Source: Escherichia phage 235Ecol030PP. Taken from it: a stretch of DNA of 64,000 nt. The translations under genes and the position numbers were made by a program. The notes beneath the pieces were generated by a model. The model saw only the letters and a list, made by a program, of their open reading frames with translations. It had not been told where the DNA came from and made no database searches. The stretch is taken from the sequence record PP355091.1, one strand, 5' to 3'. This document shows, one piece after another, positions 1 to 64,000 of this stretch; positions within the stretch are counted from its first letter, which is position 1, and every line of letters begins with the position of its first letter.

Positions 1-1650
1 CATTTGAAGATGCTGACCATATTCTTGCGGGTCATGGTCTTTATGCGAAATTATAAAGACATTAGTGTTTTTCATTGAATTTATAATATTAGCTACACCT
101 TTAATACCTTCGGCATCAAATGACCCATCAAACACTTCATCGAGTATTAATGTACTAATACTAACACCAGATACGATAGAAGCAATATCACGCCAAGTAA
201 ATAAAAGAGCAATATCGATTCGTGCCTTTTCACCTTCACTAAATGAAGCATAACTAAAATCTTCACGACCACGGGATTTAATTGTCTCATTAAATTCTTC
301 ATCTAATGTAAACACATAATCCGCTTCCATTATTTTAAGATAATGGTTAATCTGCTTATTAAATAATGGAATGTACTTTTTAATAATAGCACCTTTAATA
401 CCAGAATCTTTGAGCATATCAGTCAAAATTCCTCGGTGGTATTTTTCCATTACTAAATTAGTTTTTGTCTTAACAATTTTATCAAGTTCTTCTTGAAGCA
501 GTGCTATTTCATCAGCATGGTCAATAAACTCAGAAGATGCTTTTTCTATAGCCGCTTTAACCTTTTTGGCTTTATCTACCGTCGTGATTAGAGATTGCTT
601 TTTATTGCGAATATCATTTGCCAACGACTGCTGGGTTTTAATATTATCTCGGTATTCATCAACAAGAACTTTTAAATTATCACGATGTGTTGAAAGCTGT
701 TCAAACGAATGCGTGCATTCAGAAACTTTATCTTTAATTTTAGAAACAACTTTATCACCGGAACTTAATTGTGACAAACAGGTTGGACATAATCCACCTT
801 CGTGATACATATTAATGACTTTATTATACGAGTCAATTTTTGATTTAATTAAAACTGCTTCTTGACCGATTTTATTAAATGCATCAGTCGGGTCTTCATC
901 TAAAACAATATTAACTAATCTTTCATTAGCTTCTTCTATTTCCGATTTTAGCGTTCTAGCTTCTTTTGCCAAATCATCATACATATTTTGAAGACGAGTA
1001 AGGTTGTCACCCGTTAATTTTTTCTGGCGTTCAACGTTATCATTATATATTTTAATTTGTTGGATAATACTATCTTTTTTAACATCAAGCACTTGGTTTT
1101 GTGAATTTAATTCACGTATTAGTGCTTTATTAAGCTTATCCATTTCAGCTAATGTTCCTACCTCAAGCAGGTCTTCCACAAGCTTTCTTCGCGCAGGGGT
1201 CGACAACCCCATGAAAGGGGTATACCCTGCTGTACCAAGGACAACAATCTGCTTGAAACTGGCATATGACATTCCGATAAGCTGTTCAAATTCTGCTTGG
1301 AAATCTTTACTGCTGGCAGATTCATTAAGACGTGTACCGTTAACGGTGATTTCAAAAACGTTCGGTTTTTGTCCTCTTTTGATATAGTACTTTTTCTCAT
1401 CATATTCCATCCACAGTTCAACTAAAAGTTCTTTCTTATTTGTGCTGTTTATTAATTGACCTTTCTTTACATCACGAAATGGCTTGCCAAAAAGCCCAAA
1501 TGTGATGGCTTCTAGCATAGTAGACTTACCACCGCCATTTCGTCCAGTAATAAGAGTTTTTTGAACCTTATCTAATTGAATGTCAACCCCATTTTGACCA
1601 ACTGACATTATATTTTTATATTTTACTCTATTAAGTTTAAAATTCTTCAC
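1..1650 (-). CDS. 46: Recombination endonuclease subunit gp46 (Rad50/SbcC-like ATPase); 3' end lies beyond window start
   Basis: Minus-strand translation from 1650 gives VKNFKLNRVKYKNIMSVGQNG...LITGRNGGGKST (Walker A), matching recalled T4 gp46 N-terminus; GTG start preceded by AAGGAA and an in-frame TAA; open to window edge. Confidence 0.85.
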   Translation of the reverse strand, partial: MKNFKLNRVKYKNIMSVGQNGVDIQLDKVQKTLITGRNGGGKSTMLEAITFGLFGKPFRDVKKGQLINSTNKKELLVELWMEYDEKKYYIKRGQKPNVFEITVNGTRLNESASSKDFQAEFEQLIGMSYASFKQIVVLGTAGYTPFMGLSTPARRKLVEDLLEVGTLAEMDKLNKALIRELNSQNQVLDVKKDSIIQQIKIYNDNVERQKKLTGDNLTRLQNMYDDLAKEARTLKSEIEEANERLVNIVLDEDPTDAFNKIGQEAVLIKSKIDSYNKVINMYHEGGLCPTCLSQLSSGDKVVSKIKDKVSECTHSFEQLSTHRDNLKVLVDEYRDNIKTQQSLANDIRNKKQSLITTVDKAKKVKAAIEKASSEFIDHADEIALLQEELDKIVKTKTNLVMEKYHRGILTDMLKDSGIKGAIIKKYIPLFNKQINHYLKIMEADYVFTLDEEFNETIKSRGREDFSYASFSEGEKARIDIALLFTWRDIASIVSGVSISTLILDEVFDGSFDAEGIKGVANIINSMKNTNVFIISHKDHDPQEYGQHLQM

Positions 1651-1910
1651 AAAAGATTCCTTTTAATGTATCTTTTAGACCATTCTATCATATCATCATA
1701 ATCTAAAAAGTATTCATCAAATTCAGCCATGCAAACAACACCTTGTGCTGCTTTTGATGTGATATAAATTATTCCAACATATCTAGAATCTTCTTCGGTG
1801 TAATCAATATTTGCTATGAATTCATCGTTAATGTCAAATGTCGAAAACTTCACAGTATGCATCCTTAATACAAGATACAGCCATATCTTGTAATGATTTA
1901 GGTGTGTCAT
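1647..1910 (-). CDS. Hypothetical small protein (46.1-like position); start uncertain, possibly internal Met near 1862
   Basis: 87-aa ORF in track, co-directional between genes 46 and 47; no motif recognised. Confidence 0.4.
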   Translation of the reverse strand: MTHLNHYKIWLYLVLRMHTVKFSTFDINDEFIANIDYTEEDSRYVGIIYITSKAAQGVVCMAEFDEYFLDYDDMIEWSKRYIKRNLL

Positions 1911-2097
1911 TATCTAAAATGTTGAAGTTAAAAGATACGGCCCAATCAGTGCAGACAGTAACCTTTTTAATACAATTATCTTCAACCTCTAGTGGTTCAA
2001 ACCAATATTCAATAATTTCTTTATGCCCAATATCATCTTTTACTTCGCATTCAAAATGCTGACTCATCATAACATTTTTAAATTCATCAAAAGTCAT
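1834..2097 (-). CDS. Hypothetical small protein (46.2-like position)
   Basis: 87-aa ORF, 4-nt overlap with gene 47 stop; no motif recognised. Confidence 0.45.
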   Translation of the reverse strand: MTFDEFKNVMMSQHFECEVKDDIGHKEIIEYWFEPLEVEDNCIKKVTVCTDWAVSFNFNILDNDTPKSLQDMAVSCIKDAYCEVFDI

Positions 2098-3113
2098 TGT
2101 GTTGCCTCTACATATAACTGATTTGCATATTGAATAAGTGCTTCACGGTCAGAATCAGTGATGTCTGGAATTGCATTAATGTATTCTTCCATCAATGTCT
2201 GAAGCGATTGAACTTCAACTTCTTCACTGTCATCTGACTCAACAGAGTTATCAATCTTTGACACAACTCGTAATGAATGCACAACTTTCTCTAGTTCAGA
2301 TTCGAACTTCGTTAGATTTTTGTCTACTTCAGTTACTATAACACGTACTGATAGATTTGTAAAATCTTTATAGTCAATTTTTCCTTTAAATGGATAATGA
2401 ATTCTACGATGCCAGGTAGTGTTGTTTGGAATAAATTCCATTCGTTCTGTTTCTGTATCAAACATCCAGAACCCACGAGGGTCATTCTCGTCACCTGCAG
2501 TTAGTGTCCATGGTGTCCCAATATATCTGACGTTAGCAGCCTCAGAGATAGTATGGAAGTGACCAGACCACACTTCTTTATAAGTCTTAAGGAAATCAGG
2601 TTCAAGACCGTGAGATTTCATTCCTTTATAAAAATAAAATCCATTCAGCTCCCAGTGACCAACACAAAAAGAAGCAGATGAAGTTTTGATGTGCTCAAGA
2701 ATTTCACCAGTATTTTCTTCGCACATCCAAGGAATCAAATCAATCAAACATCCGTCAAAATCTACTGTAGTAGGCTTATCATATACTTTAACATTAGGAT
2801 ATTTAGCCAAAAGCTCAGTAGAAGCATTTGGATGCATTACATTTTTGTAGTGGAGATCGTGATTTCCTACAATAGTATGTAATGTGATTCCAGCACCATC
2901 AAGCATTTGAACTATTTCACGGGCAAACTCCATAGTTTTATGTGTGATTGCTTTTCGCACATCAAAAATATCACCATATTGAATCCATACAGTAATTCCA
3001 TTTTTCTTAGAATATTCTATCGCTTGCTTAATTCCATCAATTTGAATACCGCGAATCCACTCATCATCAGCTTTAACGCCTAAATGCCAATCACCTAAAT
3101 TTAAAATTTTCAT
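2094..3113 (-). CDS. 47: Recombination endonuclease subunit gp47 (Mre11/SbcD-like phosphoesterase)
   Basis: 339 aa; phosphoesterase motifs LGDWHLG, GDIFD, GNHD; position next to gene 46 as in T4. Confidence 0.9.
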   Translation of the reverse strand: MKILNLGDWHLGVKADDEWIRGIQIDGIKQAIEYSKKNGITVWIQYGDIFDVRKAITHKTMEFAREIVQMLDGAGITLHTIVGNHDLHYKNVMHPNASTELLAKYPNVKVYDKPTTVDFDGCLIDLIPWMCEENTGEILEHIKTSSASFCVGHWELNGFYFYKGMKSHGLEPDFLKTYKEVWSGHFHTISEAANVRYIGTPWTLTAGDENDPRGFWMFDTETERMEFIPNNTTWHRRIHYPFKGKIDYKDFTNLSVRVIVTEVDKNLTKFESELEKVVHSLRVVSKIDNSVESDDSEEVEVQSLQTLMEEYINAIPDITDSDREALIQYANQLYVEATQ

Positions 3114-3250
3114 ATATCAAGAACCGTCATTGAAATGCAAAATAAAATTATTGAAATAAATCCATCTGGAGTGCTAAAGAACCCAATCCAACATGCTCTA
3201 GCAAATAGATAGAATGCAAGAAAAAGTATCACATATCCAAGAAATATCAT
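3110..3250 (-). CDS. Small hydrophobic peptide (46 aa), translationally coupled to gene 47
   Basis: ATG at 3250; MIFLGYVILFLAFYLFARACWIGFF...; stop TGA overlaps gene 47 ATG (ATGA); below 60-aa cutoff of ORF track. Confidence 0.35.
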   Translation of the reverse strand: MIFLGYVILFLAFYLFARACWIGFFSTPDGFISIILFCISMTVLDI

Positions 3251-3265
3251 TATATCAAACTCCAT

Positions 3266-3290
3266 ATAAAGCTAAAGGGCCGAAGCCCTT
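3266..3290 (-). terminator. GC stem-loop (GGGC-UUCG-GCCC) directly after a-gt stop; putative intrinsic terminator or RNA-stabilising hairpin
   Basis: aagggccgaagccctt at 3275-3290 followed by U-rich tract on minus-strand RNA. Confidence 0.5.
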
Positions 3291-4492
3291 TATTTTGTAA
3301 TAATGTCAAACTGTTCTTTAAAGCAGAAGCTTGAATCTTGATGCTGATACAAAAATTCATATGCTTTTTCTCGCTCACGGTCATAAAGAGCTCGGTCAGA
3401 TGACAGTTCTTTAATACGCTCGAATGTTGATTCCATATCATTTTCATCAAACCAAATGATACCGCTATCATGTGAGGTCAAAGGAGTATTATCAACACGG
3501 AATTTTAAATTTTCGCCAGTAGATTTCCAAAATACCGGAATTGTTCCACATGCACCAAGCTCGAGATGAGTATATTCTAAAGAACGTTGTAAGTATTTCT
3601 GGTTAAGTTTACTCAACTGATATCCAAAGCCAGATTTACTCATTCGTTCAAGCATTTCACTATTAATATAACAATCTAGGATTTGTGCCGGTTGATTCGG
3701 CGTGAGATTCATTTTATCAATCTCACGATTACCATAATATTCATACGGAATACCTTTTTCCTTAATTGCAATAAAAGCAGGGGAACGTTCAAGACCTTCC
3801 ATTACAGTGGATTTACCAGCAGGTTTTAAGAATTTTTCGTGAAAATCAAACATCTGATAAAAACCTTTCCATGTAGTCGTACGACCAATCCAACGGTTGA
3901 TGTTCATGTTAATTTCAGAAACATCTTTCCAGTAGGTTGATCGAACCTTCGCAATATCCATAGGAGGCTGAAAGTTATATACTGCCGGCGCTTCTTCAAT
4001 ATCATCAAACAAAGAAACTGTTTCAGGATACCATTCTTTCATCAGAACTTTATTAAAATCGCCATTATCAGAATGACTAAAAATAACATCAGCTCGACGA
4101 ACAGTTTCTTCTAATCCCAAATTTCGACGCAAAGAAAGAACAGAATGATCATGCTGATAAACTACAACACGAATAGAAGGTTTAATATTATCTAAAAGTT
4201 TTTTATAGTTATTAATCGTGGCTTCTTGAACGGAAGTAGCAGGAACAGAATTAATAATTAGAATATCACAATCATTTACCAGCTTAAGTGCTTTATCGTA
4301 TTCTTTAGCTAAAATAACTGGAATTGAAAATGATTTGTGGTCATGAGAACTTGTACGAGTAAATGATTTATCTTTAGCATAAACCAAAGTTACTTCATGA
4401 CCATTTTTAATAAACCAATCACGTTGCTCAAGAGAAAATTTAGTTACACCGCAACCTTCAAGACCTCGAGCCAGAAAAATGCATACTTTCAT
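3290..4492 (-). CDS. a-gt: DNA alpha-glucosyltransferase (hydroxymethylcytosine glucosylation)
   Basis: 400 aa, same length and position (between 47 and 55) as T4 a-gt; assignment by recalled similarity and synteny. Confidence 0.85.
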   Translation of the reverse strand: MKVCIFLARGLEGCGVTKFSLEQRDWFIKNGHEVTLVYAKDKSFTRTSSHDHKSFSIPVILAKEYDKALKLVNDCDILIINSVPATSVQEATINNYKKLLDNIKPSIRVVVYQHDHSVLSLRRNLGLEETVRRADVIFSHSDNGDFNKVLMKEWYPETVSLFDDIEEAPAVYNFQPPMDIAKVRSTYWKDVSEINMNINRWIGRTTTWKGFYQMFDFHEKFLKPAGKSTVMEGLERSPAFIAIKEKGIPYEYYGNREIDKMNLTPNQPAQILDCYINSEMLERMSKSGFGYQLSKLNQKYLQRSLEYTHLELGACGTIPVFWKSTGENLKFRVDNTPLTSHDSGIIWFDENDMESTFERIKELSSDRALYDREREKAYEFLYQHQDSSFCFKEQFDIITK

Positions 4493-4520
4493 TTAATATC
4501 CTCATTGTTTTGGTTTATTT

Positions 4521-4564
4521 TACCAAAAAAATTTATAAAGCAATATAGGAGCCGAAGCTCCTAT
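4521..4564 (-). terminator. Stem-loop (AUAGGAGC-UUCG-GCUCCUAU) plus U-tract; putative terminator
   Basis: ataggagccgaagctcctat at 4545-4564 with T-rich run downstream on minus strand. Confidence 0.45.
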
Positions 4565-4734
4565 CCACATAATACGTCATACAGAGGCTCGTTAGAACTT
4601 TTAAATTTTATGCGCTTATATGTTATAGTTCCTTCTGCTTTAGCTTTATCGTGAGCCTCTTTAAAGCGTCTCATCATTTCCTCTTTAGAGGAACGAATTT
4701 TATTATAATCTATTTCAGAAGTCTGGGTGTTCAT
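4561..4734 (-). CDS. Small basic protein (57 aa), hypothetical
   Basis: ATG at 4734, MNTQTSEIDYNKIRSSKEEMMRRFKEAHDKAKAEG...; fills gap between flanking genes; not in ORF track (<60 aa). Confidence 0.35.
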   Translation of the reverse strand: MNTQTSEIDYNKIRSSKEEMMRRFKEAHDKAKAEGTITYKRIKFKSSNEPLYDVLCG

Positions 4735-4737
4735 CTT

Positions 4738-4944
4738 TCATAACTGCCACCATTTTTTGACTTGATAAGAATCAACCCACACTTTCATATTAGGGTCTGC
4801 TCTTACAATAGGAGGATTAACTTCTTTAATTGAACTATCATGGTATTCTTTTTCAGAAATTTTCACACAAAGATGACCATTCAAAGATTCAGTAAATCCT
4901 GCATTAATTTTAAGACGCTTGAATTTTACGTGTGTAAGCATCAA
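4738..4944 (-). CDS. Hypothetical protein
   Basis: 68-aa ORF, co-directional. Confidence 0.4.
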   Translation of the reverse strand: MMLTHVKFKRLKINAGFTESLNGHLCVKISEKEYHDSSIKEVNPPIVRADPNMKVWVDSYQVKKWWQL

Positions 4945-5227
4945 TCATATCCTCAATCTGCGATCTAGTAGTCTTCCAAAGAATACTGATGAGTTCATCG
5001 TTATATGGCTGTTTTAGAATATCCCGACTTTTCTTGATAGCATATTCGTATTGAGCAAAATTATTATTTTCAGCTGCAATCTGAGCGTGCTTATAAAGAC
5101 GATTCAGTTCACGTTTGTTTTTAGACAATAACTTATTTGCTTTTCTTTCTGCTTCAAGACGGTTCTTTTCTTCAATAGAAGAAATAAGCTTTTCCACTTC
5201 ATCATTGATTTCGGGTTTATCAGTCAT
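4910..5227 (-). CDS. Hypothetical protein, predicted coiled-coil
   Basis: 105-aa ORF; charged heptad-rich sequence. Confidence 0.45.
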   Translation of the reverse strand: MTDKPEINDEVEKLISSIEEKNRLEAERKANKLLSKNKRELNRLYKHAQIAAENNNFAQYEYAIKKSRDILKQPYNDELISILWKTTRSQIEDMIDAYTRKIQAS

Positions 5228-5228
5228 A

Positions 5229-5447
5229 TTATTTCTCTAATATAAAATAAAAATCATCATCTGTTAAATGATACCGATAGTTTAATTCTACACCATTAGA
5301 TTTAAAAGCGGTATCATACGGATTTTCTGGATCAATATCAATGTCAAGAGCTAAAACTTCCCTGAGATACATTTTAAGTAAATAGGGAATAGCTTCAACT
5401 TCAGGTATTTCTTCCAAGAATCCGGAGAGGTTAATCGTTAGCCTCAT
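5229..5447 (-). CDS. Hypothetical protein
   Basis: 72-aa ORF immediately downstream of gene 55. Confidence 0.45.
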
Positions 5448-5988
5448 ATAAAAAATCCAAACTAGGAGAATCGTCTACAACACTTTTCTTTTCAGCCCCC
5501 GGTGTTCTATAGGTTGATTCTTCGTAATGCGTCATTTTATCGTAGATGTCTTGAATAAAAGTTTCATCTACTAACGCAACCATATCGTCGTCACGGCTGT
5601 CATAGACATTGTGAACGAAGTAACTATATTTCTTTGCAACTTCCTTACGTTCTTTTTTAATACGTTGGACGAATGCATTAAAACAAGCTTGAGTTATATA
5701 CGCATGTGGGTTTTTATATTTCGTTTCATCAAAATTATGAAGCCCCTTAATAGAAGCTTCTATACCATCTGCAATCATTTCTTGTTTCCAAGACTGGGTG
5801 TATCCTGAAAAGTTGAAACGTTTAGATAAGCCTTCTGCAATAAGCATAATGGCTAATCCGATAGTATCATTCTGACGAACTACTTTATTTGGGTCTTTAT
5901 TATTTGCTAATTCTGTTTTCCAATCAATAATAGCTTGTAAAAGCTCTTTATTGTTTACGTAATTATATTTAGGCTTAGTTTCTGACAT
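5431..5988 (-). CDS. 55: Late-transcription sigma factor gp55
   Basis: [33 protein letters not shown]... matches recalled T4 gp55; start taken at second ATG (5988). Confidence 0.9.
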
Positions 5989-6066
5989 TTTCACCTCTTA
6001 GCTCAATTCATAGATCTATTATATCATAACATTTGAAGATCTATCTTAAAGCATAGAGGATATCAG

Positions 6067-6336
6067 TTATCTAAGTAAGCAGTATGCTTGGAATACTTTC
6101 TCCATCATCTTTTTAAATTCATGAATATCTATATAATGACTAGTTAGATCAGCATGATATAAAAAGTCTAAAAACTTTTCATGTGTGCTAACATATTCGC
6201 TTTCATTTAATTCAGAAACATGGCTTTCCCAATATCCAACACCAGTCTTATTTGGGAAAAATGAAATTTTCATATATTGGTCAACATAGAAAATACCAAA
6301 ATTTTCAATAGCAATAGAAATATTAATAAATTTCAT
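6067..6336 (-). CDS. Hypothetical protein (55.x region)
   Basis: 89-aa ORF. Confidence 0.45.
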   Translation of the reverse strand: MKFINISIAIENFGIFYVDQYMKISFFPNKTGVGYWESHVSELNESEYVSTHEKFLDFLYHADLTSHYIDIHEFKKMMEKVFQAYCLLR

Positions 6337-6548
6337 ACATTCATCAACTTAGCCGCTTCAAGAGCTGCATCTAGTGAATCAAATTGGTCAACGTATTCAA
6401 TCAATTCGCCATAATTAGCGTATAACCACCATTGGCTAAATTCATACTCAAGGATGAATCCATTTCCTTCAATTTGAGTTAAACCAATGCCATTTGTATT
6501 TACTTCGTATCCGGCAAGACGCAAATCATTGATAAGAGATTCATTCAT
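6333..6548 (-). CDS. Hypothetical protein (55.x region)
   Basis: 71-aa ORF, 4-nt overlap with neighbour. Confidence 0.45.
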   Translation of the reverse strand: MNESLINDLRLAGYEVNTNGIGLTQIEGNGFILEYEFSQWWLYANYGELIEYVDQFDSLDAALEAAKLMNV

Positions 6549-6550
6549 AA

Positions 6551-6877
6551 TTATGCCTTAGTAATTTTCAGATCAGCAAATTTTTTCTTGCGTTGATTTT
6601 TCATACGACGAATAGTTTTATCGGAAATTTCATGTTTTTGATAAGCTTTAGATTCTACACCAAAAGCTTTAACATCAAATTCTGACAAGATATATTGAAC
6701 CAACAATTCACGGACAGTATTGCGTCCAATCTTCTGATCATTCTGTTTCATCATCTGATGAAGCTCTTTTTCCCATTTATCCAAAATTTGAGGAGTTACA
6801 ATATCGTCTTTTTCTAGCAAAGAAACTACTTTATCATATGCGTAAGAATTAATGACGTTTTTAATTTGAATAGTCAT
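6551..6877 (-). CDS. Hypothetical protein (55.x region)
   Basis: 108-aa ORF. Confidence 0.45.
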   Translation of the reverse strand: MTIQIKNVINSYAYDKVVSLLEKDDIVTPQILDKWEKELHQMMKQNDQKIGRNTVRELLVQYILSEFDVKAFGVESKAYQKHEISDKTIRRMKNQRKKKFADLKITKA

Positions 6878-6910
6878 ATATTATCCTCAATTACGTTAAA
6901 ATTTTATTAT

Positions 6911-6930
6911 CCAAAAAGGGCCGAAGCCCT
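6911..6930 (-). terminator. Stem-loop AGGGC-UUCG-GCCCU plus U-tract; putative terminator
   Basis: aaaaagggccgaagccct at 6913-6930 immediately after stop of ORF 6930-7130. Confidence 0.5.
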
Positions 6931-7130
6931 TAGCTAAACTTTTTGGCACCCTTCCAGCCTTCATACATCATTGCGGCTGATATTAATATTGCTCCTGAGC
7001 AACTTGAATATTTGTGATTCCAAAACCAGTTCAGAAAAACTTCGTCATCAATACCTTGGGCTATCATATTTTCAAAGAACTGACGACGAGCTTCAGCAAT
7101 TCGCTGCGATAATTTAGATTCAGGATTCAT
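6930..7130 (-). CDS. Hypothetical protein
   Basis: 66-aa ORF. Confidence 0.4.
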   Translation of the reverse strand: MNPESKLSQRIAEARRQFFENMIAQGIDDEVFLNWFWNHKYSSCSGAILISAAMMYEGWKGAKKFS

Positions 7131-7349
7131 TTAAATTTCCCACCAATTGCCATTTTCATCAATAAATTCAATCCAGTCATTTACTGACCACTTAGTTGTA
7201 TCGCCTTTTGGAGTAACATTTAAAGTGTATAATCCTTGTTTAAAAAGCATTCGTTTGATATTCATATTTTCCTCAGCTATAACGATAGCACTCGTTTGAT
7301 TTACGCTTAGCAACTCGTTGAGAAGTATTGTAATCAAAATCATCGTCAA
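7131..7349 (-). CDS. Hypothetical protein
   Basis: 72-aa ORF. Confidence 0.4.
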   Translation of the reverse strand: MTMILITILLNELLSVNQTSAIVIAEENMNIKRMLFKQGLYTLNVTPKGDTTKWSVNDWIEFIDENGNWWEI

Positions 7350-7611
7350 TGTAAACTGATTTTTTCAACTTTCTTACTTCACCGCGTAATTGACGATTTA
7401 GCTCATCTTTAACTTCTGAATCAATGCCTTTCATTCTACGCCATTTATCTGAGCGAAAAATGTTTTCAACCATATCTTTATGACTTACCCCATCAGGAGC
7501 TTTACGCTTTCCGAAATAGTCATAATCACGCACTTTTAAGTCTTTACGACGATACGTTTTACCCATGGAGTTTAATTTCCTTAGCAACTGAACTAAATAC
7601 AGCACGGTCAC
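7273..7611 (-). CDS. Hypothetical basic protein; start probably internal (near 7566)
   Basis: 112-aa ORF, Lys/Arg-rich; overlaps upstream ORF so true start uncertain. Confidence 0.4.
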   Translation of the reverse strand: MTVLYLVQLLRKLNSMGKTYRRKDLKVRDYDYFGKRKAPDGVSHKDMVENIFRSDKWRRMKGIDSEVKDELNRQLRGEVRKLKKSVYIDDDFDYNTSQRVAKRKSNECYRYS

Positions 7612-7741
7612 AAATCATGTGTTTATGTAACTTAAGTATAAGATAATAAACATCATAACCATTTACGTAAGTAACGCGAACAGCATTACCATTAATAAGA
7701 TAATACTGTCCCTTTTTAATTTCTTTATCAACCACAACCAT
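7559..7741 (-). CDS. Hypothetical protein
   Basis: 60-aa ORF directly downstream of an early promoter. Confidence 0.4.
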   Translation of the reverse strand: MVVVDKEIKKGQYYLINGNAVRVTYVNGYDVYYLILKLHKHMICDRAVFSSVAKEIKLHG

Positions 7742-7771
7742 ATCAAATCCTCAAAGGCAATTCATATGTTA

Positions 7772-7801
7772 ATAATACCACGGTTTGAACTTGTTGTAAA
7801 C
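7772..7801 (-). promoter_or_regulatory. T4-type early promoter (-35 GTTTACA, 17-nt spacer, -10 TATTAT)
   Basis: Minus strand: ...CACAAAGTTGTTTACA-17nt-TATTAT; -35 at 7795-7801, -10 at 7772-7777. Confidence 0.6.
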
Positions 7802-7871
7802 AACTTTGTGAAAATTATTTTAGGGAATGATAAGAAGGGAACGATAGCTTAGAATGGTAATATACAGAATG

Positions 7872-7896
7872 TAAGAAAGAAAGGCCCAGAGGGCCC
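7872..7896 (-). terminator. GC stem-loop plus U-tract after nrdH stop; putative terminator
   Basis: ggcccagagggcc at 7883-7895, U-rich downstream on minus-strand RNA. Confidence 0.45.
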
Positions 7897-7899
7897 ATC

Positions 7900-8223
7900 T
7901 TAGTCTTCTATGATATCTCTATCATATCCAAGTGAAATGAGAGTTTCTTTGAAGTGTTTAATGTTCTTTTGTCTAGAACCATTGATGAAAATGACTGGAT
8001 AACGAATGTTAAGAGATGTGAATCCAGCACGTTTAGCAAGAGATACAATCAGTGGACGATCATACTCAATCTTACCGTTATTTGTAAGAACTTTATAGAA
8101 AGTAAAAGGAGCATTGAGCTCCTTTAGAAGTTTTGTAACTGATTGACATCCAGGACAACGACCTACTTCTTCGGGGATGCCATAGATTTCAATCTTATTC
8201 TTTAAGTTCGAGTTTTGTTCCAC
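7900..8223 (-). CDS. nrdH: Glutaredoxin-like redoxin NrdH (CPGC active site); start uncertain (GTG at 8223 assumed)
   Basis: KIEIYGIPEEVGRCPGCQSVTKLL... thioredoxin-fold signature; located beside nrdG; no in-frame ATG before the CPGC motif. Confidence 0.65.
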   Translation of the reverse strand: MEQNSNLKNKIEIYGIPEEVGRCPGCQSVTKLLKELNAPFTFYKVLTNNGKIEYDRPLIVSLAKRAGFTSLNIRYPVIFINGSRQKNIKHFKETLISLGYDRDIIED

Positions 8224-8506
8224 GAGAAATAATTCCTTGATAAGCCCAGTATGGCGGGTTAACAGAATCCTCACCAGAGTTTTCTTCAGGAAAATAAACC
8301 TGGATAACAAATCCAGATGCATCAAAGGTAAAATAAACCGTAGGCAGTTCACCTAACAATTCGGCACGAGCATTAATTTCTTCGAGATCTCGTTCACGTC
8401 CAGCCCAAAAACTAGGATTTAGACTACATTCGTAAAAATAATAGTCATTACCGAACATATCAAAACCATTCCAACTCTCTACTACATACCGCTCAAAACT
8501 AATCAT
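8195..8506 (-). CDS. Hypothetical protein
   Basis: 103-aa ORF. Confidence 0.45.
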   Translation of the reverse strand: MISFERYVVESWNGFDMFGNDYYFYECSLNPSFWAGRERDLEEINARAELLGELPTVYFTFDASGFVIQVYFPEENSGEDSVNPPYWAYQGIISRGTKLELKE

Positions 8507-8508
8507 AA

Positions 8509-8724
8509 TTAAGCCTTTTTATCAAGAACAGCATTCAGCTTGTTAGTAATTTTATCCAGACGCTCATTAAACTCACTAGAAGATAAACCCTTTTCTGGAG
8601 AAATCAAACTAATCACGAAAAATATAGCAATAAAAGGAATAAGGAAAATAGCTCCAACTGCCATAAACAGAAAGAATGTTACAGTTGTAAGAAAATCAGC
8701 TAAACCTTTACGAAATTTATACAT
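8509..8724 (-). CDS. Small membrane protein, hypothetical
   Basis: 71 aa with hydrophobic core FFLFMAVGAIFLIPFIAIFFVISLI. Confidence 0.45.
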   Translation of the reverse strand: MYKFRKGLADFLTTVTFFLFMAVGAIFLIPFIAIFFVISLISPEKGLSSSEFNERLDKITNKLNAVLDKKA

Positions 8725-8839
8725 ATTTTACCCTTAATTAATTAACCAAGCATTGATAAGCACTAAACTATACTGCGAATAAAATTCTGGACCAAAATGA
8801 AAAATCATATCATTTATAGTATCCATAATATAATTCAAT

Positions 8840-9310
8840 TTAATCATGTTTCCACACCCCATCGGTATTTGACCAAAGTCGCTGATTATCTGATCCTCGC
8901 CACAGCTTTTTAGTCGGAAGATTTTTCTCATACTTCCCATCAATAATAACATCAACATATTTAAGCATTTCTAGTTGTTTAATATCTTCAAACTTATATC
9001 CTGTCCACAACCAAATGCTTTTATTTGGATAAAGATTTTTTACTGTTTGAACAATGCAATGAATAACATCTCGATTATCAGGATAGAGAGGGTCACCTCC
9101 GGTTATAGTCAATCCTTCTATATAATCATTATTCAAACATTCAATTAATTGTTCTAGTGTTTCACCAGTGAATGGAATACCATTTCTAGCATTCCATGTT
9201 GATTTATTATAACACCCTTCGCATTTATGCAAACAACCTGTAACGAAAAGAACTGTCCTGCATCCAGGGCCATTCACAAAGCAGCACGGGTATATTCTGT
9301 CATAATTCAT
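8840..9310 (-). CDS. nrdG: Anaerobic ribonucleotide reductase activating protein NrdG (radical SAM)
   Basis: 156 aa; MNYDRIYPCCFVNGPGCRTVLFVTGCLHKCEGC (Cys cluster) and GGDPLY motif; adjacent to nrdD. Confidence 0.9.
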   Translation of the reverse strand: MNYDRIYPCCFVNGPGCRTVLFVTGCLHKCEGCYNKSTWNARNGIPFTGETLEQLIECLNNDYIEGLTITGGDPLYPDNRDVIHCIVQTVKNLYPNKSIWLWTGYKFEDIKQLEMLKYVDVIIDGKYEKNLPTKKLWRGSDNQRLWSNTDGVWKHD

Positions 9311-10139
9311 TTATATATTTCCAATTATAGCCTTCAACACTTTTACGTTCGCCATTTAAACATTTTAAAATATTTCCTTTGCTAGAAATATTAAAATATT
9401 TTGCTGCGTCTGGTATATAATTAAATGTTTTTAAAAGAACACCATCTTTATATGCGCCAAATAAATTAAGAGTATATTTTTCTCGAAGACGTTGATGTTT
9501 CCTTTTCATAACCTCAGGATTTGCATACGCCAACCTCAATGAATTTCTATGTTTTTCTTTTACTTCAGGTTTTTGCATTGCTAACTTAGTTAGCCTGGAA
9601 ATTTTATTTCTAACTTCGTCAGTTTTCATTGCATTTGACAAATTTAATAAAGTTTTATTTCTAACTTCAGGTTTTTGCATTGCTAACTTAGTTAGTTCTC
9701 TATGTCTTTTTCTAAAATCGTCATCCTTCCATATATTTTTCGATAATTTTGACATAGAGCGGTGAAATAATTCCTTTTCACCGGAATACAATTTAAGAAT
9801 TTCATCCAATTCATCTGTATTAAATCTATCGGTATTCGAGTTTATCATTCTATGAAAGGCATAACACATTTTACTATTACTTGTTTTAGCTAAATAGTAA
9901 TGAGCTAACGCGTGGTCATAATATGACAAATTAACAATATTCCATTTATCTGTTTTATATTCAGGAAATATAGATTTGGGAAGCACGTGATGTGCTTCCG
10001 TTTTTCCTTTTATTTTAGGATTATTATAATTTTTTGTTATCAAATCAACATATGACAATAGTAAATCATTATTTTCTTCAAATATTAAAGATAATTTATC
10101 ATTCACAAAATCGCAAGGATAAAATCTATCATAATTCAT
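9300..10139 (-). CDS. mobD: Free-standing HNH-family homing endonuclease (mobD-like) between nrdD and nrdG
   Basis: 279 aa; HNH core EAHHVLPKSIFPEYKTDKWNIVNLSYYDHALAHY; repeated KLAMQKPEV modules; start overlaps nrdD stop (ATGA), stop overlaps nrdG start; gene symbol by position only. Confidence 0.7.
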   Translation of the reverse strand: MNYDRFYPCDFVNDKLSLIFEENNDLLLSYVDLITKNYNNPKIKGKTEAHHVLPKSIFPEYKTDKWNIVNLSYYDHALAHYYLAKTSNSKMCYAFHRMINSNTDRFNTDELDEILKLYSGEKELFHRSMSKLSKNIWKDDDFRKRHRELTKLAMQKPEVRNKTLLNLSNAMKTDEVRNKISRLTKLAMQKPEVKEKHRNSLRLAYANPEVMKRKHQRLREKYTLNLFGAYKDGVLLKTFNYIPDAAKYFNISSKGNILKCLNGERKSVEGYNWKYINEL

Positions 10140-11415
10140 TGGTGTTTAACCCTATGCATGATTTCTTTATTTTTACCGAGATTAAATCCGCGTTCGTTCG
10201 GGTTTCCAAGATATCCGCATGTTCTTCTTATGGTGTTCATCTTTTTAGGATCAGTTTCTCCACAAATAGAACAAACAAATCCGTTTTCAGTAGGAGTCAT
10301 TTCATGGGTACTTCCACATGTAAAACATTTATCTACTGGCATATTAACACCAAAATAATCTAAATGCTGTGCAGCATAATCCCATACGGCCTCAAGACCT
10401 TTTAGGTTATTTTTCATATCAGGAAGTTCAACATAAGAAATGTGACCACCTGTCGCAATGAAATGATATGGGGCTTCGCGAGAAATCTTTTCAAACGGAG
10501 TAATATTTTCTTCTACTGAAACATGGAAACTGTTAGTGTACCAGCCTTTATCAGTAACATCTTTTACACTTCCATATTTTTCTGTATCAAGTTTACAGAA
10601 GCGATAACAAAGGTTTTCAGCAGGAGTCGAATACAAACTAAAAGCAAACCCAGTTCTTTCAGTCCACTGTTTAAGACGAGCATTCATTTTAGTTAAAATT
10701 TCTTGTCCAATATCACGACCGACAAGAATATTCAATTCATGAATACCAATGTATCCTAAAGACACTGAACTTCTGCCATTTTTAAATAACTCAATTATAT
10801 CGTCATCAGGTTTAAGACGAACCCCGAATGCACCTTCTTGGTAAAGAATAGGAGCAACAGTCGCTTTAACTCCTTTTAAGGAACTAATTCTACACATCAA
10901 TGCTTCAAAACATAAATCCATTCGTTCATTGAACAATTCAACAAATTTCTGTTCATTGAACTGTGTTCCAATATAAGAATCTAACGCAATACGAGGAAGA
11001 TTCAATGTTACAACGCCAAGATTATTACGTCCATCAAGAATTTCATTACCAGTCGAATCTTTCCATACGCTCAAGAAACTACGGCAACCCATTGGAGAAA
11101 CAGGAATAGATGAACCGGTGATAGCTTTATTGTTCTTAGCTGAAATAATATCAGGATACATTCTTTTGCTTGCACACTTTAGAGCAAGCTGCTTAATATC
11201 ATAGTTCGGATCGTCTTTGTAAAGATTAACGCCTTCTTCGACGAACATAACAAGCTTAGGGAAAATAGGAGTTATCCCATCACGACCAAGACCTTTAATA
11301 CGATTTTTCAGAATTGCTTTCTGAATCATTCGTTCAGTCCAGTCAGTTCCCGTACCAAATGTAATTGTTACAAAAGGAGTCTGTCCGTTTGAACTGAAAA
11401 GTGTATTTACTTCAT
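10136..11415 (-). CDS. nrdD: Anaerobic ribonucleotide reductase NrdD, exon 2 (3' splice site position approximate)
   Basis: Large ORF with class III RNR C-terminal region including glycyl-radical region; exon boundary inferred from expected ~605-aa length and a G at 11416; not experimentally defined. Confidence 0.75.
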
Positions 11416-12460
11416 CATTATATTCAGCATGAGTCGCAAATTCATGCTCGTTTATATGAAACAACAAAATTTGGATAGTCCATAGATATGCAACGTTCTT
11501 TTATAGTGCTAGGATGAAAATTTAGCGCTTTAGCTGCTTCTATATAAGACGTATACTTAATACCGTCAACAACCACATATTCAGGAACTTTATGAATAGT
11601 AGTCTTAATACTCAAAACAAGAGGATGAGTTTCGACTTCACTTTCAGTGCAATTTAAATATTCCGCTGCTTTTTTAAAACTTCTAAAAGTTTTATTTTTA
11701 AGCTTTATCGATACTTGTTTTTTACTTTTTCGACTATTGATATTATTTTGCACATGTTCCTTAGATCTTCCGTTTTTAGCATAATATTCAGCTACAGAAG
11801 ATTTTATATTGTTTTTATGAGATTCGGATAACACTTTACCCTTATGAGCATCTCTTAATTTTTGAATATGTTCTTCAGTATCCGGATGCTTATAAAACTT
11901 TTTACCGCCTATGGATTTATTTAAACATTTTTTGCTATAAAAATATTTACGTATGACCTCTTCTTCATGTTTTAATGCATCTTTATAACTATCAAATGTT
12001 TTTAAAATTATCCATTTAGTAGGTGTATCAGTTTTTAAGCGTTCATTTATATACTTAGATGACGTTGTGTAAGTTTTCCAGTTTGTGGGCTTGTTTTTAA
12101 TTGTTCTAAATTTTTTATAACCGATATAAATGTCGCCATTAGAAAACTTAACTAAGTATGTAAATGCGTCTTTATCTTTTATTTTAGTACAACGTCTTTT
12201 TATCCATTTCATTGTTTCACCTCGTATTCATAAGATAATCTTATTTATACAAGATGACTGCTGCATGTCGCCATGCAGATTAGACTATATCTTCATCTTT
12301 CGATGCCGGCCGTTTCGAATAGCATTAGCTTCTATTCTACACCGCTACATTCATCACGGTTAGTCGTTAGGCATTTAGTTCAAAAGAACATTTAGCACGG
12401 GATTGTCTACTAGAGAGGTTCCCCGTTTAGACCGGTTTTACATGAGCCTGAATTAAATTA
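11416..12460 (-). mobile_element. Group I self-splicing intron in nrdD (sunY-type) carrying I-TevII ORF; boundaries approximate (about +/-10 nt)
   Basis: nrdD reading frame interrupted by about 1 kb; contains GIY-YIG endonuclease ORF; putative P1 pairing (exon ...AUGAGU with intron GCUCAU) near 12461. Confidence 0.7.
11442..12212 (-). CDS. I-TevII: Intron-encoded homing endonuclease I-TevII
   Basis: 256 aa; MKWIKRRCTKIKDKDAFTYLVKFSNGDIYIGYKK... (GIY-YIG-type N-terminus); lies inside nrdD intron as in T4. Confidence 0.85.
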   Translation of the reverse strand: MKWIKRRCTKIKDKDAFTYLVKFSNGDIYIGYKKFRTIKNKPTNWKTYTTSSKYINERLKTDTPTKWIILKTFDSYKDALKHEEEVIRKYFYSKKCLNKSIGGKKFYKHPDTEEHIQKLRDAHKGKVLSESHKNNIKSSVAEYYAKNGRSKEHVQNNINSRKSKKQVSIKLKNKTFRSFKKAAEYLNCTESEVETHPLVLSIKTTIHKVPEYVVVDGIKYTSYIEAAKALNFHPSTIKERCISMDYPNFVVSYKRA

Positions 12461-12998
12461 ACTCATACGCCTGAAACGCGTCATAGACATCTTTTTCTGT
12501 TTTAGATTGAGCATAATTCAACGCATCAGCGATTTGCCATTTTTCTGCATCCTCAATATGTTTTGCATAGGTGCGTTTAACATAAGGAGAAAGTACTTTA
12601 TCTACATTCGCAAAAGTCGTTCCGCCATATTGATGGGAAGCAACCTGTGCAGTAATTTGTGCCATAATTGCAGTAGCAACGCCAATTGATTTAGGAGTTT
12701 CAATCTGTGCATTACCGAGCTTAAATCCGTTCTCAAGCATTCCTTTTAAATCTACTAAACAGCAATTAGTAAATGGAAGAGCAGGGGAATAATCAATATC
12801 GTGCACGTGAATAATTCCGCTTTCATGCGCTTTCATAATAAAAGACGGGACCATATTTTTGGCAATGTGTTTAGACACAATACCAGCCATAAGGTCCCGT
12901 TGAGTTGGAAAAACACGAGAATCTTTATTAGCATTCTCGTTTAAAAGGTCTTTATTAGTTTTATGAATCAATCCTTCAATTTCTTTTTCAATTGTCAT
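12461..12998 (-). CDS. nrdD: Anaerobic ribonucleotide reductase NrdD, exon 1 (5' splice site approximate)
   Basis: MTIEKEIEGLIHKTNKDLLNENANKDSRVFPTQRDLMAGIVSKH...; 4-nt overlap with gene 49 stop. Confidence 0.8.
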
Positions 12999-13468
12999 TT
13001 TAAACTCTTTCTAAGCTGCTTCTTAAATGAAGCTATTAACTGTGTTTTGGTGTCAGATTCATTATATTCAAATCCTCTTTGAAGCATCTCGGCCATCATT
13101 TCCTCTTTTCCTAAACGAGAAAATTCCTTTGATTTATCTCCAACAAAGTTAGGGTGAATATTATTTTGGGTGTAATCGGATTTTAAATAAGTAAGTAAAT
13201 TTTCTAACCATTCAAGATAATCAACACCTTGTCCCTTTAAGCCAGAACGATTAAATTTATGCTTCATTTGACCTTCTGCGGCATTGCAGAGATTACAAAG
13301 CAATCCACGCACCTTTCCTGCTTTTGGTCCATTTAATTCATGGTCATGGTCGAGGTGATTAGCTTGAACATCAGGATTTAGTTCTCGTTGGCAAATTAAG
13401 CATTTACCGTTTTGTGCATTATAAAATTTCTGTTTTTCTTCTTTATATAATTTGCCAGTCAATAACAT
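12995..13468 (-). CDS. 49: Endonuclease VII (Holliday junction resolvase) gp49
   Basis: 157 aa; MLLTGKLYKEEKQKFYNAQNGKCLICQRELNPDVQANHLDHDHELNGPKAGKVRGLLCNLCN matches recalled T4 endo VII. Confidence 0.9.
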   Translation of the reverse strand: MLLTGKLYKEEKQKFYNAQNGKCLICQRELNPDVQANHLDHDHELNGPKAGKVRGLLCNLCNAAEGQMKHKFNRSGLKGQGVDYLEWLENLLTYLKSDYTQNNIHPNFVGDKSKEFSRLGKEEMMAEMLQRGFEYNESDTKTQLIASFKKQLRKSLK

Positions 13469-13507
13469 AATAAAACCCTTACCTTAAATAGATAAGGGTA
13501 TTTATTA

Positions 13508-13556
13508 TTTTCAAGTATTGTAAAACATTCGATGCAATCGTTTATACTGTCGAATC
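13508..13556. repeat. Direct repeat copy 1 (49 bp; partner at 13721-13769)
   Basis: ttttcaagtattgtaaaacattcgatgcaatcgtttatactgtcgaatc versus copy 2 with about 4 mismatches; covers the last 14 codons and stop of two different ORFs. Confidence 0.8.
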
Positions 13557-13687
13557 ATCTTTTTAGTAGGACGAGAATAGGTTCCTACGCAAGTGGTCAT
13601 ATGAGGGTCCGTAGAATGTCCTTTAATAAAAAGTTTCCAAACCTTACCGCCATTTAACTTTTCAGTATAAACCAATTCGGTTTTCAT
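13511..13687 (-). CDS. Small ORF (58 aa) sharing its C-terminal 14 residues with the next gene via a direct repeat
   Basis: MKTELVYTEKLNGGKVWKLFIKGHSTDPHMTTCVGTYSRPTKKMIRQYKRLHRMFYNT; AAGG 8 nt upstream of ATG; not in ORF track. Confidence 0.35.
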   Translation of the reverse strand: MKTELVYTEKLNGGKVWKLFIKGHSTDPHMTTCVGTYSRPTKKMIRQYKRLHRMFYNT

Positions 13688-13720
13688 TAAAATGCCTTGT
13701 CAGAAAAAGAATTTTGAGTT

Positions 13721-13769
13721 TTTTCAAGTATTGTAAAACATTTGATGCAATCGCTTATATTGCCGAATC
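13721..13769. repeat. Direct repeat copy 2 (49 bp; partner at 13508-13556)
   Basis: ttttcaagtattgtaaaacatttgatgcaatcgcttatattgccgaatc. Confidence 0.8.
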
Positions 13770-14227
13770 TTTTGGTCAGAAAAAGAAATTTGATTTTCAA
13801 GCCATTCAATGTATTCTGCGGCAGCTTGCATCAGGTTACCTTCATAGCCATCGTTATTTTCTTGTGCAGCTAATTTAGCTAATGCGTATGAAATACGTTC
13901 ACCTTGAAAATCGGCTTTAGGCTTCTGAACAACTTGATTAGTTTGCTCTACAACTTCTTCAATTTCGCCATTTTCTACTGATTCAGTATTCCACAAACAC
14001 CAATACGTAATTGGCTTATCGTAGATGTTAATAATCTTTCCATCAGAAAGTTCAATTTCAATAATTCCAGTATCAGGTTCTATATCATCTTCACATTCTT
14101 TTGCAAGTTCACGAACTTTAAAGACAGTACCTGCACTAAGTTCCGGCCAGTAATTACATAGCCCTGTATCAGCACGATTAATTCTAAACCACTTATCTAC
14201 TGTAATCATGTCCCATCTCCATATCAA
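13724..14227 (-). CDS. Hypothetical protein (occupies the T4 pin position; identity not established)
   Basis: 167-aa ORF; C-terminus IRQYKRLHQMFYNT duplicated in the small ORF downstream. Confidence 0.5.
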   Translation of the reverse strand: MIWRWDMITVDKWFRINRADTGLCNYWPELSAGTVFKVRELAKECEDDIEPDTGIIEIELSDGKIINIYDKPITYWCLWNTESVENGEIEEVVEQTNQVVQKPKADFQGERISYALAKLAAQENNDGYEGNLMQAAAEYIEWLENQISFSDQKIRQYKRLHQMFYNT

Positions 14228-14331
14228 TTAAGTCATTTATCATTGGTTCATTATACACCGTTTCTTCATCAGTGTAAACCGGTTCTTCCGGCTCTGGCTC
14301 TACAGTTTCCCATCTAGCCGCCCACCAAGGT

Positions 14332-14541
14332 TTAACCCCGAAGCTTATTAAGTTCTTCATAATCAATCCAGGATTCTAATCCTGATGGCAAATCAGATTC
14401 AATTTCCCAAAGAAGCTCTTCAATTTTCTGAAGACGATCTAGTTCTTCGGCTGGAATAGTAACCATTGATGGAGTTCTTGATACACTAATATCGTAAATC
14501 ATATTTACCCCAGTTTGACCATACAATCGCCGTATTTCCAC
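14332..14541 (-). CDS. Hypothetical protein
   Basis: 69-aa ORF. Confidence 0.4.
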   Translation of the reverse strand: MEIRRLYGQTGVNMIYDISVSRTPSMVTIPAEELDRLQKIEELLWEIESDLPSGLESWIDYEELNKLRG

Positions 14542-14720
14542 TTAGAAATAGACTTTTCACCGTTAGAATAATAAACTTCGAGTTTAGCACGATTATTTTT
14601 AATTTGAATAACCTTGGCTGTCATCAAAGTTCCATACCCGTAATAAACTGCAACTTCATCACCTACATATACCGCGCTTCCGCGGTAATCATGGATATAA
14701 TCAGTTCCTTCGAGAATCAT
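14505..14720 (-). CDS. Hypothetical protein
   Basis: 71-aa ORF, 4-nt overlap with nrdC stop. Confidence 0.45.
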   Translation of the reverse strand: MILEGTDYIHDYRGSAVYVGDEVAVYYGYGTLMTAKVIQIKNNRAKLEVYYSNGEKSISKWKYGDCMVKLG

Positions 14721-14980
14721 TTAAAGTATTCCCGCAATTGGTCAAATCCACCAATATGACTTCCATCAGGAGCAAATACCTGAGGCATCGTCAATCCGAT
14801 TTGAGTATCACGACCTAGTTTAGTCAGAAGCTCAGCAATTTTCTCATCATCAAAAACACCTTTTTCCGGCATAATGTTGATAAATTCAAACGGCTGTTTC
14901 TTCACAGTCAAAAGACGTTTTGCATTATCACAATACACACATTTATGAATGTTGCTATCATAACCATATACTTTAAACAT
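14717..14980 (-). CDS. nrdC: Thioredoxin/glutaredoxin NrdC
   Basis: 87 aa; MFKVYGYDSNIHKCVYCDNAKRLL (CVYC active site); matches recalled T4 NrdC. Confidence 0.9.
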   Translation of the reverse strand: MFKVYGYDSNIHKCVYCDNAKRLLTVKKQPFEFINIMPEKGVFDDEKIAELLTKLGRDTQIGLTMPQVFAPDGSHIGGFDQLREYFK

Positions 14981-14981
14981 A

Positions 14982-15365
14982 TTATTCCTTAATTCCTAGT
15001 ACTTGTTTAAAAGTCTCGTCGTAATCAAGACTTTGGCCCGTTTGTTCTTTATGTTTGTATATAATATCACTTACTTCTGATAGCATATTTTTATATGAAC
15101 GAGTTAAAGCAGATTTAAGCACGCTGTATCTATCAGGAAATTTACCATGTTCATTATAATAAGCTATTGCTAATTCACGGACTGCCTTTTCAGCAGTCTC
15201 CATATATTCTTTACGCTTGGTCATTTTCTTCTCGGTCAAATCGGTGTTTACAATGGCGACATTTATAACGAAGATTACTAGTCTGCCAATGGACCAATTG
15301 CACCTGTTCAGTTCCACATTCAGGGCAATTAGGAACGTTTTTAGAAGCACGTTCGCGACGTTCAA
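14982..15365 (-). CDS. Hypothetical protein; start probably internal (MTKRKEY near 15224)
   Basis: ORF overlaps upstream zinc-ribbon ORF by about 150 nt in its 5' part. Confidence 0.4.
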
Positions 15366-15525
15366 CCATGACCATTACAGAATCCCAATTAACAGGAGGG
15401 CTATAATCATCACAACCATGAATCTTTCCACGCATTTCCAGATCGTCTTCTTCACCAGCCATAATAATTTTAATTAGACTGGAATTACTAGAAGCTGCAA
15501 TATCTTCTAATAGACGCTTTTTCAT
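15211..15525 (-). CDS. Zinc-ribbon protein, hypothetical
   Basis: 104 aa; CPECGTEQ...CRHCKH two CxxC pairs. Confidence 0.5.
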
Positions 15526-16449
15526 TTCAATACCTCAATAGCATTACGTAAACCATTTGCTTTGGCGGTTAAAGCCTTAAGAACTTTAGTATGCTCTTCA
15601 ATTTGTTTTTCAACTTCAATCAAACGGGCACTGAGATATTCACGTTCTTCGCTCAAGTTATCAACCTTTTCTACTTTAGGTTCTTTTACAACTGGCTTAT
15701 ACGTATTAGGGTTCTTCAGTTTAATTAGAATGCGTGAACTGTATAACATTGAACCATTATCTTCGGTTTCATCATACATTTCCACTACGTCCATGATTTT
15801 TAACATCATGCGGAGTTTATAAGACAACGAACGAATAGTTTTGTTGTGCTTATTAATTTCTTTAGCTGTCATGGTGCCGAGATTACGTGAGTAATAATAA
15901 GGAACCTGGATATTAATTAATACTGATGAACCACCTGGCTTGTGTGTTACTTCATCAGCAATAACCCAGTCCTTAACATGAACTGTATTTGTACGGTCAT
16001 CGCCTGCGGTAAATAGTTTACGAGCATGCTTAAAAAGCATATTCACTTGGTCATTGAATTGACAAGCAAATTTATCAGCAAATTTAGTTTCAGGAATGGT
16101 AGATAACCAATCAGCCAAATGGGTCTTTTTAACATCGTTAACAATAGTAAATTCAACCAAATCGGTTATAGATGTCTCAGATTTAATGAAGCTCGGCTTC
16201 ATAAAATTTTTAATGTTATCGCGAGCTACAGTAGAAGATAACATACGAGAACGTTTAAACCATTCAAGCAAATTGCCCAACGAATGAGAATAAGCGTTTT
16301 GAGTATCTTTACAGATATGATTTTCCTGGCCAACATATTGAAGGAAATCACGAAGAATATTATTAATTACTGCTCTGTGTCCGATCTGATAATTGCGGTG
16401 TTTAGTAATAAGACTGTCAAAATAATCAATATAATGTTTACGAGTCATA
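15522..16449 (-). CDS. Hypothetical protein with C-terminal coiled coil (start taken at MTRKHYIDYF)
   Basis: ORF 15522-16499; C-terminal about 45 aa heptad-like ([42 protein letters not shown]). Confidence 0.5.
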
Positions 16450-16505
16450 TTAATCTCCTCAGTAGAAAGTAAGAACATTATACCACATCCTTGTGGCAAA
16501 GTAAA

Positions 16506-17525
16506 CTAGTTCAGTGCATTTAGTGCATTGTTCAGTTTAGAACGTTGCTTTGTCAGATTTTGAACCCTTGACTGAGCTTGTTCTAACGCCTTTTCAGCTT
16601 CTAACACTTCATTGGTCGCTTTAACGAGTTCATCATCTACTGCCTTAAGAGACTTCTCAATCGCATCCGCGTGCCATTTTTCAACAGGTTTAAGACTCGG
16701 ATTTTCAATAGGAAGAAAATTCACTTTATTGAATTTCCATGCATCTTTATTACTTGAACTATACATCCAAAATTTAGGATCGTTTGATGAGTAATTAGAT
16801 AAATTTAAGTTATCTTGCACTTCTTGCTTTTTCTCTTGCGGGACTTCGTCCTTTCTCAAAAAATCGTATTTAAATGAAACGATCATATCAAGTTCATATG
16901 TTGTTGTATGTTCCCAATTTCGTTCAAAACGAGGTAAAATCTTAGATTGAACAGCAGCAACAACATCCATATACTTAAATGCTTCTGTCAACTGTGATTT
17001 AAGGCATTCACAAATTGAAAGAGAATTTTTAGTATTAGGCTTAAAGCTAATTCGTGCAGTTCTATTATTTTCTTTTAACGGTCTTACTTCCATCCGAAGA
17101 GTATAACCATCAAATTTCAGATTCTTTAAGTTAATATCAGAACCTTTTAATCGACTAGCCGTCGACAAAATTTGCTTTAATTGTTTACGGAACAGAGCAA
17201 TAAATCTCCATTCAAGACGATAATGATTTGGATTAAAAAATCCTGTTGATAAATCGACCTTACTTTGACCAACGCCTTGAACAAATAGAGGATTTTTATA
17301 ATCAATAGTTTTACAGAAATCGGTGAGCTGCTCACGAGCAGTCATTTGAGTAATATACCCTGCTTTACTAAAATTACGCACCCATTCACTGCTATTCATA
17401 TACTTAAAGTGAATGGAACTATTAACTCTATCAGGGTCTAAATTATTTTGGCACAAAAATGTCATAACATTACGAGTATAGCTGGCATTACGAACCATAT
17501 CTTCAATTTGAGAACGAGTTTTCAT
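16506..17525 (-). CDS. Hypothetical protein with C-terminal coiled coil
   Basis: 339 aa; C-terminus VDDELVKATNEVLEAEKALEQAQSRVQNLTKQRSKLNNALNALN. Confidence 0.5.
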   Translation of the reverse strand: MKTRSQIEDMVRNASYTRNVMTFLCQNNLDPDRVNSSIHFKYMNSSEWVRNFSKAGYITQMTAREQLTDFCKTIDYKNPLFVQGVGQSKVDLSTGFFNPNHYRLEWRFIALFRKQLKQILSTASRLKGSDINLKNLKFDGYTLRMEVRPLKENNRTARISFKPNTKNSLSICECLKSQLTEAFKYMDVVAAVQSKILPRFERNWEHTTTYELDMIVSFKYDFLRKDEVPQEKKQEVQDNLNLSNYSSNDPKFWMYSSSNKDAWKFNKVNFLPIENPSLKPVEKWHADAIEKSLKAVDDELVKATNEVLEAEKALEQAQSRVQNLTKQRSKLNNALNALN

Positions 17526-17533
17526 GGTGTTCC

Positions 17534-18442
17534 TTAAGATTTAAGTAAATCAACAATTTTAATTAATTTTTCACGTTCAGATTTAGCTTTACTACTCAAT
17601 CCAGATAGTCTGAAAATTTCATCATCATATTGCTGAATAGAAATATTTAGCTCTTCAATCTGCTTATTAAAATAAGCAATTTGTTCAGAATGTTTTTCAT
17701 TACTGCGAACTGGTACAGGTTTTGTAGGTAATTTAGATGAACTGGATTCATCCGGGCGATAAATTAAAATACAATTTGAACCAATCGGACATTTAGCACC
17801 AGACACATATTCTAATGTTCCGGCTTCTTTTAAAACTTCAAAAGCTAAACAGAGATGATGCCCCATATTAACATAATCTGTAGAGCGAGCTCTGATGTAA
17901 TAATCATCTCCACGAGTACTAAATTTAAAGCATTTAAGGTCTTCTGTATTATTAGTTTTAAAAATCATTTGTTTATCTAGACCTTTAGCTAATCGAGCGC
18001 CTAATGCTAATAATCGTCGTTGATTTTCCCACAAATCCGCAATCATTTGGTCAAATGATAATTTCGGCATTAGTCGACCATAAAGGTCGTATCCTTTATT
18101 ATAATTGCGAAGGATTTCACTCGCGTTAATGCGAGACAACGCTCCAATTTTATTAAGGGCTTTCATGATGCGATTAGATAAACCCATTCCAGACCCGTTT
18201 GTTCGTTGTAAATGTTTATCTAATCCAAACCCAATATCAACTTTAAATTTATCTAAAATTTCAGCATGAACATCTCTGTCAATAACATTCAAATCCAAAG
18301 TTGGGTTAAATCTATGAAAAAATTTATCTGGCTCTCCACGACGAAGTACAGTCCATTCATTCAATTTTTTATTAACTAAAGATTTAATTACTGCATTGAC
18401 ATTATTAATTACTACTGACATATTTTCCTCACTCAATTTCAA
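17534..18442 (-). CDS. Hypothetical protein with C-terminal coiled coil
   Basis: 302 aa; C-terminus IAYFNKQIEELNISIQQYDDEIFRLSGLSSKAKSEREKLIKIVDLLKS. Confidence 0.5.
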   Translation of the reverse strand: MKLSEENMSVVINNVNAVIKSLVNKKLNEWTVLRRGEPDKFFHRFNPTLDLNVIDRDVHAEILDKFKVDIGFGLDKHLQRTNGSGMGLSNRIMKALNKIGALSRINASEILRNYNKGYDLYGRLMPKLSFDQMIADLWENQRRLLALGARLAKGLDKQMIFKTNNTEDLKCFKFSTRGDDYYIRARSTDYVNMGHHLCLAFEVLKEAGTLEYVSGAKCPIGSNCILIYRPDESSSSKLPTKPVPVRSNEKHSEQIAYFNKQIEELNISIQQYDDEIFRLSGLSSKAKSEREKLIKIVDLLKS

Positions 18443-18836
18443 TTTTACTAAATATACAGAATAAGATGGAACAGACTATATAAGCACCACACACAGATTG
18501 AACTAATACCATTCCAAAGAACCAAACAATATTATCAAACAATGTCTGTTTTACGTCGAAAGGACGTAAACTTACAGTAATATTATCGTCTTTTTCTATT
18601 GAAGAATACATCTCTGGGGAAATATATTCACTAAATCTATAACCGTCTTTGAGTTCATATACGGCAATAAACGATAAACTAGACCCCTTTCCTTGAGTTC
18701 CTGTAAGGGTATTAACTACAGTAACATCATAATCTTTATAATGCATATAATCATTAATTGCGTAATAACCATATGCAACTACTACACATAAACAACATAT
18801 CAATAAATTCAATCTTTTAATTATCAACTGTTTCAT
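18429..18836 (-). CDS. Membrane protein, hypothetical
   Basis: 135 aa; N-terminal and C-terminal hydrophobic segments. Confidence 0.45.
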   Translation of the reverse strand: MKQLIIKRLNLLICCLCVVVAYGYYAINDYMHYKDYDVTVVNTLTGTQGKGSSLSFIAVYELKDGYRFSEYISPEMYSSIEKDDNITVSLRPFDVKQTLFDNIVWFFGMVLVQSVCGAYIVCSILFCIFSKIEIE

Positions 18837-18891
18837 AATAATCTCAATTAAAAGGGCTTAGAACCATTATACCATCCTTGGTATAAAGCGG

Positions 18892-19419
18892 TTATGCGAG
18901 TACCGTCTTTAACCGTTCTTCAAACTTCCGAAGAGTATTTTGGCGTTCAGCTCTTTGCTTTTTGTAAGTTTCAATACGCTCTGAAATGAGAGTGTATCGT
19001 TCATTTACTGATTCTTTCATAAAATCAGGAATTTCACGAGAAGCTTTAATCTCGTCAAATTTATCAATAACAGCTTGCTCTTCAGCAATTAAGTTATCAT
19101 ACATCAAAATATCTTTCTTGATGAACTCAATATCTTCTTGAGTTACACGAGATAATTTAGATGCTTTATCCTTTTTGTACTGTTCGTTAGTATCACGAGA
19201 CCAGTGTAATGTACGATTTTTATTCGTATTCTTGTAAATTTCTACAATACCAATCTCATCAATAATAACGATCCAATTCCAACGGGATTTGTAAATTTGT
19301 CCTCCATCAACCGTGATTTCACCTCCGATTGAGATGTCATTAAAGAACTTGCTTTGTGCTTCAGATTTAAATTTACCATCGTTGTAATTTACCAGGTTGA
19401 AAATATCTTTAGCGTTCAT
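18892..19419 (-). CDS. Hypothetical protein with C-terminal coiled coil (start at MNAKDIF)
   Basis: Track ORF 18892-19479 includes promoter; GGAGGAACACAAA precedes ATG at 19419. Confidence 0.5.
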   Translation of the reverse strand: MNAKDIFNLVNYNDGKFKSEAQSKFFNDISIGGEITVDGGQIYKSRWNWIVIIDEIGIVEIYKNTNKNRTLHWSRDTNEQYKKDKASKLSRVTQEDIEFIKKDILMYDNLIAEEQAVIDKFDEIKASREIPDFMKESVNERYTLISERIETYKKQRAERQNTLRKFEERLKTVLA

Positions 19420-19447
19420 TTTGTGTTCCTCCGTAGTTGATAGTTGT

Positions 19448-19477
19448 ATAGTACCACAGAGGAACGGTCTTGTAAAC
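19448..19477 (-). promoter_or_regulatory. T4-type early promoter
   Basis: -35 GTTTACA (19471-19477), 17-nt spacer, -10 TACTAT (19448-19453), followed by conserved ACAACTATCAACTA. Confidence 0.6.
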
Positions 19478-19479
19478 AA

Positions 19480-19794
19480 CTAAAAGAAACTTCTTTCACA
19501 ATTTTTTCCACTGAACCACGCACTCACTGCTTTCTTAGTCTCAGGAGCAGTGTTATCCATAAACCATTCAAAGGCAGCCTTTTTATGATTCTGGAGGGCT
19601 TCTCGGGCTTTAATCTGCTCACGGTCTATTAACACTAACATATGAGCCTTTCTTGTCACCAGGGGCTTCTTATGATTTTTTGAATACTCCCAATCATTTG
19701 TCCATCGCATCGTTGTTGCGAACTGAAATACTGCTTCTTTAATTTTAGTTTCGTAAATTTCACGAGCCTTTGAGTATAACATCATTACCTCCAT
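19480..19794 (-). CDS. Hypothetical protein
   Basis: 104-aa ORF. Confidence 0.45.
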   Translation of the reverse strand: MEVMMLYSKAREIYETKIKEAVFQFATTMRWTNDWEYSKNHKKPLVTRKAHMLVLIDREQIKAREALQNHKKAAFEWFMDNTAPETKKAVSAWFSGKNCERSFF

Positions 19795-19884
19795 TTACCA
19801 GTTTAATTCTAGTCATCTTTTTGATGGCAGTCCATATAATCTATTTCTGAACTGCCTTTTTGTCTTAGAAGGCCTCTTATGAAT

Positions 19885-20871
19885 TTATTTCAGAAGAGTA
19901 ACCTCAGCGATTTCTTGCCAACCGTTTTTGTCGGTCATAATAAAGTCAGCAAGATAAAGAGCAGTACGCAGTGAAACATTGCGTAAACGATTAACATTAA
20001 CTTTCATCCATGATAATGCTTTATAAGTTTCTTCATCAGAAAGACCGCGCTTTTGCATCATGTCGGTTGAAAGAATAACATCTTCAACCCTGACCATAAT
20101 TTCTTCATTAGTGTGAACACCCAAATCTAAATAAACTGAGCGGGACACTAATGCTTGTAAATGTGGAGCAAGTTTAGTACCACGGTCTAATTCGCGGTCA
20201 ATGTCAACGTTTGTGATAAAAACAATCGTTCCTTTAAATTCAAACTCACGCTCAATGCCTTTTTCTTCTAAGTAAGAAGATGCAGTGCTCCAGCAGACTT
20301 TACGGGTCTCTCCAGTGTCCAGAGCAGCTTTCAGAAGATTAAGAATGTCCATATCAGAGAAAACATCCACATCATCAATCAAAAGGACAGAATTCTCTTC
20401 ACGATTATTCCAAAGCTGTTCATAAAGACCGATACCAGAGATTTTACCATTAATGCTTTTATACTCAATGTATCCAATATCATTTGCTTTATTTAAAGCT
20501 TTATCTAAAGAATACGTTTTACCAATACCTGCTGCTCCCGAGATAATTAATGAACGAATGTTTCCGTTAATAATACCATTCGTCATCATTCCCATAACAT
20601 TAAATCTTTTATTAATGCGGGTTTTCATATCTTCATATGATTCTTTAACTTCTTCAACTTTTACACCATCATATGAAATGTCTGATTTGTAAACCCAAAC
20701 ACCGCGACGTTTACCGTCAATTTCAACAAAAACTTTACCATCTCCTTGTGCATCTACCGGAGCATTATCTGGGAACCATTCGCCTAAGAGCTCAAAAGTT
20801 CCAGAGATTTCTTTACCGAAGTAGATACCCTTATTGATAGTTACAGTTTTCATTTTATTCTCCAATTTCAC
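19885..20871 (-). CDS. P-loop ATPase (AAA-like), function unknown
   Basis: 328 aa; Walker A GAAGIGKT, Walker B LLIDDVD. Confidence 0.6.
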   Translation of the reverse strand: MKLENKMKTVTINKGIYFGKEISGTFELLGEWFPDNAPVDAQGDGKVFVEIDGKRRGVWVYKSDISYDGVKVEEVKESYEDMKTRINKRFNVMGMMTNGIINGNIRSLIISGAAGIGKTYSLDKALNKANDIGYIEYKSINGKISGIGLYEQLWNNREENSVLLIDDVDVFSDMDILNLLKAALDTGETRKVCWSTASSYLEEKGIEREFEFKGTIVFITNVDIDRELDRGTKLAPHLQALVSRSVYLDLGVHTNEEIMVRVEDVILSTDMMQKRGLSDEETYKALSWMKVNVNRLRNVSLRTALYLADFIMTDKNGWQEIAEVTLLK

Positions 20872-20889
20872 ATTTGTTTTGATAGGGTA

Positions 20890-20919
20890 ATAGTATCACA
20901 CTACTACCCTTCTGTAAAC
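20890..20919 (-). promoter_or_regulatory. T4-type early promoter
   Basis: -35 GTTTACA (20913-20919), 17-nt spacer, -10 TACTAT (20890-20895). Confidence 0.6.
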
Positions 20920-20922
20920 AAT

Positions 20923-21186
20923 TTATTTTAACATTCGCCAAATTTTTACTGCTTCGCGACGAGATACTTCTACAGCTCCAAGTTCTACAGCTTTTTGGCG
21001 TCGCCGAGCGTGTAAGTCATAATGTTTAATGCGTTTATCTTGAAACCAAGAACGTTTCATTCCTATTGCTTCTGCCATTTCATGAAGCTCTTCAATATCT
21101 CCATCAGTGAACATATGACAATTTTTAGTTGGATGACCGCGAAGTTTCCATCCATGATTCATTAAAACATCTACGTAAACTGTCAT
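20923..21186 (-). CDS. Hypothetical protein
   Basis: 87-aa ORF. Confidence 0.45.
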   Translation of the reverse strand: MTVYVDVLMNHGWKLRGHPTKNCHMFTDGDIEELHEMAEAIGMKRSWFQDKRIKHYDLHARRRQKAVELGAVEVSRREAVKIWRMLK

Positions 21187-21332
21187 TGATTCTTCTCCAA
21201 ATAAGTTTCGATAATTTTCTGGGCGAGATAAACCGCGTTATCTTCAGTTGCGTCTTCTAAGAAACTTTCAAAACACTCTGAAATTTCTTCTGTGTCAATC
21301 AATTTTTTTACTTCAATTGGTGTAATTTTCAT
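21183..21332 (-). CDS. Small acidic protein (49 aa; start at MKITPIEV)
   Basis: Track ORF 21183-21503 runs through promoter and terminator; first ATG downstream of promoter taken. Confidence 0.4.
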   Translation of the reverse strand: MKITPIEVKKLIDTEEISECFESFLEDATEDNAVYLAQKIIETYLEKNQ

Positions 21333-21369
21333 TTTGTTTTTCCGTTTAAGTGTTTGTTTTGATAGTTGT

Positions 21370-21399
21370 ATAGTACCATAAAGCTTTATGCTTGTAAAC
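21370..21399 (-). promoter_or_regulatory. T4-type early promoter
   Basis: -35 GTTTACA (21393-21399), 17-nt spacer, -10 TACTAT (21370-21375). Confidence 0.6.
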
Positions 21400-21423
21400 C
21401 ACTTTGTGAAAAAATTTTTGAAA

Positions 21424-21448
21424 TAAAAAAGGGAGCCCGAAGGCTCCC
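21424..21448 (-). terminator. Intrinsic terminator (GGGAGCC-UUCG-GGCUCCC plus U6)
   Basis: gggagcccgaaggctccc at 21431-21448 with plus-strand A-run 21425-21430 (U-run on minus RNA), directly after stop of ORF 21451-22464. Confidence 0.7.
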
Positions 21449-21450
21449 TA

Positions 21451-22464
21451 TCATTTATAATAACTTCGGTGGTTTTCAAGATAGACCTTCTCAAGGAAGT
21501 CATCCCAAAAACTCATGTCTACTGTTTTAGGCATACCGTTCTTAGAAGCTTCAGTAGATGCTGCTTCTACTTGATCGACCACATCTTCCAAAAACTCTTG
21601 AACTGTTTTAAATGGATGTTTACCCAACTTCACGTCGAGAATAAATGGAGCATCTTGAAGTGGATAGACTAAGTCACCAGTTTTGTAAATTTCCAATAGT
21701 TGGAGTCCACCACGGCAAGCATGACTCAGAGCTTTCCAGTCAATGCCTTCATTGGCTTCGGCCTTACGAGCACGTTCACCGTATTCAGCATCTAATTTGT
21801 TCAGTGACTGCTTAAGCTCAATAAGAGAAAGCGTTGTCTGATATTTACGACCCAACACAGTGTAGAACATTTGTGGGCCTGTTTTCTCATGATTATGGAA
21901 CACCCATTCACAGAACTCGTTTTCAGGGAGTCTGTGTTTGATATCTTCTACCTTAGTACGACGAAGTCTATCAGGGATTCCTTCTTGATAATCAACCCAC
22001 TGATCGGGGATTTGATTAACTACTTTCAATACATCACGCAATGCGGCCAAACGAGAGCCCTTAACACCATATTTAGAAGCTTGCTTGCGAACATATCCTA
22101 AATAGGATTTCATGTTAGTTGTATAAAACCGTGAACGATTGTCTTGAATAAACTTCCATACATCAGGCAAATCAGATTTAACTACCAGTTCAGGTGGAGT
22201 ATGGAGCATATCCAATGCCACAGTTTCACCATCTGCTGCTAATTTAAAGAAATATTTAAGACTGTATAGTTCATGGTCAATATCATCTTTAGTGTTTTTA
22301 GATGATGTGTTGTTAGTGTTTTTACTCATATGCTCTTTAACATTTCCGATAAGAATATCGCGAGCAGGAGGAACAAAGATTTCTTTAAAATCTACATCAG
22401 ATTCTGGAGTAGAAGTTCCATAAAGATGACTACCAAAATAACTTTTCATTACTGTTTTCATCAT
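21451..22464 (-). CDS. Putative nucleotidyltransferase-fold protein (Pol-beta superfamily-like), function unknown
   Basis: 337 aa; N-terminal GSHLYGTSTPESDVDF resembles minimal NTase G[SG]...D.D motif; assignment tentative. Confidence 0.45.
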   Translation of the reverse strand: MMKTVMKSYFGSHLYGTSTPESDVDFKEIFVPPARDILIGNVKEHMSKNTNNTSSKNTKDDIDHELYSLKYFFKLAADGETVALDMLHTPPELVVKSDLPDVWKFIQDNRSRFYTTNMKSYLGYVRKQASKYGVKGSRLAALRDVLKVVNQIPDQWVDYQEGIPDRLRRTKVEDIKHRLPENEFCEWVFHNHEKTGPQMFYTVLGRKYQTTLSLIELKQSLNKLDAEYGERARKAEANEGIDWKALSHACRGGLQLLEIYKTGDLVYPLQDAPFILDVKLGKHPFKTVQEFLEDVVDQVEAASTEASKNGMPKTVDMSFWDDFLEKVYLENHRSYYK

Positions 22465-22946
22465 TCAGCCTTATATTCAATAACAGGACATACTTTAGCT
22501 TTACGAGCTTTTAAAAATTCAACGATAATCGATTTCTTGGGTTGAATAGGCTCAAGTCCATTTTTGATTCGTTCTTCGTTTTGTACAATGAGCTCAATTT
22601 CTTTATTGAGCTTTCGGTCGTTATATTTGTCTAACAACCAGGAAGGACCAATTACCGCCCCAACAGCAATAAGAACCATAACCGATAATGCTAAAATGCC
22701 TATACCAATTGAAGCCGGAACTAATGTCCATAGACTACTAAAGACAAAGAATTTAATTAAAATTTCTTGGCCAATTATTGCGGCACCTGCTAAAGTTGCA
22801 AATCCAACAATTGAAACAGCTAATACCGGGAGAAACGTTTTCCAAAAATAAGCACATAACGTTTTTGGACGATTCCATGTGCTATTAAATGCCGAGTAAA
22901 TTTTATAGTGCCAAGAGTTTTCATTAATAATCATAATTATAATCAT
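22461..22946 (-). CDS. Membrane protein, hypothetical
   Basis: 161 aa; multiple hydrophobic segments. Confidence 0.5.
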   Translation of the reverse strand: MIIIMIINENSWHYKIYSAFNSTWNRPKTLCAYFWKTFLPVLAVSIVGFATLAGAAIIGQEILIKFFVFSSLWTLVPASIGIGILALSVMVLIAVGAVIGPSWLLDKYNDRKLNKEIELIVQNEERIKNGLEPIQPKKSIIVEFLKARKAKVCPVIEYKAE

Positions 22947-23464
22947 CCTTTCATTGAAGGTGTAACAGTTGTTAAATACTTAATCATAGCTTCAGCTTCT
23001 GATTTTGATAATGAAATTTCTCCATTGTTTTGACGAATAGAAATAAAATCCGGATGACGGTCACCACCAGCTTTTAAAACACACATATAAGTATCAGTTT
23101 CGCCTTCAATATTTGAAATGATTGAAGCAGTTCCACATGAATGCGGTTTTTGATAAATCAATACAGCTTTTCTTCCACCGTTTGACTGTTCATAGGCTTT
23201 TAATACATCAAGCAAATCAGTTCTTTTATCAATAGCTAAGATGTTATTTTCATCTTCAATATTAAATCCTTCGGATACTTCATAAAGAGTTACCCATAAA
23301 TCACCGATGTCAATAACAGCATTTACTTTTCCACGGCTTTCAAGAGTATGACAAATTTTCTTGATTTCATCATAACTCATTTTAATAATATCATCTCCTT
23401 GAATAAGGAAGATGTCATTTTTAAATTCAACGCGAATTAAACCACTTCCACTTGAAATAAACAT
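22943..23464 (-). CDS. Hypothetical protein, paralog of adjacent gene
   Basis: 173 aa; shares GFNIE...IRQ...A.A.K.YL..V.P.M with ORF 23471-24034. Confidence 0.5.
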   Translation of the reverse strand: MFISSGSGLIRVEFKNDIFLIQGDDIIKMSYDEIKKICHTLESRGKVNAVIDIGDLWVTLYEVSEGFNIEDENNILAIDKRTDLLDVLKAYEQSNGGRKAVLIYQKPHSCGTASIISNIEGETDTYMCVLKAGGDRHPDFISIRQNNGEISLSKSEAEAMIKYLTTVTPSMKG

Positions 23465-23470
23465 ATTTCC

Positions 23471-24034
23471 TCACTTTGAAATCATAGTTGGAATGACAGA
23501 ATCAAGATAAGTCTTTAGTGCAATAGCTTCGTCTTTGGTAAATGTGACAATATGTGCTCGAGAATCATCAATTTGACGAATAGTTAAGACATCTCCTTCT
23601 TCATAGCATTTTGATACATTTAAAACAGTTTCATCATTCTGATCGCACTGATCGCAAGCGTTAGTAATAATAGCATTGCAATTTTTAAGCCATTTTAAAC
23701 TGTGTTTTCTTTCATTAGAATAATAAAAATATTTAATGTAAGTTATAAAATTATCCCAATTATTAATTGATAAGCATATTGACTCGCTTTCAATGTTAAA
23801 TCCTGGGCATAAAGAATAGAAATGAATTTTATGCTCATCATTAATGCTTACAATTTTATCAGTGTAAGGTTTTTCAATTTGGGTTAAATGAATAATTTCG
23901 CTAGGCGTAAAATATAGCATATCGTCTTCTTGCGTCAAACGATACATATTATTTACTTTTTCTATAGCCAATTCACCAAAAAGTGAACTAACTTCTAATA
24001 CTAATCGTTTCATATTAATCCTTTTTATTGGCAC
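23471..24034 (-). CDS. Hypothetical protein, paralog of adjacent gene
   Basis: 187 aa; see paralog 22943-23464. Confidence 0.5.
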   Translation of the reverse strand: MPIKRINMKRLVLEVSSLFGELAIEKVNNMYRLTQEDDMLYFTPSEIIHLTQIEKPYTDKIVSINDEHKIHFYSLCPGFNIESESICLSINNWDNFITYIKYFYYSNERKHSLKWLKNCNAIITNACDQCDQNDETVLNVSKCYEEGDVLTIRQIDDSRAHIVTFTKDEAIALKTYLDSVIPTMISK

Positions 24035-24293
24035 GAATTTGTTCTAAAATTTTAGAATATTCCTTTGTATCAGATTTACGTACAATTGATACACTATAAG
24101 GCATACTATCGGTGTCTTTTATAAAGCGTTCCAAATGACACTCTAACAAAATTTCTGGATTATAAATCGTGTACATCAAATTACCTGTTGCTCCACGATA
24201 TTGGCAGATTTCTACTGATTGAACACCATTCCATAATTTTGTTAAAACTAAATCACCTACTTCTAATTTAGGAAAGCCCATGTTATTCACCAA
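24015..24293 (-). CDS. Hypothetical protein
   Basis: 92-aa ORF. Confidence 0.45.
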   Translation of the reverse strand: MVNNMGFPKLEVGDLVLTKLWNGVQSVEICQYRGATGNLMYTIYNPEILLECHLERFIKDTDSMPYSVSIVRKSDTKEYSKILEQIRANKKD

Positions 24294-24468
24294 TTAAAGT
24301 TTCAATATAAGAATCAAGATTTACTTTAGCTTCTTCCATAAGAGTTTTGTATTTAATCTTGTTAGCATGTCCGGAGAAAGCTGATTCATCAATAATTGTT
24401 GATGTATGAACAGCTTTACTATACGTCTCAATTAATTCTCTTAATTTAAAAGCCTGCTCACTTGTCAT
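24283..24468 (-). CDS. Small helical protein, hypothetical
   Basis: 61-aa ORF. Confidence 0.4.
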   Translation of the reverse strand: MTSEQAFKLRELIETYSKAVHTSTIIDESAFSGHANKIKYKTLMEEAKVNLDSYIETLIGE

Positions 24469-24600
24469 TACATACTCCTTTGAATAATATCAATAATGTT
24501 GTTCACCAGATTATAAGTAAACATTGGGTAATTATATTGAATCATCACATACACAACAAACAAAACTTTCATTCTCTTCTCCTTGGCAGTTGACAAGATT

Positions 24601-24630
24601 ACTATACCATAACCTTGCCAACTTGTAAAC
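24601..24630 (-). promoter_or_regulatory. T4-type early promoter
   Basis: -35 GTTTACA (24624-24630), 17-nt spacer, -10 TATAGT (24601-24606). Confidence 0.55.
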
Positions 24631-24795
24631 CGTTAAATGTTGTTTTCAATAAAATTTTGAAGCTTTGTGTGAGCATCAACCATGATTTTCATTTCTTCTT
24701 TTGCGAAAGCTGTACCTCTTTCCCGAGCAGAATACTCATAGTCAGAAACTGCATTAGCATATTCTTCAATTAGCTTCATTAAAAACATCTGCTTT

Positions 24796-24990
24796 TCAGT
24801 TTTCATTATTCCACCTAATCATTTCAAGATATTGAACTAACTTAGCTTTAGATTTATCCAAATCCTTTTTAGCTGCTTCTATACCGTCGTATGAATATCC
24901 TTCACAATGCTCAACTGCTAATTGATATGAATCTATTTCAATATCACGTGCTAATTTAATGATTTTTTCAAACTGTTCGCGTGTTAGCAT
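24796..24990 (-). CDS. Small helical protein, hypothetical
   Basis: 64-aa ORF. Confidence 0.4.
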   Translation of the reverse strand: MLTREQFEKIIKLARDIEIDSYQLAVEHCEGYSYDGIEAAKKDLDKSKAKLVQYLEMIRWNNEN

Positions 24991-24992
24991 AC

Positions 24993-25175
24993 TTAAACTC
25001 TCGTATTATGATCGATAATTTCATCAAGAAACATATCTAACGCTTCTACAGCATTATCAACTTTAGCTTCAAGTTCTTCAATACCTGATAAGGCAAAGTT
25101 AATGCGTTCCTCATCTGCTTTACGAATTAAAGATACCAATTCCTTAATTTTATCCGCTTGTTCGATACTAATCAT
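24993..25175 (-). CDS. Small helical protein, hypothetical (start at internal Met)
   Basis: Track ORF 24993-25211; start trimmed to avoid overlap. Confidence 0.4.
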   Translation of the reverse strand: MISIEQADKIKELVSLIRKADEERINFALSGIEELEAKVDNAVEALDMFLDEIIDHNTRV

Positions 25176-25360
25176 TATTCCACCACATATGAAAGAGAGA
25201 ATATTGCACACGCCATGTGAGTTGCAACTTCATCACACATATTATAACGTTTCTTAAGAAGTTCTACAAGTTCTTCACTAGTAACTTCATCCATGTCGAC
25301 GAAAAAATCACCATTAATGATGACGTAGATATTTCCTTCTTGATTGAGTGCTTCAATTTT
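25175..25360 (-). CDS. Small protein, hypothetical (start at [10 protein letters not shown])
   Basis: Track ORF 25175-25408 includes promoter; GAGGAGAACATC precedes ATG. Confidence 0.4.
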
Positions 25361-25391
25361 CATGATGTTCTCCTCTTTATCCGATAGTTGT

Positions 25392-25421
25392 ATAGTACCA
25401 CAGCTCAAACGGAAAGTAAAC
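25392..25421 (-). promoter_or_regulatory. T4-type early promoter
   Basis: -35 GTTTACT (25415-25421), 17-nt spacer, -10 TACTAT (25392-25397). Confidence 0.55.
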
Positions 25422-25430
25422 CGGTAAAAT

Positions 25431-25453
25431 GAAAAAAGTCTCCCGAAGGAGAC
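25431..25453 (-). terminator. Intrinsic terminator (GUCUCC-UUCG-GGAGAC plus U6)
   Basis: gtctcccgaaggagac at 25438-25453 with A-run 25432-25437 on plus strand. Confidence 0.65.
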
Positions 25454-25458
25454 TAATG

Positions 25459-25845
25459 TTATTCGAGGGAAAGAAGATACTTACTCTGGTAAAACATTCC
25501 AGTAATATCATCTATCGTGCTTTGGATGGCTGGAGGCATTTCTTTATAAATGCTGTTAGATTGGTCTAGTATGCGATCAATCATTTTAATTGTGTCGGTA
25601 GGAAGTTTACTGGCATCTGGAATTGAAGGTGTGTATTTTCTACCAGAATACCCCAAATATTGCTCACCAAATTTATCAATCAAATCTGGCAACTCGGAGA
25701 AAATAAAATCGTATGCTTTGTGTCTAGCATAACTTTTAGTTTCAAAATGTGCAGAATGAAAATAAGCTTGTGCAGCCATTAATAAACCTAAGTATTCATC
25801 TGCCTTTGAAGGTTTTCCACTTTGTGAAAAGTCACTGAATTTCAT
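25459..25845 (-). CDS. Hypothetical protein
   Basis: 128-aa ORF, 4-nt overlap with rI stop. Confidence 0.5.
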
Positions 25846-26135
25846 TCAGTCTCCAATTTAATGTTCATAATTCTAGCGTATGATTGTGCCATCTCCGCGC
25901 CTCGCTCTATACATTCAAAATCAGAAGAGCACGGGTCATTTTTATAGGTCGTTCTCATAAAACTATAGAATTGTTCAGACGATTCTACGCTTTTATTTTC
26001 AAAAAGCATATAAACATGCCTAATACCAGATTCCATAAATTTATCAAAATGAGGATCAACATTCGCTTCAATCGATGGAGATAAAACAAATGACAATCCT
26101 AGCATGGCAAATAGTGCCGTTGCTTTTAAGGCCAT
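25842..26135 (-). CDS. rI: Lysis inhibition regulator RI (periplasmic, signal-anchor)
   Basis: 97 aa; MALKATALFAMLGLSFVLSPSIEANVDPHF... matches recalled T4 RI; adjacent to tk. Confidence 0.85.
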   Translation of the reverse strand: MALKATALFAMLGLSFVLSPSIEANVDPHFDKFMESGIRHVYMLFENKSVESSEQFYSFMRTTYKNDPCSSDFECIERGAEMAQSYARIMNIKLETE

Positions 26136-26147
26136 AAAGGCCTCCTA

Positions 26148-26360
26148 TCATTTTTGTCCTGTATTTACTTTATGCCGATGCACGGCCTTAACTTTATCAA
26201 GGTATTTTTCAAAATTTCGCAATCTAGTATAGTCTGCCGGAGATTGGTTGAGTGATACTTCTCGACGCAAAGCTGAAATGATATTTCCAACTTCCCTACG
26301 AATTTCATCTAATTGAAGCACAGTAAGATTGCGAAGTTGCTTTTCAGTTAATTGTAGCAT
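26148..26360 (-). CDS. Hypothetical protein
   Basis: 70-aa ORF between rI and tk. Confidence 0.45.
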
Positions 26361-26402
26361 ATATACCCCTTTAGTTAGATAAACCTATTTATAACTTTTG
26401 CA

Positions 26403-26984
26403 CTAACCGAGCTTTTTAGTTAATTCATTCCAATGTTTTCTACACAAAGAAACATAAATTTCATCACCAATACAGATTTGATTACCTTCTTTAACTGGTG
26501 TTCCATCTTCCATTAATCGAGCTGTCATAATCGCTTTTTTACCGCAATGACAAACTGCCTTTAGTTCAATAAGTTTATCTGCAATCGCTAAAAGTTCTTT
26601 AGAACCTTCAAATAATTTTCCAGCGAAATCAGTCCTTAATCCATAAGCCATAACAGGAACATTATATGTATCAACAATTCGACTTAATTGATGCACTTGT
26701 TCAGTTTTTAAAAATTGGGCTTCATCTACAAATACACAATGAATATCTTTTTGTGCTTCAGCCCATTTATAGAACTCGAAAATATCCATATCATCTGTAA
26801 TAATATTCGCTTCCTGCTTAATTCCAATGCGAGAAACGACTTCACAGACAGAATCGCGAGTATCAATAGCAGGCTTAAGAACTAATACACTCATTCCACG
26901 TTCTTTATAATTATGTGCAGCAGTCAAAAGAGAAGCAGATTTTCCAGCATTCATTGCTGCATAAGTAAAAATTAAACTCGCCAT
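26403..26984 (-). CDS. tk: Thymidine kinase
   Basis: 193 aa; P-loop NAGKSASLL and C-terminal zinc motif CHCGKKA...CRKH typical of TK. Confidence 0.9.
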   Translation of the reverse strand: MASLIFTYAAMNAGKSASLLTAAHNYKERGMSVLVLKPAIDTRDSVCEVVSRIGIKQEANIITDDMDIFEFYKWAEAQKDIHCVFVDEAQFLKTEQVHQLSRIVDTYNVPVMAYGLRTDFAGKLFEGSKELLAIADKLIELKAVCHCGKKAIMTARLMEDGTPVKEGNQICIGDEIYVSLCRKHWNELTKKLG

Positions 26985-26985
26985 T

Positions 26986-27174
26986 TTAGTCCTTAGTTAA
27001 ATTTTCTAAATATGTTTCTAAATCATTTTCAGCTTTATCGATAGATTTTACTAATTCGTAATATGTTTCGGCATCTCCATATTCAGAAGATATTTCAAAA
27101 GACAAATCCTTTTCTAAACTAATAATTTCACCAACTAAAAATAATATTTCGTTCTTTTGTTCGCGAGTAATCAT
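26986..27174 (-). CDS. Small acidic helical protein, hypothetical
   Basis: 62 aa; similar to neighbour 27171-27356. Confidence 0.4.
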   Translation of the reverse strand: MITREQKNEILFLVGEIISLEKDLSFEISSEYGDAETYYELVKSIDKAENDLETYLENLTKD

Positions 27175-27356
27175 AAGGAATTTATATAATCAATGAGTTC
27201 TTGTTCTTTATTATCAAATTCTTTGGAAAGTTCTTCATATTCATTTGCGCTAAAAGGACCGCATTCATTACAAACTTTTTCCAATTCACTATTTTTATCC
27301 ATAATTTCGTGGATAAGAGAAAAGAGTTTGTCTTTTTGTTCTTTGCTTAGGCTCAT
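27171..27356 (-). CDS. Small acidic helical protein, hypothetical
   Basis: 61 aa; shares EQK..L..L..EI pattern with neighbour. Confidence 0.4.
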   Translation of the reverse strand: MSLSKEQKDKLFSLIHEIMDKNSELEKVCNECGPFSANEYEELSKEFDNKEQELIDYINSL

Positions 27357-27361
27357 ATATT

Positions 27362-27526
27362 AATTTCCAGAAGTTTTAAAATAATTCGCTTTTGCTTAAA
27401 TATTTCCACAGTTAAATGATCAGTATCTTTTTGACCAATTCCAATGGCAAAACCTTTATTAACAGCGAGTTCAATTAAATTATCAAGTTCACGTAACACT
27501 TCATATTGTAACTCAGAACTATTCAT
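27362..27526 (-). CDS. Small ORF (54 aa), hypothetical
   Basis: MNSSELQYEVLRELDNLIELAVNKGFAIGIGQ...; ATG overlaps stop of upstream gene (ATGA); not in track. Confidence 0.3.
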
Positions 27527-27735
27527 TTTGGTTTACCTTCTTTAACGAAATCAGGATAAGGATAAAATCCTGAATAAAATCCTTCACCTTTATGATTGAT
27601 GCATCCTTTATTAGAACAATAGCACCAATAATCGAAATCACAAGCCATTTCATCGTTGCATAAAGCAAAAACAACCGGCCACTTACACTTTTCACAGTGG
27701 GCATTTTTAAGAATACTAGTTTGGCTCATAACCAT
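27523..27735 (-). CDS. Cys-rich small protein (possible metal-binding), hypothetical
   Basis: 70 aa with 9 Cys (CEKCKW...CDFDYWCYCSNKGC). Confidence 0.45.
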   Translation of the reverse strand: MVMSQTSILKNAHCEKCKWPVVFALCNDEMACDFDYWCYCSNKGCINHKGEGFYSGFYPYPDFVKEGKPK

Positions 27736-27953
27736 GTCACCTTTAAGCAGTATTCTTCTACATGTTGTTTACGACCTTTCTTATCAATAAAGGTATATTC
27801 AACGAATGTTCCAATGTAGTCTTTATCTACATCATGTGGACTATTAATTGGACATTTAGTACGGCAAATGCGTTCCCATTGACGAATAATTACTGCTTTG
27901 TTTTTAGGATCAAACGGATGTGGATAATGTATATTCATAATAATGGTTCCCAA
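27726..27953 (-). CDS. Hypothetical protein
   Basis: 75-aa ORF. Confidence 0.45.
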   Translation of the reverse strand: MGTIIMNIHYPHPFDPKNKAVIIRQWERICRTKCPINSPHDVDKDYIGTFVEYTFIDKKGRKQHVEEYCLKVTWL

Positions 27954-28402
27954 TCAACAATCACAATTTCTAATTTAGAGGAATATGCATCTAAAATCCC
28001 CTCAATAATATCCCAGTTCCCTTTACCTATGCCTGCACCAATCCTAGGCATATAGATTGTAGGTTTAATTAGTTTATTTTCACCAAACTCATTTAATTCT
28101 AACATACAATTCATTAAAGCGGAATACTCAAAATTTGGCCCTGGCTGAAATTGAGTATAAAGGTTGAAGCAATACGCTTTATGAGTCCTAAAGTATTTTT
28201 CATAAACTGAGTAAGAACCGAGTTTAGTTACATCACCCCATTCAGTCTGTAATTTATCAGCTTCCAAAATTTTAGGGAAAGCTTTGGTTAATTGACCCGC
28301 TACGCCTGAACCCATAGTATGAAAACAATTGCATCCATGCGCAATATTTTTACCTTCAGCGAAAAGGGCGACAATATCGCCCTTGATATATTTTACAATC
28401 AT
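27935..28402 (-). CDS. Macrodomain protein, TARG1/DarG-like (putative ADP-ribosyl hydrolase)
   Basis: 155 aa; GDIVALFAEGKNIAHGCNCFHTMGSGVAGQL and YMPRIGAGIGKGNW resemble TARG1-type macrodomain motifs; from recalled motifs, not a search. Confidence 0.5.
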   Translation of the reverse strand: MIVKYIKGDIVALFAEGKNIAHGCNCFHTMGSGVAGQLTKAFPKILEADKLQTEWGDVTKLGSYSVYEKYFRTHKAYCFNLYTQFQPGPNFEYSALMNCMLELNEFGENKLIKPTIYMPRIGAGIGKGNWDIIEGILDAYSSKLEIVIVDWEPLL

Positions 28403-28746
28403 CTAGTACTCAATCCTCGATTATAAGAATCTACCAAACGGTCAACCATTGAATGACAAGCGGCTTTATCTTTCTCCTCCGCAACTGAACATTCTAAAGT
28501 ATTCCACTTTTTAGCATATCGTTTTAACAATGTATAGTTTTTGTATCTGCTTGATTTATCCCTTTCTCCGTCTTTATATGCATATATTAATTTCTGTGCA
28601 AATTCAGCTTGGCATGCTTTATTTTTCCCACAATAATCTGCCGCAGTGCGGTTTACATATTCTCTAATTTCAGTATATGATGTATCTGCTGACGCAGAAG
28701 CAGAAAATGAAATTAATCCTATACATAAAACTAAAATTTTAGTCAT
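28399..28746 (-). CDS. Secreted or lipoprotein-like protein, hypothetical
   Basis: 115 aa; N-terminal signal peptide MTKILVLCIGLISFSASASA. Confidence 0.5.
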   Translation of the reverse strand: MTKILVLCIGLISFSASASADTSYTEIREYVNRTAADYCGKNKACQAEFAQKLIYAYKDGERDKSSRYKNYTLLKRYAKKWNTLECSVAEEKDKAACHSMVDRLVDSYNRGLSTR

Positions 28747-29284
28747 TTACTATTTCCAAAAGTTTATTATTTTTAAGGTAATTAGCCTTTTCTAGGACTT
28801 CAGAAGCATATTTAGAACCAGCTTTAACATTCCATCCCGAATTATAAGAGGATATTGCTTTTCTTATATCGCCCTTATGTATATTTAACCAATAAGAAAG
28901 TTCAATGTACGCCCAGGAAGCTGAATTGGATCGTTTATTCAACATTCTTTTTATTTCAGCATCGGTCATATTATAACCAAGTTCCTTAACTCTTGCTCGC
29001 ATAGTAGGCAAATAATTTTGGAACATTCCGTAGGCGTGATGCTTTGGTTTAGATTTTAAATTAACTCCGCCAGAGCTTTCTTGCCATAAAATGGCTGCCA
29101 TTATATGACCTAATCCGCTCTTGTGGATATTTTTGTGTGTTTTATATTTTCCATCCTTAGAAAATTGTTCCCCGAATTGATACGCGTAACGCATGTTATC
29201 GAGTTGGACATTACTGAAAGTATGCTCGGAGCTATGTGCCATCATTGAAATGGCCAATAGACCAGCGAGTAGTGCTTTTCTCAT
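28739..29284 (-). CDS. Periplasmic lytic transglycosylase-like protein (SLT domain)
   Basis: 181 aa; signal peptide MRKALLAGLLAISMMAHS; SLT motifs WQESSGG, AYGMFQ, YNSGWN. Confidence 0.55.
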   Translation of the reverse strand: MRKALLAGLLAISMMAHSSEHTFSNVQLDNMRYAYQFGEQFSKDGKYKTHKNIHKSGLGHIMAAILWQESSGGVNLKSKPKHHAYGMFQNYLPTMRARVKELGYNMTDAEIKRMLNKRSNSASWAYIELSYWLNIHKGDIRKAISSYNSGWNVKAGSKYASEVLEKANYLKNNKLLEIVND

Positions 29285-29291
29285 GCTTACC

Positions 29292-29753
29292 TCATTGAGT
29301 TTTAATTACTGCTTTAGAAGCCTTTCCTGGTAAACGACGACTGTTGATAATTGCCATCCTACATTGAAGTGACGGGTCTTTGAATTTCGCATTAGGTTTA
29401 CAAACTGTAAATCCAAGCCAAAGATTTCCATCTGTGATTTCTAAACGTCCAGGACGATATTCAACCCCATCAATAAAATCCTCGTCAATGTCAGGACGCG
29501 GAGGCATACTCAGGAATTCATTAACTTCTAAAACATGGTCTTTTATTTTATGGAATAATTCAAAAACATATGTCTCATCAATCTCCCGTTGAATTGCGCG
29601 ATCAAGAAGATGCTGAGAATATTTTAGATGAAACGATGAGACCCCTGCTGCTTTTGATGCCTCACGAATCTCATTGTTAATTTGACGAAACTCCGACTCA
29701 AAGTGACGACGAAGCTTATTTCGACGGATAAAAACTTCTGTATTGATAGTCAT
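29292..29753 (-). CDS. regB: Sequence-specific endoribonuclease RegB
   Basis: 153 aa, same length as T4 RegB; preceded by early promoter; assignment by recalled similarity and synteny. Confidence 0.8.
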   Translation of the reverse strand: MTINTEVFIRRNKLRRHFESEFRQINNEIREASKAAGVSSFHLKYSQHLLDRAIQREIDETYVFELFHKIKDHVLEVNEFLSMPPRPDIDEDFIDGVEYRPGRLEITDGNLWLGFTVCKPNAKFKDPSLQCRMAIINSRRLPGKASKAVIKTQ

Positions 29754-29781
29754 GTTATTCTCCTCTTAACTGATAGAAAAA

Positions 29782-29811
29782 TTATACCACAGTCAAGAGG
29801 AAAAGTAAACA
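29782..29811 (-). promoter_or_regulatory. T4-type early promoter upstream of regB
   Basis: -35 GTTTACT (29805-29811), 17-nt spacer, -10 TATAAT (29782-29787). Confidence 0.6.
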
Positions 29812-29812
29812 G

Positions 29813-30091
29813 TTATTCTTTAAATCTAATCAATTTATTCATAGACTTTGAAACTTCGGCACGAACCTCATGTAGATTTTTGAGCTGTTCAAGACGCTGC
29901 GTATAGTAAGCAATTTCATCTTCTTCGAGACAGTCCTGCGAATCTTCTTTAAGATAACGTGCATAGTCCTGGAAAGCGTTACGGACTACTTCCTGGAAGT
30001 CATCAAGACTTTGAATTTTCTTAGGAGCAACAGATACACGACGAGGGGCAGTATAATACTCATAACCAAACCCTGCGCTTAATTGAGCCAT
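29813..30091 (-). CDS. Hypothetical protein (vs.x region)
   Basis: Track ORF 29813-30133; start set at [13 protein letters not shown] (ATGA overlap with upstream stop). Confidence 0.45.
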
Positions 30092-30357
30092 TAGTATTTT
30101 TCCTCTGGTTGGAACACTGCACGACAAGCCCACATACTGGCTTCTTTGAGTTTCGTTTTAGCAATAGTTAACTGATCGAGGCTTTCAGCATAATTCTTCG
30201 CGAATTCACAGTCTTCACAATTATCTAGTGCTTCCCAGAATTCATCGTATAAAGCGTCAAAGATAAGTCCTAAACGAACTTCAGCGTCTTTGATAGCATT
30301 CACTTTACCGATTTTCTCTTCAGTATGTGGCTTATAACCCTTAATATCTTCAATCAT
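30091..30357 (-). CDS. Hypothetical protein (vs.x region; candidate for the Acb2/Vs.4 position)
   Basis: Track ORF 30091-30393; start trimmed; no motif recognised. Confidence 0.4.
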
Positions 30358-30571
30358 ATTTGACTTCCTCACCAGTACATAAATCATATTCAACTAAACG
30401 AATGGGTTCATGAATGCCATATCCCTGAACAGAAATTTCTGTCGTAGGATAAATTCCATCAATATCACCCATATTCCACGCTTCATTAAATTGCTGTTCG
30501 CCTGAATTACTAAACCACTCGGCGAAAGCATTTAGCACATCTTCAGAACCTTCAATAATTATCTTTGCCAT
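30350..30571 (-). CDS. Hypothetical protein (vs.x region)
   Basis: 73-aa ORF. Confidence 0.45.
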   Translation of the reverse strand: MAKIIIEGSEDVLNAFAEWFSNSGEQQFNEAWNMGDIDGIYPTTEISVQGYGIHEPIRLVEYDLCTGEEVKYD

Positions 30572-30933
30572 TACAAACTTTCGGTGAAGGTACGAGCGAT
30601 AACGTCGCGCTGCTGTTCCGGAGTCAGAGAGTTAAAGCGAACTGCATAACCGGATACACGGATGGTCAGCTGCGGATATTTTTCCGGATGCTTAACTGCA
30701 TCTTCCAGAGTTTCACGACGCAGAACGTTAACGTTCAGGTGTTGACCACCTTCAATTTTAACTGTAGGCTGTTGCTCAATTTCAATTTCACGGGCATGCA
30801 AACCATAGAAAATTTCTGGGTCTACAAAAGAGTCCTCTTTAAAGGTTTTAGAAACGATAATTCGTGCTTGAATACCATCTTCAAAATAAATAGTACCTTT
30901 GTGTGTGCCTTCAAGAATTTGATATGCTTTCAT
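30571..30933 (-). CDS. Autonomous glycyl-radical cofactor (GrcA/YfiD-like)
   Basis: 120 aa; C-terminal [25 protein letters not shown] contains the glycyl-radical signature RVSGY. Confidence 0.8.
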
Positions 30934-30940
30934 ATAAACC

Positions 30941-31270
30941 TCAATTAGAAAATAAATTTATCCAAGATTGTTCTTTAATTAAAAATGGCTCAGAATCATA
31001 TGCCATTAAACTCTGTGTGATTAGTCCTTTAAAAGGCCCATCAATAAATTCCATGGTAAAATATGGAATTTTATTCATTAGCCGTGCATTAGGAGCCGTG
31101 CACAAAACTCTGCATCCTTTGAATACGCCTTTTTGTAATTTGTATTGCTTAGGATAAAATTCGCTCAAAATGTTATTTTTTGCCAAAATTTCAAAATGAT
31201 TCACCAATTTATTTTTAATAGTTTTTGGTGAAAAATAAAGATATTCGAAAAGCTGAGTGTCTGTCATCAT
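30941..31270 (-). CDS. Hypothetical protein (start at MMTDTQ, overlapping upstream stop)
   Basis: Track ORF 30941-31321; ATGA overlap with stop of 31267-31806. Confidence 0.4.
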
Positions 31271-31806
31271 TGCATTCCGATTACGAAAAACTGTGGACGA
31301 GTAATACCACCAATGCAACATTTAATATTACAGCAGCAGTGTACAGTGTCAATATGGACACTATAAATCTTATCCATATCAGGAGATTTGACAGGCTCAT
31401 CAATTATATATAAAATTCGCGAAAGCTTTAAACCTCTGAACTTGCTTCCTTTATTACCGATAAAACTGCGCACAGAATCAGTAAATAAACGAAAACGTAT
31501 ATCATCATTAGAATAACGCGAAAATTCCTTTTTAATGTTATTTGCAGAAATTTTAGCGTAAGCTGAAGTATTAGAAAGAACAATAACTGTTCCGCCATCA
31601 TACAACCAATTAGCAGCAAAGTTAGTCACAGCAATTGATTTACCGGATTGACGCCCACCATCTAGTCGAAGTGTGCAATACTGTTTAAGTAAGTCTTCAA
31701 ATGGCGGGATATATTCGTTTTTACAAATTTCTTCTACTCTAGCATCAGAATGGTGTGTAAAAGCATTCATCAGGGATAGATAAGGACCAGTTAAAAATGT
31801 TCTCAT
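31267..31806 (-). CDS. P-loop NTPase with Cys-rich C-terminal tail, hypothetical
   Basis: 179 aa; Walker A GGRQSGKS, Walker B ILYIIDEP; C-terminus HCCCNIKCCIGG. Confidence 0.45.
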   Translation of the reverse strand: MRTFLTGPYLSLMNAFTHHSDARVEEICKNEYIPPFEDLLKQYCTLRLDGGRQSGKSIAVTNFAANWLYDGGTVIVLSNTSAYAKISANNIKKEFSRYSNDDIRFRLFTDSVRSFIGNKGSKFRGLKLSRILYIIDEPVKSPDMDKIYSVHIDTVHCCCNIKCCIGGITRPQFFVIGMQ

Positions 31807-31971
31807 TTCTTCTCTCTAAATTTGGGCCATTCCGTGGCGCATGAATTGTCCATTTCTGTATTTACCCATTACCGCACTTGGGCTCGACCTTATTACAGGT
31901 TGGCGGGAATCCCTCACAGAATCATGAGGTCCAGCTTGTTCCCATTTTATTTGAATGTAAATAGATCTGAG

Positions 31972-32550
31972 TTAGGAATTACGGGCTGCATTAGCAACGG
32001 CGTAAGCGTACTGGACATTAGCGTCTTTAAACGTACCTTTAGAGGTATCTATTTCTGCCTTAAAGCCGCCTTTAGCCATAGCATCGGCAAATTCTTTACG
32101 GAAAGCCATTGCATCAAGACCTTTCCATGATGATTTATGCTTGGCAAATTCAAGACCAGCGTAGTTGACAGCCTTAGCTAATTTATTATCAATAACCCAT
32201 TTACCGGCTTTAGGCACAAACTTCGGGCCTTTTTGTTTAGAGAACAGTTTTAAATTCCAGCGACGAAGGTCACTGTCGGCTTTAACAAAAGCTGCGTCTA
32301 AGTTACTAGCAACAACATCTTCAATATGAGCAAATTTAAGTCCGTCAACTTCAATATTTAGATCGTTACGCCAGCGAAGTCCTTCCCAAGCGAAGGCTTT
32401 AAAGTCGGAAGCCTTTGTAGCTAAGTACCGTTCAATAGGAGCTGTTTTAGGGTCAAAGCCGTTTCCCGATCGGTAGGTCCACTCATCTTTATTAATGCCT
32501 TTGGCCTTTACTATAGAAGCTTCGGCAATAAATTCTTGATAGGTTTTCAT
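31972..32550 (-). CDS. ipIII: Internal protein III-like head protein (capsid targeting sequence MKTYQEFIAEA)
   Basis: 192 aa; N-terminal MKTYQEFIAEA is the classic T4 internal-protein targeting/cleavage leader; early promoter upstream. Confidence 0.75.
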   Translation of the reverse strand: MKTYQEFIAEASIVKAKGINKDEWTYRSGNGFDPKTAPIERYLATKASDFKAFAWEGLRWRNDLNIEVDGLKFAHIEDVVASNLDAAFVKADSDLRRWNLKLFSKQKGPKFVPKAGKWVIDNKLAKAVNYAGLEFAKHKSSWKGLDAMAFRKEFADAMAKGGFKAEIDTSKGTFKDANVQYAYAVANAARNS

Positions 32551-32578
32551 GTGTTTCCTTGTTTGTTTTGATAGAGTA

Positions 32579-32608
32579 ATTATACCATATTAATACTTAA
32601 GCGTAAAC
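32579..32608 (-). promoter_or_regulatory. T4-type early promoter upstream of ipIII
   Basis: -35 GTTTACG (32602-32608), 17-nt spacer, -10 TATAAT (32579-32584). Confidence 0.55.
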
Positions 32609-32611
32609 CGT

Positions 32612-32872
32612 TTAAGCTTTACCGCCAGAAATAATTCCGAAGTTGTTAAAATCATATCCAATATCGTCAACATCTACTTTAGGACTTGCTACAACATAAG
32701 CAATTTCACTACATTTTGCACAGGTGTTGATTTCTTTACCATCGCCACCTAAGAAAGAATACCCATTACGTTTTAATGAGCCAAAGTCTTCCGCATCATC
32801 AATGAAAGCTTTAACTTTAAATTTAGAACCTTTGGCATCTGCTTCAACGATAAATTCTTGATACATTTTCAT
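32612..32872 (-). CDS. Internal-protein-like gene (IPII position), CTS leader MKMYQEFIVEA
   Basis: 86 aa; leader matches IP consensus; rest unrelated to ipIII. Confidence 0.6.
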   Translation of the reverse strand: MKMYQEFIVEADAKGSKFKVKAFIDDAEDFGSLKRNGYSFLGGDGKEINTCAKCSEIAYVVASPKVDVDDIGYDFNNFGIISGGKA

Positions 32873-32878
32873 TTTTCC

Positions 32879-32982
32879 TTAGTAAATTGATTTACCAAAG
32901 TATTTGTACCAAGTCGGACGTTGATCAATTTTTTCATCTAAGCGTGCTTGATTTATCGCAATGGACGCTTCGGACGGGTCAT
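32879..32982 (-). pseudogene. denV: denV (endonuclease V, pyrimidine-dimer glycosylase) remnant: start codon plus C-terminal about 34 codons, out of frame
   Basis: Promoter, GGAGGAAATT and ATG ACC CGT (MTR) intact, stop after 9 codons; shifted frame encodes [32 protein letters not shown] matching recalled T4 DenV C-terminus. Confidence 0.7.
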
Positions 32983-33009
32983 AATTTCCTCCAAGTAGTT
33001 GATGAATGT

Positions 33010-33039
33010 ATAGTATCAAAACCCTTGGAGGAAGTAAAC
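33010..33039 (-). promoter_or_regulatory. T4-type early promoter (denV promoter)
   Basis: -35 GTTTACT (33033-33039), 17-nt spacer, -10 TACTAT (33010-33015). Confidence 0.55.
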
Positions 33040-33041
33040 AA

Positions 33042-34282
<1,241 letters not shown>

Positions 34283-34301
<19 letters not shown>

Positions 34302-34786
34302 TCAGTGATAAAGTTATTTAAATTTTGAGTATATTTCTTTTCATCAAAAATCTTTTGTTGTCTGCGTAAACGCCATGGCATTTCAATGAACACACACCAT
34401 ATTCCTGATAATATTGCTGTTGTCAAAATATTAACAAGTATGATTAAAAGAATCCAATCTCCCGTTCTGCCTACTGGACTTTCTCCAAAGAAGCAAAATA
34501 CAAATGATGTCACAGGAAGACTAATAATATACCACAGAATCATAATCTTATCTGTGAACCAATCAGCGTTCGTTAACTTAGCACGACCGTTTTGAATACA
34601 TACGAACTTATCATCTGTTATAATAGATGGCTTAGCTGCTTGATATCCCATTCTAAACTCCCTAATCAACAAATTTTTCATATCTTCGGAACAACCATTC
34701 CAGTCAACTCTATCAACTGGAATGCCATCATCCCCATCATCTAAATCATACCAGCGAGTTTTTAAAATCATCTGATTTTCCTGCAA
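34283..34786 (-). CDS. Membrane protein, member of a tandem paralog family
   Basis: 167 aa; TM segments; C-terminus NFITECRKLK. Confidence 0.5.
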
Positions 34787-35130
34787 TCACTCACAAACTC
34801 TTTCATTGCTTCATTTTCAATATAAGAAATGTAGCTATTATATTCCTTTAATTGTATTTTGTAATCTTTTTTTCTTTGCCAATTTATTTTAAAATTATCA
34901 TAATGAAAATATAACATGGTACCAAAGAATGAAAATAATGAAATAATTTTAGTATAGTGAAGTTCACTCCAAACTTCTATTATATTTACTGTGCCGTCAA
35001 TGTTTAAAATAAGACAGTCAATTAACAATCCAAAAAGACTACCCGCAAGAGCTGCAGCCAACGCCACAGCAAAAATTAAAAATGACTCAGGAAGCGAATA
35101 TTTGGCTTTATTTAGTTTTGGCTTTTGCAT
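34768..35130 (-). CDS. Membrane protein, member of a tandem paralog family
   Basis: 120 aa; C-terminus KEFVSDCRKIR. Confidence 0.5.
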   Translation of the reverse strand: MQKPKLNKAKYSLPESFLIFAVALAAALAGSLFGLLIDCLILNIDGTVNIIEVWSELHYTKIISLFSFFGTMLYFHYDNFKINWQRKKDYKIQLKEYNSYISYIENEAMKEFVSDCRKIR

Positions 35131-35525
35131 CGTGATTCCTTAACAAATTTCATAATTTCATTAAATTCATACTCAGCAAGTTTAAGCTGGTGTTCCTTTT
35201 TAATCTTTTTACACTGAGCTTTCCAATCGTGTACACGTTTACGATAATGTCTTCCTTGATACCAGTATCCTACCCAATTTACGGGTACTAATAAAAGTGG
35301 AACTACCAATGGAAGAATTAGCATTAACACAAGTATTTCGCCAGAATCAATATCAGTCATAACATCTAAAACACCTCCAATAATCAATAGAATTACAAAT
35401 GATATAAGTATAACAGGACCTATTAATACATCAGTAGAAATTATCTGGTGCTTTGATTCATACTTCAAAGGTTTACTTGGAAGGTATAGTGATGGTTTTG
35501 ACATATTCTCTACATTCCTTAACAA
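35112..35525 (-). CDS. Membrane protein, member of a tandem paralog family (TTG start in track; ATG at codon 8 more likely)
   Basis: 137 aa; C-terminus IMKFVKESRCKSQN. Confidence 0.5.
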   Translation of the reverse strand: MLRNVENMSKPSLYLPSKPLKYESKHQIISTDVLIGPVILISFVILLIIGGVLDVMTDIDSGEILVLMLILPLVVPLLLVPVNWVGYWYQGRHYRKRVHDWKAQCKKIKKEHQLKLAEYEFNEIMKFVKESRCKSQN

Positions 35526-36083
35526 ATTTTTCTAATAATAAATCGCTTTCAAAATTGGGATTTTCCACGAATTTATCAAAAAGATCATCAACAATAGTTA
35601 AGATATTCTTTTTACTAAGAATACGCTTATTTTCATGCTTCGTTTCAGAATCAACTATAAGAGTAAAGAAATATTTCTTGCCCTGAAATTTTACAGTAGT
35701 ATCAATATAGAATAAATTTGACTTTTGTAAATTACGTTTAAACCATGCGTCGCTTAAACTATAAACGCCAAGATAATCATAATCGTCGTTTAAATAACAG
35801 ACCGTCCATTCAGGAGAAACAAAATCAGTAAATTCAACGTCAAAATCGCATATGTTAATAAATGAATTGATTCAATACTGTTAATAAGTATTCCAGGACG
35901 TATTAAAGACTTTTTACCTCTAGAAAATCTTCCAGAAAGACTTTCATCAGTTTCATATGAAGAACCCCAATAATAATTACGTCCTTCTGCCATACGTTTA
36001 AGAGCATTTAATAATTGGTCTGGAACATCAACCTGTCTTTGAAACTCTTCAAACATTGAATTGAAATCACTTTGCATTTTCAT
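35473..36083 (-). pseudogene. Frameshifted gene: 5' ORF (35790-36083) continues in the +1 frame to 35473; C-terminus KFVKECREYVK resembles the downstream paralog family
   Basis: 97-aa track ORF ends in implausible tail; adjacent frame open for about 118 codons without any ATG/GTG/TTG start; frame change lies between 35790 and 35878. Confidence 0.45.
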
Positions 36084-36124
36084 TCCTATTTACTCCAAGT
36101 AATAGGGGCCGAAGCCCCTTATCA

Positions 36125-36718
36125 TTATTTCAGAGAATTAATGTATTCCTGAACATCGGCAGAGGTAGTTTCAACCCCAGAAATATTACCGTTAAAGGTT
36201 TCAACTCGAGCAAGAGTATCTTCAATATCAACCTTAGTCAGTGCTGCAATTTCAACTACATCATCAGCAGTACTAATTCCAAGGGCATTCGCGGCGCGAG
36301 TTTCACGGATATATTCCAATTTAACTGCAAGTTCTTGGCGAGCATCATCCAATTCAACTACTTTCTTAGCGATTTCAATTCGCATTTCAGCATAACCATC
36401 AGCTTTAGTAGTCAACTGCTCAGCTGTTCGACGATATAGTAAACCGAGTTTAGCATGCATTGTTACATCTTGACCTTCGGAAAGAAGCTTGCGAATTTCA
36501 CGCTCTTTTGATTCGGCTTGCTTATTCTTTTCGACAATAAGTTCACGAATACGCTTTTCTTCATTAATAGATTTAACGGAAGCAGTTTTTAGATCTTTAA
36601 TCTTATCAAGTAGTTTTGCTGCCGCAGCAGTATACTGTTCTTCAACAGATAGATTTTTAGCCATAGCAGAACCAAGTTTAGTGCGAATAAACTCAACAAT
36701 TTTCTTCAGTGTGTTCAT
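36125..36718 (-). CDS. Coiled-coil protein, hypothetical (PspA-like architecture, unverified)
   Basis: 197 aa; long charged heptad regions. Confidence 0.5.
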
Positions 36719-36774
36719 AGTATTTCCTTAGGTTGGTATAATTAGATAATATCACGTTTTAATAGATTGTAAAC

Positions 36775-37110
36775 TTATTCTTCGTCTAGCTCGTCGATAA
36801 AGACGTTGATGGCCTCGATAACGGCATCATTGATAGCCAATAAAATAAAATCATCGTCAGTACCTTTAGAAGATTCTAAAGCATTGATATATGCTTGGTT
36901 GGCGAGTTCCCAAGCCTTTTTAAAATAAGGAGCTTCATCATCAGGACAAATATCCCGCACGCCTTCAAAGATACGTTTGGCATAATCTAACACCCATTGT
37001 ACAGGCATGTTTTGAGAACGTTCGTTAAACTCTTTAAAGTCCTTAGATTCAAAAAGCTCTTCAGGATAATTATTTCTATTACAAAAAGCTTTACTAAAGT
37101 TACGTTTCAT
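36775..37110 (-). CDS. Hypothetical protein
   Basis: 111-aa ORF. Confidence 0.5.
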   Translation of the reverse strand: MKRNFSKAFCNRNNYPEELFESKDFKEFNERSQNMPVQWVLDYAKRIFEGVRDICPDDEAPYFKKAWELANQAYINALESSKGTDDDFILLAINDAVIEAINVFIDELDEE

Positions 37111-37166
37111 AATGTTTTCCTCATTTGTATAGGCTCATAATATCTCAATCATGAGCCTATGTAAAC

Positions 37167-37442
37167 TTATTTCATATTATTGAAATATTCTTCTGCGATT
37201 TCGTCGTTATCATGGTAAACTTTAGAAGACAGTTTAACATAACTTTCAGCAGTGAACATGTTAATCACAACCTTTACAGTATACCACTGACCATCTTCAT
37301 TACCCATTACTGCGTAAGTTTCAAACATCGGATGATCAGGACCGATAACTTTAATATCATTCACTGTACGACCAAAATCTTCTGAAACACATTTCATAAA
37401 GAAGTTGAACAGTTCGCCGTAATTATCCATTTCATTCTCCAA
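37167..37442 (-). CDS. Hypothetical protein
   Basis: 91-aa ORF downstream of early promoter. Confidence 0.5.
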   Translation of the reverse strand: MENEMDNYGELFNFFMKCVSEDFGRTVNDIKVIGPDHPMFETYAVMGNEDGQWYTVKVVINMFTAESYVKLSSKVYHDNDEIAEEYFNNMK

Positions 37443-37473
37443 GTTGTTTTCTGTATCAGTAGTTGATAGTTGT

Positions 37474-37503
37474 ATAGTACCATAGAAGAACAGGGATGTA
37501 AAC
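37474..37503 (-). promoter_or_regulatory. T4-type early promoter
   Basis: -35 GTTTACA (37497-37503), 17-nt spacer, -10 TACTAT (37474-37479). Confidence 0.6.
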
Positions 37504-37633
37504 AGTTTTGTGAAAAATTTTTTAAAAAGTTTTGGGGAATTCTAGGGCAAGGAGGGGAAATTAAAGGATAGGATAATATATTATAAAGGGTAGAAACTAA
37601 ATGATGCCTAGAGAGGCCTGGAAAGGCCTAGAT

Positions 37634-37663
37634 ACCAAAAAGCCCCAACCTTTTGGTCGGGAC
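37634..37663 (-). terminator. Intrinsic terminator (GUCCCGACC-AAAA-GGUUGGGGC plus U5)
   Basis: Hairpin from plus 37642-37663 with U-run from 37634-37641; 9 nt after stop at 37672. Confidence 0.65.
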
Positions 37664-37671
37664 TAAGAATA

Positions 37672-38144
37672 TTATTTGATTTGTTTAGCAGACCAAATGC
37701 GGTCTTTAATAATTTTTTGGATGTCTTCAACATACTCAAGAGAATGAGCATGTGGGTTATCTTTAAAGCTATGAGCACGAGCTAGCTTTTGGCCTTCAGT
37801 TTTGATTACTAAAAGCTCTTTAAGGATAGCTTCATATTTGGAGATAATTCCTTTAACGATATTTTTTCTTGTGCGACTTTAGGATCTGCTTTAGGAGCAG
37901 GTTTACCCGAAGCCTTTGCAAAAGCAGCGCCAGTAGCAACTAAACTTTTCCAGGCCATACTAACTGCATTTCCCGTAAATCCTTCCGCTTTCATGTCGCG
38001 TGCGAACTGGAATCGTGATTCATCAGAAGCATCTTTGTAAGAATATTTACCCGCTGCAATGGCTGCTTTTGCGACAGCTTGAATTTCGGTGCTAGATGCT
38101 TCATTTAACACCGCTTCATTTAAAAATTGAGTATATGATTTCAT
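37672..38144 (-). CDS. Internal-protein-like gene (CTS leader MKSYTQFLNEA), interrupted by a frameshift at an A6 run (37862-37867)
   Basis: Track ORF 37809-38144 (111 aa); one extra A in the A6 run joins it to a 65-codon ORF ending at 37672; late promoter immediately upstream. Confidence 0.5.
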
Positions 38145-38184
38145 CTTATTTCCTGTTTTAATTCGTGGTTTTAATATACTACTA

Positions 38185-38192
38185 TATTTATA
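38185..38192 (-). promoter_or_regulatory. T4 late promoter (TATAAATA) upstream of IP-like gene
   Basis: Minus-strand TATAAATA at 38185-38192, about 40 nt upstream of ATG at 38144. Confidence 0.5.
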
Positions 38193-38221
38193 CCAAAAAG
38201 CCCCAACCTTTCGGTCGGGGC
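38193..38221 (-). terminator. Intrinsic terminator (GCCCCGACC-GAAA-GGUUGGGGC plus U5)
   Basis: Near-identical to hairpin at 37634-37663; closes the stable-RNA region. Confidence 0.65.
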
Positions 38222-38529
38222 TAAGCCTTGCGGCAACCTTGTCGGGGTTCCACCTGCTAAGGCAAGTGTTTGTACGAAACGCCGGGATTCGAACCCGGTT
38301 ATTAAGCAGTTGACGCTACTCAATATTTTTAAAAGGCCATATCTCGACCATATCCGAACGTTCCGTCAAAAACGCTACTCGGTTTACGGCAAAGATATTT
38401 CCTCGAATCGATAATTCGGTGCGCCGTTTCTGCTGTGATAGTAAAGAGCCAGAACACAGTAAAACTGTGGGAGGAAACTATACTCCAGGGAACATCAGTC
38501 CGACGACTTACCGGTAGCGACCCGGTTTC
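38222..38529 (-). ncRNA. Putative phage stable RNA region (T4 RNA C / RNA D-like, tRNA-like elements); boundaries approximate
   Basis: No ORF; contains tRNA-like T-arm CCGGG-UUCGAAU-CCCGG at 38281-38298; follows tRNA-Arg locus and ends at terminator, as for T4 species 1/2 RNAs. Confidence 0.4.
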
Positions 38530-38880
38530 TTAGTATTCTTTTAAAGCATCAACCTGTTCACGACGTTTACGCCATAAATCAATTACTTCATACGCAGATT
38601 CAGCATTTCGAATTGGACGGCATTTATATAAAGACTTGTGATTTTGATATTGTGTAGATAACGGAATTTTATCTAAAAGGTCTTTACGTTCAAAATATTC
38701 GTAACCATCTAAACCAAATGAACGATTTTTGAGAAATTGCCAATGACCATATTCGTTTTCGACATAAACATAATCTGCATGCTGATAAAGCAAATTAATT
38801 ACACGTTCAGAAATAACAGTATCATTATGATTAAAATAGAATGTTAAATCATGAACTACTAAATAAACATTACCTTTCAT
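38530..38880 (-). CDS. Hypothetical protein
   Basis: 116-aa ORF directly downstream of tRNA-Arg. Confidence 0.45.
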   Translation of the reverse strand: MKGNVYLVVHDLTFYFNHNDTVISERVINLLYQHADYVYVENEYGHWQFLKNRSFGLDGYEYFERKDLLDKIPLSTQYQNHKSLYKCRPIRNAESAYEVIDLWRKRREQVDALKEY

Positions 38881-38898
38881 ATTTTCCTCACTTATAAT

Positions 38899-38974
38899 TG
38901 GTCGAGGCAGTAGGGATCGAACCTACGACCCAGGACTTAGAAGGTCCTTGCTCTTCCTTCTGAGCTATGCCCCG
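38899..38974 (-). tRNA. tRNA-Arg (anticodon TCT), CCA encoded
   Basis: Manual fold: acceptor CGGGGCA/TGCCTCG, anticodon stem AGGAC/GTCCT, loop CUUCUAA, T-arm GTAGG-TTCGATC-CCTAC; 76 nt. Confidence 0.85.
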
Positions 38975-38977
38975 TAA

Positions 38978-39643
38978 TTAAAATTTCATTTTTCGACCTT
39001 TAAACCATCCTTCTGGAATTGGGTCAGTTTTCTTAATACGTTTAGAAACTTTTTCATCTAATGAATGAATCCACATCATACCAAATTGGGAATTCTTTTC
39101 GCCCTGTTGATGTTTATTTCTGGCGTGAGATTCTTTCATTTTATTAATAGTTTCAGGAGTATGATGCTTATTTAAAAATCTGCTATTATTTAAAAATTTT
39201 TCCCTGTATTCAGGAGTTGACCACAAGCGTTTAAATACATTTGAACCATGTTTACGATATTTTTCTTGAAGTAAAATATCATTTTTAAAACGTGACTTAA
39301 ACGATTTAGCTCCTTTTAAGCTAGCATCTTTCTTCTGGTTTAGCATCCCAGGAATATTTACATGATCCCATCCACCTTCACCACCAAGTTTTAAATTATA
39401 CACATCTGGTCTATTTAAAAACTCTTCTGTGACAATATTTTTCTCGGCTTCAAGCATAGATTCTTTATCGTCAAAGAACTCTAATATTTCTTTAGAAAAA
39501 TTTTCTATACCATACTTATCTTGGGCTCTTTTTAATAATTTACCAGAACCCATATATCCATCATCTAAATTTTCGGTAGAATGAGCGCCTATATAGATTT
39601 TATTATTAATTTTATTTGTTATTTTATAAATGTAATGGAACAT
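38978..39643 (-). CDS. segB: GIY-YIG homing endonuclease SegB within tRNA cluster
   Basis: 221 aa; MFHYIYKITNKINNKIYIGAHS (GIY-YIG) N-terminus; located between tRNA-Arg and main tRNA cluster as in T4. Confidence 0.85.
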   Translation of the reverse strand: MFHYIYKITNKINNKIYIGAHSTENLDDGYMGSGKLLKRAQDKYGIENFSKEILEFFDDKESMLEAEKNIVTEEFLNRPDVYNLKLGGEGGWDHVNIPGMLNQKKDASLKGAKSFKSRFKNDILLQEKYRKHGSNVFKRLWSTPEYREKFLNNSRFLNKHHTPETINKMKESHARNKHQQGEKNSQFGMMWIHSLDEKVSKRIKKTDPIPEGWFKGRKMKF

Positions 39644-39684
39644 AAATATCTCCTATTTCTAAGAGTATTTATGTTCTCAAAATA

Positions 39685-39756
39685 TGGCCCTGGGTGGAAT
39701 TGAACCACCATCTGGCGATTATGAGTCGCTTGCTTGAACCTTCCAGCTACAGGGCC
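39685..39756 (-). tRNA. tRNA-Ile (anticodon CAT; Met-type anticodon, assigned Ile by T4 precedent), CCA not encoded
   Basis: Acceptor GGCCCTG/CAGGGCC, anticodon loop CUCAUAA, T-arm GGTGG-TTCAATT-CCACC; 72 nt. Confidence 0.8.
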
Positions 39757-39762
39757 TTGATA

Positions 39763-39835
39763 TGCTGATTGACGGAATCGAACCGCCGACGTCCTCATTA
39801 CAAGTGAGGTGCTCTACCTACTGAGCTAAATCAGC
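39763..39835 (-). tRNA. tRNA-Thr (anticodon TGT), CCA not encoded
   Basis: Acceptor GCTGATT/AATCAGC, anticodon stem CCTCA/TGAGG loop CUUGUAA; 73 nt. Confidence 0.85.
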
Positions 39836-39842
39836 GAAATTA

Positions 39843-39929
39843 CGGAGGCGATAGGATTTGAACCTATGAGTCGCCGGAGCGACTGCCGGTTTTCAAGACC
39901 GGTGCATTAAACCACTCTGCCACGCCTCC
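39843..39929 (-). tRNA. tRNA-Ser (anticodon TGA), long variable arm, CCA not encoded
   Basis: Acceptor GGAGGCG/CGCCTCC, anticodon stem CCGGT/ACCGG loop CUUGAAA; 87 nt. Confidence 0.85.
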
Positions 39930-39931
39930 AG

Positions 39932-40005
39932 TCTCCGTGGCAGGATTTGAACCTACGACATTCTGCTCCCAAAGCAGACGCTCTACCAAACTGAGCTACA
40001 CGGAG
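39932..40005 (-). tRNA. tRNA-Pro (anticodon TGG), CCA not encoded; separated from tRNA-Ser by 2 nt
   Basis: Acceptor CTCCGTG/CACGGAG, anticodon stem TCTGC/GCAGA loop UUUGGGA; 74 nt. Confidence 0.85.
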
Positions 40006-40017
40006 TAAATTAAATTT

Positions 40018-40089
<72 letters not shown>

Positions 40090-40095
40090 AAACTT

Positions 40096-40182
40096 TGGTA
40101 CGAGAAGTGGGACTCGAACCCACAAGGAAATCATTCCGCAGCATTTTAAGTGCTGTGTCTTTACCAATTTGACCATTCTCGC
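40096..40182 (-). tRNA. tRNA-Leu (anticodon TAA), long variable arm, CCA encoded
   Basis: Acceptor GCGAGAA/TTCTCGT, anticodon stem CAGCA/TGCTG loop CUUAAAA; 87 nt. Confidence 0.85.
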
Positions 40183-40183
40183 G

Positions 40184-40256
40184 CTGGGAATAAAGGACTC
40201 GAACCTTTGCATCCTGGAATCAAAATCCAGTGCCTTACCAACTTGGCTAATTCCCA
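40184..40256 (-). tRNA. tRNA-Gln (anticodon TTG), CCA not encoded; 1 nt from tRNA-Leu
   Basis: Acceptor TGGGAAT/ATTCCCA, anticodon stem CTGGA/TCCAG loop UUUUGAU; 73 nt. Confidence 0.85.
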
Positions 40257-40342
40257 ATTATTAACAAAGGCTCTTTAGCAAGAACCCTTGATGATAGAGG
40301 GTATTAATCAGTGCGGTATGAGTTAATAATAACAAATAATTC

Positions 40343-40858
40343 TTAAAGCAAATTAATCATTTTAACGGTCGGCAAAACAATTTCTTCTTCAATATAAGCG
40401 AATTCGACGCTTTCAACTACACGTAGGAAATCATAGTCATAGTATTCAGAAGCATGGCCAAGAATATCAATGAGTCCTTGGGATACCTCGTCACCACTAA
40501 TAAAGAACAAGTCGAATACACGCTCTTCATCTTCTTCAGATTTATTACCAAGGTCAACTTCAATATCAAAGACCTTTTTAATAAATTCCGGGGTGAGCTG
40601 ATCAGAGAACAGTCCTTCAACCAAGTATTCATAGATAATAGATGAGCAATCACTGAATGGTGTATTACCACAATAATGTTTAGCTTTGGTACTAGAATGA
40701 CGATTCTTAAATTTCTTCAAGAGATATTTAAACTGTTGAAGCTCATGCTCTTCTACGCCAAACAATGTTTTGGTTTTATAGTTGTCACCGTCATTTTCCC
40801 AAGTAGTGACATCAATTACATAGCCCTTAGGAATTGTACTGCCTAAACGAATATTCAT
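40343..40858 (-). CDS. Hypothetical acidic protein (start at internal Met assumed)
   Basis: Track ORF 40343-40894. Confidence 0.45.
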   Translation of the reverse strand: MNIRLGSTIPKGYVIDVTTWENDGDNYKTKTLFGVEEHELQQFKYLLKKFKNRHSSTKAKHYCGNTPFSDCSSIIYEYLVEGLFSDQLTPEFIKKVFDIEVDLGNKSEEDEERVFDLFFISGDEVSQGLIDILGHASEYYDYDFLRVVESVEFAYIEEEIVLPTVKMINLL

Positions 40859-40862
40859 TTGC

Positions 40863-41159
40863 TCACCGTACCATATTAATGTAAGTATATTCAATACAAC
40901 GTAATTTCAAATGATTCTTGAAAATATCATATTCAAGAGGACCTTTTTCTGTTTCAATAAAGAAATCAAAATTTACTGTATTAAATTTACGGTCTTCCTT
41001 CACTAATTTAACTTGAGAAGATGAACGGTCAACATAAACCTTTTCAACTTCAAAACATGTTAAAACGCCATAATCATCAATCAAGGCTTTAGCCGCGTCT
41101 TGATCATATTTATATCCATTTTCAACGGACGATACTTTAGCATAAAGAATCATTATCAA
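40863..41159 (-). CDS. Hypothetical protein
   Basis: 98-aa ORF. Confidence 0.45.
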   Translation of the reverse strand: MIMILYAKVSSVENGYKYDQDAAKALIDDYGVLTCFEVEKVYVDRSSSQVKLVKEDRKFNTVNFDFFIETEKGPLEYDIFKNHLKLRCIEYTYINMVR

Positions 41160-41575
41160 CCTTCATCAACAATAGTATGAGTGTGGGCATTTACAATTTG
41201 CCACCAATCAAAGCGATTAGAACCATACATTGGTTTGTTCTCATTTTCTTTAATGATATCACGGAGTTCATCTTCAGTAGCGGCTTTCGCGATTAAATCA
41301 GCATACCCACCGCGAGGATAATAATTATCACCCGCAAAAAGTAAAAAGTTCGGTTTAATATTATTGAACTCTTCAAGAGTAATAACTTTTCCTGTCGGTT
41401 GAACAATCTCTACATATTTATATCCTAATTTTTGAGCAGCATCTACTGCTTCAAGCAGGGTATCATGAGCCCATCCAATTTGGCAATCTGGCTTTTCAGA
41501 TGGATTAGCCTGATAATCCGCGTACACTTTATACATTCTATTCACCTTTAGAAATTTTATCCATAACGATAGCAA
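41156..41575 (-). CDS. Hypothetical protein
   Basis: 139-aa ORF; start may be internal (MYKVYADYQ). Confidence 0.45.
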   Translation of the reverse strand: MLSLWIKFLKVNRMYKVYADYQANPSEKPDCQIGWAHDTLLEAVDAAQKLGYKYVEIVQPTGKVITLEEFNNIKPNFLLFAGDNYYPRGGYADLIAKAATEDELRDIIKENENKPMYGSNRFDWWQIVNAHTHTIVDEG

Positions 41576-41723
41576 TTAAACCAATTAAAAATGCTACTAC
41601 AAGTGAAAATACATTTTCTGCTGTAGTTAATAATCCGCATATAAATCCAACAAACATTGAAAAACTAAATGCAGAAGCAGAAATTGCAATAGCAACATTT
41701 CGAATTAATTCACAACGTTTCAT
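41538..41723 (-). CDS. Small membrane protein, hypothetical
   Basis: 61 aa; two hydrophobic segments. Confidence 0.4.
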   Translation of the reverse strand: MKRCELIRNVAIAISASAFSFSMFVGFICGLLTTAENVFSLVVAFLIGLIAIVMDKISKGE

Positions 41724-41751
41724 TTTATTCTCCTCAGTAGTTGATAGGGTA

Positions 41752-41781
41752 ATAGTATCACAACTAAAACCCTATGTAAAC
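41752..41781 (-). promoter_or_regulatory. T4-type early promoter
   Basis: -35 GTTTACA (41775-41781), 17-nt spacer, -10 TACTAT (41752-41757). Confidence 0.6.
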
Positions 41782-41799
41782 AACTTTGTGAAAAATTTA

Positions 41800-42084
41800 T
41801 TACAAAAGATTTTTAGCAATAATTTTAAGCTGAGCTACTGAAATATGCTTGGCTTTAAACAAAGCAGTTTCTTCAGCAGGGGAGATAATGATTGTAGCAC
41901 CATCTTTCTTAGCGGACCATCCATCACCCAGGTAAACAGTACCTTTAACTTCTTCGCCATCAACCAGGCTAATCATCGGTTTACCTTCACGTCCTTTGTT
42001 TGCTTTAATAACTTCAGAAGTAAGGGTCGCTTCAGTCAAAGTAGAAGCGTTAGTGGTTGAAGTGAATTCTTGATAAGTTTTCAT
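41800..42084 (-). CDS. ipI: Internal protein I (packaged head protein; anti-restriction in T4)
   Basis: 94 aa; CTS leader MKTYQEF; position upstream of 57B as in T4. Confidence 0.8.
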   Translation of the reverse strand: MKTYQEFTSTTNASTLTEATLTSEVIKANKGREGKPMISLVDGEEVKGTVYLGDGWSAKKDGATIIISPAEETALFKAKHISVAQLKIIAKNLL

Positions 42085-42104
42085 TTTATTTTCCTAATTA
42101 ATTT

Positions 42105-42134
42105 TGATGAGGTAATAGTATCACTACCTCATCA
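42105..42134 (-). promoter_or_regulatory. T4-type early promoter upstream of ipI
   Basis: -35 GTTTACA (42128-42134), 17-nt spacer, -10 TACTAT (42105-42110). Confidence 0.6.
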
Positions 42135-42156
42135 GCATGTAAACAACTTTGTGAAA

Positions 42157-42841
<685 letters not shown>

Positions 42842-42842
<1 letters not shown>

Positions 42843-43567
42843 TATAGTACCTTTAGTGTATTTTTAATTTTAGAAAAAAGTTCTTCAAGAGAACCATCGT
42901 TTGTAATTACTAAATCGCCATCACGAATTGGCAATCCAGCTTCTGTAATATGTGTATCATTGGATTTTTGACCAGGACGAACTACATGAATTACTGTAGC
43001 ACCCATCGCCCTAGCCGCATCCATTTCATGATCTTGACGGGTATCAGGAACGATATAATAATCATAACCTGAGTTAAATTTATCAAGATAATCTAAAGCA
43101 AATAATTTTACCCAGTACATGCGGTCGAAGTTATTAACAATCAAATCCGTACCTAGGGCTTGCATCAGACGACGGACTGACCATTGATCTTCAATATTAT
43201 TTATAACGTCAATAATCTTGTTAAATGCTACGGAATTAACTGATTCTTGTCCTTCGTCATCAAAAACAAACACACCTTTAATTGGGCTTTTACCATTAAG
43301 ATAGCAAAATGCTTGTTCCATAATCGTGATTACTTCTAATTTAGTTAGATTTAAATTAGTCTCACGATCATAGTCAATTCCTTCAAACTCTTTACGAGTT
43401 AAGCAAGGATAGTCGGTATTTGCTGCAAATACTCCCCATGCATAAGCCAATGCATCCTTAATAGGACCAGCAAGTTGGTATTTAACTGCAGAATAATTGC
43501 TCATGATAAAATCAGCAGTAGTATCTTTTCCACTACGCTTTACACCGCTTAAAAAGATTAGTTTCAT
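42842..43567 (-). CDS. 1: Deoxynucleoside monophosphate kinase gp1
   Basis: 241 aa; P-loop GVKRSGKDT; T4 gp1 length and position. Confidence 0.9.
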
Positions 43568-43616
43568 ATGTTTCTCCTCAAATTTAGTTAAGATTATAAC
43601 ACATGAAACTGAAGCA

Positions 43617-44147
43617 TTAAACTTCCGCTATAATTTTTCCATCTTTTTCTACTTGAAAATACGTATAAGGAATCGTTGCTGTACATACTAAAGCCGGGTC
43701 TGAATCTTCTGTGTAGCTAAATTCTACTTCAGATAGGTCAGAAACCCAAGGCTTATAAAAATTTATTGACATCACGATTTCAGTTTTGCTATTATCTAAA
43801 ATGTAAAGCGTAATGTATTCAGGACCTGTTTTTTGGGCAGTATTTTCACCTGTAAGATAGTTGCTAGTTCCTAGCATCCATTCATACATTCCTATCCATG
43901 ACTTAAGTTCTTCATCAACTATAAATCTCACGATGAGTGGATCGTACTCAAATGTAGCACCTGGACGTTGTGCTCGGCCCAGTCCAAACGGCCCAGTCAC
44001 GGTATCAGTAACAGGTATTCTAATTCCTGGAATAGGAACTGACTGAGCATTTAAAGTAAAAGCAGATGTAGTATTACTATGTGGTATTGATACTACAAAG
44101 TTAGTTGTATTTGCTTGGTTAAAAATTTGTTGCAGTGCTTGCGACAT
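43617..44147 (-). CDS. 3: Tail completion / sheath stabiliser gp3
   Basis: Track ORF starts at TTG (44228); ATG at 44147 with GAGGAA 5 nt upstream gives 176 aa as in T4. Confidence 0.85.
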   Translation of the reverse strand: MSQALQQIFNQANTTNFVVSIPHSNTTSAFTLNAQSVPIPGIRIPVTDTVTGPFGLGRAQRPGATFEYDPLIVRFIVDEELKSWIGMYEWMLGTSNYLTGENTAQKTGPEYITLYILDNSKTEIVMSINFYKPWVSDLSEVEFSYTEDSDPALVCTATIPYTYFQVEKDGKIIAEV

Positions 44148-44253
44148 ATATTCCTCATAATGCTTTATAACTGTTGGTGGTATAATGGGTCTAAGTCCCT
44201 TCCATTCAATTCCATTTAGAACAAACAACAGAAAAGAATGGAAGATAATAGAA

Positions 44254-45078
44254 TTAGATATTTGACCAGACTTTGTTTGCAGAGAAACGTTTTCCTTTTG
44301 AAACGAACTGCTGAAGTGGCATTAACACAACGTTCGCCCAGTCTTTCGGGGCGATTTCAACAAGGCTACCCATAATATTACCAGGTATATATGCCTTAAT
44401 CATTTGATCTGCACCCCTAAATCCTTTCACTTGACTCCAATCAATTTTTAATTTCGTTTTATTAGTAATAGTAGGTGTATTTGCATATTGCTTTAAAAGC
44501 TCTTCTAGGAATTGCTGACGAGCTTTAGGTGGAATATAGTGCAAGTTTAATCCGTACATTAAATTATGCTTACCTAAACCGAGGTAAATTATCAAAGGAA
44601 ATTTATCCCAGTAAGGAAGAGTTTCCTTGTGTTTAGCGTCATAAGCAAAAGCATATATTCGTCCCGGCTGCGGGCGAACAACTTTATGTCCTTTTACTTG
44701 CTTAATAGTTTCAGCAAACCACTTTCTGGTTTTATTATTAATTGCTGCGCCTTCATTACGAATTTTATCACGCAATGTTTGCCTGAATGAATTTATCATA
44801 AGCAGTTGTCTTTCTTGCTTATTGAGTTTATTCATTGGTTTTGATTCAAGCTTTTGAATCTTTTCAGCCGTTTTAATTCCTGAAGCATATTTTGACATTG
44901 CCGAAGTAAACGTGGAGTATTTAATTCCTCTTTCTTCAGCAAATTGCTTTCCTGTCATTCCTTTTGCTTTGGCCTTTTTATATTCAAGACCTATCTGAAT
45001 CCATTTCTTTTCGTTTAATGATTGCTTAACCTTTGGAACTTGGGGAGTGCTTTCATTAATTATTTGAAAAATAGCCAT
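44254..45078 (-). CDS. 2: DNA end protector protein gp2
   Basis: 274 aa; synteny 4-2-3-1. Confidence 0.85.
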
Positions 45079-45530
45079 TATGCCCCCTTAAAGCCAAGAG
45101 CTCGTAATCCATCTTCTGTTAGAATTCTAAATTTTATTCCACGCTTTTCAGCTAAAGCTTGCGCTGCTTTCCATTTGTCGGTATTAACAGAATATGTATA
45201 AATTTCATTCATAAATCTTTTCTTCGCTGCGGTTGTTAGATGTGCTGGTTTAACCGGTGGTTGTGTTTCTTTTTTAGGTTTTATTTCAATAAAAAATTCT
45301 TGTCCAGAAGAATCTTTCATCCAAATATCCATGAAGTATCTACGTTTTTTCCCTTCTGCATTACAAAAATAAGGAATTACTGCTGTTTCACTACCCCATG
45401 CAATAATTTCTGGATTTTTATCTAACCATTCAAAAAAGAATTTTTCCCAATTTGATCTATACGTAATTTTTTTAGGGTCACCTCTATACTTTGATATATT
45501 TTTAGGAACCCATTTTCCAGAATATGCCAT
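45078..45530 (-). CDS. 4: Head completion protein gp4
   Basis: 150 aa; late promoter upstream on minus strand. Confidence 0.85.
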
Positions 45531-45541
45531 TGGATTCTCCT

Positions 45542-45549
45542 TATAAATA
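45542..45549 (+). promoter_or_regulatory. T4 late promoter TATAAATA for gene 53
   Basis: Exact TATAAATA about 29 nt upstream of gene 53 ATG. Confidence 0.65.
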
Positions 45550-45556
45550 GATAATA

Positions 45557-45564
45557 TATTTATA
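45557..45564 (-). promoter_or_regulatory. T4 late promoter TATAAATA (minus strand) for gene 4
   Basis: Exact TATAAATA on minus strand about 27 nt upstream of gene 4 ATG; divergent with 45542-45549. Confidence 0.65.
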
Positions 45565-45577
45565 AACAGGAGGGCCC

Positions 45578-46168
45578 ATGCTCTTTACATTTTTTGATCC
45601 GATTGAATATGCGGCCAAAACGGTGAATAAAAACGCGCCGACTATTCCTATGACAGATATTTTTAGAAACTATAAAGACTATTTTAAACGCGCTCTTGCG
45701 GGATACCGCTTACGTACTTATTATATCAAAGGTTCACCACGCCCGGAAGAATTAGCAAATACTATATATGGAAATCCACAGTTGTATTGGGTTTTATTGA
45801 TGTGTAATGATAATTATGACCCGTATTATGGATGGATTACTTCACAAGAAGCAGCTTATCAAGCATCTATACAAAAATACAAAAATGTAGGTGGAGACCA
45901 AATAGTATATCATGTGAATGAGAACGGTGAAAAATTTTATAATTTAATATCATACGATGATAATCCATATGTTTGGTATGATAAAGGTGATAAAGCTAGA
46001 AAATATCCTCAATATGAAGGAGCACTTGCTGCTGTTAATACGTATGAAGATGCTGTTCTTGAAAATGAAAAACTTCGTCAAATAAAAATAATAGCAAAAT
46101 CAGACATTAATTCATTTATGAACGACCTTATACGTATAATGGAGAAATCTTATGGAAATGATAAGTAA
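45578..46168 (+). CDS. 53: Baseplate wedge protein gp53
   Basis: 196 aa; synteny before gene 5. Confidence 0.9.
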   Translation: MLFTFFDPIEYAAKTVNKNAPTIPMTDIFRNYKDYFKRALAGYRLRTYYIKGSPRPEELANTIYGNPQLYWVLLMCNDNYDPYYGWITSQEAAYQASIQKYKNVGGDQIVYHVNENGEKFYNLISYDDNPYVWYDKGDKARKYPQYEGALAAVNTYEDAVLENEKLRQIKIIAKSDINSFMNDLIRIMEKSYGNDK

Positions 46169-47879
46169 TAACCTTAATTGGTTTGTTGGTGTTGTTGAAG
46201 ATAGAATGGACCCATTAAAATTAGGTCGTGTTCGTGTTCGTGTGGTTGGTCTGCATCCACCTCAAAGAGCACAAGGCGATGTAATGGGTATTCCAACTGA
46301 AAAATTACCATGGATGTCAGTTATTCAACCTATAACTTCTGCAGCAATGTCTGGAATTGGAGGTTCTGTTACTGGACCGGTAGAAGGAACTAGAGTTTAT
46401 GGTCATTTTTTAGACAAATGGAAAACTAACGGAATTGTCCTTGGCACGTATGGTGGAATAGTTCGCGAAAAACCGAATAGACTTGAAGGATTTTCTGACC
46501 CAACTGGGCAATATCCTAGACGTTTAGGAAATGATACTAATGTATTAAACCAAGGCGGAGAAGTAGGATATGATTCGTCTTCTAACATTATCCAAGATAG
46601 TAACTTAGACACTGCAATAAATCCCGATGATAGACCACTATCAGAGATTCCAACCGATGATAATCCAAATATGTCAATGGCTGACATGCTTCGCCGTGAT
46701 GAAGGATTAAGACTAAAAGTTTATTGGGATACTGAAGGATATCCGACAATTGGTATTGGTCATCTTATCATGAAGCAGCCAGTTCGTGATATGGCTCAAA
46801 TTAATAAAGTTTTATCAAAACAAGTTGGTCGTGAAATTACTGGAAACCCAGGTTCTATTACGATGGAAGAGGCGACGACTTTATTTGAACGTGATTTGGC
46901 TGATATGCAACGGGACATTAAATCACATTCTAAAGTAGGACCAGTCTGGCAAGCTGTCAACCGTTCTCGTCAAATGGCGTTAGAAAATATGGCATTTCAA
47001 ATGGGTGTTGGCGGTGTAGCTAAATTTAACACAATGTTAACTGCTATGTTAGCCGGAGATTGGGAAAAAGCATATAAAGCCGGTCGTGATTCATTGTGGT
47101 ATCAACAAACAAAAGGCCGTGCATCCCGTGTTACCATGATTATTCTTACGGGGAATTTGGAATCATATGGTGTTGAAGTGAAAACCCCAGCTAGGTCTCT
47201 ATCAGCAATGGCTGCTACTGTAGCTAAATCTTCTGACCCGGCTGACCCTCCTATTCCAAATGACTCGAGAATTTTATTCAAAGAACCAGTTTCTTCATAT
47301 AAAGGTGAATATCCTTATGTGCATACAATGGAAACTGAAAGCGGACATATTCAGGAATTTGATGATACTCCTGGGCAAGAACGATACAGATTAGTTCATC
47401 CGACTGGAACTTATGAAGAAGTATCACCGTCAGGAAGAAGAACAAGAAAAACTGTCGATAATTTGTATGATATAACCAACGCTGATGGTAATTTTTTGGT
47501 AGCCGGTGATAAAAAGACTAACGTCGGTGGATCAGAAATTTATTACAACATGGATAATCGTCTTCACCAAATAGATGGAAGCAATACAATATTTGTACGT
47601 GGCGATGAAACTAAGACAGTTGAAGGCAATGGAACTATCCTAGTTAAAGGTAATGTTACTATTGTAGTTGAAGGTAATGCTGACATTACAGTTAAAGGAG
47701 ATGCTACCACTTTAGTTGAAGGAAATCAAACTAACACAGTAAATGGAAATCTTTCTTGGAAAGTTGCTGGGACAGTTGATTGGGACGTTGGTGGTGATTG
47801 GACAGAAAAAATGGCATCTATGAGTTCTATTTCATCTGGTCAATACACAATTGATGGATCGAGGATTGACATTGGCTAA
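46152..47879 (+). CDS. 5: Baseplate hub / tail lysozyme gp5 (cell-puncturing device)
   Basis: 575 aa; lysozyme domain motif DEGLRLKVYWDTEGYPTIGIGHL; C-terminal VxGxxxxx beta-helix repeats. Confidence 0.95.
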   Translation: MEMISNNLNWFVGVVEDRMDPLKLGRVRVRVVGLHPPQRAQGDVMGIPTEKLPWMSVIQPITSAAMSGIGGSVTGPVEGTRVYGHFLDKWKTNGIVLGTYGGIVREKPNRLEGFSDPTGQYPRRLGNDTNVLNQGGEVGYDSSSNIIQDSNLDTAINPDDRPLSEIPTDDNPNMSMADMLRRDEGLRLKVYWDTEGYPTIGIGHLIMKQPVRDMAQINKVLSKQVGREITGNPGSITMEEATTLFERDLADMQRDIKSHSKVGPVWQAVNRSRQMALENMAFQMGVGGVAKFNTMLTAMLAGDWEKAYKAGRDSLWYQQTKGRASRVTMIILTGNLESYGVEVKTPARSLSAMAATVAKSSDPADPPIPNDSRILFKEPVSSYKGEYPYVHTMETESGHIQEFDDTPGQERYRLVHPTGTYEEVSPSGRRTRKTVDNLYDITNADGNFLVAGDKKTNVGGSEIYYNMDNRLHQIDGSNTIFVRGDETKTVEGNGTILVKGNVTIVVEGNADITVKGDATTLVEGNQTNTVNGNLSWKVAGTVDWDVGGDWTEKMASMSSISSGQYTIDGSRIDIG

Positions 47880-48408
47880 TATACTTCCAATGAGCGCTGA
47901 TTTAGGAGAATCCATGGAAGGTTCTTCTATCGACGTCACCTTTACCGCTCAATTAGAAACAGGTGAAACGTTAGTATCTATAAATATAACTAGTTACGAA
48001 GAAACTCCTGGGGTTTTAGTAGAAGAAAATCGCTTATACGGAACATATGAATCTGTGTTTGGATTTGGAAATGACGCGTTGAAATATCGTTTAGGCGATG
48101 AATTTAAAACTGCTGCTTCATGGGAAGAACTTCCTACTGATTCTGATACTCAGTTGTATTTATGGAAAGCTCCTCAAAACCTCCAGAAGACATTCACTTA
48201 CGAAGTAACATTAATATATGACTACCAAGAACAAAGTGAATCTGGAGGTTCTGGCAGTAATTCTAGGTCATCTTCTGATACTACTGAACCGACAGATCCT
48301 CCTGCTCCAGTAAGAAAAACTCTCGTTAAAAATTATACTAAAACTATAGTTGGAAATTGGAGTCGTTGGGCTAATAAATTAAGAAGCTATGTGTATGAGA
48401 GGTCATAG
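47851..48408 (+). CDS. 5.1: gp5.1-like protein
   Basis: 185 aa ORF immediately after gene 5. Confidence 0.7.
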
Positions 48409-48702
48409 ATGTCAGGATTAAGTTATGATAAATGTGTTACTGCTGGTCATGAAGCATGGCCTCCAACAGTTGTGAATGCTACACAAAGTAAAGTATTCAC
48501 TGGAGGAATTGCTGTTCTCGTAGCAGGTGATCCAATTACAGAACATACAGAAATTAAAAAGCCATATGAAACACATGGCGGAGTGACACAACCCAGAACT
48601 TCTAAGGTATATGTCACTGGAAAGAAAGCTGTTCAAATGGCTGATCCAATATCATGCGGTGATACTGTGGCTCAGGCATCATCTAAAGTATTCATTAAAT
48701 AG
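48409..48702 (+). CDS. 5.4: PAAR-repeat spike tip protein gp5.4
   Basis: 97 aa; position before gene 6. Confidence 0.85.
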
Positions 48703-48710
48703 GATTTAAA

Positions 48711-50693
48711 ATGGCAAATACCCCTGTAAATTATCAATTAACAAGAACAGCAAATGCTATTCCCGAGATATTCGTCGGGGGTACGTTTGCTGAAATAAAA
48801 CAAAACCTCATTGAATGGCTTAATGGCCAAAATGAATTTTTGGATTATGATTTTGAAGGCTCAAGATTAAACGTTCTGTGTGACCTTTTAGCTTATAATA
48901 CATTGTACATTCAACAGTTTGGTAATGCTGCTGTGTATGAAAGCTTTATGCGTACTGCTAACTTACGAAGTTCAGTTGTTCAAGCTGCACAAGATAACGG
49001 ATATTTACCTACTTCAAAATCCGCTGCGCAGACCGAAATTATGTTAACATGCACCGACGCATTGAATAGGAATTACATTACTATTCCTCGCGGAACTCGC
49101 TTTTTAGCATATGCAAAAGATACTTCTGTTAATCCATATAACTTCGTTTCTACCGAAGACGTTATTGCTATTCGTGATAAAAATAACCAATATTTTCCGC
49201 GTTTAAAATTGGCCCAGGGACGTATAGTAAGAACTGAAATCATTTATGATAAATTAACACCTATTATCATTTATGATAAAAATATTGATAGAAACCAGGT
49301 TAAATTATACGTTGATGGAGCAGAATGGATTAACTGGACAAGAAAGTCAATGGTTCATGCTGGTTCTACATCGACAATTTACTACATGCGTGAAACTATT
49401 GATGGAAATACTGAATTCTATTTTGGTGAAGGTGAAATTTCTGTTAATGCTTCTGAAGGAGCTTTGACCGCTAATTATATCGGAGGTCTTAAACCTACTC
49501 AGAACTCTACGATTGTTATTGAGTACATCAGTACTAATGGTGCTGACGCGAACGGAGCAGTCGGATTTTCATACGCAGATACATTAACAAATATAACTGT
49601 CATCAATATTAATGAAAATCCAAACGATGACCCAGATTTTGTTGGGGCAGATGGCGGCGGTGATCCAGAAGATATTGAGCGTATCCGCGAATTGGGTACT
49701 ATTAAACGCGAAACCCAGCAACGCTGCGTAACTGCGACTGACTATGATACATTCGTTTCAGAGAGATTTGGTTCTATTATTCAGGCAGTTCAGACTTTCA
49801 CTGATTCTACTAAACCTGGGTATGCATTTATTGCTGCTAAACCTAAATCAGGTCTGTATTTAACTACTGTACAGCGTGAAGATATTAAAAATTATCTCAA
49901 AGACTATAATTTAGCTCCTATTACGCCATCAATTATTTCTCCTAATTATCTTTTTATTAAGACTAATTTAAAAGTCACATATGCTTTAAATAAACTACAA
50001 GAATCCGAGCAGTGGCTTGAAGGTCAAATAATTGATAAAATTGATCGCTATTATACCGAAGATGTAGAAATTTTTAACTCGTCTTTCGCTAAATCTAAGA
50101 TGTTAACTTATGTAGATGATGCAGATCATTCTGTCATTGGTTCATCAGCGACTATTCAAATGGTTCGTGAAGTACAAAACTTCTATAAAACACCTGAAGC
50201 AGGTATTAAATACAATAATCAAATAAAAGATCGTTCTATGGAATCTAATACGTTTTCATTTAATTCTGGACGAAAGGTTGTAAATCCTGATACTGGTTTA
50301 GAAGAAGATGTATTATATGATGTTCGTATAGTATCAACAGACCGAGATTCTAAAGGAATTGGTAAAGTTATTATTGGTCCATTTGCTTCTGGCGATGTTA
50401 CAGAAAATGAAAACATTCAGCCATATACAGGCAATGATTTTAATAAATTAGCAAATTCTGATGGACGCGACAAATACTATGTTATCGGTGAAATAAATTA
50501 TCCGGCTGACATGATTTATTGGAATATCGCTAAAATTAATTTAACATCTGAAAAATTTGAGGTTCAGACTATTGAATTATATTCTGACCCAACCGATGAT
50601 GTTATCTTTACCCGTGATGGTTCACTGATTGTATTTGAAAATGATTTACGTCCGCAATACTTAACTATCGATTTGGAGCCTATATCACAATGA
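48711..50693 (+). CDS. 6: Baseplate wedge protein gp6
   Basis: 660 aa; synteny. Confidence 0.9.
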   Translation: MANTPVNYQLTRTANAIPEIFVGGTFAEIKQNLIEWLNGQNEFLDYDFEGSRLNVLCDLLAYNTLYIQQFGNAAVYESFMRTANLRSSVVQAAQDNGYLPTSKSAAQTEIMLTCTDALNRNYITIPRGTRFLAYAKDTSVNPYNFVSTEDVIAIRDKNNQYFPRLKLAQGRIVRTEIIYDKLTPIIIYDKNIDRNQVKLYVDGAEWINWTRKSMVHAGSTSTIYYMRETIDGNTEFYFGEGEISVNASEGALTANYIGGLKPTQNSTIVIEYISTNGADANGAVGFSYADTLTNITVININENPNDDPDFVGADGGGDPEDIERIRELGTIKRETQQRCVTATDYDTFVSERFGSIIQAVQTFTDSTKPGYAFIAAKPKSGLYLTTVQREDIKNYLKDYNLAPITPSIISPNYLFIKTNLKVTYALNKLQESEQWLEGQIIDKIDRYYTEDVEIFNSSFAKSKMLTYVDDADHSVIGSSATIQMVREVQNFYKTPEAGIKYNNQIKDRSMESNTFSFNSGRKVVNPDTGLEEDVLYDVRIVSTDRDSKGIGKVIIGPFASGDVTENENIQPYTGNDFNKLANSDGRDKYYVIGEINYPADMIYWNIAKINLTSEKFEVQTIELYSDPTDDVIFTRDGSLIVFENDLRPQYLTIDLEPISQ

Positions 50694-53600
50694 CAGTAAA
50701 AGCACCTTCAGTCACTAGTCTCAGAATTTCCAAGTTATCCGCAAATCAGGTGCAAGTACGCTGGGATGACGTTGGTGCTAATTTCTACTATTTTGTAGAA
50801 ATCGCTGAGACAAAAACGAACTCGGGGGAAAATCTCCCGAGTAATCAATACAGATGGATTAACTTAGGATATACTGCAAATAACAGCTTCTTTTTTGATG
50901 ATGCTGACCCATTGACATCATACATTATCAGAGTAGCTACAGCTGCGCAAGATTTTGAGCAGTCTGATTGGATTTATACCGAAGAGTTTGAAACTTTTGC
51001 TACAAATGCTTATACATTTCAAAACATGATTGAAATGCAATTAGCCAATAAATTCATTCAGGAAAAATTTACTCTTAATAATTCTGATTATGTTAATTTT
51101 AACAATGACACTATAATGGCTGCATTGATGAATGAATCATTTCAATTCAGCCCATCGTATGTTGATGTTTCATCAATAAGTAATTTTATTATTGGTGAAA
51201 ATGAGTATCATGAAATACAAGGTTCCATTCAGCAAGTATGTAAGGATATTAACCGAGTTTATTTGATGGAATCAGAAGGGATTCTATATCTTTTTGAGCG
51301 CTATCAACCCGTAGTTAAAGTATCTAATGATAAAGGACAAACCTGGAAAGCTGTGAAGCTCTTCAATGACCGTGTAGGATATCCTTTATCTAAGACAGTA
51401 TATTACCAATCTGCGAACACAACATACGTTCTAGGATACGACAAGATCTTCTATGGCCGTAAATCAACTGATGTTAGATGGTCAGCTGATGATGTCAGAT
51501 TTAGTTCACAGGATATAACATTTGCTAAACTTGGCGACCAATTACATCTAGGATTTGATGTAGAAATTTTTGCCACTTACGCGACTTTGCCAGCGAATGT
51601 ATACCGCATTGCAGAAGCTATTACTTGCACCGATGATTACATTTACGTTGTCGCCAGAGACAAAGTTAGATACATAAAAACGAGTAATGCACCTATAGAT
51701 TCTGATCCATTATCTCCAACATATTCGGAAAGACTTTTTGAACCTGATACCATGACTATAACCGGAAATCCTAAAGCAGTATGCTATAAAATGGATTCTA
51801 TCGGTGATAAAGTTTTTGCTCTTATTATCGGTGAAGTTGAAACATTAAATGCTAATCCTAGAACATCAAAAATAATTGATTCTGCTGATAAAGGAATATA
51901 TGTTTTAAATCACGACACAAAAACATGGAAAAGAGTTTTTGGCAACACTGAAGAAGAAAGAAGACGTATTCAACCGGGGTATGCGAATATGTCAACTGAT
52001 GGTAAATTAGTTTCTCTATCATCGAGTAATTTTAAATTTTTAAGTGATAATGTTGTTAATGACCCTGAAACTGCAGCAAAATATCAGTTAATCGGTGCTG
52101 TTAAATACGAATTTCCTCGTGAATGGTTAGCTGATAAGCATTATCATATGATGGCATTTATAGCAGATGAAAAGTCTGATTGGGAAACTTTTACTCCTCA
52201 GCCGATGAAATACTACGCAGAACCGTTCTTTAACTGGTCTAAAAAATCTAACACACGTTGTTGGATAAACAACTCCGATAGGGTTGTAGTAGTTTATGCT
52301 GATTTAAAATACACCAAAGTTATAGAAAATATTCCGGAAACATCACCAGATAGATTAGTTCATGAATATTGGGATGATGGTGATTGTACTATAGTAATGC
52401 CAAATGTTAAATTCACGGGATTTAAAAAATATGCGTCTGGGATGCTTTTTTATAAATCTTCTGGTGAAATAATTTCTTACTATGATTTTAACTATCGTGT
52501 GAGAGATACAGTAGAAATTATTTGGAAGCCGACTGGAGTATTTTTAAAAGCATTTTTACAAAACCAAGAGCATGAGACTCCTTGGTCACCAGAAGAAGAG
52601 CATGGATTAGCTGATCCTGATTTAAGACCATTAATTGGCACAATGATGCCTGATTCTTATTTGTTGCAGGATTCGAATTTTGAGGCATTTTGCGAAGCAT
52701 ATATTCAGTATCTTTCTGATGGATATGGAACTCAGTATAACAATTTACGAAATTTAATTCGTAACCAATATCCACGAGAAGAGCATGCGTGGGAATATTT
52801 GTGGTCAGAGATATATAAAAGAAACATTTATTTAAATGCTGATAAACGTGATGCTGTTGCGAGATTCTTTGAATCACGTAGCTATGATTTTTATTCTACT
52901 AAAGGAATTGAAGCATCATACAAGTTTCTTTTTAAAGTTCTTTATAATGAAGAAGTTGAAATTGAAATTGAATCTGGGGCCGGTACTGAATATGACATAA
53001 TCGTTCAATCTGATTCTTTGACTGAAGATTTAGTAGGACAAACGATTTATACGGCAACAGGAAGATGTAATGTTACTTATATAGAAAGAAGTTATTCTAA
53101 TGGTAAATTGCAATGGACCGTAACTATTCATAATCTTTTGGGAAGATTAATTGCTGGTCAAGAAGTTAAAGCAGAAAGACTCCCTAGTTTTGAAGGCGAA
53201 ATTATTCGTGGAGTTAAAGGAAAGGATTTGCTTCAAAACAATATAGACTATATTAATAGAAGTAGATCATACTATGTAATGAAAATTAAATCCAATTTAC
53301 CTTCTTCTCGTTGGAAATCTGACGTTATTCGTTTTGTTCATCCAGTAGGATTTGGATTTATAGCAATCACGCTTTTAACTATGTTTATTAATGTCGGTTT
53401 AACTCTTAAACACACAGAGACAATAATTAATAAATATAAAAACTACAAATGGGATTCTGGATTGCCTACTGAATATGCTGATAGAGTAGCTAAATTAACT
53501 CCAACCGGTGAAATTGAGCATGATTCAGTAACAGGCGAAGCAATTTATGAGCCTGGCCCAATGGCTGGTGTAGAATATCCTCTTCCTGATGACTATAATG

Positions 53601-53788
53601 CTGAAAATAATAATTCAATATTTCAAGGTCAATTGCCGTCTGAACGACGTAAATTAATGAGTCCTTTATTTGATGCATCTGGAACAACATTTGCGCAATT
53701 TAGAGATTTAGTTAATAAACGTCTAAAAGATAATATAGGAAATCCAAGAGACCCTGAAAATCCAACACAGGTTAAAATAGATGAATGA
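50690..53788 (+). CDS. 7: Baseplate wedge protein gp7
   Basis: 1032 aa; synteny. Confidence 0.9.
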   Translation: MTVKAPSVTSLRISKLSANQVQVRWDDVGANFYYFVEIAETKTNSGENLPSNQYRWINLGYTANNSFFFDDADPLTSYIIRVATAAQDFEQSDWIYTEEFETFATNAYTFQNMIEMQLANKFIQEKFTLNNSDYVNFNNDTIMAALMNESFQFSPSYVDVSSISNFIIGENEYHEIQGSIQQVCKDINRVYLMESEGILYLFERYQPVVKVSNDKGQTWKAVKLFNDRVGYPLSKTVYYQSANTTYVLGYDKIFYGRKSTDVRWSADDVRFSSQDITFAKLGDQLHLGFDVEIFATYATLPANVYRIAEAITCTDDYIYVVARDKVRYIKTSNAPIDSDPLSPTYSERLFEPDTMTITGNPKAVCYKMDSIGDKVFALIIGEVETLNANPRTSKIIDSADKGIYVLNHDTKTWKRVFGNTEEERRRIQPGYANMSTDGKLVSLSSSNFKFLSDNVVNDPETAAKYQLIGAVKYEFPREWLADKHYHMMAFIADEKSDWETFTPQPMKYYAEPFFNWSKKSNTRCWINNSDRVVVVYADLKYTKVIENIPETSPDRLVHEYWDDGDCTIVMPNVKFTGFKKYASGMLFYKSSGEIISYYDFNYRVRDTVEIIWKPTGVFLKAFLQNQEHETPWSPEEEHGLADPDLRPLIGTMMPDSYLLQDSNFEAFCEAYIQYLSDGYGTQYNNLRNLIRNQYPREEHAWEYLWSEIYKRNIYLNADKRDAVARFFESRSYDFYSTKGIEASYKFLFKVLYNEEVEIEIESGAGTEYDIIVQSDSLTEDLVGQTIYTATGRCNVTYIERSYSNGKLQWTVTIHNLLGRLIAGQEVKAERLPSFEGEIIRGVKGKDLLQNNIDYINRSRSYYVMKIKSNLPSSRWKSDVIRFVHPVGFGFIAITLLTMFINVGLTLKHTETIINKYKNYKWDSGLPTEYADRVAKLTPTGEIEHDSVTGEAIYEPGPMAGVEYPLPDDYNAENNNSIFQGQLPSERRKLMSPLFDASGTTFAQFRDLVNKRLKDNIGNPRDPENPTQVKIDE

Positions 53789-54785
53789 TTCAAGTGTTAT
53801 CTATCGTGCGATAGTTACTTCAAAATTTAGAACAGAAAAAATGTTGAATTTTTATAATTCAATTGGAAGTGGTCCGGATAAAAACACTATCTTTATCACA
53901 TTTGGAAGATCAGAACCGTGGTCATCAAATGAAAATGAGGTGGGCTTTGCCCCACCTTATCCAACCGATTCTGTATTAGGCGTAACTGACATGTGGACGC
54001 ATATGATGGGAACAGTAAAGGTTCTTCCATCAATGCTTGACGCAGTTATTCCTCGTCGAGATTGGGGAGATACTAGATATCCGGATCCATACACATTTAG
54101 AATTAACGATATTGTAGTGTGTAACTCAGCTCCTTACAACGCTACTGAATCAGGCGCAGGCTGGTTAGTATATCGTTGTTTAGATGTTCCTGATACTGGA
54201 ATGTGTTCAATTGCATCTTTAACTGATAAGGATGAATGCCTTAAATTAGGCGGAAAATGGACACCTTCTGTTAGGTCAATGACTCCTCCTGAAGGTCGAG
54301 GAGATGCTGAAGGAACAATTGAACCTGGGGACGGGTATGTATGGGAATATCTTTTTGAGATTCCACCCGATGTATCTATAAATAGATGCACGAATGAATA
54401 TATTGTGGTTCCTTGGCCTGAGGAATTAAAAGAAGACCCGACTAGATGGGGATATGAAGATAATCTCACTTGGCAACAAGATGATTTTGGATTAATTTAC
54501 CGGGTTAAGGCAAATACTATCCGTTTTAAAGCATATTTAGATTCAGTTTATTTTCCTGATGCTGCATTGCCAGGAAATAAAGGATTTAGACAAATATCAA
54601 TAATCACGAATCCTCTTGAAGCTAAAGCTCATCCAAATGACCCAAACGTTAAAGCTGAAAAGGATTATTATGATCCAGAAGATTTAATGAGGCATTCGGG
54701 CGAAATGATTTATATGGAAAATAGGCCACCTATTATCATGGCAATGGATCAGACAGAAGAAATCAATATTCTGTTTACATTTTAA
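53781..54785 (+). CDS. 8: Baseplate wedge protein gp8
   Basis: 334 aa; synteny. Confidence 0.9.
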   Translation: MNDSSVIYRAIVTSKFRTEKMLNFYNSIGSGPDKNTIFITFGRSEPWSSNENEVGFAPPYPTDSVLGVTDMWTHMMGTVKVLPSMLDAVIPRRDWGDTRYPDPYTFRINDIVVCNSAPYNATESGAGWLVYRCLDVPDTGMCSIASLTDKDECLKLGGKWTPSVRSMTPPEGRGDAEGTIEPGDGYVWEYLFEIPPDVSINRCTNEYIVVPWPEELKEDPTRWGYEDNLTWQQDDFGLIYRVKANTIRFKAYLDSVYFPDAALPGNKGFRQISIITNPLEAKAHPNDPNVKAEKDYYDPEDLMRHSGEMIYMENRPPIIMAMDQTEEINILFTF

Positions 54786-54790
54786 ATTAA

Positions 54791-54813
54791 GGGAGCCCAT
54801 GGGCTCCCTTTTT
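54791..54813 (+). terminator. Intrinsic terminator (GGGAGCC-CAUG-GGCUCCC plus U5) after gene 8
   Basis: gggagcccatgggctccc followed by tttttcttt. Confidence 0.7.
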
Positions 54814-54816
54814 CTT

Positions 54817-54824
54817 TATAAATA
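54817..54824 (+). promoter_or_regulatory. T4 late promoter TATAAATA for gene 9
   Basis: Exact TATAAATA 25 nt upstream of gene 9 ATG. Confidence 0.65.
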
Positions 54825-54848
54825 CTATAAACTCATAAGGAAACCGCT

Positions 54849-55715
54849 ATGTTCATTCAAGAACCAAAGAAATTGATTGATACCGGCGAAATTGGTAACG
54901 CTTCTACTGGTGATATCTTATTCGACGGTGGTAATAAAATTAATAGTGATTTTAACGCAATTTATAATGCGTTTGGCGATCAGCGTAAAATGGCAGTAGC
55001 AAATGGCACTGGAGCAGATGGTCAAATTATCCATGCTACTGGATATTATCAAAAGCACTCTATCGCGGAGTACGCAACTCCAGTGAAAGTTGGCACTAGA
55101 CATGATATTGATACCTCTACTGTAGGTGTTAAAGTTATTATTGAAAGAGGAGAACTTGGCGATTGTGTTGAATTCATTAACTCTAATGGATCAATATCAG
55201 TTACTAATCCTTTAACGATTCAGGCTATTGATTCAATTAAAGGCGTTTCAGGTAATTTAGTAGTAACTAGCCCATATAGTAAAGTAACTTTACGCTGTAT
55301 TTCATCTGATAATTCTACATCGGTTTGGAATTATTCTATTGAAAGTATGTTTGGACAAAAGGAATCACCAGCTGAAGGTACATGGAATATTTCTACATCC
55401 GGATCAGTTGATATTCCACTATTTCATCGCACTGAATACAATATGGCTAAATTGCTAGTTACGTGCCAATCAGTAGATGGAAGAAAAATTAAAACAGCAG
55501 AAATAAATATTCTTGTGGATACTGTTAATTCAGAAGTTATTTCTTCTGAGTATGCTGTCATGAGAGTTGGAAATGAAACAGAAGAAGACGAGATTGCTAA
55601 TATTGCATTTAGTATTAAAACCAACTATGTAACGGCGACTATAAGTTCTTCTACCGTTGGCATGAGAGCAGCAGTTAAAGTTATCGCTACGCAGAAAATC
55701 GGGGTGGCTCAATAA
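54849..55715 (+). CDS. 9: Baseplate wedge protein gp9 (long tail fiber socket)
   Basis: 288 aa; synteny. Confidence 0.9.
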   Translation: MFIQEPKKLIDTGEIGNASTGDILFDGGNKINSDFNAIYNAFGDQRKMAVANGTGADGQIIHATGYYQKHSIAEYATPVKVGTRHDIDTSTVGVKVIIERGELGDCVEFINSNGSISVTNPLTIQAIDSIKGVSGNLVVTSPYSKVTLRCISSDNSTSVWNYSIESMFGQKESPAEGTWNISTSGSVDIPLFHRTEYNMAKLLVTCQSVDGRKIKTAEINILVDTVNSEVISSEYAVMRVGNETEEDEIANIAFSIKTNYVTATISSSTVGMRAAVKVIATQKIGVAQ

Positions 55716-57520
55716 TGAAACAAAATATTAATATCGGTAATGTTGTTGATGATGGTACCGGTGACTACCTGCGTAAAGGTGGTATAAAAATAAATGAAAA
55801 CTTTGATGAACTTTATTATGAACTTGGCGATGGAGATGTTCCATATTCAGCCGGTGCCTGGAAAACTTATAATGCTTCATCTGGTCAAACATTAAAAGCT
55901 AAGTGGGGAAAATCATACGCTATTAATACCTCTTCTGGAAGAGTAACTTTACAACTTCCTAAAGGAACTGTTAATGATTATAATAAAGTAATTAGAGCTA
56001 GGGATGTATTTGCAACATGGAACATTAATCCAGTTACTTTAGTAGCTGCTTCTGGAGATACAATTAAAGGGTCGTCATCATCGGTTGAAATTAATACTCA
56101 ATTTAGTGATTTAGAGCTCGTTTATTGCGCTCCAGGACGTTGGGAGTATGTCAAAAACAAACAAATTGACAAAATTATTAGTTCAGATATTAGTAATGTA
56201 GCACGTAAAGAATTTTTAGTCGAAGTTCAAGGACAAACGGACTTTTTAGATGTTTTCCGCGGAACTAGCTATAATGTTAATAACATCCGAGTAAAACACC
56301 GTGGTAATGAATTATATTACGGCGATGTATTTAGTGAAAACAGTGACTTTGGCTCTCCTGGGGAAAATGAAGGAGAATTGATTCCTCTTGATGGATTTAA
56401 TATTAGGTTAAGACAGCCTTGTAATATTGGTGACACTGTTCAAATTGAAACATTTATGGATGGTATATCACAATGGAGAAGTTCATATACAAGACGCCAA
56501 ATAAAAGTATTAGATTCAAAATTAACGTCAAAAACTTCTTTAGAAGGAAGTATTTACGTTACTGATTTATCAACAATGAAATCAATTCCATTCTCTGCAT
56601 TTGGATTAATTCCTGGAGAACCTATTAATCCTAATTCTCTTGAAGTTCGTTTTAATGGAATTTTACAACAACAAGCTGGAACAGCAGGATATCCTCTGTT
56701 TTTGTGTGAAGGTGCTAACTCAGATACGCAAGCAGGATGTATATCTCTTGGTGGTGAATGGAAAGAATCGAACACAGATTATTCTATAGAATATGAAGAT
56801 GGAAAACCTGTCAGTCTTTTATTTGATAGAAAATTTGAATCAGGTGATATAATCGTTATAACATGGTTTAATAATGATTTAGGAACTCTTTTAGAAAAAG
56901 ATGACATTATTGAATTAACTGATGACCGTTATGTTAGTAAAGGATCATCTACCGAAGTTACTGGTGATGTAGCCTTAACAGATTTTGATAAAATCGGTTG
57001 GCCAAATGTTGAAAAAGTTGATTCTTATACTAGAACGTATAATTCAATATCATCTATTTTCGATAGCATTTATCCTGTAGGTTCAATTTATGAAAATGCT
57101 ATAAATCCAAATAATCCGGTGACTTATATGGGATTTGGTTCATGGAAATTATTTGGTAAAGGACAAGTTTTAGTAGGATGGAATGATGATGTTACGGATC
57201 CAAACTTTGCTTTAAACAATAATGATTTAGATTCTAGCGGAAATCCTTCACATACTGCCGGTGGAACAGTTGGAACAACATCGGTGACACTTGAGAACGC
57301 AAATCTTCCTGCGACTAAAACTGATGAAAAAGTTTTAATTGAAGATGAAAACGGATCAGTTATTATTGGAGGTTGTCAATATGACCCAGACGAAACTGGT
57401 CCTATATATACAAAATATCGTGAAGACTACGCAACAACAAACTCTTCACATACTCCTCCTACTAATATTAGTAATATTCAACCGTCTATTACTGTATACC
57501 GTTGGATAAGGATTGCATAA
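55715..57520 (+). CDS. 10: Baseplate wedge protein gp10
   Basis: 601 aa; synteny. Confidence 0.9.
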
Positions 57521-58179
57521 TGAGTTTACTTAATAATAAAGCGGGAGTTATTTCCCGCTTAGCAGATTTTCTTGGTTTTAGAACTAAGAAAAATGATATT
57601 TCGGTTATGAATAATCAGCCAGTAGGCGCTGTAACAATTTCACAAATAGCAAAAGGTTTTTATGACCCGAATGTAGAATCTGCTATCAATGATGTTAGAA
57701 ATATGGCAGAGCAACCGGTTGGAGCTGTATTAGTTAATATAAGCGGCGTATCTCCTACTGGCGTGCAACAAACCGACTATTGGTCATTTGAAGGAACTGT
57801 TACTGATACTTCAGTCAAATCAGGTGACCCAGTTATTGTTAACATGTTTGGTATTCCAGTTAAAGCTACTAATGGAATGACTTCAATTGAATTTACTAGT
57901 GCCGTTAGAATAGCTCTACAGGAAATGGTTGTAAAATTTATTGCAATTGATTCATTTGAAGACCATCCTACCATAGGAAATAAAATACAAGTTAAGTATT
58001 TAGATAACCAAGAACATATCTTAGAACAATACTCTGATAAAGGAATTACTTTCAAACAGGAAATAATTTCTCCTTCTAAACCTGGGTATGGAACTTGGCA
58101 ATTATTAGGTGCGCAAACTGTTACGCTAGATAGTCACACACAACCTACAGTATTTTATTATTTTGAGAGAGTAGCATGA
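57502..58179 (+). CDS. 11: Baseplate wedge protein gp11
   Basis: 225 aa; synteny. Confidence 0.9.
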
Positions 58180-59726
58180 GTAACAATACATATCAGCACG
58201 TATCAAATGAATCAAAATATGTTAAATTCGATCCTACTGGATCGAATTTTCCTGGCACTGTTACGACAGTACAGTCTGCATTATCAAAAATAAGTAATAT
58301 CGGCGTAAATGGTATTCCTGATGCAACTATGGAAGTTAAAGGAATAGCAATGATTGCGTCAGAGCAAGAGGTTTTAGATGGAACTAATAATTCTAAAATC
58401 GTTACACCAGCTACATTAGCAACAAGATTATTGTATCCAAATGCTACTGAAACTAAATATGGTTTAACGCGTTATTCAACAAATGAAGAAACATTAAAAG
58501 GCTCAGATAATAATTCATCAATAACACCACAAAAACTGAAATACCACACTGACGATGTGTTCAAAAATAGATATTCGTCTGAGTCATCAAACGGGGTTAT
58601 TAAAATATCATCTACACCTGCAGCTTTGGCTGGAGTTGATGATACTACTGCGATGACTCCGCTAAAAACCCAAAAACTTGCAATAAAATTAATTTCGCAA
58701 ATAGCTCCTTCAGAAGACACTGCAACAGAATCGGTGAGAGGAGTAGTTCAATTATCTACTGTTGCACAAATTCGTCAAGGAACTCTCCGCGAAGGATATG
58801 CAATTTCCCCGTATACCTTTATGAATTCTGTTGCAACACATGAATATAAGGGTGTTATACGCCTAGGAACGCAGACTGAAATTAATAATAATTTGGGTGG
58901 TGTTGCAGTAACAGGTGAAACACTAAATGGTCGAGGAGCTACCGGTTCTATGCGTGGAGTAGTTAAATTAACGACGCAAGCCGGTATTGCCCCTGAAGGT
59001 GATAGCTCTGGAGCATTAGCATGGAACGCAGATGTAATTAATACTCGTGGTGGACAAACTATTAATGGTTCTTTAAATTTAGACCATCTTACAGCAAATG
59101 GAATTTGGTCACGCGGTGGAATGTGGAAAAATGGCGATCAACCTGTTGCCACTGAAAGATATGCGTCCGAACGAGTTCCGGTTGGAACTATTATGATGTT
59201 TGCGGGTGATTCAGCACCTCCAGGTTGGATTATGTGTCATGGTGGAACCGTGTCAGGTGACCAATTTCCTGATTATAGAAACGTAGTTGGAACAAGATTT
59301 GGTGGCGATTGGAATAATCCTGGCGTTCCTGATATGCGGGGTCTTTTCGTCAGAGGAGCCGGCACAGGCGGTCATATTTTAAATCAACGTGGACAAGATG
59401 GCTATGGAAAGGATAGACTGGGCGTAGGATGTGACGGAATGCATGTTGGTGGTGTTCAGGCACAACAAATGTCATACCATAAACATGCTGGTGGTTGGGG
59501 TGAATATAACAGAAGTGAAGGCCCATTTGGCGCGTCAGTTTATCAAGGATATCTTGGAACTAGAAAATATTCCGACTGGGATAATGCTTCATACTTCACT
59601 AATGATGGATTTGAATTAGGTGGACCGAGAGATGCTCATGGTACACTTAATCGTGAAGGATTAATTGGTTATGAAACTAGACCATGGAATATATCATTAA
59701 ACTATATTATTAAAGTTCATTACTAA
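58176..59726 (+). CDS. 12: Short tail fiber gp12
   Basis: 516 aa; synteny. Confidence 0.9.
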
Positions 59727-59735
59727 GGATTACAA

Positions 59736-61193
59736 ATGATTGAATTAAAAGAGTTACCTTTTGTTGATAGCGTTCCTGACGAAGGTCAGGAACGTATTTC
59801 ATGGATTAAAAATGGTGAAGAAATATTAGGAGCTAGTACTAAGTATGGAAATGATGGATCAATGAATAGACCAATTGTTTCCGTGTTTAAAAACGTCGAA
59901 GTTCTTGATGAAAATGTGGGAATTCTTAAAACTGCCATTGAAACATCACAGAAAGATATTAAAACAATTCAAGGAGTTTTAGATGTATCAGGAGATATAG
60001 AAGCACTATCGCAGATCAGTGTTAATAAAAATGACATATCGAATTTAAAGACACTTACCAGTGAACACACTGATATATTAACTGGAACTAATAATACAGT
60101 TGACAAAATTATTGCTGATATAGGTCCATTTAATGATGAAGAAAACTCTGTTTATAGAACAATTAGAAATGATTTATTGTGGATTAAACAGGAATTAGGA
60201 CAATATTCTGGCCAAGACATTAACGGTCTTCCTGTTGTTGGTAATGCTAGCACAGGAATGAAACACAGAATAATAACAAATAGTACATTATTATCTTCAC
60301 AGGGCATTCGTTTAAGCGAATTAGAAAATAAATTTACTGAATCTGACGTAGGATCATTAACTGTTGAAGTTGGTAAATTACGTGATGAACTTGGTAATAA
60401 ACCAGTAGATTTTGGGCCAAATATTTATAATAGATTAAACACCATAGATGATAAACAAACTTTAATAATTTCTGATATAGCAGAAATTAAATCTTCTATT
60501 GGATACCCAGAAAATGTTTCTATAATAACAGAAATTAATAATAACAAAAGTAGCATTGAAGCTATTAATAATGAATTAAATCAGAGTGAAGGTGTTAAAC
60601 AGCGCTTAACGGCTATTGAAACTTCTATAGGTTCAGATGATATTCCTTCTAGTATTAAAGGAAAAATTAAAAATCACACAACTTCTATTGAGTCTTTAAA
60701 CGGAATTGTTGGTGAAAACACTTCGTCTGGTTTAAGAGCGAATGTTTCGTGGTTAAATCAAATTGTTGGAACTGACTCCAGCGGAGGACAACCGTCTCCT
60801 TCTGGATCTCTATTAAATAAAGTTTCAGTGCTTGAAGGAGAAGTTTCAGTTTTAAACAATAATGTTCAAAATATACAAGTTGAAATAGGAAATAATAGAA
60901 CAGGAATTAAAGGTCAAGTTATTGAACTTACTTCACTTATAAATGGAAATAATCCTGACGGATCAACTGTTGAAGAACGAGGATTAACTAATTCTATAAA
61001 AACGAATGAAACCAACATTGCGGCAGTCACACATGAAGTAAATACAGCTAAAGACAATATATCCTCTTTACAGAGCAGCGTTCAAGCTCTACAAGAAGCA
61101 GGTTATATTCCTGAAGCTCCAAAAGATGGCCAAGCTTACGTTCGTAAAGACGGCGAATGGGTACTACTTTCTACCTTTTTATCACCAGCATAA
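59736..61193 (+). CDS. wac: Fibritin (whisker) with C-terminal foldon
   Basis: 485 aa; C-terminal [27 protein letters not shown] is the foldon trimerisation motif. Confidence 0.95.
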
Positions 61194-61196
61194 CAT

Positions 61197-61212
61197 GGGG
61201 CCGCAAGGCCCC
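61197..61212 (+). other. Stable GNRA-tetraloop hairpin (GGGGCC-GCAA-GGCCCC) after wac; RNA-stabilising element or weak terminator
   Basis: Perfect 6-bp GC stem; no U-tract directly following. Confidence 0.5.
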
Positions 61213-61224
61213 AAAGGATTTTAA

Positions 61225-62926
<1,702 letters not shown>

Positions 62927-62967
62927 TAAATATTATAAACTAATTAAAGCCCAGATTAGGAGAAATC

Positions 62968-64000
<1,033 letters not shown>

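What the first reader, a model, noticed from the sequence alone, without database searches (positions are those of the whole stretch)
37672..38144. IP-like gene interrupted at an A6 homopolymer; one extra A restores a continuous ORF of about 155 codons
ORF 37809-38144 has the leader MKSYTQFLNEA and ends 17 codons after an A6 run (37862-37867). With A7 the frame continues through ...KNIVKGIISKYEAILKELLVIKTEGQKLARAHSF... to a stop at 37672, which sits 9 nt before a strong terminator. This could be a sequencing error, an inactivating mutation, or a slippage-prone tract giving two products. A late promoter (38185-38192) lies directly upstream.
Basis: seen in the sequence. Interest (0 to 1): 0.5.

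Follow-up and report, generated by a model that had tools for sequence, protein, structure and literature searches.

The report
Frameshifted phage internal-protein gene at poly-A hotspot
A small, dispensable T4-like phage gene that probably encodes a protein packed into the phage head is cut short here by the loss of one A from a run of seven. That run varies from A6 to A9 among related phages, so it is a natural slippage hotspot, and the loss is probably not a sequencing error.

Summary
On the minus strand, ORF 38144..37809 (111 aa) carries an A6 run (37862-37867). One extra A gives a 157-codon ORF ending at 37672. Close relatives (KMB40, KMB23, UFV09) have exactly that A7 and the intact 157-aa gene.

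The window is a Tequatrovirus. The gene sits in a 558-bp cassette (late-promoter motif, gene, terminator) flanked by 36-nt terminator repeats; T4 and T2 lack it. The protein has a T4-type capsid-targeting leader (MKSYTQFLNE: Y4, F7, L8, E10), so it is probably an injected internal protein. Its function is unknown.

The run is polymorphic in public genomes. A7 is the norm, but 14 phages (17 of 397 records) have A6, A8 or A9, on many sequence backgrounds and from many laboratories. Two other A7 runs in the same genomes almost never vary (gene 4: 0/502; e.3: 1/493, +1 only). All 15 out-of-frame alleles examined still carry an undamaged downstream reading frame.

Best reading: a genuine, recent and probably reversible replication-slippage mutation, of the kind recently called a phage contingency locus. 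I found no support for programmed frameshifting. A sequencing error in this particular window cannot be excluded without reads.

The parts
37632..38225 (-). Whole accessory cassette. It comprises the upstream terminator repeat, late-promoter motif, Shine-Dalgarno, the gene, and the downstream terminator repeat. The repeat-to-repeat spacing is 558 bp. T4 and T2 lack it.
   Evidence: A 36-nt direct repeat lies at 37632-37667 and 38190-38225, 94% identical. T4 has a single hybrid terminator at this point and no gene. T2 also lacks the gene. The RB51 record notes 'flanked by 34 bp imperfect direct repeat'.
38199..38222 (-). Upstream intrinsic terminator at the end of the rnaC-like region. It is the left copy of the repeat.
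   Evidence: Terminator scan: 10-bp stem, 7 GC pairs, T-tail. It aligns with the T4 sequence immediately downstream of rnaC.
38185..38192 (-). T4-type late promoter motif TATAAATA, 48 nt upstream of the ATG.
   Evidence: Sequence and distance to the ATG. Annotated as 'predicted late promoter' at the same place in fPS-65. The motif alone is not above chance in the window.
38151..38154 (-). Shine-Dalgarno AGGA, 6 nt before the ATG.
   Evidence: Read directly from the sequence.
38115..38144 (-). Capsid-targeting-sequence-like leader MKSYTQFLNE (codons 1-10), with an L-N-E gp21-type cleavage motif. A second LNE follows at codons 13-15.
   Evidence: Translation and motif positions. The key CTS residues 4, 7, 8 and 10 and the L/I-X-E motif are taken from PMC9026906. 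The leader is kept across the whole family. The AF2 model shows it as disordered.
37809..38144 (-). The ORF as it stands: 111 aa. It comprises the leader, the N-terminal helical domain, a Lys/Pro/Ala linker and 17 out-of-frame residues.
   Evidence: An identical 111-aa protein is on record as BBI58263.1 (SfPhi01) and WZX06386.1.
37862..37867 (-). A6 homopolymer. It is A7 in the intact allele and is the indel hotspot.
   Evidence: Run lengths A6, A7, A8 and A9 were verified in 20 fetched loci.
37672..37861 (-). C-terminal domain coding remnant: 62 sense codons plus the stop, in the -1 frame, for a predicted helical hairpin. It is not translated in this allele.
   Evidence: Frame-2 translation. 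It is identical to the KMB40 C-terminus. The AF2 model of the intact orthologue shows helices 88-124 and 131-154.
37641..37664 (-). Downstream intrinsic terminator. It is the right copy of the repeat.
   Evidence: Terminator scan: 10-bp stem, 6 GC pairs, T-tail.

Best explanation
The gene is a dispensable late gene of a T4-like phage. It most likely encodes an internal head protein that is targeted into the prohead by a 10-residue leader, trimmed by the gp21 protease and injected with the DNA. By analogy with T4 Ip1-3 it may act against a host defence.

The normal allele has an A7 run (GAA AAA AAT, codons 93-95) at the junction between a conserved N-terminal helical domain with its linker and a C-terminal helical hairpin. 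In this window the run has lost one A, most likely by DNA-polymerase slippage during replication. Translation therefore leaves the frame after Lys94 and stops 17 codons later. The 111-aa product keeps the leader and the N-domain but lacks the C-terminal hairpin.

The tract is a natural hotspot. Alleles A6, A8 and A9 recur on many backgrounds, they are recent, and they probably revert. This matches what a 2025 preprint calls a phage contingency locus.

- **Shown:** the frameshift, the intact orthologues, the allele spectrum, the invariant control runs, the undecayed downstream frame, and the cassette structure.
- **Inferred:** packaging and injection, replication slippage as the cause, reversibility, and any anti-defence function.
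For: **The frameshift**
- A7 and an intact 157-aa ORF are found in the closest relatives, and the gene alignment differs by this single A. The window's haplotype is otherwise identical to KMB40 and UFV09.

**The hotspot**
- 17 of 397 matching records (14 distinct phages) are out of frame at this run.
  - A6: SfPhi01, F26.
  - A8: EC128, teqhal, T4_ev240, PsgM02F, ph0021, PYps55T, SF2-1, AUBRB02, G28, ECO07P3.
  - A9: ECO4, fPS-65.
- These alleles lie on at least 9 distinct gene haplotypes and come from several countries.
- On teqhal's exact 80-mer, about 20 records are A7.
- Further A6-type alleles on other backgrounds appear in protein databases: P0014, P0018, P0021, P0023, P0038.
- The A8 products are seen on 15, 9 and 5 contigs.
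- SfPhi01's A6 is reproduced in an independent assembly of its reads, DRR175055.

**Not generic sequencing error**
- The A7 run in essential gene 4 shows 0 of 502 records with A6 or A8.
- The A7 run in e.3 shows 1 of 493 with A8.
- Fisher tests give p = 4e-6 and p = 1.7e-3.

**Recent or reversible**
- All 15 out-of-frame alleles give an intact 157-aa ORF when reset to A7, with no secondary stops or indels.
- In the C-part, 23 of 30 variable sites fall at third codon positions of the A7 frame.

**Dispensable**
- T4 and T2 lack the whole cassette.

**Internal-protein-like**
- The leader has Y4, F7, L8 and E10, with an LNE motif (PMC9026906).
- The leader is kept in all 13 family representatives.
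- A late-promoter motif is present, and the predicted pI is 9.5.

**Background literature**
- A runs of 6 or more in T2, T4 and T6 gain and lose single bases at about 3e-4 per read and revert 1,000-10,000 times faster than SNPs (bioRxiv 10.1101/2025.10.21.683753).
- T4 Ip1-3 each inhibit a distinct GmrSD restriction enzyme (PMC12373910).
Against: - No reads are available for this window, so an assembly error at the run cannot be excluded.
- The window also carries a private 2-nt frameshift in e.5, found in none of 266 records. That is either a second real lesion or a hint of imperfect assembly.
- Some A8 alleles could be identical by descent and spread by recombination rather than recurrent.
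- The run is not conserved as such. RB51 and Phaginator have GAG AAA AAT, and one clade has GAA AAG AAT. Nothing therefore shows that selection maintains the tract.
- Packaging, cleavage, injection and function have not been tested. No Pfam, PDB or BFVD match gives a function.
- The control searches would miss a variant that also carried a SNP within the 78-80-mer. The -1 control for e.3 failed.
Confidence: 0.75

Rival explanations
1. The real phage has A7 and an intact gene, and the A6 in this record is a homopolymer sequencing or assembly error.
For: - The window differs from KMB40 and UFV09 in the gene only by this base, as an error would.
- Homopolymers are the classic site of indel errors.
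- The window also has a private 2-nt frameshift in e.5, absent from 266 other records.
Against: - Error rates at comparable A7 runs in the same set of public genomes are about 0-0.2% (0/502 in gene 4; 1/493 in e.3). Real variation at this run is about 4%. On those base rates a variant seen here is roughly ten times more likely to be real than to be an error.
- Over 43.6 kb aligned to Phaginator, no essential gene carries an isolated frameshifting indel.
- The same A6 allele exists in SfPhi01, confirmed by an independent assembly of its reads, and in F26.
Confidence: 0.13
2. The run is a programmed recoding site. Ribosomal -1 frameshifting or RNA-polymerase slippage on the A run regularly yields both the short product and the full-length product from one allele.
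For: - In the A6 allele, a -1 slip of tRNA-Lys on GAA AAA A would recreate exactly the full-length protein (derived).
- In the A7 allele, A AAA AAT is a formal X XXY YYZ heptamer in frame, and a -1 shift there would stop after two codons.
- E. coli tRNA-Lys is known to be shift-prone on A runs (my own knowledge of dnaX).
Against: - The normal state in hundreds of genomes is one continuous ORF, not two overlapping frames.
- The A6 allele has no in-frame slippery heptamer.
- There is no upstream Shine-Dalgarno-like stimulator and no significant downstream structure (z = -1.7; 12 of 200 shuffles fold as well).
- The run is interrupted by synonymous changes in RB51, Phaginator and one metagenomic clade.
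- Known transcriptional-slippage sites use runs of about 8-9 or more (my own knowledge).
Confidence: 0.05
3. The truncated gene is a stable, functional short isoform. The N-terminal domain alone is the working module, and phages that carry A6, A8 or A9 have settled on it.
For: - All out-of-frame alleles keep the leader, the whole N-domain and the linker.
- Distant relatives pair the same N-domain with an unrelated C-terminal domain (P0009, P0010).
- A8 alleles are seen on 29 contigs.
Against: - The untranslated C-part shows no decay in any of 15 alleles, and its polymorphism is codon-structured. It was therefore translated until very recently.
- Out-of-frame alleles are the minority on each local haplotype.
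Confidence: 0.07

Closest known systems
Phage contingency loci: homopolymer SSRs of 6 bases or more in T2, T4 and T6 (Gomez, Barrick & Waters, bioRxiv 10.1101/2025.10.21.683753)
   Same: Both are a mono-A tract inside an ORF of a T-even-type phage that gains or loses single bases. The affected gene is non-essential and plausibly linked to host defence. Out-of-frame alleles keep an intact downstream frame, as expected for reversible switching.
   Different: This gene is absent from T2, T4 and T6, so it was not examined in that work. The evidence here is the allele spectrum among natural isolates, not measured switching rates or a selectable phenotype. Nothing shows that the tract is maintained by selection; it is broken by synonymous changes in some lineages.
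T4 internal proteins IPI, IPII and IPIII, with their capsid-targeting sequence (PMC9026906, PMC3012670, PMC12373910)
   Same: Shared features are a 10-residue N-terminal leader with Y4, F7, L/I8 and E10, an L/I-X-E gp21 motif, a late-promoter motif, a small basic protein, dispensability, and patchy distribution among T-even phages.
   Different: There is no sequence or fold similarity in the mature part: no IPI_T4 Pfam hit, and the T2 ipIV comparison found nothing beyond the leader. The gene lies between the rnaC-like region and e.8, not at the ipI or ipII/ipIII loci. Packaging, cleavage, injection and target are untested.
Classical T4 frameshift hotspots at A runs (rII and lysozyme genes; Streisinger slipped-strand model; my own knowledge, and the rIIA A6 example in the 2025 preprint)
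   Same: The mechanism is the same: +/-1 at a run of A by slipped-strand mispairing, with rates rising with run length.
   Different: Those hotspots were defined by laboratory mutant selection. Here the polymorphism is seen standing in natural and collection isolates.
dnaX-type programmed -1 frameshifting and programmed transcriptional slippage
   Same: Both involve an A-rich slippery sequence decoded by tRNA-Lys, with a short product ending soon after the shift.
   Different: The defining stimulators, and conservation of the two-frame arrangement, are absent here. The shift is encoded in the DNA, not made during expression.
Hypermutable poly-G tracts in Campylobacter phage genes
   Same: Both are homopolymer length variation switching a phage gene on and off within populations.
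   Different: Those are poly-G tracts in receptor-binding genes of a different phage group. Here it is poly-A in a putative injected protein.

Membership tests
T4-type internal (CTS-bearing, injected) proteins | N-terminal capsid-targeting sequence of about 10 residues, with targeting residues at positions 4 and 7 and processing residues at 8 and 10 | tested here: met
   MKSYTQFLNE compared with IPIII MKTYQEFIAE: Y4, F7, L8 (I in IPIII) and E10 are all present (definition from PMC9026906). The leader is kept in all family representatives.
T4-type internal (CTS-bearing, injected) proteins | gp21 cleavage motif L/I-X-E at the end of the leader | tested here: met
   LNE at residues 8-10, and again at 13-15. 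This is the motif only; cleavage itself has not been shown.
T4-type internal (CTS-bearing, injected) proteins | Late expression together with the head genes | tested here: inconclusive
   TATAAATA lies 48 nt upstream of the ATG, directly after a terminator, and is annotated as a late promoter in fPS-65. The motif count in the window is not above chance.
T4-type internal (CTS-bearing, injected) proteins | Physical presence in the mature head and injection into the host | not testable with these tools
   This needs virion proteomics. No paper mentioning this ORF was found.
T4-type internal (CTS-bearing, injected) proteins | Homology of the mature part to IPI, IPII, IPIII or T2 ipIV | tested here: not met
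   No Pfam family was matched. BLASTP against T2 ipIV found nothing beyond the leader. Known Ips also share only the leader (PMC12373910), so this does not exclude membership of the functional class.
Phage contingency locus (Gomez et al. 2025) | Simple sequence repeat of 6 bases or more inside an ORF | tested here: met
   A6 in the window and A7 in the intact allele.
Phage contingency locus (Gomez et al. 2025) | Elevated rate of +/-1 indels at the repeat relative to other sites | tested here: inconclusive
   This is supported indirectly. Out-of-frame alleles occur in 17 of 397 records on at least 9 haplotypes, against 0/502 and 1/493 at two control A7 runs. The excess could reflect weaker selection rather than a higher mutation rate, and no rate was measured.
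Phage contingency locus (Gomez et al. 2025) | Reversibility (switching back restores the gene) | tested here: inconclusive
   All 15 out-of-frame alleles keep an intact, codon-structured downstream frame. SfPhi01 (A6) and ECO4 (A9) share one haplotype. This is compatible with reversal, but reversal was not observed.
Phage contingency locus (Gomez et al. 2025) | A fitness trade-off between the ON and OFF states | not testable with these tools
   This needs isogenic A6, A7 and A8 phages tested on defence-carrying hosts.
Programmed -1 ribosomal frameshift (dnaX type) | In-frame slippery heptamer X XXY YYZ | tested here: not met
   The zero-frame codons in the window are GAA AAA ATA, which form no X XXY YYZ. 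Only the A7 allele has A AAA AAT.
Programmed -1 ribosomal frameshift (dnaX type) | Stimulatory element (upstream SD-like sequence or downstream stem-loop) and conservation of the two-frame layout | tested here: not met
   The fold of the surrounding 121 nt is not significant and places no hairpin just after the run. Orthologues have a single ORF.
Programmed transcriptional slippage | A long A/T run (about 8-9 or more) conserved among relatives with the gene in two frames | tested here: not met
   The run is 6 here and 7 in the norm, and it is interrupted in RB51, Phaginator and the P0004 clade. The length threshold comes from my own knowledge.

The most novel reading that the evidence does not exclude
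The A7 tract is a true bet-hedging switch in a gene for an injected protein. Every burst would contain a fraction of phages that deliver only the N-terminal domain (A6, A8 or A9) instead of the two-domain protein. This would pay off when a host defence senses, or is not inhibited by, the C-terminal hairpin. Selection would then keep the tract at the domain boundary even though runs of 7 or more are otherwise strongly purged from the genome (4 observed against 34-60 expected). That would make it the first contingency locus seen operating in natural populations on a T-even internal protein.
Probability: 0.2. Interest if true: 0.65.

Novelty: new member of a known kind. Interest (0 to 1): 0.4.

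Why it matters
Internal proteins of T-even phages are injected anti-defence factors. All three T4 Ips have now been shown to block distinct GmrSD restriction enzymes. Many uncharacterised leader-bearing genes remain, and this is one of them: a small family restricted to T4-like phages.

The gene carries a homopolymer that varies from A6 to A9 among isolates, while comparable runs in other genes stay fixed. That gives population-level support, from public genomes alone, for the recent claim that phages use homopolymer tracts as contingency loci. It also points to a concrete, easily engineered locus (isogenic A6, A7, A8 and GAG-stabilised alleles) on which to test the claim.

For annotation, the 93-112-aa 'hypothetical proteins' at this position in several deposited genomes are frameshift alleles of one 157-aa gene.

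Tried and rejected
- **Exact-pattern scans of IMG/VR** for the A6 and the A7 31/32-mers both found nothing, so they were uninformative.
- **Function searches** gave nothing. Pfam had no family. PHROGs matched only phrog_2280, of unknown function. Foldseek against PDB and BFVD returned only self-family hits. A profile search of 1.8 billion representatives found 13 proteins, all from the same small family.
- **T2 'ipIV'** has the same 474-nt length, but apart from the leader it is unrelated.
- **Literature:** no paper mentions RB32ORF132c. Repoila et al. 1994, which catalogues T-even Ip genes, is not held. Whether this gene is one of their Ips is therefore untested.
- **The -1 control query for the e.3 run** returned no match at all, probably because of low-complexity masking.
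- **A home-made scan for other homopolymer-linked frame breaks** mostly picked up ordinary gene junctions and was dropped. I replaced it with an alignment against phage Phaginator.
The 96%-identical P0001 was used instead.
- **Conservation of the run as evidence of selection** was considered and rejected. Synonymous changes break the run in several lineages.

Full report
**What the window is.** It carries eight tRNA genes in the T4 order (Gln, Leu, Gly, Pro, Ser, Thr, Ile read as 'Met-CAT', Arg). A 221-aa GIY-YIG ORF sits between the last two, as segB does in T4. Megablast of 18 kb around the finding hits hundreds of Tequatrovirus genomes at 94-96% identity, and none is identical. The source is therefore a T4-like coliphage that is not itself in the phage collection. 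All genes near the finding are on the minus strand.

**The observation.** On the minus strand an ORF runs from ATG 38144 to TAG 37809 (111 aa, MKSYTQFLNEA...). The A6 run is at 37862-37867, in the codon context CAA GAA AAA ATA. Seventeen codons later the frame stops.

Adding one A gives a 474-nt ORF of 157 codons that ends at TAA 37674-37672. A 10-bp-stem terminator follows at 37664-37641, and an almost identical one lies upstream at 38222-38199. TATAAATA is at 38192-38185, 48 nt before the ATG.

**Orthologues settle the frame.**
- The 651-bp region matches 564 phage records. The best matches are 652 bp long.
- Alignment with KMB40, KMB23 and UFV09 shows a single difference inside the gene: they have A7.
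- Those records, and RB51 (gene 'RB32ORF132c'), annotate a 474-nt CDS.

The intact 157-aa gene is therefore the norm, and the window carries a -1 allele.

**What the gene is.** T4 has no gene here. Its rnaC terminator runs straight into the region upstream of e.8, and T2 is the same. In the window, a 558-bp unit (promoter motif, gene, terminator) lies between two 36-nt direct repeats that are the terminator itself, at 37632-37667 and 38190-38225, 94% identical. The RB51 record notes the same repeat. The gene is therefore an accessory cassette and is dispensable for a T-even phage.

The evidence that it is an internal protein is as follows.
- **Leader residues:** the leader MKSYTQFLNE has the four residues that define the IPIII capsid-targeting sequence: 4 and 7 for targeting, 8 and 10 for processing.
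- **Cleavage motif:** it also has the gp21 motif L/I-X-E (PMC9026906).
- **Other leader-bearing ORFs:** three other ORFs in the window carry such leaders, including the IPIII-like one.
- **Charge:** the protein is basic, with pI 9.5.
- **Family size:** a profile search of 1.8 billion representative proteins finds only 13 relatives. Those of full length carry a similar leader.
- **Structure:** an AlphaFold model of the 96%-identical P0001 (mean pLDDT 75) shows four parts. These are a disordered leader, a three-helix N-domain (residues 18-71, pLDDT 82-91), a low-confidence Lys/Pro/Ala linker (76-87), and a C-terminal helical hairpin (88-124, 131-154).
- **Domain swap in distant relatives:** relatives in Yersinia and Klebsiella phages keep the N-domain but have a different C-terminal domain.

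Nothing gives a function: there is no Pfam, PDB or BFVD match, and PHROGs places it in phrog_2280, of unknown function. T4 Ip1, Ip2 and Ip3 each inhibit a distinct GmrSD restriction enzyme and share only the leader (PMC12373910). By analogy only, an injected anti-defence role is the most likely one.

The A run sits at codons 93-95, the start of the C-terminal hairpin. The window's product therefore keeps the leader, N-domain and linker, and loses the hairpin.

**The run is a polymorphic hotspot.** A tblastn query made of the last 50 residues of the truncated product ranks out-of-frame alleles first. I fetched and measured these loci.

| Run length | Phages | Product |
|---|---|---|
| A6 | SfPhi01, vB_Eco_F26, and the window | 111 aa |
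| A7 | the majority, e.g. KMB40, KMB23, UFV09 | 157 aa (intact) |
| A8 | EC128, teqhal, T4_ev240, PsgM02F, ph0021, PYps55T, SF2-1, AUBRB02, G28, ECO07P3 | 97 aa, ending ...QEKKYC |
| A9 | ECO4, fPS-65 | 112 aa, same tail frame as A6 |

That is 17 of 397 matching records, or 14 distinct phages, from Denmark, Germany, Brazil, China and elsewhere.
- The out-of-frame alleles sit on at least nine different gene haplotypes.
- The window's haplotype is otherwise identical to the A7 phages KMB40 and UFV09.
- SfPhi01 (A6) and ECO4 (A9) share one haplotype and differ only in the run.
- On teqhal's exact 80-mer, two records are A8 and about twenty are A7.
- Protein databases add more A6-type alleles on other backgrounds (P0014, P0018, P0021, P0023, P0038).
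- The A8 products appear on 29 contigs from NCBI, ENA, Logan and JGI.
- An independent Logan assembly of SfPhi01's reads (DRR175055) also gives A6.

**Is this just homopolymer sequencing error?** Errors do not depend on what a gene does, so I tested other A7 runs in the same genomes.
- **Gene 4:** the window has only four A/T runs of 7 or more. One lies in gene 4, the essential head completion protein (45467-45473). Queries with that run changed to A6 or to A8 each matched 502 records, and none at 99% or better, so no record carries either variant on the common flanks.
- **e.3:** for the A7 run in e.3 (34867-34873), the A8 query matched 493 records and one carried A8. That record is a 116-kb partial genome. 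The A6 query failed.
- **Statistics:** Fisher tests against the finding's locus give p = 4e-6 and p = 1.7e-3.
- **Assembly quality:** aligning the window to Phaginator over 43.6 kb shows no isolated frameshifting indel in any essential gene.

Generic error rates at A7 runs are thus at most a few per thousand, while variation at this run is about 4%. A variant seen here is about ten times more likely to be real than to be an error. Without reads, the question stays open for this one record.

One caution: the window also has a private 2-nt 'AT' insertion that truncates e.5 to 97 aa instead of 202 aa. None of 266 records has it.

**Old pseudogenes or recent, reversible changes?** Resetting the run to A7 in all 15 out-of-frame alleles gives an intact 157-aa ORF every time, with no secondary stop or indel. 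Among those alleles the now-untranslated C-part has 30 variable sites. Of these, 23 lie at third positions of the A7 frame, and the few amino-acid variants also occur in in-frame alleles. The diversity was therefore laid down while the region was being translated. The frameshifts are recent, or they switch back, or both.

**Is the tract maintained by selection?** This is not shown. The run is kept in several diverged clades (GRNsp7-like, two metagenomic clades). It is broken by synonymous changes in RB51 and Phaginator (GAG AAA AAT) and in one clade (GAA AAG AAT). On the other hand, A/T runs of 7 or more are strongly depleted in the window: 4 observed against 34 expected from base composition, or 60 from a first-order model. 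A long-lived A7 is therefore unusual.

**Programmed recoding.**
- In the A6 allele, a -1 slip of tRNA-Lys would restore the full protein, but the zero-frame codons GAA AAA ATA are not an X XXY YYZ heptamer.
- No Shine-Dalgarno-like element lies upstream.
- The fold of the surrounding 121 nt is unremarkable (z = -1.7) and has no hairpin just after the run.
- Relatives encode one ORF, not two frames.

I rate programmed frameshifting or transcriptional slippage as unlikely. Trace amounts of full-length product by spontaneous slippage are possible but have not been tested.

**Relation to what is known.** Frameshift hotspots at A runs in T4 are classical. A 2025 preprint (10.1101/2025.10.21.683753) recasts homopolymers of 6 or more in T2, T4 and T6 as contingency loci. 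It measured +/-1 variants at about 3e-4 per read and reversion 1,000-10,000 times faster than for point mutants, with trade-offs for agt and rIIA. The present gene is absent from those three phages and from their tables.

What is added here is a further locus, in a putative injected protein, whose switching is visible as standing variation among natural isolates. I file it as a new member of a known kind. The claim that it is an adaptive switch remains a hypothesis.

**Verdict.** The finding is real and correctly read. The most likely explanation (about 0.75) is a genuine, recent loss of one A at a slippage-prone A7 tract in a dispensable, leader-bearing late gene. It gives a truncated product that probably can still be packaged. 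Sequencing error stands at about 0.13, a stable short isoform at about 0.07, and programmed recoding at about 0.05.

Noticed in passing
window 35790-36083 (minus); insertion near 35850: Gene e.5 is also frameshifted. A 2-nt 'AT' insertion (CATATG where relatives have CATG) leaves a 97-aa ORF instead of the 202-aa protein of Phaginator and T4. None of the 266 matching phage records has this insertion.
   Followed up: partly
window 37632-37667 and 38190-38225: 36-nt direct repeats, which are the intrinsic terminator itself and are 94% identical, bracket a 558-bp gene cassette. T4 and T2 have one terminator copy and no gene, which suggests gain or loss by recombination between terminator copies.
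   Followed up: yes
window 33042-33323, 32612-32872, 31972-32550 (all minus): Three more ORFs carry capsid-targeting-type leaders: [10 protein letters not shown]..., MKMYQEFIVE... and MKTYQEFIAE... (the last is IPIII-like, 192 aa). The first shares the extended motif L-x-E-x-(V/I)-LNEA with the gene of the finding. None has a Pfam match.
   Followed up: partly
whole window: A/T homopolymers of 7 or more are strongly depleted: 4 observed against 34 expected (independent bases) or 60 (first-order Markov model). None is longer than 7. The four are at 4525-4531 (probably intergenic), 21303-21309, 34867-34873 (e.3) and 45467-45473 (gene 4).
   Followed up: partly
L006 (SfPhi01) and L009 (ECO4), gene region: SfPhi01 (A6) and ECO4 (A9) have otherwise identical gene sequences. 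They differ by three A's, which puts both in the same out-of-frame tail frame. This could be one 3-nt step within the OFF state, or two independent changes from an A7 parent.
   Followed up: no
window 38226-38530 (minus): The region between the cassette and the 116-aa ORF aligns with T4 rnaC and rnaD (species 1 and 2 RNAs) and contains a tRNA-like T-arm sequence. Rfam reports only the eight tRNAs at gathering threshold, so these small RNAs have no matching family model.
   Followed up: partly
window 38530-38880 (minus): A 116-aa ORF lies between tRNA-Arg and the rnaD-like region. T4 and SfPhi01 lack it. T2, RB51 (noted there as 'similar to RB69ORF150c') and KMB40 have it. It has no Pfam match.
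   Followed up: no
window 21409-21431: Relative to Phaginator, the window has two compensating single-base indels 16 nt apart, both at A runs (A6 against A5, and A6 against A7). They lie near the annotated start of a Phaginator CDS. This could be another variable homopolymer pair, or an over-called N-terminus.
   Followed up: no
L033 (ECO07P3) and hit H193 (ECO07P2): Two phages isolated on the same Escherichia fergusonii host in one study differ at the tract: ECO07P3 is A8, and ECO07P2 appears to be A7 from its 79-nt match span. This is a possible natural ON/OFF pair.
   Followed up: no

What the first reader, a model, noticed from the sequence alone, without database searches (positions are those of the whole stretch)
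38193..38529. Non-coding block between two near-identical terminators, downstream of tRNA-Arg: candidate stable RNAs
About 300 nt have no ORF, contain a tRNA-like T-arm (CCGGG-UUCGAAU-CCCGG) without a canonical acceptor or anticodon arm, and end at a strong terminator. A twin terminator follows the next gene at 37634-37663. The position corresponds to T4 species 1/2 RNAs (RNA C and D), whose function is still unknown.
Basis: partly seen in the sequence, partly recalled or inferred. Interest (0 to 1): 0.45.

Follow-up and report, generated by a model that had tools for sequence, protein, structure and literature searches.

The report
T4 small stable RNAs rnaC, rnaD
The non-coding block is this T4-like phage's copy of two small stable RNAs known since the 1970s, and one of them turns out to be a conserved tRNA-shaped molecule whose two arm tips appear to pair with each other, which gives a testable handle on a function that is still unknown.

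Summary
Window 38533-38273 (- strand) is homologous to the annotated phage T4 genes rnaD (species 2) and rnaC (species 1). A conserved trailer and an intrinsic terminator follow. The window is a Tequatrovirus closest to phage EC121. So the feature is already known, and the papers held here still call its function unknown.

Two corrections. First, rnaC does have an acceptor-like stem next to its T arm. Second, the twin terminator marks a 558-bp inserted gene cassette.

Comparing 33 distinct rnaC homologs from 10 named phage genera gave a cloverleaf-like model with strong covariation:
- a 7-bp acceptor-like stem and a T arm;
- a 70-72-nt rod where a tRNA has its D arm;
- a 26-nt hairpin where a tRNA has its anticodon arm.

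The two arm tips carry complementary hexaloops, UUGACG and CGUCAA. In Marfavirus phages they change together to UUGGCG and CGCCAA, which supports loop-loop pairing. Marfavirus and Pectobacterium phage PM2 also encode U-CCA at the 3' end.

My best reading is a tRNA-derived RNA cut out by host tRNA-processing enzymes, locked by a kissing loop, and acting in trans as a non-essential tRNA mimic. Identity is near certain, the structure is well supported, and the function is inferred.

The parts
38899..38974 (-). tRNA-Arg (UCU), the last tRNA of the phage tRNA cluster (context)
   Evidence: ARAGORN; Rfam RF00005, 63.9 bits; corresponds to T4 tRNA-Arg.
38530..38880 (-). 116-aa ORF inserted between tRNA-Arg and rnaD; absent from T4; homolog of the phage T2L 'trna.2' ORF; its stop codon (38532-38530) overlaps the T4-equivalent 5' end of rnaD
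   Evidence: the ORF listing. PHROG 3355, unknown function, E = 8.5e-55. No Pfam match. T2L trna.2 primers #24 and #25 in PMC2330249 each match the ORF ends with one mismatch. EC121 annotates the same CDS.
38418..38533 (-). rnaD (species 2 RNA) homolog: a 5' hairpin (38526-38510, with the invariant 7-nt loop GUCGCUA) plus a long irregular hairpin with a conserved base and a variable tip
   Evidence: Alignment to the T4 misc_RNA rnaD. 13 distinct homologs: 93.7% of cells paired against 31-48% when the partners are slid, and 10 pairs with double changes against 3-5. Folding energy is not exceptional, z = -0.28.
38273..38411 (-). rnaC (species 1 RNA) homolog: a tRNA-derived cloverleaf-like RNA
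   Evidence: Alignment to the T4 misc_RNA rnaC. Covariance model R1: 157.8 bits, E = 1e-32, the only hit in the window. Folding energy z = -3.97. Covariation.
38404..38410 (-). rnaC P1, 5' strand of the acceptor-like stem (CGAUUCG); it pairs with 38281-38275 (CGUUUCG)
   Evidence: Pair 3-70 switches between A-U and G-C. Phage PM2 has a fully Watson-Crick stem.
38334..38403 (-). rnaC long arm (P2-P2b-P3-P4, a bulge, then P5) in the D-arm position; terminal hexaloop UUGACG at 38369-38364
   Evidence: The length is 70-72 nt in all 33 homologs, even where the sequence is entirely replaced. All P5 pairs covary.
38300..38325 (-). rnaC P6, a 10-bp hairpin in the anticodon-arm position; hexaloop CGUCAA at 38315-38310, complementary to the UUGACG loop
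   Evidence: 9 of 10 stem pairs show double changes. In the loop-loop helix 99.5% of cells pair, with one compensatory A-U to G-C change in 5 Marfavirus sequences.
38282..38298 (-). rnaC T arm (CCGGG-UUCGAAU-CCCGG)
   Evidence: The middle stem pair covaries (G-C, U-A, A-U). The loop consensus is lost in some lineages (UGCAUUC, UGCAUGC).
38223..38272 (-). conserved 3' trailer between rnaC and the terminator, with two small hairpins and a degenerate copy of the terminator core (CCCCGAC..AAGGUUG)
   Evidence: Conserved with T4. Retained in phage VR26, which has lost rnaC and rnaD. Folded together with the terminator, z = -4.1.
38195..38222 (-). intrinsic terminator 1, the end of the tRNA/rnaD/rnaC transcription unit
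   Evidence: Terminator scan. Identical position in T4. PMC2330249 states that transcription terminates after the species I gene.
37636..38194 (-). 558-bp cassette absent from T4: a T4 late-promoter-like TATAAATA (38192-38185), a PHROG 2280 ORF (38144-37809, frameshifted), and terminator 2 (37664-37636)
   Evidence: 36-nt direct repeat 558 bp apart. Three-way alignment with T4's single terminator. PHROG hit. 1-nt deletion relative to EC121.

Best explanation
The block holds the phage's rnaD and rnaC genes. These are two small stable RNAs made as the 3' end of the long tRNA-cluster transcript, which stops at the terminator at 38222-38195.

rnaC is a tRNA-derived cloverleaf. A 7-bp acceptor-like stem stacked on a T arm forms a tRNA 'top half'. 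I infer that this lets the host tRNA-processing enzymes (RNase P at the 5' end, 3' trimming) cut it out of the precursor. This would work wherever the gene sits: inside a tRNA cluster, at its end, or on its own.

The D arm and the anticodon arm are replaced by a 70-nt rod and a 26-nt hairpin. Their hexaloops, UUGACG and CGUCAA, pair with each other. I think this pairing closes the molecule into a compact shape that resists nucleases. The arithmetic fits: P2-P4 is 21 bp going out, and P5 + kiss + P6 is 21 bp coming back.

The most likely function is a non-essential, trans-acting tRNA mimic. It would occupy or recruit a tRNA-binding factor of the host or the phage, and would matter only in some hosts.

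rnaD is a hairpin RNA specific to Tequatrovirus and its near relatives. It sits where other genera have an ordinary tRNA.

Shown here: identity, secondary structure, loop complementarity with one compensatory change, and the length constraint. Inferred: the processing route, whether the kiss is within one molecule or between molecules, and the function.
For: Identity:
- The block aligns to the T4 records that annotate rnaC and rnaD.
- 740-817 phage records match.
- The covariance model gives a single hit of 157.8 bits in the window.

Structure (33 distinct homologs, 10 named genera):
- 90.8% of cells pair, against 37-46% when the partners are slid.
- 34 pairs show double changes, against 8-12 in the slid controls; 0 of 500 shuffles reach the observed values.
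- Independent minimum-energy folds of divergent members give the same four-way junction.

Loop-loop pairing:
- The hexaloops are invariant while their stems covary. They are perfectly complementary.
- Five Marfavirus sequences carry UUGGCG and CGCCAA, a compensatory A-U to G-C change.
- The mismatched combination UUGACG/CGCCAA loses most of the duplex energy (-0.4 against -5.5 and -7.6 kcal/mol).

tRNA likeness:
- The acceptor stem directly follows the T arm.
- PM2 has a fully paired 7-bp stem, and PM2 and Marfavirus encode U-CCA at the 3' end.
- ARAGORN calls the PG7 homolog a 95-nt tRNA.
- In most genera the gene sits directly between two tRNAs.

Independent function:
- The RNA is kept where the neighbouring tRNAs are gone (Kosakonia phage 305, VR7, Marfavirus).
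- Arm lengths are fixed at 70-72 nt and 25-26 nt even though the sequence is replaced.

Expression and role in T4:
- Northern blots show RNAC as a discrete late RNA (PMC9697503).
- The region is not essential (PMC2330249).
- A convergent SNP in rnaD arose in all three lines of a T4-like phage evolved on the semi-permissive host ECOR34 (PMC12685909).
Against: - The loop-loop covariation rests on one evolutionary event, the Marfavirus clade. PM2 keeps only a 4-bp core (GACG/CGUC).
- No tool here can tell an intramolecular kiss from dimer or multimer formation. A 180-degree turn at a 3-4-nt bulge is demanding.
- The 3' end is U-ACA-A, not CCA, in 27 of the 33 sequences. T4's annotated mature end is ...GUA.
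- The T-loop consensus is lost in Winklervirus-like lineages. Full tRNA mimicry at the elbow is therefore not required.
- There is no direct evidence for any binding partner.
- RNase P processing is inferred from the shape and the genomic position, not tested.
- Phage VR26 has lost both RNAs.
- The rnaD fold has no thermodynamic signal (z = -0.28).
Confidence: 0.6

Rival explanations
1. rnaC molecules link to one another through the two complementary loops ('hand in hand'). They would form dimers or rings that act as a scaffold, as phi29 packaging RNA does, instead of closing on themselves.
For: The two loops sit at the ends of arms of very different length (about 26 bp against 10 bp). An intramolecular contact therefore needs a sharp fold-back, whereas intermolecular pairing does not. 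The complementarity and its compensatory change fit both models equally well. The fixed arm lengths also suit a defined oligomer.
Against: The bp arithmetic (21 bp out, 21 bp back) fits an intramolecular closure. No RNA requirement is known for T4 assembly or packaging (my own knowledge). No data here address oligomers.
Confidence: 0.15
2. The RNAs are cis-acting by-products. They would be structured spacers or 3' caps that help process or stabilise the tRNA precursor, and have no role once released.
For: They are co-transcribed with the tRNAs and lie at the 3' end of the T4 cluster, just before the terminator. The region is dispensable in T4. VR26 lacks them.
Against: In most genera rnaC lies in the middle of the cluster, not at its end. 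It is kept where the flanking tRNAs are absent. Invariant loops, a compensatory loop change and fixed arm lengths go well beyond what a spacer needs. The RNA accumulates as a stable species.
Confidence: 0.08
3. rnaC and/or rnaD are antisense regulators. Exposed loops such as UUGACG, which contains the U-turn motif YUNR, would pair with phage or host mRNAs.
For: The loops are invariant and single-stranded in the secondary structure. One carries a YUNR-type sequence (UUGA), typical of fast-pairing antisense loops (my own knowledge). The SNP selected in rnaD suggests a host-dependent role.
Against: The two loops covary with each other. This points to mutual pairing, not to a shared external target. 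Six nucleotides are too few to predict targets. [quoted passage not shown]
Confidence: 0.08
4. They are decaying tRNA pseudogenes with no function.
For: They have tRNA-like parts and lie in a tRNA cluster. rnaD occupies the slot of a normal tRNA in other genera. The central part of rnaD is poorly conserved.
Against: rnaC is conserved at 70-100% identity across 10 named genera, with 34 covarying pairs and invariant loops. A pseudogene would not keep its structure by compensatory changes.
Confidence: 0.04

Closest known systems
Phage T4 rnaC (species 1 RNA) and rnaD (species 2 RNA)
   Same: Direct homologs. The order is the same (rnaD, then rnaC, then trailer, then terminator), on the same strand as the tRNA cluster. 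rnaC differs from T4 at 3 of about 140 positions. The conserved ends of rnaD are identical.
   Different: Here a 116-aa ORF separates tRNA-Arg from rnaD, whereas in T4 they are adjacent. The central hairpin of rnaD has a different sequence. An extra gene cassette follows the terminator.
Canonical tRNA (Rfam RF00005)
   Same: A four-way junction; a 7-bp acceptor-type stem contiguous with a 5-bp T stem and a 7-nt loop (UUCGAAU); position inside tRNA clusters; U-CCA 3' end in two lineages.
   Different: There is no D arm (a 70-nt rod takes its place). The 'anticodon' arm has 10 bp and a 6-nt loop. The variable region is 1 nt. There are two U.U mismatches in the acceptor stem. There is no encoded CCA in this window. 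Neither Rfam nor ARAGORN calls it a tRNA here.
tmRNA tRNA-like domain, and viral tRNA-like elements used as processing handles (for example the MHV68 vtRNA/TMER units; my own knowledge)
   Same: Only the acceptor/T-arm half of a tRNA is kept, and it is attached to a non-tRNA body. It probably serves recognition by tRNA-processing enzymes.
   Different: There is no tag reading frame and no G3.U70 alanine identity pair (pair 3-70 is A-U or G-C). ARAGORN finds no tmRNA. There is no sequence relationship.
phi29 packaging RNA and other kissing-loop RNAs (my own knowledge)
   Same: Two hairpin loops of one RNA are complementary, and the complementarity is kept by compensatory change across relatives.
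   Different: There is no sequence or fold similarity. Oligomerisation was not tested here. T4 is not known to need an RNA for packaging.
PeSL-type / terminator-flanked gene cassettes of T4-type phages (my own knowledge: Arbiol, Comeau and Krisch 2010)
   Same: An accessory ORF bounded by near-identical stem-loop terminators, present in some relatives and absent in others. This is consistent with gain or loss by recombination between the repeats.
   Different: The promoter-like element after terminator 1 matches the late consensus TATAAATA, not an early promoter. Recombination was not demonstrated.

Membership tests
T4 rnaC (species 1 RNA) | Sequence homology to the annotated T4 rnaC over its full length | tested here: met
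   Pairwise alignment with NC_000866 70908-71046. The covariance model gives 157.8 bits for the window against 158.9 bits for T4 itself.
T4 rnaC (species 1 RNA) | Lies in the tRNA transcription unit, same strand, upstream of the unit's intrinsic terminator | tested here: met
   Synteny with T4, EC121 and many relatives.
T4 rnaC (species 1 RNA) | Accumulates as a discrete stable RNA of about 140 nt in infected cells | not testable with these tools
   Shown for T4 by Northern blot (PMC9697503). Not shown for this phage.
T4 rnaD (species 2 RNA) | Sequence homology to the annotated T4 rnaD | tested here: met
   The 5' part (about 45 nt) and the 3' part (about 25 nt) are identical to T4. The central hairpin is replaced but keeps a hairpin shape.
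T4 rnaD (species 2 RNA) | Directly follows tRNA-Arg (as in T4) | tested here: not met
   A 351-nt ORF (38880-38530) intervenes, as in phage T2L and many relatives. This is a difference of context and does not affect homology.
tRNA (RF00005) | Acceptor stem contiguous with a T arm | tested here: met
   P1 plus P7, with covariation at pairs 3-70 and 51-63.
tRNA (RF00005) | D arm, 5-bp anticodon stem with a 7-nt loop, and a score above the family threshold | tested here: not met
   No Rfam tRNA hit in the block at E up to 10, apart from a weak tRNA-Sec match (16.6 bits against a gathering score of 47). ARAGORN finds none.
tRNA (RF00005) | 3'-terminal N-CCA | tested here: not met
   The window has U-ACA-A. 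U-CCA is encoded only in Marfavirus and PM2. Addition after transcription was not tested.
tmRNA | tRNA-like domain with G3.U70 plus an internal tag reading frame | tested here: not met
   ARAGORN finds no tmRNA. Pair 3-70 is A-U or G-C, with G-U in one sequence (PM2).
Kissing-loop (loop-loop) tertiary pairing | Two hairpin loops are complementary, and the complementarity is kept by compensatory change | tested here: met
   6 of 6 pairs; 99.5% of cells paired; pair 46/105 is A-U in 28 sequences and G-C in 5. This is one evolutionary event only, and physical pairing was not tested.
Intrinsic (Rho-independent) terminator | G+C-rich hairpin followed by a U tract at the end of a transcription unit | tested here: met
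   10-bp stems with 7 and 6 G-C pairs and a UUUUU tract. Termination itself was not measured.
Y RNA-like / YrlA and other curated sRNA families (Rfam 15) | A match to the family covariance model | tested here: not met
   No match at gathering thresholds. Only chance-level hits at E up to 10.

The most novel reading that the evidence does not exclude
rnaC is a functional tRNA mimic closed by a kissing loop. Its acceptor end, CCA-bearing in some lineages, would be engaged by a tRNA-handling enzyme or by a tRNA-targeting host defence. The RNA would then act as a decoy or adapter that widens host range. This would give the 50-year-old 'species 1 RNA' a function and define a new class of phage counter-defence or translation-modulating RNA.
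Probability: 0.2. Interest if true: 0.75.

Novelty: already known. Interest (0 to 1): 0.4.

Why it matters
rnaC and rnaD were among the first small RNAs ever sequenced, and the papers held here still list their function as unknown. As a locus, the window's copy is ordinary.

The comparison made here adds several points:
- rnaC is conserved well beyond T4, in at least 10 named genera including Marfavirus.
- It is under strong structural selection.
- It is built like a tRNA, with its D arm and anticodon arm swapped for two arms whose tips pair.
- It carries a real CCA end in some lineages.

This turns 'function unknown' into defined experiments: loop and compensatory mutants, RNase P and CCA-addition assays, pull-downs, and host-panel tests.

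It also exposes annotation errors in relatives, where the RNA is annotated as a 45-aa protein or as a 95-nt tRNA-Met. I could not check whether the 1970s-80s literature already drew this structure, because those papers are not held in the library.

Tried and rejected
1. Rfam. All 4227 families at gathering thresholds over the whole window, and at E up to 10 on 37500-39000, gave nothing but the eight tRNAs and chance-level hits. No curated family exists for these RNAs.

2. ARAGORN found no tRNA or tmRNA in the block.

3. An alternative acceptor pairing. The internal ACGGAACG could pair with the 3' CGUUUCGU, and this is what lets ARAGORN call the PG7 copy a 95-nt tRNA-Met. I rejected it because the pairing is broken (A.C) in Moon, Kc304 and LC53, while the 5'-end pairing holds in all sequences.

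4. Alternative pairing of the 3' tail. CGUACAA or CGUCCAA can pair with loop 1 (6 bp with a 1-nt bulge). This holds in the T4 type and the Marfavirus type but not in PM2. I left it unexplained. The CCA reading of the tail change is simpler.

5. The coding hypothesis. Only ORFs of 32-50 aa occur, on mixed strands. Relatives differ by indels and by replacement of whole arms, yet keep the base pairing. The 45-aa CDS annotated in Marfavirus lies over the RNA.

6. Searches for more distant relatives.
   - Loose structural patterns in viral contigs returned only T4-type phages plus four chance matches, L039-L042, which show no resemblance to rnaC on inspection and contain no ARAGORN tRNA.
   - The metagenome scan returned ten contigs; the nine compared all carry T4-type sequences.
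   - The genome scan gave three contigs that the model does not recognise.

7. Literature searches for a described function found none. The original 1970s-80s papers and the 2003 T4 genome review are not held.

8. rnaD as a degenerate tRNA. It has no T arm and no acceptor pairing of its 5' end, and its CCA-like end (CACCA in T4) is not conserved (CACCG, CACAG). The idea is not supported, beyond rnaD sitting in the slot of a tRNA.

Full report
**What the window is.** The region is from a T4-type phage. A 501-nt query around the finding matches 740 phage records, and the best match is Escherichia phage EC121 (Tequatrovirus) at 99.8% identity. ARAGORN and Rfam find eight tRNAs on the - strand at 38899-40256. 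Their order (Gln, Leu, Gly, Pro, Ser, Thr, a CAU-anticodon tRNA that T4 annotates as Ile, then Arg) is that of the T4 cluster. A 221-aa ORF sits between the CAU tRNA and tRNA-Arg, where T4 has the homing endonuclease gene segB.

**Checking the observation.** All described elements are present.
- The block 38193-38529 has no ORF of 60 aa or more; the longest is 50 aa.
- The T arm CCGGG-UUCGAAU-CCCGG is at 38298-38282 on the - strand.
- Two terminator-like hairpins lie at 38222-38199 and 37664-37641 on the - strand. Each has 10 bp and a U tract.
- They belong to a 36-nt direct repeat, 94% identical, with copies 558 bp apart.

**What it is.** The T4 reference record annotates, right after tRNA-Arg, misc_RNA rnaD ('species 2 RNA', 119 nt) and misc_RNA rnaC ('species 1 RNA', 139 nt). 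Aligning that stretch with the window's - strand shows clear homology.
- rnaC is almost identical, differing at 3 positions.
- rnaD shares its first 45 nt or so and its last 25 nt or so, with a different central part.
- The trailer and the terminator are also shared.

Transferred to the window, rnaD is about 38533-38418 and rnaC is about 38411-38273.

In T4, RNAC is detected by Northern blot and both RNAs are classed as late (PMC9697503). The Northern probe given in that paper starts at UCGAUUCG, the same 5' end as the annotation. The whole cluster is thought to be one transcript of about 1.75 kb that ends after the species I gene, and the region is not essential (PMC2330249). Three papers from 2010, 2022 and 2025 state that the function is unknown.

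**Differences from T4 in the surroundings.**
- A 116-aa ORF (38880-38530, PHROG 3355, unknown function, no Pfam match) lies between tRNA-Arg and rnaD. Its ends match the primers that define the 'trna.2' ORF of phage T2L, each with one mismatch. The window thus combines a T4-like segB with a T2L-like trna.2. The ORF's stop codon overlaps the T4-equivalent 5' end of rnaD, so that end cannot be produced here by maturation of tRNA-Arg as in T4.
- T4 has one terminator. Its upstream flank matches the window's terminator 1, and its downstream flank matches the window's terminator 2. The 558 bp between them form an inserted cassette. It has a TATAAATA sequence at 38192-38185, which is the T4 late-promoter consensus (my own knowledge). 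It has a PHROG 2280 ORF and a second copy of the terminator. That ORF carries a 1-nt deletion relative to EC121 at 37867/37866, which truncates it from 157 to 111 aa.

**rnaC is widespread and tRNA-shaped.** Sensitive BLAST found the rnaC part, but not rnaD, in other genera. I fetched loci from these named genera:
- Tequatrovirus, Mosigvirus, Gaprivervirus, Moonvirus and Karamvirus;
- Winklervirus, Kanagawavirus, Gelderlandvirus, Mosugukvirus and Marfavirus.

I also took viral and metagenome contigs. In most genera the RNA sits directly between two tRNAs, for example after tRNA-Trp and before tRNA-Gly. In Kosakonia phage 305, VR7 and Marfavirus it is kept with no tRNA directly adjacent, or with just one tRNA about 70 nt upstream. 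VR26 has lost it.

Independent minimum-energy folds of divergent members give the same four-way junction. I built a covariance model from 21 sequences and used it to align 33 distinct homologs. On that alignment the model structure is well supported:
- 90.8% of cells form pairs, against 37-46% when the partners are slid;
- 34 pairs show changes on both sides, against 8-12 in the slid controls;
- 0 of 500 shuffles reach the observed values.

The alignment is fitted to the model, which favours the nested pairs. However, an independent MAFFT alignment gave the same picture.

**The parts of rnaC.**
- P1 is a 7-bp acceptor-like stem (CGAUUCG with CGUUUCG). It has two U.U mismatches that are invariant in 32 of 33 sequences, and pair 3-70 switches between A-U and G-C. 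In Pectobacterium phage PM2 both U.U positions are U-A pairs and pair 1-72 is A-U, so the stem is fully paired.
- A long arm (P2, P2b, P3, P4, a 3-4-nt bulge, then P5) stands in the D-arm position.
- P6 is a 10-bp hairpin in the anticodon-arm position.
- The T arm follows.

A subset of homologs has a completely different sequence in the interior of the long arm. This subset comprises KMB17, KaAlpha, NM4.3, Kosakonia 305, PEi20, Melville, Ursula, Marfavirus and PM2. They keep the same helices, and the arm is 70-72 nt in all 33 sequences. P6 with its loop is 26 nt, or 25 nt in PM2.

**The two loops pair.** The P5 loop is UUGACG and the P6 loop is CGUCAA in 27 of 33 sequences. Both stay invariant while their stems covary, and they are perfectly complementary. 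All five Marfavirus sequences in the alignment have UUGGCG and CGCCAA. This is a change on both sides of the predicted A-U pair to G-C, and two further Marfavirus-type contigs show the same.

The loops were not part of the model's structure, so this result is not an alignment artefact. One mixed combination, UUGACG with CGCCAA, loses almost all duplex stability (-0.4 against -5.5 and -7.6 kcal/mol). The other, UUGGCG with CGUCAA, still pairs through a G.U wobble (-4.9 kcal/mol). PM2 has GAGACG and CGUCA, which keeps a 4-bp core. The support is real but rests on a single evolutionary event.

Whether the pairing is within one molecule or between molecules cannot be decided here. I note that P2+P2b+P3+P4 add up to 21 bp, and P5 + loop-loop helix + P6 also add up to 21 bp. 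That fits a closed double rod hinged at the bulge. This is inference only.

**The 3' end.** After the acceptor strand the window reads U-ACA-A, as do most relatives. Marfavirus and PM2 read U-CCA, the tRNA ending. T4's annotated mature end is ...GUA. In Winklervirus-like lineages the T loop is UGCAUUC or UGCAUGC, which lacks the tRNA T-loop consensus. The constraint therefore seems to fall on the acceptor/T-stem helix and not on a tRNA elbow.

**rnaD.** I found it only in Tequatrovirus and close relatives (16 distinct sequences). It has:
- a 5-bp hairpin with the invariant loop GUCGCUA, whose closing pair covaries;
- a long hairpin with an invariant base and a tip that differs between lineages but stays paired.

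The figures are 93.7% paired against 31-48% when slid, and 10 pairs with double changes against 3-5. That structure was derived from the same alignment, and the fold is not thermodynamically unusual (z = -0.28), so the support is moderate. Its CCA-like end in T4 (CACCA) is not conserved. A 2025 evolution study found one shared SNP inside rnaD in all three lines of a T4-like phage adapted to host ECOR34. This hints at a host-dependent role.

**How it most likely works.**
- Shown: the two RNAs are homologs of known stable T4 RNAs, and rnaC has a conserved tRNA-like cloverleaf with complementary, co-varying arm loops and fixed arm lengths.
- Inferred: the acceptor/T-arm half serves as a handle for RNase P and 3' trimming, so that the RNA is released from any tRNA-type precursor. 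The loop-loop contact locks it into a compact, stable shape. It acts in trans as a tRNA mimic toward some tRNA-binding factor, and is dispensable in laboratory hosts.

I put identity at about 0.97, the secondary structure at about 0.85, loop-loop pairing at about 0.65, and the proposed function at about 0.25. They are listed with their evidence in the rival explanations.

**Verdict.** The finding is real and was correctly identified, and as a locus it is already known. The interest lies in the open question of function and in the structural model derived here. I could not check that model against the original 1970s-80s literature, which is not held in the library.

Noticed in passing
window 37809-38144 (-), frameshift at 37867/37866; the reading frame would otherwise run to 37672: The PHROG 2280 ORF in the inserted cassette has a 1-nt deletion in an A-rich run relative to EC121 (AAGA-AAAAAT against AAGAGAAAAAT). 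This cuts the product from 157 to 111 aa. It is either a pseudogene or a sequencing error.
   Followed up: partly
window 37636-38225 (-): A 558-bp cassette bounded by 36-nt terminator repeats is absent from T4. It starts with TATAAATA (38192-38185), the T4 late-promoter consensus. It looks like a gene gained or lost by recombination between duplicated terminators.
   Followed up: partly
window 38530-38880 (-): The window combines a T4-like segB gene (38978-39643) with a T2L-like 'trna.2' ORF. In the published T4 x T2L comparison these belong to different phages. The ORF's stop codon overlaps the expected 5' end of rnaD.
   Followed up: partly
window 38223-38272 (-): The trailer between rnaC and the terminator is conserved. 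It contains a degenerate third copy of the terminator core (CCCCGAC..AAGGUUG). Phage VR26 keeps the trailer and terminator although it has lost rnaC and rnaD (L026, about 900-960).
   Followed up: no
L046 416-553, L047 416-553, L048 418-555, L051 417-554 (Marfavirus); L004 1554-1648 (PG7): Public records annotate the rnaC homolog as a 45-aa hypothetical protein with a ribosome-binding site (Marfavirus), or as a 95-nt tRNA-Met (PG7). Both look like mis-annotations of the RNA gene.
   Followed up: partly
L003 (Citrobacter phage Moon), tRNA features: In the Moon record the tRNAs are annotated on the strand opposite to the one where ARAGORN finds them, which is the strand of the neighbouring genes. 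The strand of the tRNA features in that record appears to be flipped.
   Followed up: no
window 38270-38276 (-) compared with loop 2 at 38310-38315 (-): The 3' tail CGUACAA resembles loop 2 (CGUCAA). It could pair with loop 1 (6 bp with one bulge). The Marfavirus versions (CGUCCAA with UUGGCG) keep this possibility, but PM2 does not. It may be a coincidence of the CCA-like tail.
   Followed up: partly
L023 (phage KMB17) 636-776: In KMB17 the complementarity between the loop-1 side and the loop-2 side extends to 15 nt (AAAGUAGUUGACGCU with AGCGUCAACUACUUU). The minimum-energy fold therefore pairs the two hairpins directly instead of forming them separately.
   Followed up: no
window 39685-39756 (-): ARAGORN calls the CAU-anticodon tRNA 'Met'. 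It corresponds to the gene that the T4 record annotates as tRNA-Ile.
   Followed up: no
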